Shown here: positions 1 through 38,777 of the stretch, one piece after another
Position numbering within the stretch: position 1 is the stretch's first letter
Layout: the number at the start of each line of letters is the position of its first letter
DNA from: a virus
Taxonomy: Duplodnaviria > Caudoviricetes
IMG/VR virus record: IMGVR_UViG_3300024232_000036
Span: 1-38,777 of that record
Strand: one strand, 5' to 3'
Length of the DNA: 38,777 nt
Notes under the pieces: model-generated
Told to the model about the DNA's origin: nothing
Database searches by the model: none
Seen by the model: only the letters and a program-made list of their open reading frames with translations
Position numbers and translations under genes: made by a program

Positions 1-1145
1 AAAGAGTAGCGCCTCCGGCCTGTCGGCGTAAAGATGCCCTGTGGGCCGCCATGCCGGGCGGCGTCCTCGATCAAGTAAACCTGGATTTCGTTATGCAGGG
101 CCGGTATGCCGGGGAACGCCTGGTAATAAGAAAAGCCGAAATCCACGCATAACTGATATGGTATCTTGAGGCGCTGGCTCATAGTGTTAGCCAGGATCAT
201 ATAGTTCTTTGCGTGCCCGCCTCGTTTAGCGAGGTCCCGTCGATCGAAGTGCCGCCAGAACTTCTGTTCCGCAAGTTTTCTACAGGCTTTGTAGTCGTAG
301 CGGCGATCCGGGCCGAGCGGCCAGTTTACGGCTGGCCAGATCATGATTGCTACGTGCGTGTGCAGGTCGGGCCCTTCACAAGCGGCAATATAGCCTTCAT
401 CGCCCGACAGGTAAGCAATATTTCTTGCATCGGCTTGTGAGAGGTCAACGTTTCCAAGTTTCTTTCCTCTATCAGCAACGAACATTCGACGCATCTCATC
501 GGTAATATTCTGCCCATTCGTGCCAGTCCACATAGGGTTCTCAGAGCTGGACCAGCGACCTGTGCTAGCGCCAGCAACGTTGAAAGAGAATCGCATTCGG
601 CCGTCTTCGTCGATCGCCTTCGACGTGACTTTAATCTTTTCGCGCGCATCCCTCGAAGAAAGTATGAAGTTACAAATGAGGTAGGCATCTGGACCGATCT
701 CCTTAAGGCGCTCGAGCGCCTCGATAGAGGTAGTTAGCTTCTCTACCCGCTCCTTCTTATCGTACTTGTACTGCGGAGGAAGCCTCATCGACTCGTAGAG
801 GAGCTTTTGGCACTGCTTCGTTGAACGAGGGTTACAGCGCTGCCCACTGATCGTTTCAGATATGACCTCGAAGTACTCGATGAGCCGGGCTTCGTCCTCG
901 TGGAACTTATGGTCGAGCCACATGCGCTCTTCCTGGTCAACCAGAATGCCCCGGAAGGTCATCTCCATAGCAGGCCCGCGCATACCTTTAGTGTACGCGT
1001 AGTGCATCTGCGTTATGGGGTCCTCACGCCAGTGCCGGATCGCCTCCCAGATTTCGGCTGTTGTCGTAACGTCTAGCCCGTTGTAGATTTGATCCGGGGA
1101 GGCCCCGGCTGGATAGTTTTCAGCAAAGTGGAGGACTTTTGCCAT
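1..1145 (-). CDS. polA: Family A DNA polymerase, polymerase subunit (partial, runs off the window); begins with the ExoIII motif
   Basis: Not in the ORF track. Hand translation from ATG at 1145 is open to the window edge: MAKVLHFAENYPAGASPDQIYNGLD (ExoIII YxxxD), RGILVD, NPRSTKQ, TGRWSS, NGQN, motif A DLSQADAR, motif B RDLAKRGGHAKNY, TPTGRRR. Confidence 0.95.
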   Translation of the reverse strand, partial: MAKVLHFAENYPAGASPDQIYNGLDVTTTAEIWEAIRHWREDPITQMHYAYTKGMRGPAMEMTFRGILVDQEERMWLDHKFHEDEARLIEYFEVISETISGQRCNPRSTKQCQKLLYESMRLPPQYKYDKKERVEKLTTSIEALERLKEIGPDAYLICNFILSSRDAREKIKVTSKAIDEDGRMRFSFNVAGASTGRWSSSENPMWTGTNGQNITDEMRRMFVADRGKKLGNVDLSQADARNIAYLSGDEGYIAACEGPDLHTHVAIMIWPAVNWPLGPDRRYDYKACRKLAEQKFWRHFDRRDLAKRGGHAKNYMILANTMSQRLKIPYQLCVDFGFSYYQAFPGIPALHNEIQVYLIEDAARHGGPQGIFTPTGRRRYS

Positions 1146-1483
1146 TTTGAAAGTTTCCCTATCTTACGCTCAGTAAGTGGTATATCAAAGCGCCGAGCCC
1201 ACCGAGCACCAGCCCGCATCCCCCGGCTCCACCCGTAGTCAACATATATCGCCATAGCATCTGCACGTTTAATGAACTCCACAGCTAAGCGAAGGCCGAG
1301 CTTGCGCGCTTCTGGTGAACGGTCGTTCAGCATTTGCGTGAAGAAGCCATGAGAAGCGAATGGAGCCTCGCCACGGGAGATTGAGTCCGCGATGGCGAAG
1401 CGGAGATAGTTCCAGTTCCTGATCAGGCCCTCTGCGGTTTTCGAGGCATACCGGCTCTCGATAATGACGAGGGGAAGTCGCAT
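1073..1483 (-). CDS. Conserved phage protein with a nucleoside-deoxyribosyltransferase-like Rossmann fold
   Basis: VIIESRY...RGEAPFASH...YVDYGWSRGM pattern. Coupled to the upstream gene by a TAATG overlap; overlaps the polA start by 73 bp. Confidence 0.65.
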   Translation of the reverse strand: MRLPLVIIESRYASKTAEGLIRNWNYLRFAIADSISRGEAPFASHGFFTQMLNDRSPEARKLGLRLAVEFIKRADAMAIYVDYGWSRGMRAGARWARRFDIPLTERKIGKLSKWQKSSTLLKTIQPGPPRIKSTTG

Positions 1484-2466
1484 TATTTCTCCTTGCCGAC
1501 ATCGCTTCCTCTAGGCCGCTTAGATTTCCAAGGCGGCGTCGCGGCGTAGACGGCAGCCAAGGACTCCAGGTCTTTTGCTAGCTCGGAGTACCGAGCGTGA
1601 TGCAAGAGCATAGTGTCTTCGATTGGCCCTGTCGGGTAGATACCGTAGTGGGCGAGCCAAAAAGTGTCGTATTGGCCGTTCTGGAAGATTTTCGGAACCG
1701 GCCGCTGAAGCTGCTTACGGAGCCAGGCCCATGCAGCTATTTCTTCCTCTCGTGTTTCCCAGTAGTGATACCCAGGCTTTGAGCGATCAACGAAAGGGAT
1801 GACGATACCGAGGCTCGGACGAGAGGCCAATCCAACCATAGTAATGAGCTTGGACCCAGTTGTTTCAATGTCACAGGCGATGTAGCTGGCGGACTCGAGA
1901 TAGTATTCCTCGAAGAGCAAGAGGTCTGTGAGGGTCGGTTCGAGCCAGAGCGTTTTATGTGTGTGCCGCACCTCAGGAAAGGCACTCTCACGTTTCGCCT
2001 TGATGATATCCACCTGGACATTAGCGCGGGCAGTCGCTCCCTGGAAGATAGAGAGGAGGGTCGGAAGCACCTTAACTGGACGGAGAGTGCCCAGTAAACA
2101 GTGACCCCGGATCGATGAGACCCCCGTGAGGCCCGTAAGGGCCCGAAGCGCTGTGTTACCCATAGCGAGTATAAGATTTGGCTTCGCCGCATCGATCTCC
2201 TTTCCGAGGCGTTGTAACGCCGCCTCTCTTATTTCGTCGTTCTCCCAGAGGCGAGAGATGACGTCTCCAGGAGGTCTTTCATTGAATACGTTTGAAAGAG
2301 AAAGATCGGCTCTCTTGAGCCCAACATTTCTGAAAAGCTGAAATAACGCATGGCCGTATCGGCCCGTAAGGGGCGAACCAGTGACTTCTTCTGTTTCTGC
2401 AAATGCTTCTCCTACGACCATCAGGGGCGCGCCTGGCACAAGGCTGTCGGACCACCGACCAGGCAT
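1483..2466 (-). CDS. Uracil-DNA-glycosylase (family 4)-like domain fused to the N-terminal part of a 3'-5' exonuclease (first piece of split PolA)
   Basis: LMVVGEAF, SNV...RPP and PNLILAMGNTAL (UDG4-like), then ACDIET (ExoI), QNGQYD (ExoII) and DTMLLHH. No ExoIII motif in this ORF. Confidence 0.88.
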   Translation of the reverse strand: MPGRWSDSLVPGAPLMVVGEAFAETEEVTGSPLTGRYGHALFQLFRNVGLKRADLSLSNVFNERPPGDVISRLWENDEIREAALQRLGKEIDAAKPNLILAMGNTALRALTGLTGVSSIRGHCLLGTLRPVKVLPTLLSIFQGATARANVQVDIIKAKRESAFPEVRHTHKTLWLEPTLTDLLLFEEYYLESASYIACDIETTGSKLITMVGLASRPSLGIVIPFVDRSKPGYHYWETREEEIAAWAWLRKQLQRPVPKIFQNGQYDTFWLAHYGIYPTGPIEDTMLLHHARYSELAKDLESLAAVYAATPPWKSKRPRGSDVGKEK

Positions 2467-3725
2467 TAGACAACTCCATCGATTATGGAATCTGTGGCCA
2501 TCCGGCGTCTGACGGTGTGGTGAGAGAGGTCCACGTACTTTTGCTCAGTATCAAGGCCAACAGCGCGTCTTGCTTTGAGGCTAACCGCCGCTGCAATGGA
2601 AGTGCCGCTTCCACAAGTCGGGTCAAGGAGGTCTGTGTTCTCATCGACCAGCATGGAGAGGAAATGTTCGACAACCGGGAGGGGCTTTTCAGAAATGTGC
2701 TCGCTGTCAGCAGAGCCCCTAGGGTGAGAGATAGAATTGGAAACAGGCCTAACGATAAAACGGTCTCCCCATGTGATGAAGAGGGCCATTTCATAAGTCC
2801 GCCTGGGCCCTCTTCTGGGGTCCGGTATAATACCTGCCAGGTCTGATTTGTGCCAGATAAGCGGGTACTCATCTACAACGAACCCAGGCTCGGACCTAAA
2901 CCGCCCAGCCGCAGCGGCTCGATGCTTTGCTGCGGTCCAGAATACCATGTGCCCAGAAGGGGCGAGGATCTTAGGCCGTGCGATAAGTAGAGTGTCGAGG
3001 AGCTGAAAGAATAGTTCAGGTCGGTCATCATATCGATCTGACTGACGAGAAGCCTGCATTTGAGCGTCGTGCATAGACAGCCCGTAAGGGAAGTCACAGT
3101 GGAGCACATTGAAGGGTCTCCCATCGTAAGCTATAGCCCAGGAAAGGAAGTCAACACAGTATAGCTCGAAGGGCGCCTTCGGTGCCACTGGCCCCATTGG
3201 CATAAGCTGATCGGTGATAGCAGCATCAATATCCCGCGCCTGCCGGCGCGCATACTGGTTATAGATTGCCTTGGCTGAGGTTTCCTTCAGAAGGCCAGGG
3301 TTCTTCTTGATCTCCTGCTCGACAGTCAGCATCCGGCTAACAAAGGCGGGCGTGACATTCAGGGCGGCTGCTGTACGAGCGGCCGTCCAGTCCGGCTGAG
3401 TGGCCGTATAGGCGTCGTGGAGCTGCCGGATCGCTGTTACCTGATCTTTCCAGTCGAGGTCCGACCGCTTCAGGTTCTCTTCCAGCTCGAGTATCTTTCG
3501 TTCTTCTGTTGGAAGGTCCTCCCAGAGGGTGACTTTGATTTCTTCCAGCCCGAGCGCCTTGTGCGCCTCGAGGCGCCGCTCGCCAGCAATCAGCCGCCCG
3601 CTCCGATCCACGACGATAGGGTGCAACAGGCCGTTCCGCTTGATGCTCGCCTTCAGTTCTTCGAGCTGGGCCGGATCGATAGCAGAGCGCTGTCGGTCCT
3701 CGACCTTAATGTCGGATATCCGCAT
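2466..3725 (-). CDS. ParB-like N-terminal domain fused to an N6/N4 DNA methyltransferase (beta-type motif order)
   Basis: GLLHPIVV...LIAGERRL...ELEENLKR (ParB), then CDFPY (motif IV), HISEKP and LLDPTCGSGTS (motif I). Confidence 0.88.
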   Translation of the reverse strand: MRISDIKVEDRQRSAIDPAQLEELKASIKRNGLLHPIVVDRSGRLIAGERRLEAHKALGLEEIKVTLWEDLPTEERKILELEENLKRSDLDWKDQVTAIRQLHDAYTATQPDWTAARTAAALNVTPAFVSRMLTVEQEIKKNPGLLKETSAKAIYNQYARRQARDIDAAITDQLMPMGPVAPKAPFELYCVDFLSWAIAYDGRPFNVLHCDFPYGLSMHDAQMQASRQSDRYDDRPELFFQLLDTLLIARPKILAPSGHMVFWTAAKHRAAAAGRFRSEPGFVVDEYPLIWHKSDLAGIIPDPRRGPRRTYEMALFITWGDRFIVRPVSNSISHPRGSADSEHISEKPLPVVEHFLSMLVDENTDLLDPTCGSGTSIAAAVSLKARRAVGLDTEQKYVDLSHHTVRRRMATDSIIDGVV

Positions 3726-3737
3726 GGGGGCTCCGAG

Positions 3738-3764
3738 AGAAAGGGGCGGCCCGAAGGCCGCCCC
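3738..3764 (-). terminator. Intrinsic terminator-like hairpin after the SSB-like gene
   Basis: Minus strand reads GGGGCGGCC-TTCG-GGCCGCCCC-TTTCT. Confidence 0.7.
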
Positions 3765-3770
3765 AGTTGG

Positions 3771-4202
3771 CTACGTCCGATCCGGGCCGAGTTCGTTGAC
3801 GAAGGAGACCATTTCGGAGGGCCTCCGCTTGGACGGCTGCATCACGATCGTGCCAGTGCAGTACTTGCCCTGGAGATCCGGGACGATCTGCTTGAAGGTC
3901 CGGCCTGCCACCTGCACGCCCATCGCTTCAGCAAATTCCCGGAGCCGATAGACCGCATCCTTCGTCATGAAGAAGGAGTAGTTCTGGAGGCGGTTGTTCC
4001 AGTCCTCCGGCAGCCGGCTCTGATCCACGTCAGCCAGCGCCGCGATCGGCTTCAGTTCCAACTCGATGAGGGGGGTTTTCTTCTCGTTCTGAGCCGCGCC
4101 CGGCGTGTGCTTCAAGATGAGGAAGCGGTAGGTGCCGCCAGGGAACGGCGGCGGCCGGATCGCAGTTTCGGCAGACATGTTCATGACATCTTCGAACGAC
4201 AT
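3771..4202 (-). CDS. Putative single-stranded DNA-binding protein (DUF669-like OB fold)
   Basis: PPPFPGGTY...KKTPLIELEL...YRLREFAEAMG pattern; lies directly downstream of a Sak4-like ATPase and exonuclease. Confidence 0.6.
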   Translation of the reverse strand: MSFEDVMNMSAETAIRPPPFPGGTYRFLILKHTPGAAQNEKKTPLIELELKPIAALADVDQSRLPEDWNNRLQNYSFFMTKDAVYRLREFAEAMGVQVAGRTFKQIVPDLQGKYCTGTIVMQPSKRRPSEMVSFVNELGPDRT

Positions 4203-4228
4203 AGCTCTTCTCCTGCCCTGAGGTTGCG

Positions 4229-5053
4229 TTACGCCGCTGGCTGGGCTACCGACGGCGCCACCTGGACGGTATCCAGGAAGCGGAAAAACATTGCGAGATC
4301 AGCTTTCATTTCGCTTGGAACGACAGAAGGTGCAGGTGTTTTAAGGTCTAGTGCTGCCGTCATGCGAGTGTGCATGATGACTTCGATCTCCCCCTTTGGG
4401 TCCTTTCGCTTTTCGAGCGAAAGCATGGAGTTGAAGAAGCGCGGAACCTTAGGAGGGAGCTTGGAGCCGAGAGCGAGCGGGAACCCTTTAAGGGAACCCT
4501 GCTGCTCCGGTGAGCCGGTGAACATGATGTGAGAATTGACCACGACGTTGCAGGTAGTCATGTCAGAGAACACTGTCTCCAAGTACTTCTCTACCATGTC
4601 CATCGCGGTGCCGTAGTCAGGAATGGTCGCCCGCTCGAAGTGGTTGTTCATCGCCTGGACGTATCGCAGGCAGGCATCACCGAAGAAGCCTAGGGTATCC
4701 AGAATGAGCACGTCTTTAGTGCCCCAGGTCCGAGGTGTACCGAGGTTCCCGCTCTTCTCGACCCATCCTTTGGAAAGGTCGCTCATGGCCGTCATGGCTG
4801 CCATAGGGATGCCGTGCTCCGCAGAGAGCGGCTTGTCGGTGTACGTCTTGACTAGGACGTTCTGGCGTTTGTTCACCGGGAGAATGCCCGGGTCGAGGAG
4901 GATCTCGATGCCGGCGTCGAAATCCTGCACGAAGCAGCGGTAGTCGGCCTTCGCCAGGGAGCCGATCAGGGCTGTCTTGCCGGTGCCGGAAGGCGCACAC
5001 ATGAGGACCTTGTGCGGATGGGGCTTCACGGACATATCTGCGAGGGATGTCAC
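4229..5053 (-). CDS. AAA-family (Sak4/AAA_24-like) ATPase, recombination
   Basis: Walker A APSGTGKT, DFDAG, Walker B VLILDT, VVVNSH. Start moved to GTG 5053 because of a GTGA overlap with the upstream stop. Confidence 0.8.
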   Translation of the reverse strand: MTSLADMSVKPHPHKVLMCAPSGTGKTALIGSLAKADYRCFVQDFDAGIEILLDPGILPVNKRQNVLVKTYTDKPLSAEHGIPMAAMTAMSDLSKGWVEKSGNLGTPRTWGTKDVLILDTLGFFGDACLRYVQAMNNHFERATIPDYGTAMDMVEKYLETVFSDMTTCNVVVNSHIMFTGSPEQQGSLKGFPLALGSKLPPKVPRFFNSMLSLEKRKDPKGEIEVIMHTRMTAALDLKTPAPSVVPSEMKADLAMFFRFLDTVQVAPSVAQPAA

Positions 5054-5475
5054 AGCTGCTCTACCTCTTCCATCATGATGTTTGAGAACTCTTGCGCTTC
5101 CTGAGGTGTGCCCTTGTTCCAGGGCCGGAAGGCGAGGAGCCGGCTCGGCTCGGGGAAGTTGCCGGAGAACTGGAGCGCTCGGTCGTCGATTATGAGATAA
5201 GCCATTGGCTTGGCTATCGGCCATTGCAGGCGTTCGCGGTATTCGGCCTCGAGCCCGTTGTCAGCGAACCATTTCTGGATCGCCTCCACGCCGCCCGGAT
5301 GCGCGCTGCGGCCTGAAAAGATCGCTACCTCGAAGTGATCGAGGGCTTCGCGGATGAAGTTGAAGGCCCCGGGCACAGGGCCATCAGCGATGTTCAGCAC
5401 ATCGGTCCATCCGCTCGTGTAGAGGTGGACTACGCCGTCGAAATCAAGGCTGAGAAGGGGCTTCTTCCAAGGCAT
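5050..5475 (-). CDS. HAD-superfamily phosphatase
   Basis: LDFDGV (motif I), IFSGR (II), AKP (III), IIDDRA (IV). Start at ATG 5475 via a TAATG overlap. Confidence 0.82.
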   Translation of the reverse strand: MPWKKPLLSLDFDGVVHLYTSGWTDVLNIADGPVPGAFNFIREALDHFEVAIFSGRSAHPGGVEAIQKWFADNGLEAEYRERLQWPIAKPMAYLIIDDRALQFSGNFPEPSRLLAFRPWNKGTPQEAQEFSNIMMEEVEQL

Positions 5476-6515
5476 TAGCTGCTCCAATCGTCCGCACCGC
5501 TGCGGATCTCTAGAGGGTTCCACTGTTTCTTCAGGAAGTGCTGTTGCAGGATCATCGGCCGGATGCTCGGGTCTTTCGAGCAAACGCCTCGGAACTGGCA
5601 GCCAGCGTACTTATGGCAAGACGACTCGTTGAGCGGCCAGGGCTTGTTGCCGTAGCGGAGGGCGTAGCCCTGAGCAATGCTAATCCACTCTAACGTGTTG
5701 GCCAGCCATTCATCGAGCTGGGCCTCCGTCCGCGGAGCGATGTGCCGGTGGACGCGAGTGAAGGTGACGGCTACCTGACAGGCGTCCACTATGATGCCGG
5801 AGACAGGCTTGTCGATCAGGACCTTGCCAGCGGTGAGGTATCCGGAGGTCTGCGCGTCGATAGAGTACTTGATGAAATACCACTGGCCGAGCGTAGAGGT
5901 CGTGTGCTTCCGCTCCTGGATGAAGGTTTCTCCGGCGAACTCACAGATCTTGTCGATGTGCCCACAATAAATGAAGGCGTCACCGTCTGGGCTCGTGAGT
6001 GGGAGCATGAAGCGGAAGGAGATTTCTAGGGCTGCTTCCCCGCTCTGAAGTCGGACAGTTTTGAGGGGGTCGTTGATGGCGAACTGCTCGGTGTACCAGA
6101 TGATGCTTCGGACGAGGGTCTGCCGCGTGCGGTTGGAGTCTCCGTGCCAGAAGATGAGCGTTTCCTGGGCACCTTCTGTTCCTGCAGGGACCTCACGTAT
6201 GCCTCCATCTGGGAGCAGTAGTCCATTAACTCGGCGCACAGTTTCGCGGAGGGCTTGGGCAACGACGAGCGAGAGCGACGCATAGTGGTCTGTTCCTTTA
6301 AGGCGGTGCCGGTCATAGGCCTCCAAGTAGCGATGGAGAAGCCCACCGAATACGAGGGGAGGGGCGGTGTCTTTTGGTATCCAGCCTTCGATGATAGCTA
6401 GCTGGTATTTGCGAGCACATTCTTTCAACAGGCTTATGGAACTGTTGTCCCAGGCGTGTTGCACTAGGGGTGCTGTGGTGCAGAAGAGCTGCGTGCTAGG
6501 TGCCTCGGCTGGCAT
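5475..6515 (-). CDS. PD-(D/E)xK exonuclease, Cas4/RecB-like, with Fe-S cysteines
   Basis: SSISLLKECARKY, FGGLLH, GHIDKI...QERKHT, QTSGY, and C-terminal SCHKYAGCQFRGVC. Confidence 0.85.
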   Translation of the reverse strand: MPAEAPSTQLFCTTAPLVQHAWDNSSISLLKECARKYQLAIIEGWIPKDTAPPLVFGGLLHRYLEAYDRHRLKGTDHYASLSLVVAQALRETVRRVNGLLLPDGGIREVPAGTEGAQETLIFWHGDSNRTRQTLVRSIIWYTEQFAINDPLKTVRLQSGEAALEISFRFMLPLTSPDGDAFIYCGHIDKICEFAGETFIQERKHTTSTLGQWYFIKYSIDAQTSGYLTAGKVLIDKPVSGIIVDACQVAVTFTRVHRHIAPRTEAQLDEWLANTLEWISIAQGYALRYGNKPWPLNESSCHKYAGCQFRGVCSKDPSIRPMILQQHFLKKQWNPLEIRSGADDWSS

Positions 6516-6705
6516 CCGCGTTCTCCTTCTCGAGCTGTCGGCGCAAGTGCCTGGCCGCGTGCTCGATCTTCCAGCGCCGATCGGCCGTCCAGTGTACCGT
6601 AGTACAGAGGTTCTCGATCTCCCGGAGCACTTTCAAGATATCTGTCAGCGAGGTGAGGACTGTTTCACGCATTCTTAGGCGGAGGTTCTGGCTGTTGGTT
6701 TCCAT
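6496..6705 (-). CDS. Hypothetical protein
   Basis: ORF tiles the operon on the coding strand. Confidence 0.5.
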   Translation of the reverse strand: METNSQNLRLRMRETVLTSLTDILKVLREIENLCTTVHWTADRRWKIEHAARHLRRQLEKENADASRGT

Positions 6706-7003
6706 TGAGGGCCTCGATTTCTTTAGCGATGGCTAGCGCCACCTTTACGGCCTGCCGGTGCTGTGCAAAGATGCTCGCCGACCGGACGTAGCGCTGGGCG
6801 AGCGCCTCGCTCGTTGAAGCGTGCTGACGGGCGATAGCAGCGGCCTGTTTGATAGCAGCTATGCGCTCGTCAGGGTGTGCGCCGGTGCAAGTCTCAGTGA
6901 CGTGCAGAGCCCGGGCTTCGCGGTCGGTGATGCCACAGCGAGAACACATAGACTCGCCGTGACCGACGTTGCTGGGCACCCAGAGGTGCTGTAGGCCGCG
7001 CAT
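6665..7003 (-). CDS. Hypothetical protein with an H..CxxC..C zinc-binding-like N-terminus
   Basis: QHLW...CSRCG...ETC; TGATG overlap with the upstream gene. Confidence 0.55.
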   Translation of the reverse strand: MRGLQHLWVPSNVGHGESMCSRCGITDREARALHVTETCTGAHPDERIAAIKQAAAIARQHASTSEALAQRYVRSASIFAQHRQAVKVALAIAKEIEALNGNQQPEPPPKNA

Positions 7004-7185
7004 CAGCGGCTGACCTTGATGAGGATGTAGACCGGGGCCGGGTTCGACTCACTGGTCGAATACAGCGCGCCCTGTGCGAGGTCTAGGGCGTCAGAGAGCT
7101 TCTCTCCGAGCGGGCCGGCATCGTTGCTGAGCCAGTTCCGCACGTCCTCGACGTTCGTCTCGAGCAGGTAGTCGGGTTCTTTCAT
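7003..7185 (-). CDS. Hypothetical protein (60 aa, MKEPDY...)
   Basis: Start reassigned to ATG 7185 (TGATG overlap; AGGAG upstream). Confidence 0.55.
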   Translation of the reverse strand: MKEPDYLLETNVEDVRNWLSNDAGPLGEKLSDALDLAQGALYSTSESNPAPVYILIKVSR

Positions 7186-7307
7186 CAGAAGGCTCCTAGA
7201 GCATGAAGAGCGAGGAAGATGACGAGCCAGACGATAGTAACTGCGATCGAGCCGCGCCAGAACCAGTACCACTCGAACGCATTGTTTGGAAGGATGGATT
7301 TCTGCAT
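7185..7307 (-). CDS. Small single-TM membrane protein (40 aa)
   Basis: MQKSILPNNAFEWYWFWRGSIAVTIVWLVIFLALHALGAF; exactly fills the gap between its neighbours. Confidence 0.6.
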   Translation of the reverse strand: MQKSILPNNAFEWYWFWRGSIAVTIVWLVIFLALHALGAF

Positions 7308-7308
7308 C

Positions 7309-7581
7309 TCAGATATCCAGGTTATCGATGGAAAGGGAGGCGTTCGCTGCCTTCTTCGCATCGATGTTAGGGTCTCCGTTTTCCTTCTTTTTCTTCCTGA
7401 ATTTTCCTTCCGCTTCCATCTGCTGGAAACGATGACGCTCCGCTCGAAAGTAGTCGATGATGCTGGAAAGGTCCTTCTGTGTTATGAGAAGGGGGTCCTT
7501 CCGAAAGAGTTCTTCCAGGCCGTCCTCAGTCACCTGGGCGAGGATCGGTTCTGGGACCGGGCCGCTCGGTAACTCGCTCAT
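7309..7581 (-). CDS. Hypothetical protein ending in LSIDNLDI
   Basis: 90 aa ORF, LEELFRKDPL...IIDYFRAER. Confidence 0.7.
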   Translation of the reverse strand: MSELPSGPVPEPILAQVTEDGLEELFRKDPLLITQKDLSSIIDYFRAERHRFQQMEAEGKFRKKKKENGDPNIDAKKAANASLSIDNLDI

Positions 7582-7792
7582 TCTTCTCTACCTTTCTCCA
7601 GTCGATACGGGCGCTGTAGCACGCATGTAGAATGCTGATCGGATCGAGGTGTGCGTACTCTGGCGGGACCGTCACGAGCCGCCAGGTAGGCAAGCGCTGT
7701 GTCTGTTGCTGCGTATGTAAGAGTTCCTTCTCGATGACGGTCGGGTACTCTTCACCGCTTAGTTTCCGCATGACCTGAATGACCCAGGTCAC
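7526..7792 (-). CDS. Hypothetical protein
   Basis: GTGA overlap with the upstream gene. Confidence 0.5.
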   Translation of the reverse strand: MTWVIQVMRKLSGEEYPTVIEKELLHTQQQTQRLPTWRLVTVPPEYAHLDPISILHACYSARIDWRKVEKNERVTERPGPRTDPRPGD

Positions 7793-8028
7793 TGAGGCGA
7801 CACCAGGTCGCTTTCTAGCGGCCCGAGGTCGGGTAGCTGAATGTCTGGTGACCTGGCGCGAAGCGCCTCTGCCGTGCGGTCATCCAGGAACTTTAGCTGC
7901 CGCTCGATCAGGGCTCGGATCACGCGAGACTGCGCGCCGAACCCAGGGAAGTAGCTTTTAAAGCGGTCCATCAGCTCCTCGTCAAGCAGGAGGTGGAGAT
8001 GGACTTTTCCGGGCCTTGATTTTGACAT
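7789..8028 (-). CDS. Putative ribbon-helix-helix DNA-binding protein
   Basis: Alternating beta strand KVHLHLLL, helix DEELMDRFKSYF, turn, helix SRVIRALIERQL. Strong RBS (AAGGAG). Confidence 0.6.
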   Translation of the reverse strand: MSKSRPGKVHLHLLLDEELMDRFKSYFPGFGAQSRVIRALIERQLKFLDDRTAEALRARSPDIQLPDLGPLESDLVSPQ

Positions 8029-8239
8029 AGATACTCCTTGGGATAAGCAGTAGAACGAACGGGTCTCCCGGCTTGCGGAGAACTAACACCGGAAAAGGCG
8101 ATCCCCTCTTGCGCTCCTCTTGCCGGACAGTGCCGAGGCACCGTTTCAAGTGCTCAACGTCCTGAGATCGGACCGCCAGCCCGTAAGGAGAGCTGAGGGC
8201 CCGATCCAGGAGTTGAATGCAGATGTCCCTGTTAGACAG
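7982..8239 (-). CDS. Unannotated 85-aa ORF with no ATG (CTG start or read-through)
   Basis: LSNRDICIQLLDRALSSPYGLAVRSQDVEHLKRCLG...; fills the 217 bp gap and is in frame with the TAA of the upstream gene. Confidence 0.55.
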   Translation of the reverse strand: MSNRDICIQLLDRALSSPYGLAVRSQDVEHLKRCLGTVRQEERKRGSPFPVLVLRKPGDPFVLLLIPRSIYVKIKARKSPSPPPA

Positions 8240-8245
8240 GGGTGC

Positions 8246-8746
8246 TTACTGCGCAGCCTGCTGGCCGGGCTCGTCGCCCAGTTCGACATCGACAGCCGCG
8301 CCGGCGACCGCCTCCTTGCGCGCCGCGATGACCTTCGCGGCCTGTTCGCGGAAGTTCGGACGCTTCTCGAGGGTGGCGAGCACCAGCTCGTCCAGCTTGC
8401 CCTCCGGCAGCTCCTTGAGCTTCGTGCCACGCGCCTTGAGCGCGTTGACGACCGCCTGCTCGGCGAGCTTGTAGGCCTCCTTCTCGACCGGGTCCTGCGG
8501 CAGCTTGCCGGCCGCACGCACGCCGAACTGATACGTCTCGTCGTAGGCGTTCAGTTCGTTCTGGCCGAGTTCGGGAGCCTTGTCCTCGATCGCCTTCTTC
8601 ATCCGCGCAGCGAAGTTGTTACGGATGTTCTCGGCGCGAAGCTGGTTGAGGGCGGCCGCCTCGTTGGCGGTGAGCTGGTGACCGGCAGCGTAGGGTGCGG
8701 CGATGGTGAAGAGGCTTCCCTGGATCACTACGGGTTGGGTGTTCAT
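8246..8746 (-). CDS. Conserved phage protein, probably highly expressed
   Basis: Strong GC3 codon bias, AAGGAG RBS, own promoter; ENIRNNF and DPVEKEA motifs. Confidence 0.8.
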   Translation of the reverse strand: MNTQPVVIQGSLFTIAAPYAAGHQLTANEAAALNQLRAENIRNNFAARMKKAIEDKAPELGQNELNAYDETYQFGVRAAGKLPQDPVEKEAYKLAEQAVVNALKARGTKLKELPEGKLDELVLATLEKRPNFREQAAKVIAARKEAVAGAAVDVELGDEPGQQAAQ

Positions 8747-8818
8747 AGCGGCTTATCTCCTTGTGCTGGCCCGTTGTGGGCCGGGTTGTGCCGGCCCGTG
8801 GGCCGGCGGTACGGGTAC

Positions 8819-8847
8819 AATATGCGCCCATGCGCCAAGCGTGTCAA
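8819..8847 (-). promoter_or_regulatory. Sigma70-type promoter
   Basis: TTGACA-17 bp-CATATT on the minus strand. Confidence 0.75.
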
Positions 8848-8867
8848 GTGCCTTTGTGGGGCGGGCG

Positions 8868-8896
8868 CATGGGGTAGTTTCGCCGGTAAACATGGG
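8868..8896 (-). repeat. Dispersed 29-bp motif, copy 1 (CCCATGTTTACCGGCGAAACTACCCCATG)
   Basis: 26/29 identical to 29742-29770 and 21/29 to 16820-16848. Confidence 0.75.
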
Positions 8897-9163
8897 TTAG
8901 AGACCGAGGTCCTCAATACTCAGCCCCTCTAGCTTCGGATCGACGGCGGGCCTTTCCCGCCCGAGTGCTTTGGCATGTCCAAGGGCGGCGTAGAACAGCT
9001 CCCAGAACTTCTCGGGCGTGTACCACGCCTCGTGGACTAGCTTCCAGAACTCGTCGGCGTTCTTCGCCTTCCCGGCGAGTATCCAGCCGTGGACGTAGAC
9101 TGCGACAGAGCCGTCTGGCTCTGGGATGATTGCTGCCCAACGGGCAGGGGAAGGGTCCGGCAT
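8897..9163 (-). CDS. Hypothetical protein ending in LSIEDLGL
   Basis: 88 aa ORF with AAGGAG RBS. Confidence 0.7.
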   Translation of the reverse strand: MPDPSPARWAAIIPEPDGSVAVYVHGWILAGKAKNADEFWKLVHEAWYTPEKFWELFYAALGHAKALGRERPAVDPKLEGLSIEDLGL

Positions 9164-9315
9164 CGAATGCTCTCCTTCTGGATCAGTTCATACGTAGTGA
9201 AGGTCCGGCCACACGTAAGGCACTCTCGGACCCGCTTGGTTGAAGGACCGCTCCGTAAAGAAGCCGGCCGGGTGTCGAGTACAGCCGTCTTCCCTCCGCA
9301 GATACAGAACTGCAT
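9037..9315 (-). CDS. NrdR-like zinc-ribbon protein (no ATP cone)
   Basis: CICGGKTAVLDTR...KRVRECLTCGRTFTTYE matches the NrdR N-terminal pattern. Confidence 0.7.
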   Translation of the reverse strand: MQFCICGGKTAVLDTRPASLRSGPSTKRVRECLTCGRTFTTYELIQKESIRCRTLPLPVGQQSSQSQTALSQSTSTAGYSPGRRRTPTSSGS

Positions 9316-9591
9316 TCATCCCCTCCTCAATTTCTCATACGCCTTGTCGTATGTAGGTCTGAGAACCGCCTCCACCGCCTCGTACCACTCGGTCGCGGTC
9401 AGCCGATCAGGCTTAACGCTTGCCGCGACCATGCCGAGTGTTACTGTTAAGGCGAGGACGCACTCACCGGGGCTGTATTCGTCAGACAGCCCGGTGATTA
9501 TGCCGGTGAGGATGTGAGAAAGCTCTTCCGCCTTCTTCTTTGAGAGCGCGTATGCCATCTGCTGTTTGAGCCGCTCGACCGCCTCGCTCAT
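9316..9591 (-). CDS. Hypothetical protein
   Basis: ATGA overlap with the helicase stop. Confidence 0.65.
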   Translation of the reverse strand: MSEAVERLKQQMAYALSKKKAEELSHILTGIITGLSDEYSPGECVLALTVTLGMVAASVKPDRLTATEWYEAVEAVLRPTYDKAYEKLRRG

Positions 9592-11294
9592 AAGCCGAGG
9601 TCCTCGATCGAGAGGTCGCCGGCCGTCTTACGGCTCTCCAAGAACTTCTGCTGCTTCTGCAGCTCTTCTTCTCGGCTCATGTCCGGGGTGAGAGCAGCTA
9701 GTGAGGGAACGCTTGGCAGCTTGGGCGGCCGGGGCGCGAAGAGATCTTCGACTGTCAGGTCAGCCGTTTCGTTCGTCTCGGCCAGCGACCGGATGCTCAT
9801 GAAATAGAGTTCCGACATCGCTCTGGTTTCTCCAACGTAGATCAGGTTGTTCTCCTGGTCCCGGCCCGCCCCGCGTACCCGCTGGGGAGGAAGCTTCTCT
9901 CGGCCAAGGAAGTGCACTCGCCGGTACTCTAGACCTTTCGCCTTATGAATGGTTGAAAGCGTAACCATGCCCGGATGGCCCGGCCGATCACTGAAGAGGG
10001 CCTCGATCTTGTCGATGAACCAGCGGACGGTCGCACCGTTCGGGGCTGCTTCACAGATAGAGTGAATAGCGGAACAGCGGTCAGTCAGGGACTCGGCTTT
10101 GTCGAGCTTCCCCTTCTCGTTATGCTTCGTGCATTCAGAAGACAACCAGCTGTCAAGATGCTTCAGCGCCACCTCGAGGTCCATCGACTCGTCACCGGAA
10201 GCGCCCCTCTTCTTAAGAAGGCGTGCGAGGCCCGCACCGATATCCTTACCGAGGATGGTCGCAGCGATGCCGCGCTTGATGAGGCGGAGCCAGAGCGTAG
10301 CGAGCGGCTGATTGTAACGACAGAGAATGAAATCGCCCGGCCGGATCTCGTGTGGGCGGCTAACGCCGACCAGGCCCTCTGGAGCGTCCGGGCTCGACTT
10401 CATGTAGGGAACGATCTCGTTTGCCTGCCGGACCACTGCCTTCGGGCAGCGGAAGGAAACTGTGAGGGGCATCGGGCGGAGCCCAAACTGAGCGATCATG
10501 TTAGGGATCGAACGCACGTCAGCGCCGCGGAAGCCATAGATCGCCTGGTTGCGGTCTCCGGCAGCTACGAGGCGGCCCGACAAGCCGAGGAGCTTACGGA
10601 GCATCCGGTGCTGAAGAGTCCCGAGGTCCTGTACCTCGTCCACCATGACCAGCTTGAACGTGTCGAAGCGGCCGGCGATCGTCACAGGCAGATAGAGCTG
10701 ATCCGTGAAGTCGATGATGCCCTCCCAGGCTTTCATGTTCATACGTGCTAAGAGCGTCCGCGCGCACTCGATCAGCCAGCTCGGGTCCCAGTCCTCTGGA
10801 TCGATATCGGCGGCCTCAAAGAGTTCTGCCCAAGCAGCCGGCGTGTCATCCTGTGCACCGCCGGGCGAGCCGGCCGGGACTATCCCGGTGTTCCGAGCTG
10901 CATCAACCAACTTCTTGAAGTCCGGGCAGGCCATCGGGCTGCTATCGAAGCGCGGCCAGAGTTCCTTAGCCGTGAGATAGAGCTTGCCGGTCTCCAGGGT
11001 GAGCCGGCGACCGATTGCCCGGCCAAACGCTGAGTGACCGAGCGAGTTCATGGTGCGGACTGTGATCGGCAGGCCGGCTGTGTTCGCTCGCTCCTGAAAG
11101 GCAGTAGCGATATGCTTGTTGAACGCACAGACCAGCGTGCCGGCCGGCAGGATACCCTCTGTCTGCATCTGGCGGAGGCCTTCCTCCAAAGTGAAGGACT
11201 TGCCGGAGCCGGCGACTGCTTCGAGGACGAGGTTCTCGTTCGTCATGAGGAGCGCGTCGAGGAAGGCGCTCTGTTCTGGTGTAAGGGTTTTCAT
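9588..11294 (-). CDS. Superfamily 1 (UvrD/Rep-like) DNA helicase
   Basis: AVAGSGKS, VDEVQD, GDRNQAIYGFRGA, SFRCP, STIHKAKGLE, YVGETRA. Confidence 0.93.
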   Translation of the reverse strand: MKTLTPEQSAFLDALLMTNENLVLEAVAGSGKSFTLEEGLRQMQTEGILPAGTLVCAFNKHIATAFQERANTAGLPITVRTMNSLGHSAFGRAIGRRLTLETGKLYLTAKELWPRFDSSPMACPDFKKLVDAARNTGIVPAGSPGGAQDDTPAAWAELFEAADIDPEDWDPSWLIECARTLLARMNMKAWEGIIDFTDQLYLPVTIAGRFDTFKLVMVDEVQDLGTLQHRMLRKLLGLSGRLVAAGDRNQAIYGFRGADVRSIPNMIAQFGLRPMPLTVSFRCPKAVVRQANEIVPYMKSSPDAPEGLVGVSRPHEIRPGDFILCRYNQPLATLWLRLIKRGIAATILGKDIGAGLARLLKKRGASGDESMDLEVALKHLDSWLSSECTKHNEKGKLDKAESLTDRCSAIHSICEAAPNGATVRWFIDKIEALFSDRPGHPGMVTLSTIHKAKGLEYRRVHFLGREKLPPQRVRGAGRDQENNLIYVGETRAMSELYFMSIRSLAETNETADLTVEDLFAPRPPKLPSVPSLAALTPDMSREEELQKQQKFLESRKTAGDLSIEDLGL

Positions 11295-11308
11295 TTCTTC
11301 TCACTGCG

Positions 11309-11392
11309 TTAAAAGGTAAGGAACATGCAAACGAAGGCCGCAAGCGCGAGGATGATTATAACCAGCGCGATCCGGCCTGCGTACTCTTCCAC
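11309..11392 (-). CDS. Small single-TM peptide (27 aa)
   Basis: GTG start overlapping the upstream TAG; MEEYAGRIALVIIILALAAFVCMFLTF. Confidence 0.5.
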   Translation of the reverse strand: MEEYAGRIALVIIILALAAFVCMFLTF

Positions 11393-11664
11393 TAACGAAC
11401 TGCCTTTCTGTGGATCGGCACCACGTTGACCGGCTGGGCCGGTGTGAAGGTGACTACGAAGCCGAGTGCAGAAGCGACGGCCGCAACTGTACAGTGCATC
11501 GGCCGCTTCGTTTTGCCCTGAAACCAGTTGTGCAGGGTCTTCGTCGTGACGCCGCTCTTGTTCTCGATGTAGGTGAACGTCACGTCCTGGTCTGCGATGA
11601 TCGTGCGAAGGCGATCGATCACAGGGTCCTTGTTGCGGAACAGGTAGCTCTGATAGCTCTTCAT
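11392..11664 (-). CDS. XRE/Cro-like HTH transcriptional regulator
   Basis: TFTYIENKSGVTTKTLHNWFQGKTKRP...TVAAVASALG. Confidence 0.82.
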   Translation of the reverse strand: MKSYQSYLFRNKDPVIDRLRTIIADQDVTFTYIENKSGVTTKTLHNWFQGKTKRPMHCTVAAVASALGFVVTFTPAQPVNVVPIHRKAVR

Positions 11665-11695
11665 TGGTGAGGTCTTTCGTTTGTTACTGTGTTAG

Positions 11696-11724
11696 AGGTT
11701 ACCACAACCGGCCGAAAAAGTCAA
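11696..11724 (-). promoter_or_regulatory. Sigma70-type promoter upstream of the HTH gene
   Basis: TTGACT-17 bp-TAACCT with an extended TG. Confidence 0.65.
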
Positions 11725-11732
11725 GGGGCCTG

Positions 11733-11969
11733 TTACGTTTTCGGACGCAGGTTCTCAGGCAAGTTCTGGTGCAACCAGTCGGTGAGGCCCGCTTCGCTGG
11801 CACCGATGCGGGGCGGCTCCCAGCCAAAGTGTTTCGCGACGAGCGCCAGAAAGTGCCCATAGGTCCGGCGGTCCGAGCGGACGTACCAGCGGGCTCCGCA
11901 AGAGCAACAGAGGTCCTTCCCAGGGACGTGCGAGAAGTCCTGGTATCGAATGACTTTGTGTGTCATCAC
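11733..11969 (-). CDS. Hypothetical protein
   Basis: GTGA overlap; CSCG motif. Confidence 0.55.
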   Translation of the reverse strand: MMTHKVIRYQDFSHVPGKDLCCSCGARWYVRSDRRTYGHFLALVAKHFGWEPPRIGASEAGLTDWLHQNLPENLRPKT

Positions 11970-12265
11970 TTTTTCCTTAAACAGGCTACAAGGTCTGTAG
12001 CCAGGATTGTAGGGACGGCGTAGCGCTCGATCAAGATCCGCTCGAACAAGACCTTCTCTATGAGAGTGAGGCGCTTTGTTTCGAGCTGCAGCGTCTGAAA
12101 GAGATACGCGCAGATATCGATGCTCTTACGTGCGCCGAGCGGCGGGCCTTCGTTCTTCATTTTCTCCTCCCAGTTTGGACAGATACGAACAGAGCCATCG
12201 ACGTAGTTCATCTCGCCCTGCCAGCACGCCTCGCGGCGCGGCATGTCACAGAAGCCGCACTTCAT
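11966..12265 (-). CDS. Hypothetical Cys-rich protein
   Basis: Start reassigned to ATG 12265 (ATGA overlap); MKCGFC...C...C. Confidence 0.5.
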   Translation of the reverse strand: MKCGFCDMPRREACWQGEMNYVDGSVRICPNWEEKMKNEGPPLGARKSIDICAYLFQTLQLETKRLTLIEKVLFERILIERYAVPTILATDLVACLRKK

Positions 12266-12450
12266 GTACGGACCTTCTCTGCCGACACGCTCTGCGGCTT
12301 CGCGAGCGAAAGCTGAAGCGCCCTTGGCCCGTTCTTGTACCAGGCGCATAGGCGGTTCCAGTAGATAGAGGTTTCCTGCTCCGAGGTGAAGGTCATCTCG
12401 ATAACAATCTTCATCTCGCCGCTGCGCTTCCAGTGGATATGGGTCAGCAT
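12262..12450 (-). CDS. Hypothetical protein
   Basis: Start at ATG 12450 via a TAATG overlap. Confidence 0.5.
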   Translation of the reverse strand: MLTHIHWKRSGEMKIVIEMTFTSEQETSIYWNRLCAWYKNGPRALQLSLAKPQSVSAEKVRT

Positions 12451-12704
12451 TAGGGCGCCTTCTCGGGCGGCCGCTGTGGCATGGTCCACTGAGAGAGTTC
12501 CGTGATGCCTAGCGCTGTAAGCTCGGCGGTGTTCTGTGCGATCAAGAGGCCGATGATCGCTTCGACTGCTGCGCCAGTCACACCAATCGGATCAGTACCG
12601 GCTGCAATAGTGAGCATGCCGTTCAGAGAACCGGACTTGAGGCGGAAGATATCCTGCCGGGCCTCGATCAGCTGAAGGACTTTCTCTGCGTCTTTCTGTT
12701 TCAT
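12450..12704 (-). CDS. Hypothetical protein
   Basis: ORF tiles the early operon. Confidence 0.6.
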   Translation of the reverse strand: MKQKDAEKVLQLIEARQDIFRLKSGSLNGMLTIAAGTDPIGVTGAAVEAIIGLLIAQNTAELTALGITELSQWTMPQRPPEKAP

Positions 12705-12707
12705 CTG

Positions 12708-12729
12708 AAAAAGGGGCCTTTCGGCCCCT
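12708..12729 (-). terminator. Intrinsic terminator
   Basis: AGGGGCC-GAAA-GGCCCCT followed by a T run. Confidence 0.72.
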
Positions 12730-12738
12730 CCCTCCGTG

Positions 12739-12933
12739 CTATGGCTCGATGAGTGTGACTTCGACTGCGCCGATGTTCGTCTCGCCGGACTCGACGCCCA
12801 GATCGACGAGGTTATCGTTCAGGTGCTCTTGCAGAGCAGAGGTGATATCGCTGTCGGACTCGATCTCGAGTTCCTCCTTCAACTCGTCAGGAGGCGCGTC
12901 GATTTCAGCAGTAATCAGGATACGAAACTTCAC
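12739..12933 (-). CDS. Small acidic hypothetical protein
   Basis: 64 aa, Asp/Glu-rich; GAGGAG RBS. Confidence 0.6.
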   Translation of the reverse strand: MKFRILITAEIDAPPDELKEELEIESDSDITSALQEHLNDNLVDLGVESGETNIGAVEVTLIEP

Positions 12934-13022
12934 TTTCTTCTCCTCAGGTTATAACCTACGAACACACCGATAGCTCCCATGAACGCGCCCCAGATAGCAC
13001 ATGCTATCCAGGCGTTGTTCAT
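12930..13022 (-). CDS. Small single-TM peptide (30 aa)
   Basis: MNNAWIACAIWGAFMGAIGVFVGYNLRRRK; fills the gap, with a GTGA overlap downstream. Confidence 0.55.
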   Translation of the reverse strand: MNNAWIACAIWGAFMGAIGVFVGYNLRRRK

Positions 13023-13023
13023 G

Positions 13024-13329
13024 TTACTTGATACCGAGCCGCACAGCGGCCTTGGCGACTACGTGCTCGATAACAGTTTTGAGAAAACCATGCTCGTTTC
13101 GACAGAGTGACGTTGCGATATCTGCTTCGTATGTTCCTCCATCTCCGTCTGGTACCCGCGCCGCGCAGGTGAAACTGACTTCACCTGTTGGAAGGATTTC
13201 CATCTCGAACTTCCCGCCCGCCTTGATAACCTTTGCGGCGAGCCGGTCGATAGCTACAGAGTCTGTTTCAAACTCTTCCTGTGTGCGCCTCCCGTTAGGA
13301 AGGTGGTACTGTGTGAAAGGGATGGTCAT
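13024..13329 (-). CDS. Hypothetical protein
   Basis: MTIPFTQYHLPNGRR...; AAGGA RBS. Confidence 0.65.
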   Translation of the reverse strand: MTIPFTQYHLPNGRRTQEEFETDSVAIDRLAAKVIKAGGKFEMEILPTGEVSFTCAARVPDGDGGTYEADIATSLCRNEHGFLKTVIEHVVAKAAVRLGIK

Positions 13330-13339
13330 AGCACTGTCC

Positions 13340-13630
13340 TTAACAGTCGTTGACTTTCATCTGCGGCGGGAAGTGCTTCAGATAGCTGCTGAAGTCTTGC
13401 TGATAGTGCTCTGCGATCGGACCCATAGCTACGCCGACCACAATCTCGGCTCCGCAGCCCTTGCACGCCCAGAGGTCACCACGCCAGAGCTTGTAGGGCG
13501 CCCAGTTTTCTGGCTCAGCCGTTCCGGGCAGAGCGCCTTGTACGGTAGGCATTCCTTCAATGAAGTCATACCCGTTCTTCTTTGGATAGAAGAACCGCTG
13601 GCACGGGACGCATACAGGCTTGAGAATCAT
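13340..13630 (-). CDS. Hypothetical zinc-finger-like protein (CxxC...CxxC)
   Basis: Start at ATG 13630 after GAGGAAGG; CVPC...CKGC. Confidence 0.6.
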   Translation of the reverse strand: MILKPVCVPCQRFFYPKKNGYDFIEGMPTVQGALPGTAEPENWAPYKLWRGDLWACKGCGAEIVVGVAMGPIAEHYQQDFSSYLKHFPPQMKVNDC

Positions 13631-13730
13631 TCCTTCCTCTCCTTTCTTGGCAGCGTGCGCCACAGAATGTCTCCGCGCGCCGGGATGTAGAGCAGTATCA
13701 CGGCACAGATTATTATGATGGTGCTTATAG

Positions 13731-13919
13731 TCACAGCTGCTCCTGTTTGCCATCTGGGTGAACGCGGAAGCGCCAGCGAGAAAGCCGGCGCTTCCCCGAG
13801 AGGAGCCTGATCTCCGTGGCGAAGCCGTAGCGATTGTTCCCTTTCCAGTGAACGATCACTGTGGTATCGTACTTCTTTGCCAGGAGAACAGCGCCCTTAA
13901 GCGCGGTCGGGAGGTCCAC
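13731..13919 (-). CDS. Hypothetical protein
   Basis: ORF tiles the early operon. Confidence 0.5.
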   Translation of the reverse strand: MDLPTALKGAVLLAKKYDTTVIVHWKGNNRYGFATEIRLLSGKRRLSRWRFRVHPDGKQEQL

Positions 13920-14091
13920 CGGCCGAGATCCTTACAGTCGTATTGGGCTTCTCGAGCGGCAGCACGTATGCGTTCACCATTGTCATGGCATCGCCTGCCG
14001 CCTCGCGGAAGCTGTCGTATGGGCCGAACGCGCGGCGGCCCAGCGGAGAGACTTCATCTATGACGATGAAGCGGACTTTCGGCTTAGACAC
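13897..14091 (-). CDS. Hypothetical protein
   Basis: AGAAGGA RBS; FGPY motif. Confidence 0.55.
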   Translation of the reverse strand: MSKPKVRFIVIDEVSPLGRRAFGPYDSFREAAGDAMTMVNAYVLPLEKPNTTVRISAGGPPDRA

Positions 14092-14111
14092 TGTAGTTTC
14101 CTTCTCTGGGG

Positions 14112-14378
14112 TTAGTAGCAGTTCGTCGTGACCTGGTTGCCGAACCGGTTGCTGTAGCAGGTGATCGGCGCTGGCGGGACGTAGTAGTACACCGGCGCCG
14201 GCTCGTACATGGCGCCAGCGGCAAGGCCGGCGGTCCCGACGATGAGCGCGGCAGCGCCCAGGACCATTAGGCCAGTGCCGACACCATCGCCGACCTTGTT
14301 CCAGTCAACGTGGCCGTCAGCGGTGCAGCCACTCACGGCGAGGGCTGTGGTGAGGATGAGGATCTTACGCATTTTCAC
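14112..14378 (-). CDS. Putative lipoprotein
   Basis: MRKILILTTALAVSG|C lipobox followed by a Gly-rich hydrophobic segment. Confidence 0.72.
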   Translation of the reverse strand: MKMRKILILTTALAVSGCTADGHVDWNKVGDGVGTGLMVLGAAALIVGTAGLAAGAMYEPAPVYYYVPPAPITCYSNRFGNQVTTNCY

Positions 14379-14409
14379 TTTCCTTGTGGATCGGTACTGT
14401 AGCGTACCA

Positions 14410-14433
14410 GGAACCGGCCCCCGTAGGGGCCGG
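14410..14433 (-). terminator. GC-rich hairpin (weak terminator or processing site)
   Basis: CCGGCCCC-TACG-GGGGCCGG-TTCC. Confidence 0.45.
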
Positions 14434-14444
14434 AGACTGCTGCG

Positions 14445-14633
14445 CTACGAGCAGGTGACCTCTGGGAACGGAGCGTTTGCAAGGGCCATAAGGACGTGAC
14501 GGAACGCAGCTACTGCGTCAAGTGCGTTTAGTGCGGTTACCTGGGACCGTACCACTGGGAGGTCCGGAAGGCCGGCTGTGATTACGTACACGCCGGTTGT
14601 TCCTTCAAGGGGCTGGATAGTGAAGTGCATCAT
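14445..14633 (-). CDS. Hypothetical protein
   Basis: ATGA overlap with the upstream gene. Confidence 0.55.
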   Translation of the reverse strand: MMHFTIQPLEGTTGVYVITAGLPDLPVVRSQVTALNALDAVAAFRHVLMALANAPFPEVTCS

Positions 14634-14818
14634 GCTGGGAGATCCTCCAGTTCCTGTTGTAAGAGGTCAATGATCGCTTCGATCCGGGTTGTACCGTAGC
14701 CGATCGGCATAGGCGGCTCATAACTGGAGCGCACCGCGCTCCAGTCGAACTGTCGTAGAGGGATCGGCTTCGGGTCGTACTCTGTGATGATAGGGTCAGT
14801 CATAGAGATCACTGTCAT
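14630..14818 (-). CDS. Hypothetical protein
   Basis: PKPIPLRQFDWSA...GYGTT pattern. Confidence 0.6.
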   Translation of the reverse strand: MTVISMTDPIITEYDPKPIPLRQFDWSAVRSSYEPPMPIGYGTTRIEAIIDLLQQELEDLPA

Positions 14819-15008
14819 CGTAACCTACCTTATCCTCCATTCTTTCATCGCGCCAGCGGTCGTATGCTTCGTCCGGGTCTCGCCCGTGGACGAGGCAGTT
14901 CCTGTTTAGGCGAGGCTCCGGCGGGTCGATGTCTGTTGCGTGGACGGTTGTCCAACCGCAGGTGCAGTCCGGGTCCTCGCCCGGAATTTCGTCAGCGGGA
15001 AATGGCAT
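14796..15008 (-). CDS. Hypothetical acidic protein (CxC...CxxH)
   Basis: Start reassigned to ATG 15008; DPDEAYDRWRD. Confidence 0.55.
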   Translation of the reverse strand: MPFPADEIPGEDPDCTCGWTTVHATDIDPPEPRLNRNCLVHGRDPDEAYDRWRDERMEDKVGYDDSDLYD

Positions 15009-15162
15009 TGGTCTCTTCCTGAGAAAGCAGTGGCTCGGCCGAATAGCGCTGTAGTTTCTGCTCTGAGCAGTTCTTTTTTGCCCAGGCGATAGCTGTTGCA
15101 CGGTCCTCGAATGGACCGTAGTAGTAGGTCACGCCACCTGAGAAGACACGTAGGATGTACAT
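14992..15162 (-). CDS. Small hypothetical protein (56 aa)
   Basis: MYILRVFSGGVTYYYGPFEDRATAIAWAKK...; AAGGA RBS; below the ORF-track length cutoff. Confidence 0.6.
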   Translation of the reverse strand: MYILRVFSGGVTYYYGPFEDRATAIAWAKKNCSEQKLQRYSAEPLLSQEETNAISR

Positions 15163-15177
15163 ATTTTTCTATCCTTT

Positions 15178-15215
15178 GTTTCGGCCTGTCAGTTGGGTTT
15201 CGGCCTGTCAACCGG
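15178..15215 (-). repeat. Tandem TGACAGGCCGAAAC motif (2 copies)
   Basis: CCGGTTGACAGGCCGAAACCCAACTGACAGGCCGAAAC on the minus strand. Confidence 0.7.
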
Positions 15216-15513
15216 GAATGCCGAGGGTCGCGGCGATCGAGGCAGGCGTCCATGCCTCGAACAGGGAAATCGAATGTTCGATCTGGTCGAGCAGAGAATG
15301 CGGGTTCTCGCCGGTCTCGTACACTTCGAAGAGGTGGTTACTGGGCGGGCCGCTCGGCAGCCATACAGATGCTGCGGCACGGAACTGGACGAGCGAGCCG
15401 TTGATTGTCATGTGGATCGCTACGTAGGCGAGGTGGTCCTTAGGCGCTTTGGCCTTTAGGACAGCGGAAAGCTGAGAACAGCGGGTGTTCAGGGCCTGAG
15501 CGTCGAAAATCAT
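15208..15513 (-). CDS. Hypothetical protein
   Basis: Start reassigned to ATG 15513 after AGAAGGA. Confidence 0.6.
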   Translation of the reverse strand: MIFDAQALNTRCSQLSAVLKAKAPKDHLAYVAIHMTINGSLVQFRAAASVWLPSGPPSNHLFEVYETGENPHSLLDQIEHSISLFEAWTPASIAATLGIPG

Positions 15514-15538
15514 TTCTGCGTTCCTTCTAGGAGGGTTT

Positions 15539-15562
15539 GCTGGGTTTCGGCCTGTCAGCCGG
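15539..15562 (-). repeat. CCGGCTGACAGGCCGAAACCCAGC motif
   Basis: Intergenic; matches 15194-15215 and 19440-19473. Confidence 0.7.
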
Positions 15563-15563
15563 A

Positions 15564-15806
15564 TTAGCGTGCCGCCTTGACGAGTTCCCATGCGGCAGCC
15601 AGGGACATGCCCTGGTTGTCCATGAGCCACTTGACCGGGGCGACCGAGTTGCCGGCCTCTGCGTAGGCGCGGCGGGCGCCTTCAGGGAGCGGGCAATCCG
15701 CTGCAACTCGTTTGCCCTGGCAGCGTACCGAACCGTCGAGGAGCCGCCAACACTTGACGAGGCGGTCATCGAGGATGACCTTGGAGCCGGGCGGAAGTCT
15801 CTGCAT
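15564..15806 (-). CDS. Hypothetical protein
   Basis: First gene after the promoter; C-terminus (VKWLMDNQGMSLAAAWELVK) resembles a small helical domain. Confidence 0.65.
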   Translation of the reverse strand: MQRLPPGSKVILDDRLVKCWRLLDGSVRCQGKRVAADCPLPEGARRAYAEAGNSVAPVKWLMDNQGMSLAAAWELVKAAR

Positions 15807-15880
15807 TTGTTTCTGTCCTTCTAGGAGGGTTTTCGGAAGACCGCTTTGCGGCCGCAGGGCGGATTAGTCCCTACCCCATG

Positions 15881-15909
15881 AGTGTCGCATGTTTTCCGGG
15901 CGTTGTCAA
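15881..15909 (-). promoter_or_regulatory. Sigma70-type promoter
   Basis: TTGACA-17 bp-GACACT with an extended TG. Confidence 0.6.
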
Positions 15910-16127
15910 GGGGGCTCGTTAACTTTCTTTTCAGTTGCTGTTTCAAAGTGCTTGTAGATTTTCTCCCTTGCTTCATCGAGCTTTTTAAGTAGAGGGTTGC
16001 CTGGCAGAAGACCTATTGCTAGGTCTGACATCAATTCGAGTCGGGCGATAGCTTCTGCTCTGTTTATGGTGTCCCAGCCATTATTCAGGAGGGCAGCTAA
16101 CATTTTCTGTTTATAACTTCGCTTCAT
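15906..16127 (-). CDS. Hypothetical protein
   Basis: ATGA overlap; lower GC than its neighbours. Confidence 0.6.
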   Translation of the reverse strand: MKRSYKQKMLAALLNNGWDTINRAEAIARLELMSDLAIGLLPGNPLLKKLDEAREKIYKHFETATEKKVNEPP

Positions 16128-16573
16128 GGCTTGAGGTCCTCAAAGATATCTTGTGGACGCAGCGTACCTGTTTCTACGCGCCTGTGATAATCGGCAACGT
16201 CGAACTTGTCAAGCCTAATGGCACAGGCTTGCCATGCTGCATCTACGTCGATTGATGGCTCGGCTTCGATAATACCTGCAGCGCACATCATGTCGTGCAG
16301 AGGGTCCTTCGAGATAGTGAGCGTACAAGTACCGTCCTTGTGTTTGTCAAGCGTGGAGGTCATGCGGAGGAGCGGCCAAATGCCTGATGAAACGTTGGAC
16401 ATCTCAAAGAGAGTCTTGTCGGCATGCCGGGCCTGGGACAGCAAGAGGCGGAGCCGGATAGCAATCTTCATGTTGTCAAGCTGAAACTCGATCGGGTCGC
16501 GCAGTGCGTCATACCAGGTTTTGATATAACGCTTATCGGGTGGGGGCGGCTTGCGATTACGCTTGGTGGGCAT
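16124..16573 (-). CDS. Hypothetical protein
   Basis: Start reassigned to ATG 16573, because the track's TTG start coincides with the -35 box. Confidence 0.62.
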   Translation of the reverse strand: MPTKRNRKPPPPDKRYIKTWYDALRDPIEFQLDNMKIAIRLRLLLSQARHADKTLFEMSNVSSGIWPLLRMTSTLDKHKDGTCTLTISKDPLHDMMCAAGIIEAEPSIDVDAAWQACAIRLDKFDVADYHRRVETGTLRPQDIFEDLKP

Positions 16574-16607
16574 GGCGAGGGCCTCGCGTGATGGGATCGC
16601 GGGGTAG

Positions 16608-16636
16608 AGTATGACAGAACTGCGGGCAATTGTCAA
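16608..16636 (-). promoter_or_regulatory. Sigma70-type promoter
   Basis: TTGACA-17 bp-CATACT with an extended TG. Confidence 0.75.
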
Positions 16637-16646
16637 GCAGTATCGT

Positions 16647-16822
16647 GGGGTATCGTATTGGCACTATGGTCTTATGCTCGTAAGGTTTTTCAGAGGGCGT
16701 CCACCGGCCGCTCTTAATATATAGTAGTTATTTTTTTTTTGAACTAACTCAAGACACACCTGCCCTGCGACAATAGTTACGAGCATAAGACCGTAATGCC
16801 GTAACCAATAACATGATACCCC
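16647..16822. repeat. Long inverted repeat flanking an AT-rich core (origin-like)
   Basis: Perfect 16-bp arms at 16668-16683 and 16777-16792, extending imperfectly to GGGGTATC/GATACCCC; the core contains TTAATATATAGTAGTTA and a T10 run. Confidence 0.7.
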
Positions 16823-16930
16823 AACTTTACCTGGTTAACTACCCCAACCACCTCAGCCGCCCCAGCGATCTTAGCGCCCCTTGAAAAACGATAGTCCTGA
16901 TCTTAGCTCCGCCCTCCGGGCGGACAAGCG

Positions 16931-16955
16931 AAAACGGCCGCCTTTCGGCGGCCGT
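16931..16955 (-). terminator. Intrinsic terminator
   Basis: ACGGCCGCC-GAAA-GGCGGCCGT-TTT. Confidence 0.72.
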
Positions 16956-16958
16956 CCT

Positions 16959-17027
16959 TCATCGGTTCAAGGCGTAGTAGAAGAGCACCATGACGGCGCC
17001 TGCGATTGCCCAGGTGACGAAGATCAC
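16959..17027 (-). CDS. Small single-TM peptide (22 aa)
   Basis: GTGA overlap; MIFVTWAIAGAVMVLFYYALNR; ends just before the terminator. Confidence 0.45.
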   Translation of the reverse strand: MIFVTWAIAGAVMVLFYYALNR

Positions 17028-17248
17028 GACACCTGGCCGTCCAAGAAGTCTCGGAACCAGATCGGCCCGACAGGGAGAGATCCGGCCCGGGTGAAGCCCT
17101 TCCGCAAGGAGCCATGCGAGCCGAGATAGAACTTGAACTCCCAACTCGGGTGTTCCATGACGACCGCGCCGCGCGCGAGTCGCTTTGTTATTTTCCACCC
17201 GCGCGCTTCGAGTGCGCGGCCATATGTTTCTTGCTGCGTGAGTGACAT
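17024..17248 (-). CDS. Hypothetical protein
   Basis: AGAAGGA RBS; YLGSHGSLRKG motif. Confidence 0.65.
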   Translation of the reverse strand: MSLTQQETYGRALEARGWKITKRLARGAVVMEHPSWEFKFYLGSHGSLRKGFTRAGSLPVGPIWFRDFLDGQVS

Positions 17249-17330
17249 TGAACGTTCCTTCTAGGTGAACGGTACCTTGAACGGTACCCGGAACCGGCAC
17301 CCTGAAGGGTGCCGGAACCGGCTGCCGTTC

Positions 17331-17849
17331 CTACTCGGCCGCTTCCGCGATGACTTCGGCCGCCTGGCCGATGAAATCCAGTCGCGTCTTGACGTTCGAG
17401 TCGATCTTCGCCGAGAGCGCGCGATAGTCCTTCATGGAAAGCTTGCCCTTCAGGACCTGCTGAGCCTCGGTTCCGTTGAGGCCCTTCAACTCGGTCTTGA
17501 TGGCCGAGCCCTTCATCTTCAGGTTATGCGTCATATAGGCGATGACGCAATCCAGGCGGTATTCCTCCGCCGGAGTCAGGCGGGCGGTGTGGGAACCGAT
17601 CGCGCTGCGCATCCAATCGTAGATGCGCTCGTGCAGCTTTTCCTGCTGCGCGCGCTTGTACTCGGGCGAAGCCGGATTACCGTCCTCGTCTTTCGCGATT
17701 GCACCCTTGTCGGTATACTTCTGGTGCAGCCCGTGATAGAGCCCGCGAACGATCATCGAGTCATCGCACTTAGTCAAATCAACTCGGAACGTCGCGCCCG
17801 TGGAAGCCGGAGTCACGTCGATGAAATCCGGCAAATTAAACGTCGGCAT
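17331..17849 (-). CDS. Early hypothetical protein (first gene of the leftward arm)
   Basis: 172 aa with strong codon bias; followed by the hairpin CCGGCACCC-TTCA-GGGTGCCGG. Confidence 0.78.
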   Translation of the reverse strand: MPTFNLPDFIDVTPASTGATFRVDLTKCDDSMIVRGLYHGLHQKYTDKGAIAKDEDGNPASPEYKRAQQEKLHERIYDWMRSAIGSHTARLTPAEEYRLDCVIAYMTHNLKMKGSAIKTELKGLNGTEAQQVLKGKLSMKDYRALSAKIDSNVKTRLDFIGQAAEVIAEAAE

Positions 17850-18271
17850 TTGGGGAACCTTTGCGTGAAAGTTTTTCCCACGCGCGGCACAATGCCCGCA
17901 TGGGCCTTTGTACCTATTACCAAACCCGACCGATGTTGGTCCCGACGGTTTCCCGGGAGTCCGTCGCCGTTAGGCGCGGGCCAGGAAGAGTCCCCACCCA
18001 CGCGGGGGGGATTTTCGGGCGAGGCCCGCGGGGTTCGCGGCGGGCCGTTTCAACAAGGTCATAATACACGCTTCGGCAAAGGGAAGCTGTGTTTGTTGAG
18101 CATGGCAGCTATGCGCTATGGGGTAGTCTACACCAAAGCGGCTCGTAGGAAGACTTTCCTTGACAAGTGCTATTCTCGCAGGTCTGGTATGTAGGAACTG
18201 CATAGGATGAGGCCTACGGAATAGGACTCTTCCTACGCGTGGGCTGCATGGCAGGCATGCAGTCTTTGCAC

Positions 18272-18300
18272 TTGCGCCGAGGCGGCGGAAGTGGTATACT
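18272..18300 (+). promoter_or_regulatory. Rightward sigma70-type promoter
   Basis: TTGCGC-17 bp-TATACT with an extended TG. Confidence 0.6.
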
Positions 18301-18491
18301 CCCCCCATAGCCAGGGACTAGAACGACGGGCCATAAGCCGTGAAAGTTTCTCCGCAGTTTAGAAAGTACCCCAACCTAACCCCATTCTCTCTATCGTACT
18401 CTTTACGCTCCTCCAACAATCGGCAGCGCGAAGCGCTCGCGGAACCTGCTATGGTAAACTTTACAACCTCATAACAATCGGCACAGTTCGA

Positions 18492-18519
18492 TTGACTTTT
18501 GATGCGAGCCTGGTAGAAT
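18492..18519 (+). promoter_or_regulatory. Rightward sigma70-type promoter before the late arm
   Basis: TTGACT-16 bp-TAGAAT with an extended TG. Confidence 0.65.
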
Positions 18520-18547
18520 ACCATATGGGCACCCGGCAAGCCGGGAA

Positions 18548-19426
18548 ATGAGTGTGGAAATGGGCAATGACGCAGCGAAGCTCGCCCCGATGCGGCCCGG
18601 CCCGCAGATAGAGGTGACGCTAGGCCCTGGTGGGCTGATCAGCGGAGGCATGACTAACGAGCCTTCCTTCCGGCATGCCGGCATCGCGGCCGCTGAAGAT
18701 ACTGTGTTCGAGGGGGCCACGCCCCACGGGGATGACGTTTCCGTAGAGGATGTGAGGGAACTGACTGAGGAAGAGGTGGTGAATGCGCCCGGCCCGCATG
18801 AGAAGAACAGCGGATCGACTGGCCCGGCAATCAGAGCACTTAGATATCAGCACCATGAAATTGCTCGACTGCTTGCAGCAGGTACAAAGCCTTCGGAGAT
18901 CGCCCGCATCCTCGACGTCACAGTCCCGACAATCGCCCGGCTCATCGCCACCCCGCAGTTTCAAGATCTGCTGCATGGATATACCACTGCCAGAGACCAC
19001 GCCGCGATTGACATTGGAGTACGTCTCAAAGTCGCCGGCGCAATCGCGCTCGACAAGCTCACAGAGAAGCTCGAAGGGACGCCGGGCGTAGCGATGCCGG
19101 CAGACTGGCTGACCAAGACTGCCCTTGGCCTAGTAGATCGGGCCGGACATGCGCCTGTGCAGAGGACCTTCCATGCCTCAGTCAACACCGCAATCAGCCC
19201 TGCAGACATTCGAGCAATGCGGATGGAGCGGGCCGCGCGTACAGTCGTGTTGGCTCCGCATACCGGACCGGATGGCTCCCTCAAGGCCGATCATCGGCCG
19301 GATGACTCCTTCTCAGGCCCGAGGCTTGAGGCACGAGAGGAAGGTCTGGGAGTATCTGTGCAGGATACAGCCGACGCTATGGCCCGAGATGATGCTGCTG
19401 CGCAACCCGTGGTTCCAGAACCTTAG
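18548..19426 (+). CDS. HTH-containing protein, probable terminase small subunit
   Basis: HHEIARLLAAGTKPSEIARILDVTVPTIARL HTH followed by long helices and LVDRAGH; first gene of the late arm. Confidence 0.6.
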   Translation: MSVEMGNDAAKLAPMRPGPQIEVTLGPGGLISGGMTNEPSFRHAGIAAAEDTVFEGATPHGDDVSVEDVRELTEEEVVNAPGPHEKNSGSTGPAIRALRYQHHEIARLLAAGTKPSEIARILDVTVPTIARLIATPQFQDLLHGYTTARDHAAIDIGVRLKVAGAIALDKLTEKLEGTPGVAMPADWLTKTALGLVDRAGHAPVQRTFHASVNTAISPADIRAMRMERAARTVVLAPHTGPDGSLKADHRPDDSFSGPRLEAREEGLGVSVQDTADAMARDDAAAQPVVPEP

Positions 19427-20354
19427 GTTCCCGCCGTTACCGGCTGACAGGCCGAGAGCAGCAGAAACCCAGCCAGAGGAGTTGAAAGATGCCCTTTCCG
19501 AAGAAGGCGAGCCGGTCGGGCGGAGGCCCGAAGCGGACGACGAAGCGGGTCGCACCTTCGGCCCCGATGCCGGTTCCAGTGGGCGGCCCACCGATCCCGC
19601 CGCTGGACCCGAGTATGGTGCCGGTACCGGGGGTAGCGCCGGTCGGCCCGCCTCCTGGCCCGCCGATGCCAGGGATGCCAGGGATGCCGGTCGGCCGAGC
19701 GATCAAGGGCCTTCGGTAGAAAAGGCGCACCCAACGCGGAGCTTGGACGATGCCGAGCAAGCCCGAACTGGAAAACCTCCTAACCGAAGTCTCAGCTCTC
19801 AAGCCGACGAACCAGAAAGCCTTTCTACGTCAACAGGAGCTTATCCGCGCGGTACGTCTACAACTGGGCTTGCCGGCCGGTCAAGCTCCGGGCCGGGTGC
19901 GGACGGTCGTTCCACAGGCGAAGCCAAGGAGTTGAGAGATGCCGCTCAAGAAATCTCCCTCGAAGAAAGCAGTCAGCGAGAACATCCGGACAGAAATCAA
20001 GGCCGGCAAGCCGCAGAAGCAGGCCGTCGCGATCGCGTTGGAAACTCAGCGGAGAGCGGGTGGTGGGAAGCAGCGGCCAAGGGGGCGGTGATCGGCCCGA
20101 GGGCAAGCCCGGACCTGGTAGGGATATGCCGGGACTGGGGCCTGATCGTGGAGGCGAAGCTGTCAGTCACCCCGCAGGCTGAGGAACAGCTGAAGCGGTA
20201 CAAAGAAATTTGTGACAACGTCTGGCCTGGCCGGCGCTGGGTGCTAGTCCAGGCAGCAAGGAACTGGCGGGCGGGCGTGCCCTACTGGGTGGTCGGTCCG
20301 GGCAGTTGGGAAAGAGCGAGTAGGATGGTGGCCTGGCATTTCCAGGCAGCGTAA
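19272..20354 (+). CDS. PD-(D/E)xK nuclease-like ORF with a long internal insert; the C-terminal half may also start at GTG 20088
   Basis: N-part RGLRHERKVWEYL...NPWF; C-part SPDLVG...LIVEAKL...AEEQLKRY. The frame is open from 19149; the start is uncertain. Confidence 0.6.
   Translation: MAPSRPIIGRMTPSQARGLRHERKVWEYLCRIQPTLWPEMMLLRNPWFQNLRFPPLPADRPRAAETQPEELKDALSEEGEPVGRRPEADDEAGRTFGPDAGSSGRPTDPAAGPEYGAGTGGSAGRPASWPADARDARDAGRPSDQGPSVEKAHPTRSLDDAEQARTGKPPNRSLSSQADEPESLSTSTGAYPRGTSTTGLAGRSSSGPGADGRSTGEAKELRDAAQEISLEESSQREHPDRNQGRQAAEAGRRDRVGNSAESGWWEAAAKGAVIGPRASPDLVGICRDWGLIVEAKLSVTPQAEEQLKRYKEICDNVWPGRRWVLVQAARNWRAGVPYWVVGPGSWERASRMVAWHFQAA
19440..19473 (+). repeat. CCGGCTGACAGGCCG...AAACCCAGC motif with a 10-nt insertion
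   Basis: Matches 15539-15562 on the opposite strand. Confidence 0.6.
19489..19719 (+). CDS. Small basic, Pro-rich protein (nested gene 1)
   Basis: GAGGAG RBS; MPFPKKASRSGGGPKR... Confidence 0.65.
   Translation: MPFPKKASRSGGGPKRTTKRVAPSAPMPVPVGGPPIPPLDPSMVPVPGVAPVGPPPGPPMPGMPGMPVGRAIKGLR
19750..19935 (+). CDS. Small hypothetical protein (nested gene 2)
   Basis: MPSKPELENLLTEV...; amphipathic helices. Confidence 0.55.
   Translation: MPSKPELENLLTEVSALKPTNQKAFLRQQELIRAVRLQLGLPAGQAPGRVRTVVPQAKPRS
19939..20091 (+). CDS. Small basic conserved phage protein, 50 aa (nested gene 3)
   Basis: MPLKKSPSKKAVSENIRTEIKAGKPQKQAVAIAL..., a pattern I recognise near phage head genes; AAGGAG RBS. Confidence 0.8.
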   Translation: MPLKKSPSKKAVSENIRTEIKAGKPQKQAVAIALETQRRAGGGKQRPRGR

Positions 20355-20369
20355 ACAAGGAGCTGAAGA

Positions 20370-20936
20370 ATGAAGCCAATGATCTGTATGGTGATCCCAC
20401 TCGGCGAAGCCCCTGGATACCCGGACCAGGGACTTCCTGGTGGCCCGCCAGGCATCTGGCCGTCGCCAGGGCACCCGGCTCACCCGATCGCACCAGGCGG
20501 CCAGCCCCCTGGTATTTGGCCAAGTCCTGGGCACCCGGATCAGGGTCTTCCGCCTGGTGCAGGCCATCCGTCGCATCCGATCGCTCTGCCCCCGATGCCT
20601 GTGCATCCCGAGCATCCGATTGCGGGGGTAGGCGGAACGCCAGAGCACCCGATCTATACGCCGCCGCAGCCCGGGCACCCAAGCAATCCGATCTACATTC
20701 CTGGATCGCCAGAGCACCCGATCGCGCTGCCGCCCGGCACAGTGTGGCCGCCGCTCCCGCCTGACGGCGGCTCGGGCGTGGTGGTCGTGCTTGCGTGGGT
20801 ACCAGGTGTCGGCTACCGCTGGGTGGTGATCGATACCTCGCAGCAGCCGGACCAGGGCCTGCCGGGAGCGCCGCCAGCGCCGGATCAGGGACTTCCGCAG
20901 CCGCAGCCACCGACTGCACAGCCGAGGCGCCGGTAA
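20370..20936 (+). CDS. Pro/Gly/His repeat protein
   Basis: AAGGAG RBS; repeats PDQGLP, PPGIWPSPGHP and P(E/S/A)HPI. Confidence 0.8.
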   Translation: MKPMICMVIPLGEAPGYPDQGLPGGPPGIWPSPGHPAHPIAPGGQPPGIWPSPGHPDQGLPPGAGHPSHPIALPPMPVHPEHPIAGVGGTPEHPIYTPPQPGHPSNPIYIPGSPEHPIALPPGTVWPPLPPDGGSGVVVVLAWVPGVGYRWVVIDTSQQPDQGLPGAPPAPDQGLPQPQPPTAQPRRR

Positions 20937-20991
20937 GTCCGCCCGAAGGGCGTGCGATAGGCACGCGAGTGAACGTAAAAGGAGATGTAGA

Positions 20992-21666
20992 ATGAAGAGG
21001 CTTCTGTTTGGTGCGATTGCTGCACTTGGACTGGTGCTTGGCCAGCCAGCTGTAGCCGACCCGATCATCACGTTCGGTCAGACGGCCAACGTCAACACTA
21101 TCACCGGCACGGCGTCCGCCAGCGGCACCGTCTGGGGCAACGACAACATCGCTGTTTCGATCAGCCAGATCGCGGCCGGCGTCGTTACTCCAGTCGCGGC
21201 CTTTCTCGACGTGCATGCTACGTCGATCAGCGGTGCTGTGTCGGTCGGCGGGGCTATCGTTCAGCACTTTTCGGGTTCGTTCTCGATCAACAGCCTTGCC
21301 AACAACACCGGCACTAATTACCTCAGCGGCCTGTTTTCGGACGCGGCGATCACCGCGAACGGAGCCAGTGCCATTGCGGTGTTCGCTCCTACGGCCAGCT
21401 TCGTTTCGGACGTCATCACTACGCTGGGCCTGCCTCGTGCCATCGCGTTCTCGTTCAGCAACGTGACGCCGCCGGTCAGCCTGGCGGCCTGCACGACTTG
21501 CGACGGCGGCGGAGCGGGGCAGACCATCGCCTCGTTCACGGCAGCTGTGGCCGGCGTCGCGTCGGCTGAGGTGCCGGAGCCAGCAACACTCGCCCTGTTT
21601 GGCGGCTCGCTGCTCGGCCTCGGTATCCTGCGCCGGCGGAAGAAGGAGGATCAACTCGCGGCCTAA
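20992..21666 (+). CDS. PEP-CTERM sorting-domain surface protein
   Basis: N-terminal signal peptide (MKRLLFG...PAVA|DP), Ser/Thr/Ala-rich body, VPEPATLALFGGSLLGLGILRRRKK. Confidence 0.92.
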   Translation: MKRLLFGAIAALGLVLGQPAVADPIITFGQTANVNTITGTASASGTVWGNDNIAVSISQIAAGVVTPVAAFLDVHATSISGAVSVGGAIVQHFSGSFSINSLANNTGTNYLSGLFSDAAITANGASAIAVFAPTASFVSDVITTLGLPRAIAFSFSNVTPPVSLAACTTCDGGGAGQTIASFTAAVAGVASAEVPEPATLALFGGSLLGLGILRRRKKEDQLAA

Positions 21667-21694
21667 GCACCGCGTGTAGAGATTCGTAAACAAA

Positions 21695-21724
21695 GGGAGC
21701 GGCCATAGAGCCGCTCCCACTTTT
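21695..21724 (+). terminator. Intrinsic terminator after the PEP-CTERM gene
   Basis: GGGAGCGGC-CATAGA-GCCGCTCCC-ACTTTT. Confidence 0.65.
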
Positions 21725-21758
21725 ACCCTCACCTCCGGTTTCTCTAGAGGAGGTGAAC

Positions 21759-22268
21759 ATGGCAGAGACTACTGTACCGCCCCGGCCCGGCCAGCCCGGC
21801 TCACCGGCTCCGGCCCAGCCACGACAAGGCCCGCAGACCAGTTCCAGCCCGCTGATCAATCGCGGCCCGCTGGAGCCACAGCGCGCAGCGGGGTACGACC
21901 CGGAAACGGGAACGTATCTGGAACCGGAGCAGCCGGAAGATATTCTGGAGGCCCGGAAGCGCGTTGCGGAGTGGGACTGGTCGAAGGAGCCACGCGACTG
22001 GTCTAGCGTCCCGACGTACTTTACGCCGGAGGCGCCACCTCCGGAGCCGCGTGTAGGCGGCTACACATCGAAGTCGGGAGAAACGATCACTTTCGCTGGC
22101 ACGACGGATGAGACTCGGGCACTGGCAGCACTGAAAGTGCTGAAGAATATGGGCTATACGGAGGACCCGGCGGATCTGCCAATCCCACCACCAGCCGGCA
22201 CGTCGGCGACTTCGCTTCAGGCAGGGATGACGACGAACCGGGCCACTGGCGTGCGGAGTGGTCCGTAG
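21759..22268 (+). CDS. Hypothetical Pro-rich protein
   Basis: ATG at 21759 follows GAGGAGGTGA. Confidence 0.72.
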   Translation: MAETTVPPRPGQPGSPAPAQPRQGPQTSSSPLINRGPLEPQRAAGYDPETGTYLEPEQPEDILEARKRVAEWDWSKEPRDWSSVPTYFTPEAPPPEPRVGGYTSKSGETITFAGTTDETRALAALKVLKNMGYTEDPADLPIPPPAGTSATSLQAGMTTNRATGVRSGP

Positions 22269-22270
22269 GC

Positions 22271-22672
22271 ATGGGCGGAGGTTTACCTGGGCTTGGGGGG
22301 CCGACTGCCCCCCAAGTTCCGCTGGACCAGCTACTCGCTGGTCTGGTGACAGCTCCACCGGCCGTTACGGCTCCACAAGTGTTCTCGGGCGGTGACCCGA
22401 ACACCTCGATGCAGATAGCTAACCAGGTGACGCAGCCGCCTGGACCGCCTGGGCCACCGACCGGCCCGACGATGCAGGCTGGAGGCCCGGCACCGGGAGC
22501 ACCGGCTGCACCGCAAGCACCTGGCGCACCGTTGCCTCCGCAGGCGAGCATGCCGGATCACATGCAGCCCTCGAGATTCACCTTTGGCGCGCATCAGCTG
22601 CAGCCAGCGCTAGCCGGGCTTGGCGCGAAACAATTCACTCCGCCGATCCAGCCGACGCCGTTCGGGATGTAG
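22271..22672 (+). CDS. Pro/Gly/Gln-rich low-complexity protein
   Basis: Tiles the operon; GGAG RBS. Confidence 0.65.
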   Translation: MGGGLPGLGGPTAPQVPLDQLLAGLVTAPPAVTAPQVFSGGDPNTSMQIANQVTQPPGPPGPPTGPTMQAGGPAPGAPAAPQAPGAPLPPQASMPDHMQPSRFTFGAHQLQPALAGLGAKQFTPPIQPTPFGM

Positions 22673-22708
22673 CTACAGCAACTACACCCCCGAGGGGGCC
22701 CCAATTTT

Positions 22709-24325
22709 ATGAGTGCTAAGATTTACGTCCCTGTAGAACATTTAGCGGGCTTGGAAGTGAAGGACCGTGTGCAGCGGTGCTTCGAGGACCCGGTCCTTTT
22801 CTGCCGGTACTACCTCGAGCATATGTTCCCTCTGCCTATGCCAGCGGTTCACCGGGGGCTCTTAGCGATTTTAACGCGGCAGACTCGGTTCCTCGAGGTC
22901 TACGGGGAAATCGACTGGATCTGTGATAACTTTGTGATGGAGAGGGACGGCAAAACCTATCGGATCTTTGAGAGGGGTGAGGACTATGTGCTACGCATGT
23001 ACCTTGGGACTCATACCCTTGTGCTTATGCCAAGAGGCTTCTCTAAAACTACTCTGTGCGGTATTGCTGACTCCCTTTATGATATATGCTATCAGCTTGT
23101 CCAGCTTTCCGCGTATGTCAGCCACGCCGCCCCACACGCAGAAACACAGCTTGAGAATGTTAAAAGAGAACTCGAGGCGAATACTCGCATCCTCCACGAC
23201 TTCGGCATCCTTAAGCCAGAGCGTAGCACCGGGAAGCATTGGTCTGTTGACATCTTTGAAACCACGAACTCCTGTGCTATGGTCGCGAGAGGTGCGGGAG
23301 CGCAGATCAGAGGTCTTAACCTTCAAGGAATACGACCACAGAAAGTGAAAGTGGATGACGTAGAGGACAGGGAGAGCGTTTCTACAGAGGAACAGCGGAA
23401 GAAAATGAGGGTCTGGGGCTATGGAGATCTGCTGCCATGCCTCCCAGCGCTGGATCCTTTAGCTGCTATGGTGGTTATTGGCACTGTTTTGCACCCAGCC
23501 AGTCTTTTAATGACCTGGGCGAACGACCCGAAATTCAGTGTGATAAGGTTTGGGGCCCTGGATCGGGCTGGGAAGCCGATCTGGCCCGAGAATATGTCGG
23601 TAGAACGGCTCGAAGCGGAGAAGCGAAGCTTCACTCGGGCCGGAGAGCTGTCCACATTCTACTTAGAATATCATAATCAGGTCCGAGCAGAGGAAACTCA
23701 GATCTTCCAGCAGCGGTTTTTCCGCTACGGGCCGCCCACGCCGGAAGATGGCTCCCTGATCTGGGCAGTTTACTGTGATCCGGCGATCTCTGAGGCGAAA
23801 CGCGCTGACAGTTCGGTGGTCTATGCCGTTGGAATGTCCCTCAAGACAGGAAGACTCTTCGTTCCGGCCCCCTGGGCGCAACGAGGAGCGAAGCCAAGAG
23901 ATATCATCGACGCATTCTTCAATTATAGCAAGCGTTACGGTGCAACTCATCACGGAGTGGAGGCAAATCAGTATCAGGCGGCGTTGGTACACCTCATTAG
24001 GGCGGAAATGTTCAAGAAAAAGCACTACTTCGACATTCTACCCATCATACATGGCTCTAAAACATCGAAGTACACGCGGATTAAGGGCGTTTTGCAGCCT
24101 CGATACAGCAACGGGTATATCCAGCACTACGTACCGATCCCGGAGCTTGAAAGTCAGCTCCTGGACTTCCCATCAGGGGTGCACGACGATCATCCTGACG
24201 GTTTGGCCGGGGCTATCGCGCTCCTCGACCCTGTTGCGGGGGCTGGAGCGGGCAATGAGGACGAAGTTCAAGAAGATCCTGTAGATACAGATGTCTTTAA
24301 TGAGGGTTGGAGGGTAGCACCATGA
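22709..24325 (+). CDS. terL: Terminase large subunit
   Basis: Walker A-like PRGFSKTT, QIRG, Walker B VDDVED, coupling motif IGT, nuclease motifs YCDPA and HDDHPD. Confidence 0.93.
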   Translation: MSAKIYVPVEHLAGLEVKDRVQRCFEDPVLFCRYYLEHMFPLPMPAVHRGLLAILTRQTRFLEVYGEIDWICDNFVMERDGKTYRIFERGEDYVLRMYLGTHTLVLMPRGFSKTTLCGIADSLYDICYQLVQLSAYVSHAAPHAETQLENVKRELEANTRILHDFGILKPERSTGKHWSVDIFETTNSCAMVARGAGAQIRGLNLQGIRPQKVKVDDVEDRESVSTEEQRKKMRVWGYGDLLPCLPALDPLAAMVVIGTVLHPASLLMTWANDPKFSVIRFGALDRAGKPIWPENMSVERLEAEKRSFTRAGELSTFYLEYHNQVRAEETQIFQQRFFRYGPPTPEDGSLIWAVYCDPAISEAKRADSSVVYAVGMSLKTGRLFVPAPWAQRGAKPRDIIDAFFNYSKRYGATHHGVEANQYQAALVHLIRAEMFKKKHYFDILPIIHGSKTSKYTRIKGVLQPRYSNGYIQHYVPIPELESQLLDFPSGVHDDHPDGLAGAIALLDPVAGAGAGNEDEVQEDPVDTDVFNEGWRVAP

Positions 24326-24618
24326 CAGAACCTAATATTTGGCTGCGTGGGCTGCTCGCAGGCGCGTCACCGGACATTATCCCTGGTACTGGAGGCGGAG
24401 CAGCGCCGGGTGGGTTCGCTGGTAATCCACAAGCCTTTGGTCCGTTCATGGGATTGCCGGGAGCAGGTGGCGGGTTCCAGCCTGGAGGCTTTAGTCTCGG
24501 TTTGCCGGGCGGCGGATTACAGCCTGGAGGGTTTGTAAGGGGGGAAGATTTGAATGCGAAGATGGCTGCGTATGCTGCTGCGGCCGCAGAGCGGAATGCT
24601 GACCGAGGCGCAAGATAG
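24322..24618 (+). CDS. Gly-rich hypothetical protein
   Basis: ATGA overlap with terL; GGFQPGGF/GGLQPGGF repeat. Confidence 0.65.
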   Translation: MTEPNIWLRGLLAGASPDIIPGTGGGAAPGGFAGNPQAFGPFMGLPGAGGGFQPGGFSLGLPGGGLQPGGFVRGEDLNAKMAAYAAAAAERNADRGAR

Positions 24619-24627
24619 GAGGCTATC

Positions 24628-24945
24628 ATGAGCGGTGGATGGTTTGACTGGCTGCCTGGGTTCTTGGGCGGCGCAGGTGGTGGAGCGGCTATGCCACCAG
24701 AGACGTTCGGCCCGAAGGCTCCGATCGATCCGACTGGCGTGATGGGCATGGTGCCTGGAGATCCAACAGGTGGTCCGCCTGTTTCACAGACTTCCATGGC
24801 GTTCACGCCCGGGGCGCAGAAGGGCGGCTGGCAGAACCAGCTTGCACAAGCGATGTCGCGCTATCGACAGGCACAGCAGGGCGGGCAGCAGCAACCGCGA
24901 AGCCAGCGGATGACCGAGTGGTTTGGACCTCGCCGGATCGGCTGA
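24628..24945 (+). CDS. Gly/Pro/Gln-rich hypothetical protein
   Basis: AGGAGG RBS. Confidence 0.68.
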   Translation: MSGGWFDWLPGFLGGAGGGAAMPPETFGPKAPIDPTGVMGMVPGDPTGGPPVSQTSMAFTPGAQKGGWQNQLAQAMSRYRQAQQGGQQQPRSQRMTEWFGPRRIG

Positions 24946-24960
24946 GGTAAGGAGAGTACG

Positions 24961-27048
24961 ATGGCCGGACCCGGACCCTCAGATAGTACGATTAGCGGGC
25001 TAGAGACGACTGAGCCGACGCCTGGGCTCTCGAATGAGCCGAGGAGCGAATGGCCAAAAGCGCCGGACCCGGGTACCAAGCCGATCGACCTTTTGCGGCC
25101 TCACTCAGAACTGCACCAGAAGGTGATCGACTATTTGGATCGCCGGCTCGACCTGTCGGAAAGAAAGATGTCCGACTTCTATGCGCGCTGGCGAGTGAAC
25201 GAAATGAAGCTGCAGGGGTATATTACACTCCCTGACTATGAGAAGCTTCTCAAGGAAATGAACGACAAGGGGAAGGTGCCGCAAGCGACAGCGATGATCA
25301 TCCCTTACTCTTTCGCGACGCACCAGACGTTCGTCACGTACCTGACGCAAGTTTTCTGCGGCCGGAAGCCGATGTTCCAGATTTCCTCGTACAAGAAGGA
25401 GAACATCGAGGCGGCTCAGCGGATCGAGACGCTGACGCAGTACAACGTTGACAAGACTCGAATGATCAAGTGGATTTACCAGCACGTCTCAGATGCCCTG
25501 GCCTATGGCGTCGGCGTGCTGCGGAGCCGCTGGGTCCGAGAAGTCGCCCTTCGGACTACGAGAGCGCCTTTGCCGTCTGGCACAGCAGTTGGTATGGCTT
25601 CTGGTGGCGCTCCAGTGCCACAGAGGAAGCCGACCATCGTATATGCTGGAAACATGGTGGAGTCGCAAGACCCGTTCATGTTCTTCCCGGACCCTCGCGT
25701 CCCGATGACGGAGGTGAACAAGCGCGGAGAATTTGTTTTCTGGCGCTGTTATGAAGGGAAGCACATTCTGAAACAGATGGAAGGAATGGGGCTTCTGAAA
25801 TGGGTTGAGGCGGCTAACTCGAAAATTCCGACTTCGAAATGGGTAACAGGAGGTGAAGAAAGCGCTCGGTCCCTCGTCGCGGGCGGCCAGGCCCACCCCG
25901 GCACCCAGGGGAGCGATGAGGGCCGAGGCGTCACATCGTACTATCAAGTGGATGAGGGGACTGTTACGCTGATCCCGGCAGAGCTAGGGCTCGGCAAAGA
26001 GCAGTATCCGGTGAAATTTCTGTTCACGATACTGAACCGCTCACAGATTTGCCGAGCCGAGCCGCTAGAAGCTGACCATGATATGCACCCTGTTTCGGTG
26101 ACTGAGCCGTTGACGCTTGGCTACGGGTTCGGCCACTGTGGCATGACAGACTACATGGGACCGATCCAGGATGTCATGTCTTGGCTGGTAAACAGCCATA
26201 TCTTCAACGTCCGGAGCGCTCTCAACAATATGTTCCTGATCGACCCGTTGAGGGTCGAGATGCAGGACGCCAAGAACCCAGAGCCCGGCAAGCTTATTCG
26301 TCTGAAGCGGGCTGCCTGGGGCACCGACGTGCGAGAGGCGATGATGCAGCTCCAGGTTGCAGACGTGACCGGCGGGCACTTAAAAGACTCTGAGGCCTTT
26401 ATTCGGATGGCGCAGTATCTGAGCGGCGCTACGGACAATGTGATGGGCCTGCAGGAGGCGAGCGGCCGGAAAACTGCCACAGAAGTCCGGACGGCAGCTG
26501 AAGCTGGCGCTAGCCGGCTCGCTTCGATGGCGAAACTGATTTCTGCACAGAGCCTTGTTGATGTAGCAGAGCAAATGGTGATCAACCAGCAGCAGTATAT
26601 GGACCCGAAATTCGTACAGCAGGTGCTCGGGAATGACGCTATGCTGCTTGGACAGGGCCAGTTGCTGATGCCGGACATGATTGCAGGAGATTATCAATTT
26701 CCTGTGTCGGACGGCACTTTGCCGATTGACCGAGTGGCGTTGTTGGAGGTCTGGAAAGAGATCTTCATGGCGATCGCGCAGTCCCCGCAGCTGAGTGCGA
26801 CCTTTGATATTGTAAAGATTTTCGAGTACACAGCAGAACTGGGCGGGGCGAGGAATATTGAGGACTTTAAAGTGCAGATGACTCCGGATCAGCAGGTGCT
26901 CGCGCAGGCACAGGCAGGAAATGTTGTTCCAGCTGGCATGGCGGCAGGGAAGATGAATGGCGGGGCTCCGCCGGGTGGCGGACAGCCGACTGGGCAGGTG
27001 CCCCCGCCGCAGGGCCGGCCGATGCCTGGCGCTCCGATGCCGGCCTGA
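24961..27048 (+). CDS. Portal protein
   Basis: 695 aa between terL and scaffold; DPFMFFPDP, SGATDNVMG and RKTATEV motifs typical of podoviral portals. Confidence 0.88.
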   Translation: MAGPGPSDSTISGLETTEPTPGLSNEPRSEWPKAPDPGTKPIDLLRPHSELHQKVIDYLDRRLDLSERKMSDFYARWRVNEMKLQGYITLPDYEKLLKEMNDKGKVPQATAMIIPYSFATHQTFVTYLTQVFCGRKPMFQISSYKKENIEAAQRIETLTQYNVDKTRMIKWIYQHVSDALAYGVGVLRSRWVREVALRTTRAPLPSGTAVGMASGGAPVPQRKPTIVYAGNMVESQDPFMFFPDPRVPMTEVNKRGEFVFWRCYEGKHILKQMEGMGLLKWVEAANSKIPTSKWVTGGEESARSLVAGGQAHPGTQGSDEGRGVTSYYQVDEGTVTLIPAELGLGKEQYPVKFLFTILNRSQICRAEPLEADHDMHPVSVTEPLTLGYGFGHCGMTDYMGPIQDVMSWLVNSHIFNVRSALNNMFLIDPLRVEMQDAKNPEPGKLIRLKRAAWGTDVREAMMQLQVADVTGGHLKDSEAFIRMAQYLSGATDNVMGLQEASGRKTATEVRTAAEAGASRLASMAKLISAQSLVDVAEQMVINQQQYMDPKFVQQVLGNDAMLLGQGQLLMPDMIAGDYQFPVSDGTLPIDRVALLEVWKEIFMAIAQSPQLSATFDIVKIFEYTAELGGARNIEDFKVQMTPDQQVLAQAQAGNVVPAGMAAGKMNGGAPPGGGQPTGQVPPPQGRPMPGAPMPA

Positions 27049-27090
27049 GAGTTTTCTTGAATTGGGGAAACAGCCGAGGTAGAATGCCAT

Positions 27091-27381
27091 ATGAATTTAG
27101 AGACCTTTTTAGCGTCAGTTGAAAGCGAAACCAGCGAGCCGCTGGAGAAGCAGGAAAAGATCGCGCTCGGGCGGATGCTTTCCTCAAGCCTGTTCTTGCG
27201 GGCCTGTAAGAGCTTCACCGAGCAAGCAGTCAATTCGACTGGGGCTTTTACCAAGCTGGATCTGAACACGCCAGAAGGACTGGCGAAGGCGAAGGATCTA
27301 CAGCTGCAGGTGAAGGCGACCTTCTTTGTGCTTGAAACCCTCATCATGCAGGCCGAAGTGCCGAAGGAAGAAGATAAATGA
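27091..27381 (+). CDS. Small helical protein between portal and scaffold
   Basis: GAGGT RBS; typical position in podoviral head modules. Confidence 0.7.
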   Translation: MNLETFLASVESETSEPLEKQEKIALGRMLSSSLFLRACKSFTEQAVNSTGAFTKLDLNTPEGLAKAKDLQLQVKATFFVLETLIMQAEVPKEEDK

Positions 27382-28343
27382 GCGGAACAGGAAACCCCGG
27401 ATCGGGCGCTCCTAGCAGCAGCCCAGCCCCCTCGTCGCCAGCGCCGGCTCCCGCATCGCCTTCACAGGCACCGGCAGCCGCACCATCGACGAGCCCGCCG
27501 CCATCAGGCGCCCCTGGTGGTGGTTCTGCTCCTGGCGGGACAGCCCCGTCGGCGCCATCTCGTCAGGAGCAGATGGGCGTTCCGAGTGAGGTTGTCGCTG
27601 TTCTCGGATACGATCCGTTTGGGCCGCCAGAGGAAGCTCCCCCGCAGCCTCCGCCGGCCCAGCCGCAGGCTGCTCCTCCGCAGCCGGGTCAGCCGGTTGC
27701 ACAGCCTGCGGTTCCCGGACAACCTAACGAACTGGAGACTCTACGGCAGCAGCTCGGCCAGATGCGACAGGAGCTGCAACAGTTCCGACAGCCAGCTCAG
27801 CCGGCACCGGGCCAGCCCGGACATCCGGCCGGGCCGATCGATCCGGTACCTACGTATCAGTATGAGATCCCAGATCAGGTGCTCTCGCTAATGGCGTCGG
27901 AGAACCCGGCCGACCGAAAGCTCGCTCTTGGGAACGTTATGACCGCCGTCTCTCGCTCGGTCCACGGACTGATGCAGAAGGAACTGGCGCAGGTGATCCC
28001 TGCGCTGGCCCGGCAGGTGATGACGGAGCATCTTGGGCAGCAGGAGGTCGGCCGGGATTTTTACACCAAGTACGCGGATCTGGACAAGCCGCATTTGCGG
28101 CCGCTCATTTACCAGATAGCGGCTGGCTGGGCGCAGCAGAACCCGCAGGCCGGCTGGACGGCTGATACGCGCGATGCGATTGCTCGCATTGTGTATCAGA
28201 CTTTCAACATGCAGTTCCCGGGCGGCGTACCGCAGGCACAGCCAGCTCCGCCGGCTGCCCCGGTGATGATGCCTACCATGACGAGGCCAGCGGTCTCGCA
28301 CATGGCGACTGAGCAAGAGGAGATGATGGATCTGTTGCGCTGA
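27378..28343 (+). CDS. Scaffolding protein
   Basis: Pro/Ala/Gln-rich N-terminus, coiled coil, directly upstream of the major capsid gene. Confidence 0.72.
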   Translation: MSGTGNPGSGAPSSSPAPSSPAPAPASPSQAPAAAPSTSPPPSGAPGGGSAPGGTAPSAPSRQEQMGVPSEVVAVLGYDPFGPPEEAPPQPPPAQPQAAPPQPGQPVAQPAVPGQPNELETLRQQLGQMRQELQQFRQPAQPAPGQPGHPAGPIDPVPTYQYEIPDQVLSLMASENPADRKLALGNVMTAVSRSVHGLMQKELAQVIPALARQVMTEHLGQQEVGRDFYTKYADLDKPHLRPLIYQIAAGWAQQNPQAGWTADTRDAIARIVYQTFNMQFPGGVPQAQPAPPAAPVMMPTMTRPAVSHMATEQEEMMDLLR

Positions 28344-28463
28344 GAGTTGGTAAGCGGTCCACGGGGGCGAAAGCCCTGGCGGGGAGAGTCTTCCTCCCGA
28401 GCGGCCGGATCGTTATCACTGAAGCGGTTTGGAAAGGAGTAGAAACCGTGAGGAGTACTGGTT

Positions 28464-29681
28464 ATGGCGATCCAGGGACTGCGCGACAGCAATCAGTTTG
28501 TCACTGATGCTCGGCCGAAGAATTATCGAGAACTCATTCTTCGACTCTATCCGAACGGCACGGCGCCGCTGACCGCTCTGACGAACGCTATGTCGAGCGA
28601 CAGCACGGACGATCCCGAGTACGCTTGGTGGGAGAAGGCGCTCCCGAGCCAGCGGCTCGCTTTCAGTGCGGCTATCACGAACGTGGCGACTGCCGTGGTC
28701 GTGGCGAGCGGCGCGTTCAACTTCCGTGCGGGGCATGTGCTCCGTGTGGAGGCCTCGAACGAGCTGATGCTCGTGACGGTTGACCCGACTGTCGATACGG
28801 GGCTGACGGTGCAGAGAGGGTTTGCCGGAACGGCGGCCGCAGCGGTCGATCCGACAGTCGCTGGTACGAACCCGTTCTTCCACGCGATCGGGAACGTGAA
28901 CGAAGAAGGTTCTATGCCACCGACTGGGGTCAACTATGACCCCACGAAGAAGTTCAATTACACACAGATTTTCCGGAATACGCTGGAGATGACCCGCACC
29001 GCCTCTAAGACGAGGCTGCGGACGGGCGACCAGGTGAAGGAGGCGAAGCGAGAGTGTCTCGAGCTGCATTCCATTGAAATGGAAAAGGGCTTCATCTGGG
29101 GCCAGCGGGTCGAGACGACGAAGAACGGCAAGCCGATGCGGATGACCGGCGGGATCATCAGCTTCATCGCGCCAGGTAACATCGTGGACCTCGTTGGCGC
29201 GCCGATAGATATGATGACAGTCGAGAACCACATGAAGAACATGTTCACTTGGGGCTCGTCTGAGAAGGTGAGCTTCATGGGGAACACGTCCCTGATGGTT
29301 CTCCAGCAGATCATTCGGAAGAACAGCACGTTCAACATTCAGAGCGGGCTTAAAGAGTACGGGATGAACGTCTCCCGGCTCGTGTGCCCGTTCGGCGAGC
29401 TGGTCATCAAGACGCACCCACTGTTCAATCAGATGCCCGGCGGCACGACGGCCGGCACGGCCTATCGGTCGGCCGACTCGAGCTGGCTGACGCTCGACAT
29501 GAAGGAGATCAAGTATCGGTACTTCTCGGGCGATGACACGCGCTACGAGAAGGACCTGCAGCCGAACGGCATGGACGGGATGGAGTCAGGGTACCTGACG
29601 GAGTGCGGGCTGGAGATCCATCACCCGCTGACGCACTACCTGATTAAGGGCCTGACGACCCCGGCCAAGGACGCGCCGTAA
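28464..29681 (+). CDS. Major capsid protein (SU10/DUF5309-like)
   Basis: TAPLTAL...EYAWWEK, NYTQIFR, MEKGFIWG, RMTGGI, TECGLE; strong codon bias; followed by a terminator. Confidence 0.88.
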   Translation: MAIQGLRDSNQFVTDARPKNYRELILRLYPNGTAPLTALTNAMSSDSTDDPEYAWWEKALPSQRLAFSAAITNVATAVVVASGAFNFRAGHVLRVEASNELMLVTVDPTVDTGLTVQRGFAGTAAAAVDPTVAGTNPFFHAIGNVNEEGSMPPTGVNYDPTKKFNYTQIFRNTLEMTRTASKTRLRTGDQVKEAKRECLELHSIEMEKGFIWGQRVETTKNGKPMRMTGGIISFIAPGNIVDLVGAPIDMMTVENHMKNMFTWGSSEKVSFMGNTSLMVLQQIIRKNSTFNIQSGLKEYGMNVSRLVCPFGELVIKTHPLFNQMPGGTTAGTAYRSADSSWLTLDMKEIKYRYFSGDDTRYEKDLQPNGMDGMESGYLTECGLEIHHPLTHYLIKGLTTPAKDAP

Positions 29682-29704
29682 CGAGGTTTGGTGAGGGTAA
29701 CCTA

Positions 29705-29740
29705 CCGGCCGACCCACCTCCCTGGGTCGGCCGGGCTTTT
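29705..29740 (+). terminator. Intrinsic terminator after the major capsid gene
   Basis: CCGGCCGACCCA-CCTCCC-TGGGTCGGCCGG-GCTTTT. Confidence 0.8.
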
Positions 29741-29741
29741 C

Positions 29742-29770
29742 CCCATGTTAACCGGGGAAACTACACCATG
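29742..29770 (+). repeat. Dispersed 29-bp motif, copy 2
   Basis: CCCATGTTAACCGGGGAAACTACACCATG; 26/29 identical to the reverse complement of 8868-8896. Confidence 0.75.
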
Positions 29771-29778
29771 AGGCTGCA

Positions 29779-30444
29779 ATGCCTACCCTCAGAACCGTCC
29801 ATGCAACCGTAAGCCGCTGGCTCCGTAGAGGCAACGTTTTTGACGTAGACGTGCCGGATGTAGTGCGGATGGCTGCTCGCTCGATCGAGCGGAATTACAC
29901 GCTCAAGTACATGGAGACCTATGTCACGTTCACTATCCCGTATGTGGCGATAGAGCCGCGTGCGATCAACTTTCCTGACACGAAGGTAAAAAGGATACAG
30001 TCGATCAAGATCATCGGCGCGGATGGTGGGCTCAGTGATTTGAAAGCGATGGATGCGAAGGATCTGAAGCTCGTTGAGACGGGCCAGCCGATGCGATACT
30101 GGCTAGACGGAATGGACTATATTTGGTTTGACAGGACGCCGGATGTAGATTACCGGGCGGAAATGGTCTACGACAGGTATACAACCTGGCCGACGAGCGC
30201 GGACTCTACGACGGACCCGCCGTTCGACTGGCTGGACTCGAAGAACTGGCTGATAGAGAATGCGGATGACTGCCTGGTAGGACATTCACTTTCGCATATG
30301 AAGATCCTTGCACGCTTGCCGATGGACATGAGGCAGAGTATTGATGATTTGGTGAGCCGGTCTATGGGCGAACTGCTCCGCGCGGATCAGGAGCTGCGAC
30401 AGGAGAATACATCTGAGGTGATGAACTATGGAAAGGTTTACTGA
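29779..30444 (+). CDS. Head-tail adaptor (tail tubular protein A-like)
   Basis: Position after the capsid gene; GQPMRY...RTPDVDY...NWLIENADD pattern. Confidence 0.7.
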   Translation: MPTLRTVHATVSRWLRRGNVFDVDVPDVVRMAARSIERNYTLKYMETYVTFTIPYVAIEPRAINFPDTKVKRIQSIKIIGADGGLSDLKAMDAKDLKLVETGQPMRYWLDGMDYIWFDRTPDVDYRAEMVYDRYTTWPTSADSTTDPPFDWLDSKNWLIENADDCLVGHSLSHMKILARLPMDMRQSIDDLVSRSMGELLRADQELRQENTSEVMNYGKVY

Positions 30445-31256
30445 TGAACCAGTTCTCACCTAGAGCGTTTGTTGCACCCCGCGCTGGTACGCCGGGCGGC
30501 GGTGTGCCAGTTACGCCGGGCGTTGGCGCTACCATCGCTACAGACAAAGTCGGTGATGTAGACGTTCAGGTAATCAAGCTGGGGATCGGCGGGGCCGGCG
30601 CGGCAGACATGCTCGATTACGGGCAGCAGCCGGCCGCGAAGTCGCTCCCAGTCGTGCTCGCGAGCGATCAGGGCAACATCAGTGTTACTGTGCCGCCCGG
30701 CGGGGCGACTGAGGCGACGCTCGCGCTTGTTGCGAAAGAGGCAACGACAGCGAAGGATGCGACTGTTGGACAGGTCGTTTCTGGTGTTGGCCTCGTAGCG
30801 GATGCGCCGCCGGCCACAGACACAGCCTCCAGCTCACTGATCGGCCAGCTTAAACGCCTTCTCCAGCGCTTCACGACGCTCCTTGCGGTCTTTCCAGCGA
30901 CGCTAGCGACGAATGTCGGCGCGGCGAATGCTTCGACGCTAAGGGTTGCTCTGGCGGCCGGCTCAACAGTCGGCATCGGCGCGGCACCAGCGACTTCAAC
31001 CGTAACTAGCGTGGCTGCGGCTATAGCGAGTACACAGCTGCTTGCGGCGAACGCTGCTCGCGTAGGTGCGAGCATTTACAACGATAGTGCCGCTGAAATG
31101 TACCTGAAGCATGGCGCGGGAGCCTCGAACGTTAGCTTTAGTGTTGACATGCTGCCTGGCTCTTACTACGAGATCCCCTTCGGCTATACAGGAGTGATAC
31201 ATGGCATCTGGGCTTCAGCTACTGGATCGGCAAGGGTGACTGAGTTTACGCCGTAA
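30444..31256 (+). CDS. Virion structural protein, putative fibre-attachment protein
   Basis: Ala/Thr-rich; C-terminal beta domain LLAANAARVGASIYND...YTGVIHGIW. Confidence 0.65.
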   Translation: MNQFSPRAFVAPRAGTPGGGVPVTPGVGATIATDKVGDVDVQVIKLGIGGAGAADMLDYGQQPAAKSLPVVLASDQGNISVTVPPGGATEATLALVAKEATTAKDATVGQVVSGVGLVADAPPATDTASSSLIGQLKRLLQRFTTLLAVFPATLATNVGAANASTLRVALAAGSTVGIGAAPATSTVTSVAAAIASTQLLAANAARVGASIYNDSAAEMYLKHGAGASNVSFSVDMLPGSYYEIPFGYTGVIHGIWASATGSARVTEFTP

Positions 31257-32140
31257 TGCCTTATTTTCCATCAGCGCCGGGCGGGAGCATTCTGCTTCCG
31301 AATACGATAGATAACGCGATACTGACAGATATGCCAGATGGCACCGTGAAGGGTCGTGCGTTAGGTGCTGGCGTTGGTGATCCACAGGATTTGACACTGG
31401 CACAGCTACGTGCGCTGCTTGGGAACCCGGTATTTACACAGTGTCAGCTCGGTTTTGTAAGCTCATCAATTATTCGTCTTATTCGTTATGGTGGGTGCCA
31501 ACTAACTATAGATAATGTACCACAGATAATTCCAGCTGCAGGCGTTGATCTTGCAGCAACTGGGCTAACGGCTAATGTAGTCTATTATATTTACGCCTAC
31601 ATGAATGCAGGCGTTATGACGCTGTTGCCATCAAGCACGGTGCCAGTGGCCGATGCCCGCAACGGTGTGCAAGTTATGACTGGCGATGTGACGCGCACGC
31701 TTGTCGGCATGGCAGTTCCTGATACGGGACCAGTCTGGGCAGTTACACAACAGAAATACTGGGTTATAAGCTATTATAATCGCATACCGAAGCACCTCAG
31801 ACTCGATATTTCGGGACTGTCGACAGCAAGTACTTCGTTAGTACAGCTCAGTGGATTTGCGTATTTTCTGCATTGGGGCGGCGTTGTTGCTCCGCAATAT
31901 CTTGGTAGTACGGTGCAGTCTGTAGCAGCAAGTGCATGGCATTCGAGTGGTGTAAGAGTTAACGGTAGTGGCGGCTTTGAGTTTAGTACATATGTACAGC
32001 CTACTGGTGCTATGGTGAATACATCGGGAGGTGCATCGTTTGCCGTTAACGCAGGAGCTAGTAACCTTGCGTTTTGGGCGATGGTAGGCGTTGGCACTGG
32101 CTCATGGACAGGCATCATCACCATGCCACTTGAAGTATGA
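31256..32140 (+). CDS. Tail fibre / receptor-binding protein A
   Basis: N-module DMPDGTVKGRALGAGVGDPQDLT; beta-rich body. Confidence 0.72.
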   Translation: MPYFPSAPGGSILLPNTIDNAILTDMPDGTVKGRALGAGVGDPQDLTLAQLRALLGNPVFTQCQLGFVSSSIIRLIRYGGCQLTIDNVPQIIPAAGVDLAATGLTANVVYYIYAYMNAGVMTLLPSSTVPVADARNGVQVMTGDVTRTLVGMAVPDTGPVWAVTQQKYWVISYYNRIPKHLRLDISGLSTASTSLVQLSGFAYFLHWGGVVAPQYLGSTVQSVAASAWHSSGVRVNGSGGFEFSTYVQPTGAMVNTSGGASFAVNAGASNLAFWAMVGVGTGSWTGIITMPLEV

Positions 32141-32147
32141 GTTAAAA

Positions 32148-33302
32148 ATGCCCCTCTATCCCCAAGGCGGCGGGCTCTATCCGAATAGCATTGACAACGT
32201 GCTGCTGATGGATATGGCAGACAGCACAGTTAAGGGGCGAGCTAAGGGCGCCGGACTGGGCGATCCGCAGGACCTGACGGCAGCGCAGCTGAGCCTGCTG
32301 CTGGGCGGGCCGAATTTCAGGAACATCCTCGGTCGCAACGGCGGCTTTGAGGTGTGGCAGCGCGGTGCGGGTGGGAGCGCGAGTTTCAACTTCACGAACG
32401 GTGGACAGTACATTGCAGACGGCTGGTATCTTGCTGTTCCACCGAATTGCCAGACGCAGGTTTCGCAGGGTGCTGGCTTAACGACTGGATCACGCTATAT
32501 GGCGTATATCCAGCGCATGGCCGGGCAGACCGGCGCCGCTCAATGCCTGCTCGAGTTTCCTCTCGATTTGGATGAAGTAGCGCTGCTGCGCGGCAGCATC
32601 GTCACGGTGTCGTTCTCTGCGTATTGCGCGGCCGACTGGTCACCGGCTGGTCGTAATTTGACGTGCTACCTGATCACCGGCACCGGAGCGAACGCTGCCC
32701 GGCTCGCCGGCATGACGGGCAACGTCACTGTTATCACTGGAGTGGCACCGCTTCTGGTCAACACCTTGCAGCGCCTCGCGTTCACGTCAAGCATCGTGGT
32801 GCCGGCGAATGCGACACAGGCTTCGGTGGCGTTTTCATGGACGCCGACTGGCACAGCTGCTGCGAACGATGCGTGGCTGATTGACGACGCGCAGCTTGAA
32901 ATCGGCAGCATCGCGACGCCGTTCGAGCGGCGGTTCTTCGAGAGTGAGTTGCTAGCGTGCAGGCGGCATTTTCATAAGTCATTTCAGTACGCAACGGCGC
33001 CGGCCGCCAACGTGGATGGCGCATCTGCGGTTTCTTCCCCGCAGACGGCCGGCGCACTCCTGGGGAATTATCCCGCTTCGATCCCGTTTCCTGTTGCGAT
33101 GCGTGCCACGCCAGCTATTGCGTTCTTCAATCCTGGTGCTGCCGGCGCACAAGCGCGCAACTACGGTACTAATACCGATTGTTCAGCTACTGCAACGTGG
33201 ACAGTTGGAATGGATCGTTTTGCATATAGCGTAACGACGCCGGCAGGATCGTCGGCGGGGCAACCTATTCTCGTTCACTACACGGCAGACGCAGGTATCT
33301 GA
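32148..33302 (+). CDS. Tail fibre / receptor-binding protein B
   Basis: Same N-module; NGGFEVWQRG and QLEIGSIATPFERR motifs typical of phage fibre carbohydrate-binding-like domains. Start at ATG 32148. Confidence 0.75.
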   Translation: MPLYPQGGGLYPNSIDNVLLMDMADSTVKGRAKGAGLGDPQDLTAAQLSLLLGGPNFRNILGRNGGFEVWQRGAGGSASFNFTNGGQYIADGWYLAVPPNCQTQVSQGAGLTTGSRYMAYIQRMAGQTGAAQCLLEFPLDLDEVALLRGSIVTVSFSAYCAADWSPAGRNLTCYLITGTGANAARLAGMTGNVTVITGVAPLLVNTLQRLAFTSSIVVPANATQASVAFSWTPTGTAAANDAWLIDDAQLEIGSIATPFERRFFESELLACRRHFHKSFQYATAPAANVDGASAVSSPQTAGALLGNYPASIPFPVAMRATPAIAFFNPGAAGAQARNYGTNTDCSATATWTVGMDRFAYSVTTPAGSSAGQPILVHYTADAGI

Positions 33303-34303
33303 TGCCGTATTATCCGCAATCCCCCGGCTTCTATCCTCCGCTGAACAGCGTGACGGACGCGCAGCTGGTCGATATGCCGGACGGCACAGTGAAAGGCCGG
33401 GCACTGGGCGCTGGGCTGGGCGATCCGACGAACCTGACGCCGGCGCAGCTGCAAGCGCTGATCAGTCCAGTCGGCAATTCGATGCTGGCAACGATGCCGG
33501 ATGCGACGCTAAAGGGCCGCGCGCTTGGTGCTGGTGTCGGCGTGCCGACTGACCTGACGATTACACAGTTACAGGCGCTGCTGGGAAATCCAACGTATAC
33601 ACAGTGCCGGCTAGTCTATATCAGTTCTAGTACGATGCGGCTGATACGCTTCGGTGGCAAGTTCCTGACGATTGACGACACACCGCGGCTTATTCCAACA
33701 GCGGGTGTCGATCTTGTAGTTATCGCTACATTCGTCGGTGCCAACCCGCTATACGTCTATGCGCGCATCACCGGCAGCACGATGACCCTGCAAGGGGCGG
33801 GTGAAGCTGCGGTTGTCGATCCGCGTAACGGCATGATGGTGCATCCCAGCGATCCGTCGATCTCGCTTGTCGGCATGGCGTATGTCTACGCCGGGCCGAC
33901 GCTGACCGAGGACGGTGCTAATCAGGCTGTGTCTAGTTACTACAACCGTATGCCGCGCAGCTATGGCTATCAGCAGCAGAATACGACGACCTCAACAGGA
34001 ATGGTGCCGCTGCACAATCCGATCAAGCTCTTGCTCTGGGGTGACAGCTCATTCCGATTTGAGACAGCCGGCTACACGCAATTGAGCGGAGTAAGTTCCT
34101 TGATCTCGCAACTTCTGATGGATGGCGGCGGCTTCGGCCCGGCTCAGGTGACATACTTCCCCGTAGCCAACGGGCAAAATCCAATAGCGCTTGTATTCGC
34201 TGGTTGGGGTTCGGCTGGTCTGCATTCCTTCCAGCTTGGTGGTTACGTCAATGGATTTACTGGCACGTGGACTGCAACGAGTTATGGCACTGTTAACGGG
34301 TAG
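33302..34303 (+). CDS. Tail fibre / receptor-binding protein C (paralog of A)
   Basis: Two copies of the N-module; body aligns with protein A. Confidence 0.72.
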   Translation: MPYYPQSPGFYPPLNSVTDAQLVDMPDGTVKGRALGAGLGDPTNLTPAQLQALISPVGNSMLATMPDATLKGRALGAGVGVPTDLTITQLQALLGNPTYTQCRLVYISSSTMRLIRFGGKFLTIDDTPRLIPTAGVDLVVIATFVGANPLYVYARITGSTMTLQGAGEAAVVDPRNGMMVHPSDPSISLVGMAYVYAGPTLTEDGANQAVSSYYNRMPRSYGYQQQNTTTSTGMVPLHNPIKLLLWGDSSFRFETAGYTQLSGVSSLISQLLMDGGGFGPAQVTYFPVANGQNPIALVFAGWGSAGLHSFQLGGYVNGFTGTWTATSYGTVNG

Positions 34304-34309
34304 GAGTTG

Positions 34310-34489
34310 ATGGAAGAGCGCTTGCGCGCGTTAGAGATACAGGTTACGTCGCTGAGAGGTGACCTGACGGCGCATGAGAAGTTCTGTGATGCTCGCTGGC
34401 GTGTCATGTGGAAGCTGGTTACGCTTATAAGTGGGATCGTAGGGATTGTAGCGGCAGTAGCTGTAGAGCTTTTATGGAGGGCAACATGA
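34310..34489 (+). CDS. Small coiled-coil plus TM protein (holin/hemolysin-like)
   Basis: MEERLRALE...HEKFCDARW followed by a C-terminal TM; AGGAG RBS. Confidence 0.6.
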   Translation: MEERLRALEIQVTSLRGDLTAHEKFCDARWRVMWKLVTLISGIVGIVAAVAVELLWRAT

Positions 34490-34656
34490 GTATCGGCTTT
34501 CTTTTCTGGCTGCTGATGATCCTCTGGCTTTTCTACGGCGTATACGCGTACAGAGGGCAATACGCTGTACCGCTTGTTTGGGGAGGGAACCTGTTGTTTT
34601 TCATCCTACTGTTCCTGCTCGGCTGGCGCGTATTTGGTTGGCCGATTGTTGGCTGA
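34486..34656 (+). CDS. Small two-TM membrane protein (holin-like)
   Basis: MSIGFLFWLLMILWLFYG...LLFFILLFLLGWRVFGWP; ATGA overlap and GGAGG RBS. Confidence 0.65.
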   Translation: MSIGFLFWLLMILWLFYGVYAYRGQYAVPLVWGGNLLFFILLFLLGWRVFGWPIVG

Positions 34657-34908
34657 ATGGCCGGCCTGATATTCTTTTGGCAAGGCGGTGCGTGCACTAA
34701 GTATGAGAACGTGGTGCCGTTGCCGGCCTTCGTCTCATACGGAGATGTACAGCCAGTTAGTGAAATCGCCTTTTCAAACGTGCTTAACATGGACATACAG
34801 CACTTTGCCGAACAGCAGCCGTTAGCAGCTGTGGCCTACAGTAATCGCACAGGCGGCACTATGCTGTATGCGCGCCGCATACGAGAGCCGGACTGCAAAC
34901 ATGAGTGA
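34657..34908 (+). CDS. Hypothetical protein
   Basis: Abuts both neighbours. Confidence 0.5.
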   Translation: MAGLIFFWQGGACTKYENVVPLPAFVSYGDVQPVSEIAFSNVLNMDIQHFAEQQPLAAVAYSNRTGGTMLYARRIREPDCKHE

Positions 34909-36463
34909 GAAAATTTTTGAGACGACGCCGGTCTTGATTTCCTCTGGCCTCGGGCCAGGGATCGGCCGGCTGACCACGCCGCTCTGGGAGCAGGCGGACA
35001 ACATCTACTTTGACACCTTTGCGGCCCGCTCAAACAAAGGGCAGCAGGCGCTTACTTGGACGGCCCTGACATTCGATCAGCACCCCGGCACTTTTGATGC
35101 GGCTACGAATACCTTTGATACGGCAGCGACAGGGTTTGCCGGCATCATGCAGGTGCCAGAGATACCGAATGGGCTCTTTCAGCAAAGGCTCTTGAACGGG
35201 AACCGCGCGGTTTTCTGTGGGACGCATAACGGGCTATGGATGTCTCCAGGCGATCAAAATTTCATCGATGTAAGCAAGGCGGGCCGTTACACGGCTATGA
35301 TTGATGGTGTAGGAAGCCGCTTGGCAACTCGCTGGTCTGCGATGCAGCATGGAGACTGGTGCATCTTTACGAACGGCCGAGAGCCGGTACAGATTTACAA
35401 GCCGCCCGGGCCGACCTTCGTGGACTTGGCCGGTACGAGCGGCCTTTTCAACTGGTGCCAGTTAGTCGGTAAGCTCGGCCCGCACTATCTTTATATGAAT
35501 ACTGATAATGACCCGAGGGAGGTCCGATGGAGCGCGGATGGGAACCCAGAAGCTCTAGATCCGTATGTGTACGTGAATGCAGGGCGTTTGCTGTTGAGCG
35601 AGCTAGCGACTGCAGTGATCGCTGCTGTGCCGCTGGGACGCGGTCTCGCTGCATATTCGCGCTCGAATATGCAAATGCTAAATTATATCGGCTCCTGGGG
35701 AGCGATTGGCGCGTCTACAACAGCGTTGGTGGGCGTAGGGGCAGTTAGTAAGCAGTCGATCGTGCCAGTCGGCTCGCTCAATTACGGGTTGCAGAAGAGC
35801 GGAATTTTTAAGACTGACGGCGTGAGCGTGCAGCTGGTTTCGGACCCTGCCCTTGGAACGTGGATGGAGCGGAACGTTAACTGGGACCAGGGATCAAAGA
35901 TTGCAGGCCGGTACAACCCTGGAACACATAAAATCACTTGGTCGTTCCCGATGGTTGGCTCGACAGAGAATAACAGGACGATAGTCTACGACACGGAAGC
36001 AAGTACTTTCTCCTTTGAAACGGTGGACTTCGTTTTCCAGGTCGGTCTGATACCAGATGTGTTTATTGACCCGCTGGTGGCCCGGTATAACGGCGTGATT
36101 AGCTATGCGGATAAGGGGAACTCGTTTAATGGTGGCTCGGTGAACCGAATTTTGCGGACGAAGCCGCATGATTTTGGAAAGCGAGATAAGTGGAAGGTCC
36201 TGGACATGGTTCAGGTTGAAATGACGATCAATTCTGGCCCTGGGCCGCTGCTTCGCATTGGGCAGCATTTCGCACCAGAAGATCCAACTTCGGCTGTAGA
36301 GTGGCGCGGGCCGTTCGTGCTGCAGAAAGACCTGGCGCAGTACTATGTTGAGGCGGAAGGAATGATGCTGGAGTTCGAGCTGACGAGCAATGGCGTGAAT
36401 GATGACTGGGAGCTGAATGGACTGAAGTTCTTCGGTATCCTGGAGGATGGGAGCGGAATATGA
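34901..36463 (+). CDS. Tail nozzle / stabilization protein (tail tubular B or P22 gp10-like)
   Basis: About 520 aa, beta-propeller-like; FTNG...VRWS...GIFKTDG motifs. Confidence 0.7.
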   Translation: MSEKIFETTPVLISSGLGPGIGRLTTPLWEQADNIYFDTFAARSNKGQQALTWTALTFDQHPGTFDAATNTFDTAATGFAGIMQVPEIPNGLFQQRLLNGNRAVFCGTHNGLWMSPGDQNFIDVSKAGRYTAMIDGVGSRLATRWSAMQHGDWCIFTNGREPVQIYKPPGPTFVDLAGTSGLFNWCQLVGKLGPHYLYMNTDNDPREVRWSADGNPEALDPYVYVNAGRLLLSELATAVIAAVPLGRGLAAYSRSNMQMLNYIGSWGAIGASTTALVGVGAVSKQSIVPVGSLNYGLQKSGIFKTDGVSVQLVSDPALGTWMERNVNWDQGSKIAGRYNPGTHKITWSFPMVGSTENNRTIVYDTEASTFSFETVDFVFQVGLIPDVFIDPLVARYNGVISYADKGNSFNGGSVNRILRTKPHDFGKRDKWKVLDMVQVEMTINSGPGPLLRIGQHFAPEDPTSAVEWRGPFVLQKDLAQYYVEAEGMMLEFELTSNGVNDDWELNGLKFFGILEDGSGI

Positions 36464-37593
36464 CCCAGCACGACTTTGAGTTCGCAGACCAGCTCTTTCC
36501 AGCTATGCGGACGGATATGAACAATGCGCTGATTGCGCTGTCTACGAGGCAGGCTGGGACAGGTGCGCCGGCACTGGTTGCCGCTGCCCGGCCGAACCGG
36601 CTGTATGTAGATATTACGAGGAAGCAAGTTCTTATAAGGGACAATGCTGATACGACTGATTTTGTTTGGGACTCCTGGGGGCAGGATCGGCTTCGTTACG
36701 TGTATGATGCAGATTTGACATTTCTGCCTGAAGATGTAAACAGATTACTTGTTATGAACGGGCCGAACGCGAGGAATGCCCTTCTACAACCACCAGTCGG
36801 GAATTTTGCACCGAGCTGGAATGCGGAGCTTTTTAACCTGGGTACAAACTATATATATTTATACCCTCCGAATGGGTATACAGTGAATGGTTCCTCGACA
36901 GCCTTAACACTGGAACCAAAGCAGGGTATGCGTATCTTCTCTTCGCAGAACCAATACCTCTGTTCTGTGACTGGACAAGGCACTGTAACGCAAGCACAGT
37001 TAAGTGCTGCTATAGCCGCGAACACCGTACCGACTGGCTCAGTAATGGGGTATCAGCACTATAATAACATTCCTGCAGGATGGGTCCGGCTGGTTGGCAA
37101 TTCGATAGGAAATGCGAGTTCAGGAGCGACTGAGCGAGCGAATGCGGATACTTGGCCGCTCTACAACATTCTCTGGCAGTACATGGCAGATGCACAGCTG
37201 CCAGTAGCGGGCGGGCGCGGCCCGAGTCCGGACTATGATTTTAACAGAAATGCTTACATGATACTTCCAGACATGCGAGGGCGAACGCTGTTCGGTGCTG
37301 ACCTTGGGATGGGCCGGCTGACTGGTGCAGCGCCTGGTGGGCTATCAGGGCAAGTGAACGGTGCAGCGGGTGGAGAGCAGATGCACACGCTGACGGCCTC
37401 TGAAATTCCGCCGCACCAGCACTTGTACGGACAGGCCTCTCCGTATGGAGTGAACTATGAGGGCGGCCCGTATGCTGGCAACAACTATCAGAACTTGAAT
37501 GCGTACACGGATGGAGGCTCTGGGGTCTATGGCTACGCCCATAACACAGTGCCGCCTGGCGTTGCAATGGGCTGTTGGATTATGAAGCTGTAA
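36460..37593 (+). CDS. Tail protein with a tail-collar domain
   Basis: VPTGSVM...IPAGWV...LPDMRGRT...GGEQMHTLTASEIPPHQH...AHNTVPP...IMKL. Confidence 0.82.
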   Translation: MTQHDFEFADQLFPAMRTDMNNALIALSTRQAGTGAPALVAAARPNRLYVDITRKQVLIRDNADTTDFVWDSWGQDRLRYVYDADLTFLPEDVNRLLVMNGPNARNALLQPPVGNFAPSWNAELFNLGTNYIYLYPPNGYTVNGSSTALTLEPKQGMRIFSSQNQYLCSVTGQGTVTQAQLSAAIAANTVPTGSVMGYQHYNNIPAGWVRLVGNSIGNASSGATERANADTWPLYNILWQYMADAQLPVAGGRGPSPDYDFNRNAYMILPDMRGRTLFGADLGMGRLTGAAPGGLSGQVNGAAGGEQMHTLTASEIPPHQHLYGQASPYGVNYEGGPYAGNNYQNLNAYTDGGSGVYGYAHNTVPPGVAMGCWIMKL

Positions 37594-37594
37594 A

Positions 37595-38146
37595 ATGGAC
37601 CTGAAAGTACAATTTCCAGACCCGGCCGGCGCGACAGACTGGCAGGAATGGGCACGCCGGCTCGTAGAGACGCTTTCTCGGATGATCACTCCGACGCCGC
37701 AGGATCAGTATCCGATCGTCGTGCTGAGGGATAAGAAGGCGGTCGGAACGCCGGGTGGTGCATCGGTCGCTGGCTGGAACACACGCACGCTGAATGTAGA
37801 GTACGACCCGGTAGGTATCTGTTTGTTGATGCCAGACGGTACGTTTACGCTAGTAAAAGGGCGGTACCTGATACGTATCAGTGTGCCGGCTTATAACGCT
37901 GGAGCACATCAAGCACTGCTTAGAGACCTTTCGTTTGGCACAGCTGATATATTGGGTACGTCAGAATATGCTATAGGAAGTGTACAAACACGCTCCTGGA
38001 TTGTTGCAGTAATTGAACCGAAGGCAGCTACAAATTATAAGCTGCTTCACTTTACTGGCAGCGCAGTTGCGCCGAATGGGCTTGGTGTAGCGATAAGCGT
38101 GAGTGATGAAATCTATACACAGGTGGAACTGTGGGGACTACAGTAG
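37595..38146 (+). CDS. Putative tail-associated protein
   Basis: WQEWARRLVETL N-terminal helix and a beta-sandwich C-terminus. Confidence 0.6.
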   Translation: MDLKVQFPDPAGATDWQEWARRLVETLSRMITPTPQDQYPIVVLRDKKAVGTPGGASVAGWNTRTLNVEYDPVGICLLMPDGTFTLVKGRYLIRISVPAYNAGAHQALLRDLSFGTADILGTSEYAIGSVQTRSWIVAVIEPKAATNYKLLHFTGSAVAPNGLGVAISVSDEIYTQVELWGLQ

Positions 38147-38598
38147 CATTCGTCAACCCTGAAGGCGGCCCGCTCCCTGCTGGTCAGTACTGGTGTGGAG
38201 TTAAGTCCGAAGACGTTGATAGTATCTGGCCAGCGATTGAGGATTTGGTCGAACGGCTGGTTGCACAGAGCGATGGAGAGTATACTGCAGATGACCTACG
38301 GCTGTTTTGCAAGAGAACCGATGCGGCCGGCGGACAGCTATGGCTCTTCGGCGTACCGAGCAGGATCGATATAGTAGTAATCACGAACTTTGAAGATACT
38401 GCGCAGTTGAAGTACATGCAGTTGTTCGGGCTGGTGGGCGATGACCTCCCGAAGTACTACCACTACTTTCATGAAGTCTTAGCGCCATATGCTAAGGAAC
38501 ATGGTGCAGTGTTTGTTCAGACCTTTTGTCGTAAAGGGCTGGAGAAGACGCTGAAAGAGTGGAAGAAAAAGTACTCAGTTATGAGGTTCTATCTGTGA
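38131..38598 (+). CDS. GNAT-like virion assembly protein
   Basis: VDSIWPAIE...QLW...AKEHGA...CRKGLEK pattern; lies upstream of the ejection-protein gene. Confidence 0.55.
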   Translation: MGTTVAFVNPEGGPLPAGQYWCGVKSEDVDSIWPAIEDLVERLVAQSDGEYTADDLRLFCKRTDAAGGQLWLFGVPSRIDIVVITNFEDTAQLKYMQLFGLVGDDLPKYYHYFHEVLAPYAKEHGAVFVQTFCRKGLEKTLKEWKKKYSVMRFYL

Positions 38599-38608
38599 GG
38601 TCGCGCCC

Positions 38609-38777
38609 ATGATCCACATCCGGTTTATCCAGAACTTCGATCCGTTGACCTATCAACCGCCCGGGTGCTGTTTCATGGGAGGTGGGGGTGGCGCGCCGAG
38701 CTATCAGCAGGGGCCGCCCCAGACTACGACTACGAAGGCGGAGCCCTGGGAAGGGCTGGTGCCGTATTTGAAGGACG
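38609..38777 (+). CDS. Putative DNA ejection (internal virion) protein, partial
   Basis: MIHIRF...GCCFMGGGGG...QTTTTKAEPW...PYLKD; open to the window end. Confidence 0.6.
   Translation, partial: MIHIRFIQNFDPLTYQPPGCCFMGGGGGAPSYQQGPPQTTTTKAEPWEGLVPYLKD

Follow-up and report, generated by a model that had tools for sequence, protein, structure and literature searches.

How can one reading frame of a phage genome run without a stop through three smaller genes, and what does it encode? The question is raised by a locus in the 38,777-nt window analysed here, the whole of IMG/VR record IMGVR_UViG_3300024232_000036 (Duplodnaviria; Caudoviricetes); the phage group carrying the nested genes consists of soil phages. 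A first-pass annotation made from the sequence alone had described an open frame from 19149 to 20354 and proposed that a compact PD-(D/E)xK nuclease took up a gene cassette in a loop while keeping its frame.

Nested genes within an open frame

The frame is stop-free from 19137 to a TAA ending at 20354 (405 codons), and PD at 20109, EAK at 20151 and the subsequent QLKRY are found where the first-pass annotation had placed them, as is the overlap of the N-part with the tail of the TerS-like gene, which measures 254 nt. The insert, put at ~660 nt, is in fact 681 nt long (19425–20105) and does contain three ORFs in the +1 frame, starting at 19489, 19750 and 19939, two of them with strong ribosome-binding sites (Table 1).

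Table 1. Coordinates of the features at the nuclease locus, as positions in the window
Feature	Position	Strand	Description
Sigma-70-like promoter candidate	18492..18519	+	Ahead of the module; by consensus only, 10/12 positions with extended -10; 1 found vs 0.6 expected in shuffles
HTH protein, likely small terminase	18560..19426	+	Pfam HTH_23 E 6.6e-5, below cut-off
Shine-Dalgarno sequence and ATG 19173	19161..19175	+	AGGA-type, 6-nt spacer; putative, likeliest nuclease start
Outer gene, predicted PD-(D/E)xK nuclease	19173..20354	+	393 aa, with 227-codon loop insert
Conserved N-part	19223..19424	+	Helix Glu (codon 19335-19337) and LLxxPW strand; profile positions 14-56, iE 0.0027
Insert	19425..20105	+	681 nt; nuclease frame stop-free, predicted disordered
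Hairpin gene-leader motif	19440..19455	+	Ahead of nested gene 1; also ahead of left-arm genes
Nested gene 1	19489..19719	+	76 aa, Pro/Gly/Met-rich, conserved end PVGRAIKGLR; leader AGAGGAG (strong SD); 7/7 variants
Nested gene 2	19750..19935	+	61 aa, accessory; leader CGGAG; 3/7 variants
Nested gene 3	19939..20091	+	50 aa, basic, phrog_2423; leader AAGGAG (strong SD); 7/7 variants
Conserved C-part	20106..20354	+	PD 20109-20114, E-x-K 20151-20159, QxxxY helix; profile positions 66-149, iE 7.7e-21

Pfam returned no family for any nested gene. Gene 1 also lacks a PHROG match, and gene 2 matched no family and nothing in cultured phages. Gene 3 belongs to phrog_2423 (E 5.6e-21, positions 1–45 of 52), which is widespread, with 345 phage records; the nuclease family was found near none of 80 free-standing gene-3 loci. 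Neither Pfam nor PHROGs gave a nuclease match to any of these 50–76-aa products. In L037 and L073, two phage genes unrelated to the nuclease gene whose frames are likewise long and open, a phrog_2423 member is nested as well.

Translation of the ~393-aa nuclease probably starts at ATG 19173, which is kept together with its AGGA in all seven distinct whole-gene variants of the locus. A start at ATG 19149 was rejected, being present in only five of the seven, and one at 19272 was downgraded below 19173 by the conservation of AGGA and ATG 19173 and by double constraint upstream. In the sequence collection the gene is annotated in at least five ways, as 68, 88, 256–264, 354 or 443 aa.

The openness of the nuclease frame exceeds chance. 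In the same shifted frame, 26 ordinary genes of the window contain 282 stops in 7863 codons, their longest stop-free run is 130 codons, and none of 2752 windows of 220 codons is open. Synonymous re-drawing of the nested genes introduced 5.2 stops on average, and only 0.24% of 5000 draws had none. The caution in the first-pass annotation that openness alone is weak evidence thus holds for a single short gene, which is often stop-free in a shifted frame by chance, but not for the insert as a whole: among free-standing gene-3 relatives, 21 of 80 loci are stop-free over 40 codons in the equivalent frame, as are 15 of the 28 with a GC content of at least 0.58. These GC-rich loci speak for a nuclease that is dead or dying and whose frame is open simply because the codon use of the nested genes is GC-rich. 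This reading is largely refuted and retains only the slightest probability, given the 2752 closed windows, spacers that are all in phase, intact catalytic residues, purifying selection on both halves, and the avoidance of T at codon position 3 specifically where it would create a stop. In the window's nested genes, T occurs at none of 28 such sites vs 20 of 117 elsewhere (p 0.0097); pooled over contexts the counts are 0/72 vs 51/306, with 187/812 in ordinary genes, and tests on single variants are not significant in four of seven (p 0.07–0.20). Together, these counts indicate that stop-making codons are avoided in the nested genes.

Over 19272–19424 in the N-part, synonymous and replacement states number 26 and 6 when the nuclease frame is read but 2 and 29 when the TerS frame is, and the preceding stretch (19223–19271) is under double constraint. 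Gene 3 shows 31 synonymous vs 5 replacement states in its own frame and 1 vs 39, with no stop, when read in the nuclease frame; the C-part has 54 vs 16 in the nuclease frame. By these counts, the nuclease frame is under selection in the N- and C-parts, and the nested frame in the insert between them.

The two halves of the outer protein

A profile built from seven compact homologues only (135–176 aa) matches the nuclease frame twice and in order, on either side of the 681-nt insert, with no other match below E 5 among 1721 six-frame segments. The N-part match by itself is modest (iE about 0.001–0.003), and the double in-order match is present in all seven variants. Contiguous homologues across both halves, which the first-pass annotation had proposed to look for, thus exist; relatives were also inspected for stops in the frame or loss of the N-part, and in these the frame is open and the N-part conserved. 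By sequence, the halves together correspond to a single family of compact proteins. The spacing between the W of the N-part and PD is 10–14 residues in this family vs 162–282 in insert-bearing forms. The homologues and the seven open variants support the view that a compact nuclease gained genes in a loop without losing its frame.

Three homologues, covered as protein sequence in which no N-terminal helix was seen, have loops of different size. In the close homologue P0004, PWFQ is followed by six residues and then CSPD, leaving a loop too short for any nested gene; P0003 has a medium-length loop; and that of P0006 can spell MPKK...MPP...G[RK]AIKGL in the +1 frame, which would fit gene 1 alone, so that we infer a single nested gene there. 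Searches of viral contigs did not find the DNA loci of P0006 and P0003, a search of 185,579 genomes found no prophage copies, and a search for homologues of 719–2050 aa returned none, a null result of little weight.

The catalytic P, D, E and K are invariant across the family alignment, and the G..x-E of the N-terminal helix, aligned to GLRHE of the window protein, is invariant in the seven compact homologues. In an AlphaFold2 model, which was guided by an alignment already pairing the halves, lacks the first 33 residues and has a pTM of 0.44, the halves have pLDDT values mostly above 88 and the insert mostly below 50, and helix 13–36 corresponds to the N-terminal core helix with the conserved Glu. 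The model matches NucS with Z 10.0 and rmsd 3.5 over 103 aligned residues in model range 21–360; the match must draw on both halves, since 103 residues exceed what the C-half can supply. McrC (Z 9.2), Can2 (9.1) and Hjc (6.7–6.8, below NucS and within the common range) also match, and the top-ranking matches of the predicted model have the restriction-like alpha/beta core fold. In Foldseek searches, neither of two models reached E ≤ 0.001 (best E 0.015), and a sequence search of solved structures reached E 0.22 at best, with Cas4. The halves are predicted by modelling to fold as one restriction-like domain, in which the insert would replace a hairpin turn of about 10–14 residues between the PW strand and PD.

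From motifs and model, the outer gene is predicted to encode a PD-(D/E)xK nuclease, which shares the helix Glu, PD and ExK motifs with NucS/EndoMS, McrC, Can1/Can2 and Hjc. It differs from known families of this class in its long W–PD loop, and no Pfam or PHROG family covers it: Pfam has no family at cut-off for the long protein, the compact homologues touch NERD below cut-off and have nothing in PHROGs, and the C-half matches phrog_24315 only weakly. Compact members in phages Mel-JY34 and VS-ABTNL-3 carry the label 'putative endonuclease I', which would place them with the T7 endonuclease I / Hjc junction resolvases but is the depositors' only, and occupy the same terminase-adjacent position as the window nuclease. 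In all three cultured phages found, the compact gene directly follows a TerS-like/HTH gene, with a TerL homologue within 0–2 genes on its other side. In the window, the upstream HTH protein resembles the 'putative small terminase' of Kuura (E 4.6e-7), and its start Met at 18560 is also the start in relatives. Tentatively, and from gene position only, the nuclease could help to package the DNA, which it would trim or debranch for the terminase.

Variation of the insert and probable expression of the outer gene

Loci were collected by C-half homology, not by openness, and the nuclease frame is open in all seven variants, which form two shallow subclades of 80–100% nucleotide identity and are not seven independent trials. 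Insert lengths are 471, 477, 510, 663, 681, 699 and 831 nt, all multiples of three, and the phase is kept by five lengths of the first spacer, six of the middle spacer and two of the spacer between genes 2 and 3. The cassette, in which the first-pass annotation had counted three genes, is not a fixed unit: the seven inserts hold two or three nested genes, P0006 apparently one, and none would fit P0004. No empty allele exists among the seven close variants; the short-loop P0004 lies just outside the group. L014 and L015 have identical flanks and differ by gene 2, in register. Gene 2 itself exists in two versions, whose nested-frame products share 50% identity (E 5e-11); read in the nuclease frame, the two are unrelated, and both are stop-free.

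L020, alone among the seven, carries an HNH-like domain (phrog_826, E 1.3e-10) besides its nested genes, and P0022 has this domain too; it is encoded in the nuclease frame and does not end in a separate stop codon, and the other two frames of the HNH-bearing insert contain 14 and 6 stops. Both gene 2 and the HNH are patchy among close relatives. Gene 1 is likely to have arrived first and gene 3 next, with gene 2 and the in-frame HNH as likely late, sporadic arrivals. On the shallower, resolved forks of the tree, an HNH founder of the insert would be less parsimonious, with L020 placed inside the window's subclade (97/95) and P0006 lacking an HNH.

Of the three expression routes named by the first-pass annotation, a dual-coded long protein is favoured and splicing or bypassing as well as a separate C-half are disfavoured. 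We consider it likely that ribosomes read straight through the 681-nt insert, making a single ~393-aa enzyme whose predicted fold leaves the insert as a long, disordered loop, and that each nested gene is translated separately from its own ribosome-binding site. The sequencing runs listed for this sequence included no RNA data set, which has no bearing on expression. The TAG of the TerS-like gene (19424–19426) coincides with the 5′ edge of the insert, which would be the first point past the overlapping gene where entering DNA breaks neither protein, so that genes with their own leaders could be gained, lost and swapped there. The loop would thus serve as spare intergenic space, provided that each change keeps phase and adds no stop.

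Splicing of an intron from the RNA, or ribosome bypassing as in T4 gene 60, would account for the HNH gene at the 5′ end of one insert, an arrangement seen in mobile introns and, as far as the accessible part of the source describes it, in the MobA bypass element (10.1101/2022.08.31.505936). Neither requires the open, in-phase insert that is kept in all seven variants, and no signals for either were found, which makes this route very unlikely. Rfam gave no match at E ≤ 1, including group I and II intron structures; the variants have entirely different leader sequences at the 5′ edge, which show no more folding than shuffled sequences do; the two insert ends pair no better than shuffles (44–167 of 200 as good) and have no conserved matching word; and there is no stop at the take-off site.

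The hairpin at 19440, which the first-pass annotation had remarked on as a repeated motif at the start of the insert, is indeed repeated, at 15182, 15201 and 15548 on the minus strand, but is a general gene-leader motif of the phage rather than an insert marker. At two mismatches it has 14 matches, mildly above chance (3/100 shuffles). A role as splicing or recoding signal was rejected, as the motif precedes the SD and ATG of other genes and its core is absent from four of the seven inserts.

Removal of the loop at the protein level, by intein-like splicing or proteolysis, needs the same open frame and is compatible with all of the frame evidence. A disordered loop of ~227 residues would also be exposed to proteases, and L020 has an in-frame HNH of the kind that inteins carry. 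The insert, however, drifts freely in the nuclease frame over gene 3, the residue after NL at the junction differs among variants (R, S or E), no His-Asn plus C/S/T end is present, and Pfam searches gave no match to an intein (Hint) domain. Self-splicing is unlikely by these sequence features, and we regard loop removal in general as improbable.

Production of the C-half alone, from GTG 20088 by translational coupling to the end of gene 3, would leave the N-part as a relic or separate partner. The GTGA overlap suggested by the first-pass annotation is present in four of the seven variants, that of the window among them, and gene callers often call the 88-aa ORF that starts there. L013, L014 and L015 lack this GTG, however, and the L013 insert has no in-frame ATG, GTG or TTG anywhere; purifying selection acts on the N-part, which does not end in a stop codon, and a C-half on its own would be without the helix and strand that open the fold. 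A separately made C-half is thus highly improbable, and the read-through enzyme remains our preferred reading.

Comparison with known layouts

In lambda Rz1 within Rz and phiX174 E within D, a whole gene lies inside another on the same strand and arose by overprinting of constrained coding sequence. The nested genes of the window seem to have entered ready-made, and their sequence as read in the outer frame is under no constraint. Insertion of this kind would be a route to overlapping genes that involves neither overprinting nor selfish nucleases alone.

Compared with T4 gene 60 and MobA as covered by the accessible part of the source (10.1101/2022.08.31.505936), the locus shares insertion into a phage gene and an HNH-type nuclease in one lineage. 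It differs in having no stop or hungry codon at the entry and no matched take-off and landing word, and in an insert that is long, in phase and open.

Closer parallels come from mycobacteriophage methylases, in which the ShiLan domain and the Pacc40 gp60 insert hide HNH genes in another frame (PMC11855218). There, as far as the accessible part of that source goes, as in the window, the insert is stop-free in the host frame and holds a separate ORF in another frame, signs of introns or inteins are absent, and the loop is predicted to be harmless to the host protein. The ShiLan cargo is described there as one selfish endonuclease with no detectable SD (PMC11855218). In contrast, the window group carries two to three genes with SD-like leaders and no nuclease match, one of them from a widespread free-standing family; gene number differs among close relatives; the sole HNH seen (L020, P0022) lies in the host frame; and 254 nt of the host gene are shared with the gene upstream.

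Synthetic overlapping alternate-frame insertion (OAFI), in which both genes worked, indicates that such a layout is viable (10.1101/2024.11.07.622342). In its accessible description, OAFI resembles the window in an inner gene with its own RBS, outer-frame stops that are cleared, and placement in a flexible loop; it is engineered, each construct placing a single inner gene in tetA, in the +3 frame (10.1101/2024.11.07.622342), whereas the window locus is natural, multi-gene, in the other phase and subject to evolutionary turnover. The number of nested genes runs from 0 through about 1 to 2 and 3, a natural series that makes testable how much junk the loop of a folded enzyme tolerates, how a single mRNA accommodates ribosomes in two frames, and whether a passenger is stabilised by lying within a needed gene, an idea that the OAFI authors raised for engineered constructs, as the accessible text has it (10.1101/2024.11.07.622342). 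The layout may be general, as phrog_2423 in L037 and L073 hints, and gene callers may split many such hosts and hide their passengers.

An open insert with hidden HNH genes (ShiLan, 2025) and synthetic OAFI were thus known before; here, ordinary genes appear to be gained, lost and swapped. We see about an even chance that the tolerant loop of a packaging-region nuclease has become a reusable landing pad for ordinary genes, whose mini-operon turns over and recruits a homing nuclease while selection scrubs outer-frame stops: a natural, multi-gene counterpart of OAFI.

Two halves of one predicted nuclease

A search of 1.84 billion representatives for homologues of the predicted PD-(D/E)xK nuclease returned 11 hits. 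Seven of them are compact (135-176 aa) and share a G-x-x-Y-E helix, the LLxxPW strand and the PD and ExK motifs. These seven supply the contiguous homologues spanning both halves that the first-pass annotation had named as support for an interrupted nuclease gene. A profile built solely from these seven and tested on 1721 segments matched the window frame twice in order, at positions 14-56 (iE 0.0027) and 66-149 (iE 7.7e-21), and likewise all six other variants, with no other match below E 5 among the 1721 segments. The number of residues between W and PD is 12-14 in the compact proteins, 10, 36 and 77 in the homologous proteins P0004 (a close homologue), P0003 and P0006, and 162-282 in the seven nested variants. 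AlphaFold2 (17-row alignment, residues from 19272 onward) modelled the two halves with confidence and predicted disorder for the insert; the model aligned with NucS over 103 residues (Z 10.0, model positions 21-360), and Foldseek gave no E-value ≤ 0.001. Judged from sequence and model, the two halves appear to be one protein.

Scanning for loci with the C-half (the PD/ExK part) turned up 7 viral and 10 metagenome hits. Leaving out duplicates of one type (L002-L005, L016-L018, L023-L026), truncated contigs (L006, L007, L012, L021) and the window's own contig (L022), we kept seven distinct whole-gene variants (window, L001, L013, L014, L015, L019, L020), with inserts of 681, 699, 471, 663, 510, 477 and 831 nt, respectively. 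The layout is not an assembly error, since separate assemblies from relatives have the identical arrangement; three overlapping contigs of run X2, which may share the source's campaign, cover 19000-20497 with no differences. Soil metagenomes are the best-matching sequencing runs. The source is a linear virus record of 38.8 kb (completeness 79%) with SU10-type portal and capsid genes and with replication genes on the minus strand of the left arm.

Features of the window and of related loci
Feature	Sequence	Position (strand)
Stop-free nuclease frame	window	19137-20354
TerS-like gene	window	18560-19426
Insert	window	19425-20105
Nested genes 1, 2, 3	window	19489-19719, 19750-19935, 19939-20091
C-half	window	20106-20354
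Hairpin motif	window	15182-15212 (-), 15548-15559 (-), 19440-19455 (+)
Tandem hairpin duplicate	L001	3727
Pro/Gly-rich low-complexity genes	window	20370-20936, 21753-22672
PEP-CTERM gene	window	20992-21666
TerL gene	window	22709-24325
Uracil-DNA glycosylase/3'-5' exonuclease fusion, apart from family A polymerase domain	window	1483-2466 (-), 3-1145 (-)
ParB-methyltransferase fusion	window	2466-3725
Zinc-finger and HNH-like domain in nuclease loop	L020	890-1300
'Putative small terminase' of Kuura	L031	750-2045
phrog_2423 gene; outer frame	L037	852-983; 2-1789
phrog_2423 gene; outer frame	L073	830-950; 202-966

Conservation and expression of the outer frame

The outer frame is open in all seven variants, the conservation in relatives on which the interrupted-gene reading had been staked, and PD, EAK and the three +1-frame ORFs lie where the first pass had placed them. 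The first spacers (64, 82, 46, 79 and 451 nt), middle spacers (30, 54, 45, 87, 27 and 9 nt) and gene 2-gene 3 spacers (3 and 12 nt) all keep phase. All six free length differences are multiples of three (chance about 1/700, a rough guide only, as the variants form two shallow subclades). Changes in 19272-19424 are 26 synonymous versus 6 replacement in the nuclease frame and 2 versus 29 in the TerS frame; the C-half shows 54 versus 16, and gene 3 shows 31 versus 5 in its own frame and 1 versus 39, with no stop, in the nuclease frame.

The same shifted frame of 26 ordinary window genes has one stop per 28 codons, a longest open run of 130 and no stop-free 220-codon stretch (0/2752). When the nested genes were re-drawn synonymously, no stop arose in the outer frame in 0.24% of the window's draws and in 0.18-4.2% of those for the six other variants. 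The earlier caveat that openness is weak evidence thus holds for a single 40-codon gene, the shifted frame being open across 40 codons in 21/80 free-standing gene 3 relatives, but not for the whole insert. Third-position T was never used where it would make an outer-frame stop in the window's nested genes (0/28, versus 20/117 elsewhere; p 0.0097). Pooled over non-independent contexts the counts are 0/72 versus 51/306, ordinary genes use such T in 187/812 cases, and the test per variant missed significance in four of seven. The nuclease frame appears to be kept open by selection.

The ATG at 19149, from which the frame had been read at first, is found in only five of the seven variants. We favour ATG 19173, with AGGA six bases upstream in all seven, which gives 393 aa; the 166 that lie beyond the insert match the compact homologues in length. 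The low number of variable TerS codons over 19223-19271 (3/17, versus 31/58 in the region preceding it; p 0.008) suggests an additional constraint upstream of 19272; starts at 19272 or 19302 are possible.

Read-through of the insert into one predicted nuclease protein is the simplest account and a likely one, its main variant being that the loop would be clipped after translation. Splicing or ribosome bypass, proposed earlier to remove or skip the insert, is disfavoured: neither route requires the insert to be open and in phase, Rfam gave no match, no conserved fold was found at the insert entry, the insert ends pair no better than shuffles, and matched words are absent. Nor are there intein ends at the insert borders. 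Production of the C-half alone from its own start at 20088 is likewise disfavoured, because that start is absent in three of the seven variants. The loop would also be the first site where DNA can enter without touching the TerS-like protein or the nuclease, since the TerS-like stop sits at the insert's 5' edge in all seven variants.

Nested cargo and its turnover

Nested genes 1 and 3 are present in all seven variants and gene 2 in three. The flanks of L014 and L015 are the same for 500 nt (upstream) and 249 nt (downstream), yet only one of the two has gene 2, whose presence keeps the register; the gene 2 versions of the window and L014 share 50% identity when read in the nested frame but are unrelated in the outer one. 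In L020 and protein P0022, a zinc-finger/HNH-like domain lies in the outer frame without its own stop, and that of L020 has its own ATG 13 nt past the TerS stop. This domain may be degenerate, with C-V-E-V-S-H at the usual C-V-N-P-x-H site. A contig of run X8 (net changes +375 and -225 nt) is probably of the L020 type and hence not independent. The loop of P0006, read from the protein only, would fit gene 1 alone. In a C-half tree the seven nested variants form a group (88/91) within a starred clade that also contains P0003, P0004, P0006 and P0007; 0, 1, 2 and 3 nested genes as the order of events is a parsimony reading, and branching within the clade gives no order.

Gene 3 belongs to phrog_2423, a family with members in 345 phage records and ~6000 IMG/VR stretches. 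It appears to be a normally free-standing gene that is nested here, since none of 80 other loci has the nuclease family within 3 kb on each side. At L037, a phrog_2423 gene is fully enclosed by an open frame of 595 codons, in the same phase as in the window; the outer frame reads like a genuine large protein with an HExxH motif and without Pfam/PHROG match, possibly a second, unrelated nesting case. At L073, another lies beneath the last part of a 248-aa gene, and the two end together; the outer gene is TerS-like by eye, has no family match and, at GC 0.36, is less likely to be open by chance.

The hairpin described at the insert start is indeed repeated, but as a general leader motif: each copy sits shortly before SD+ATG and points in the direction of transcription on both genome arms, with tandem duplicates in L001 and L019. 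Nested gene 1 and its leader therefore both look ordinary; the hairpin is possibly a regulatory or recombination site.

Packaging neighbourhood and known layouts

In all three cultured phages with a compact homologue, its gene comes after one that is TerS-like or HTH; a gene homologous to the window's TerL (E 1e-33 to 9e-78) comes next in two of them, and after two small genes in Caulobacter phage Kuura. Terminase-linked HNH nucleases and T4 endonuclease VII are known systems; from these and the gene position, the nuclease may aid packaging, e.g., by trimming or debranching DNA. The Kuura 'putative small terminase' is a single frame covering both TerS and the compact nuclease. Where they meet, the sequence resembles a TerS tail shifted out of frame, which may reflect a single-base error or a genuine fusion. 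The window's gene run between nuclease and TerL is, like nested gene 1, Pro/Gly-rich, carries PDQGLP and HPxHPI repeats and keeps its order in relatives. The PEP-CTERM gene, also kept in relatives, has a signal-peptide-like start and a sorting motif above the Pfam cut-off, which suggests that the host may have an exosortase system.

The insert would work like two described layouts. ShiLan (PMC11855218) is reported to have the identical layout, its cargo being a single HNH gene out of frame, a homing-nuclease feature that the window's nested cargo lacks; OAFI (10.1101/2024.11.07.622342) engineers the layout in the laboratory, and both genes can function. We found no report of natural multi-gene, non-nuclease cargo in the chiefly open-access literature searched, although the ShiLan repository and supplements and the OAFI supplement could list cases. 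Hidden-HNH inserts and the engineered layout are thus known, whereas natural multi-gene non-nuclease cargo, as predicted here, is apparently new.
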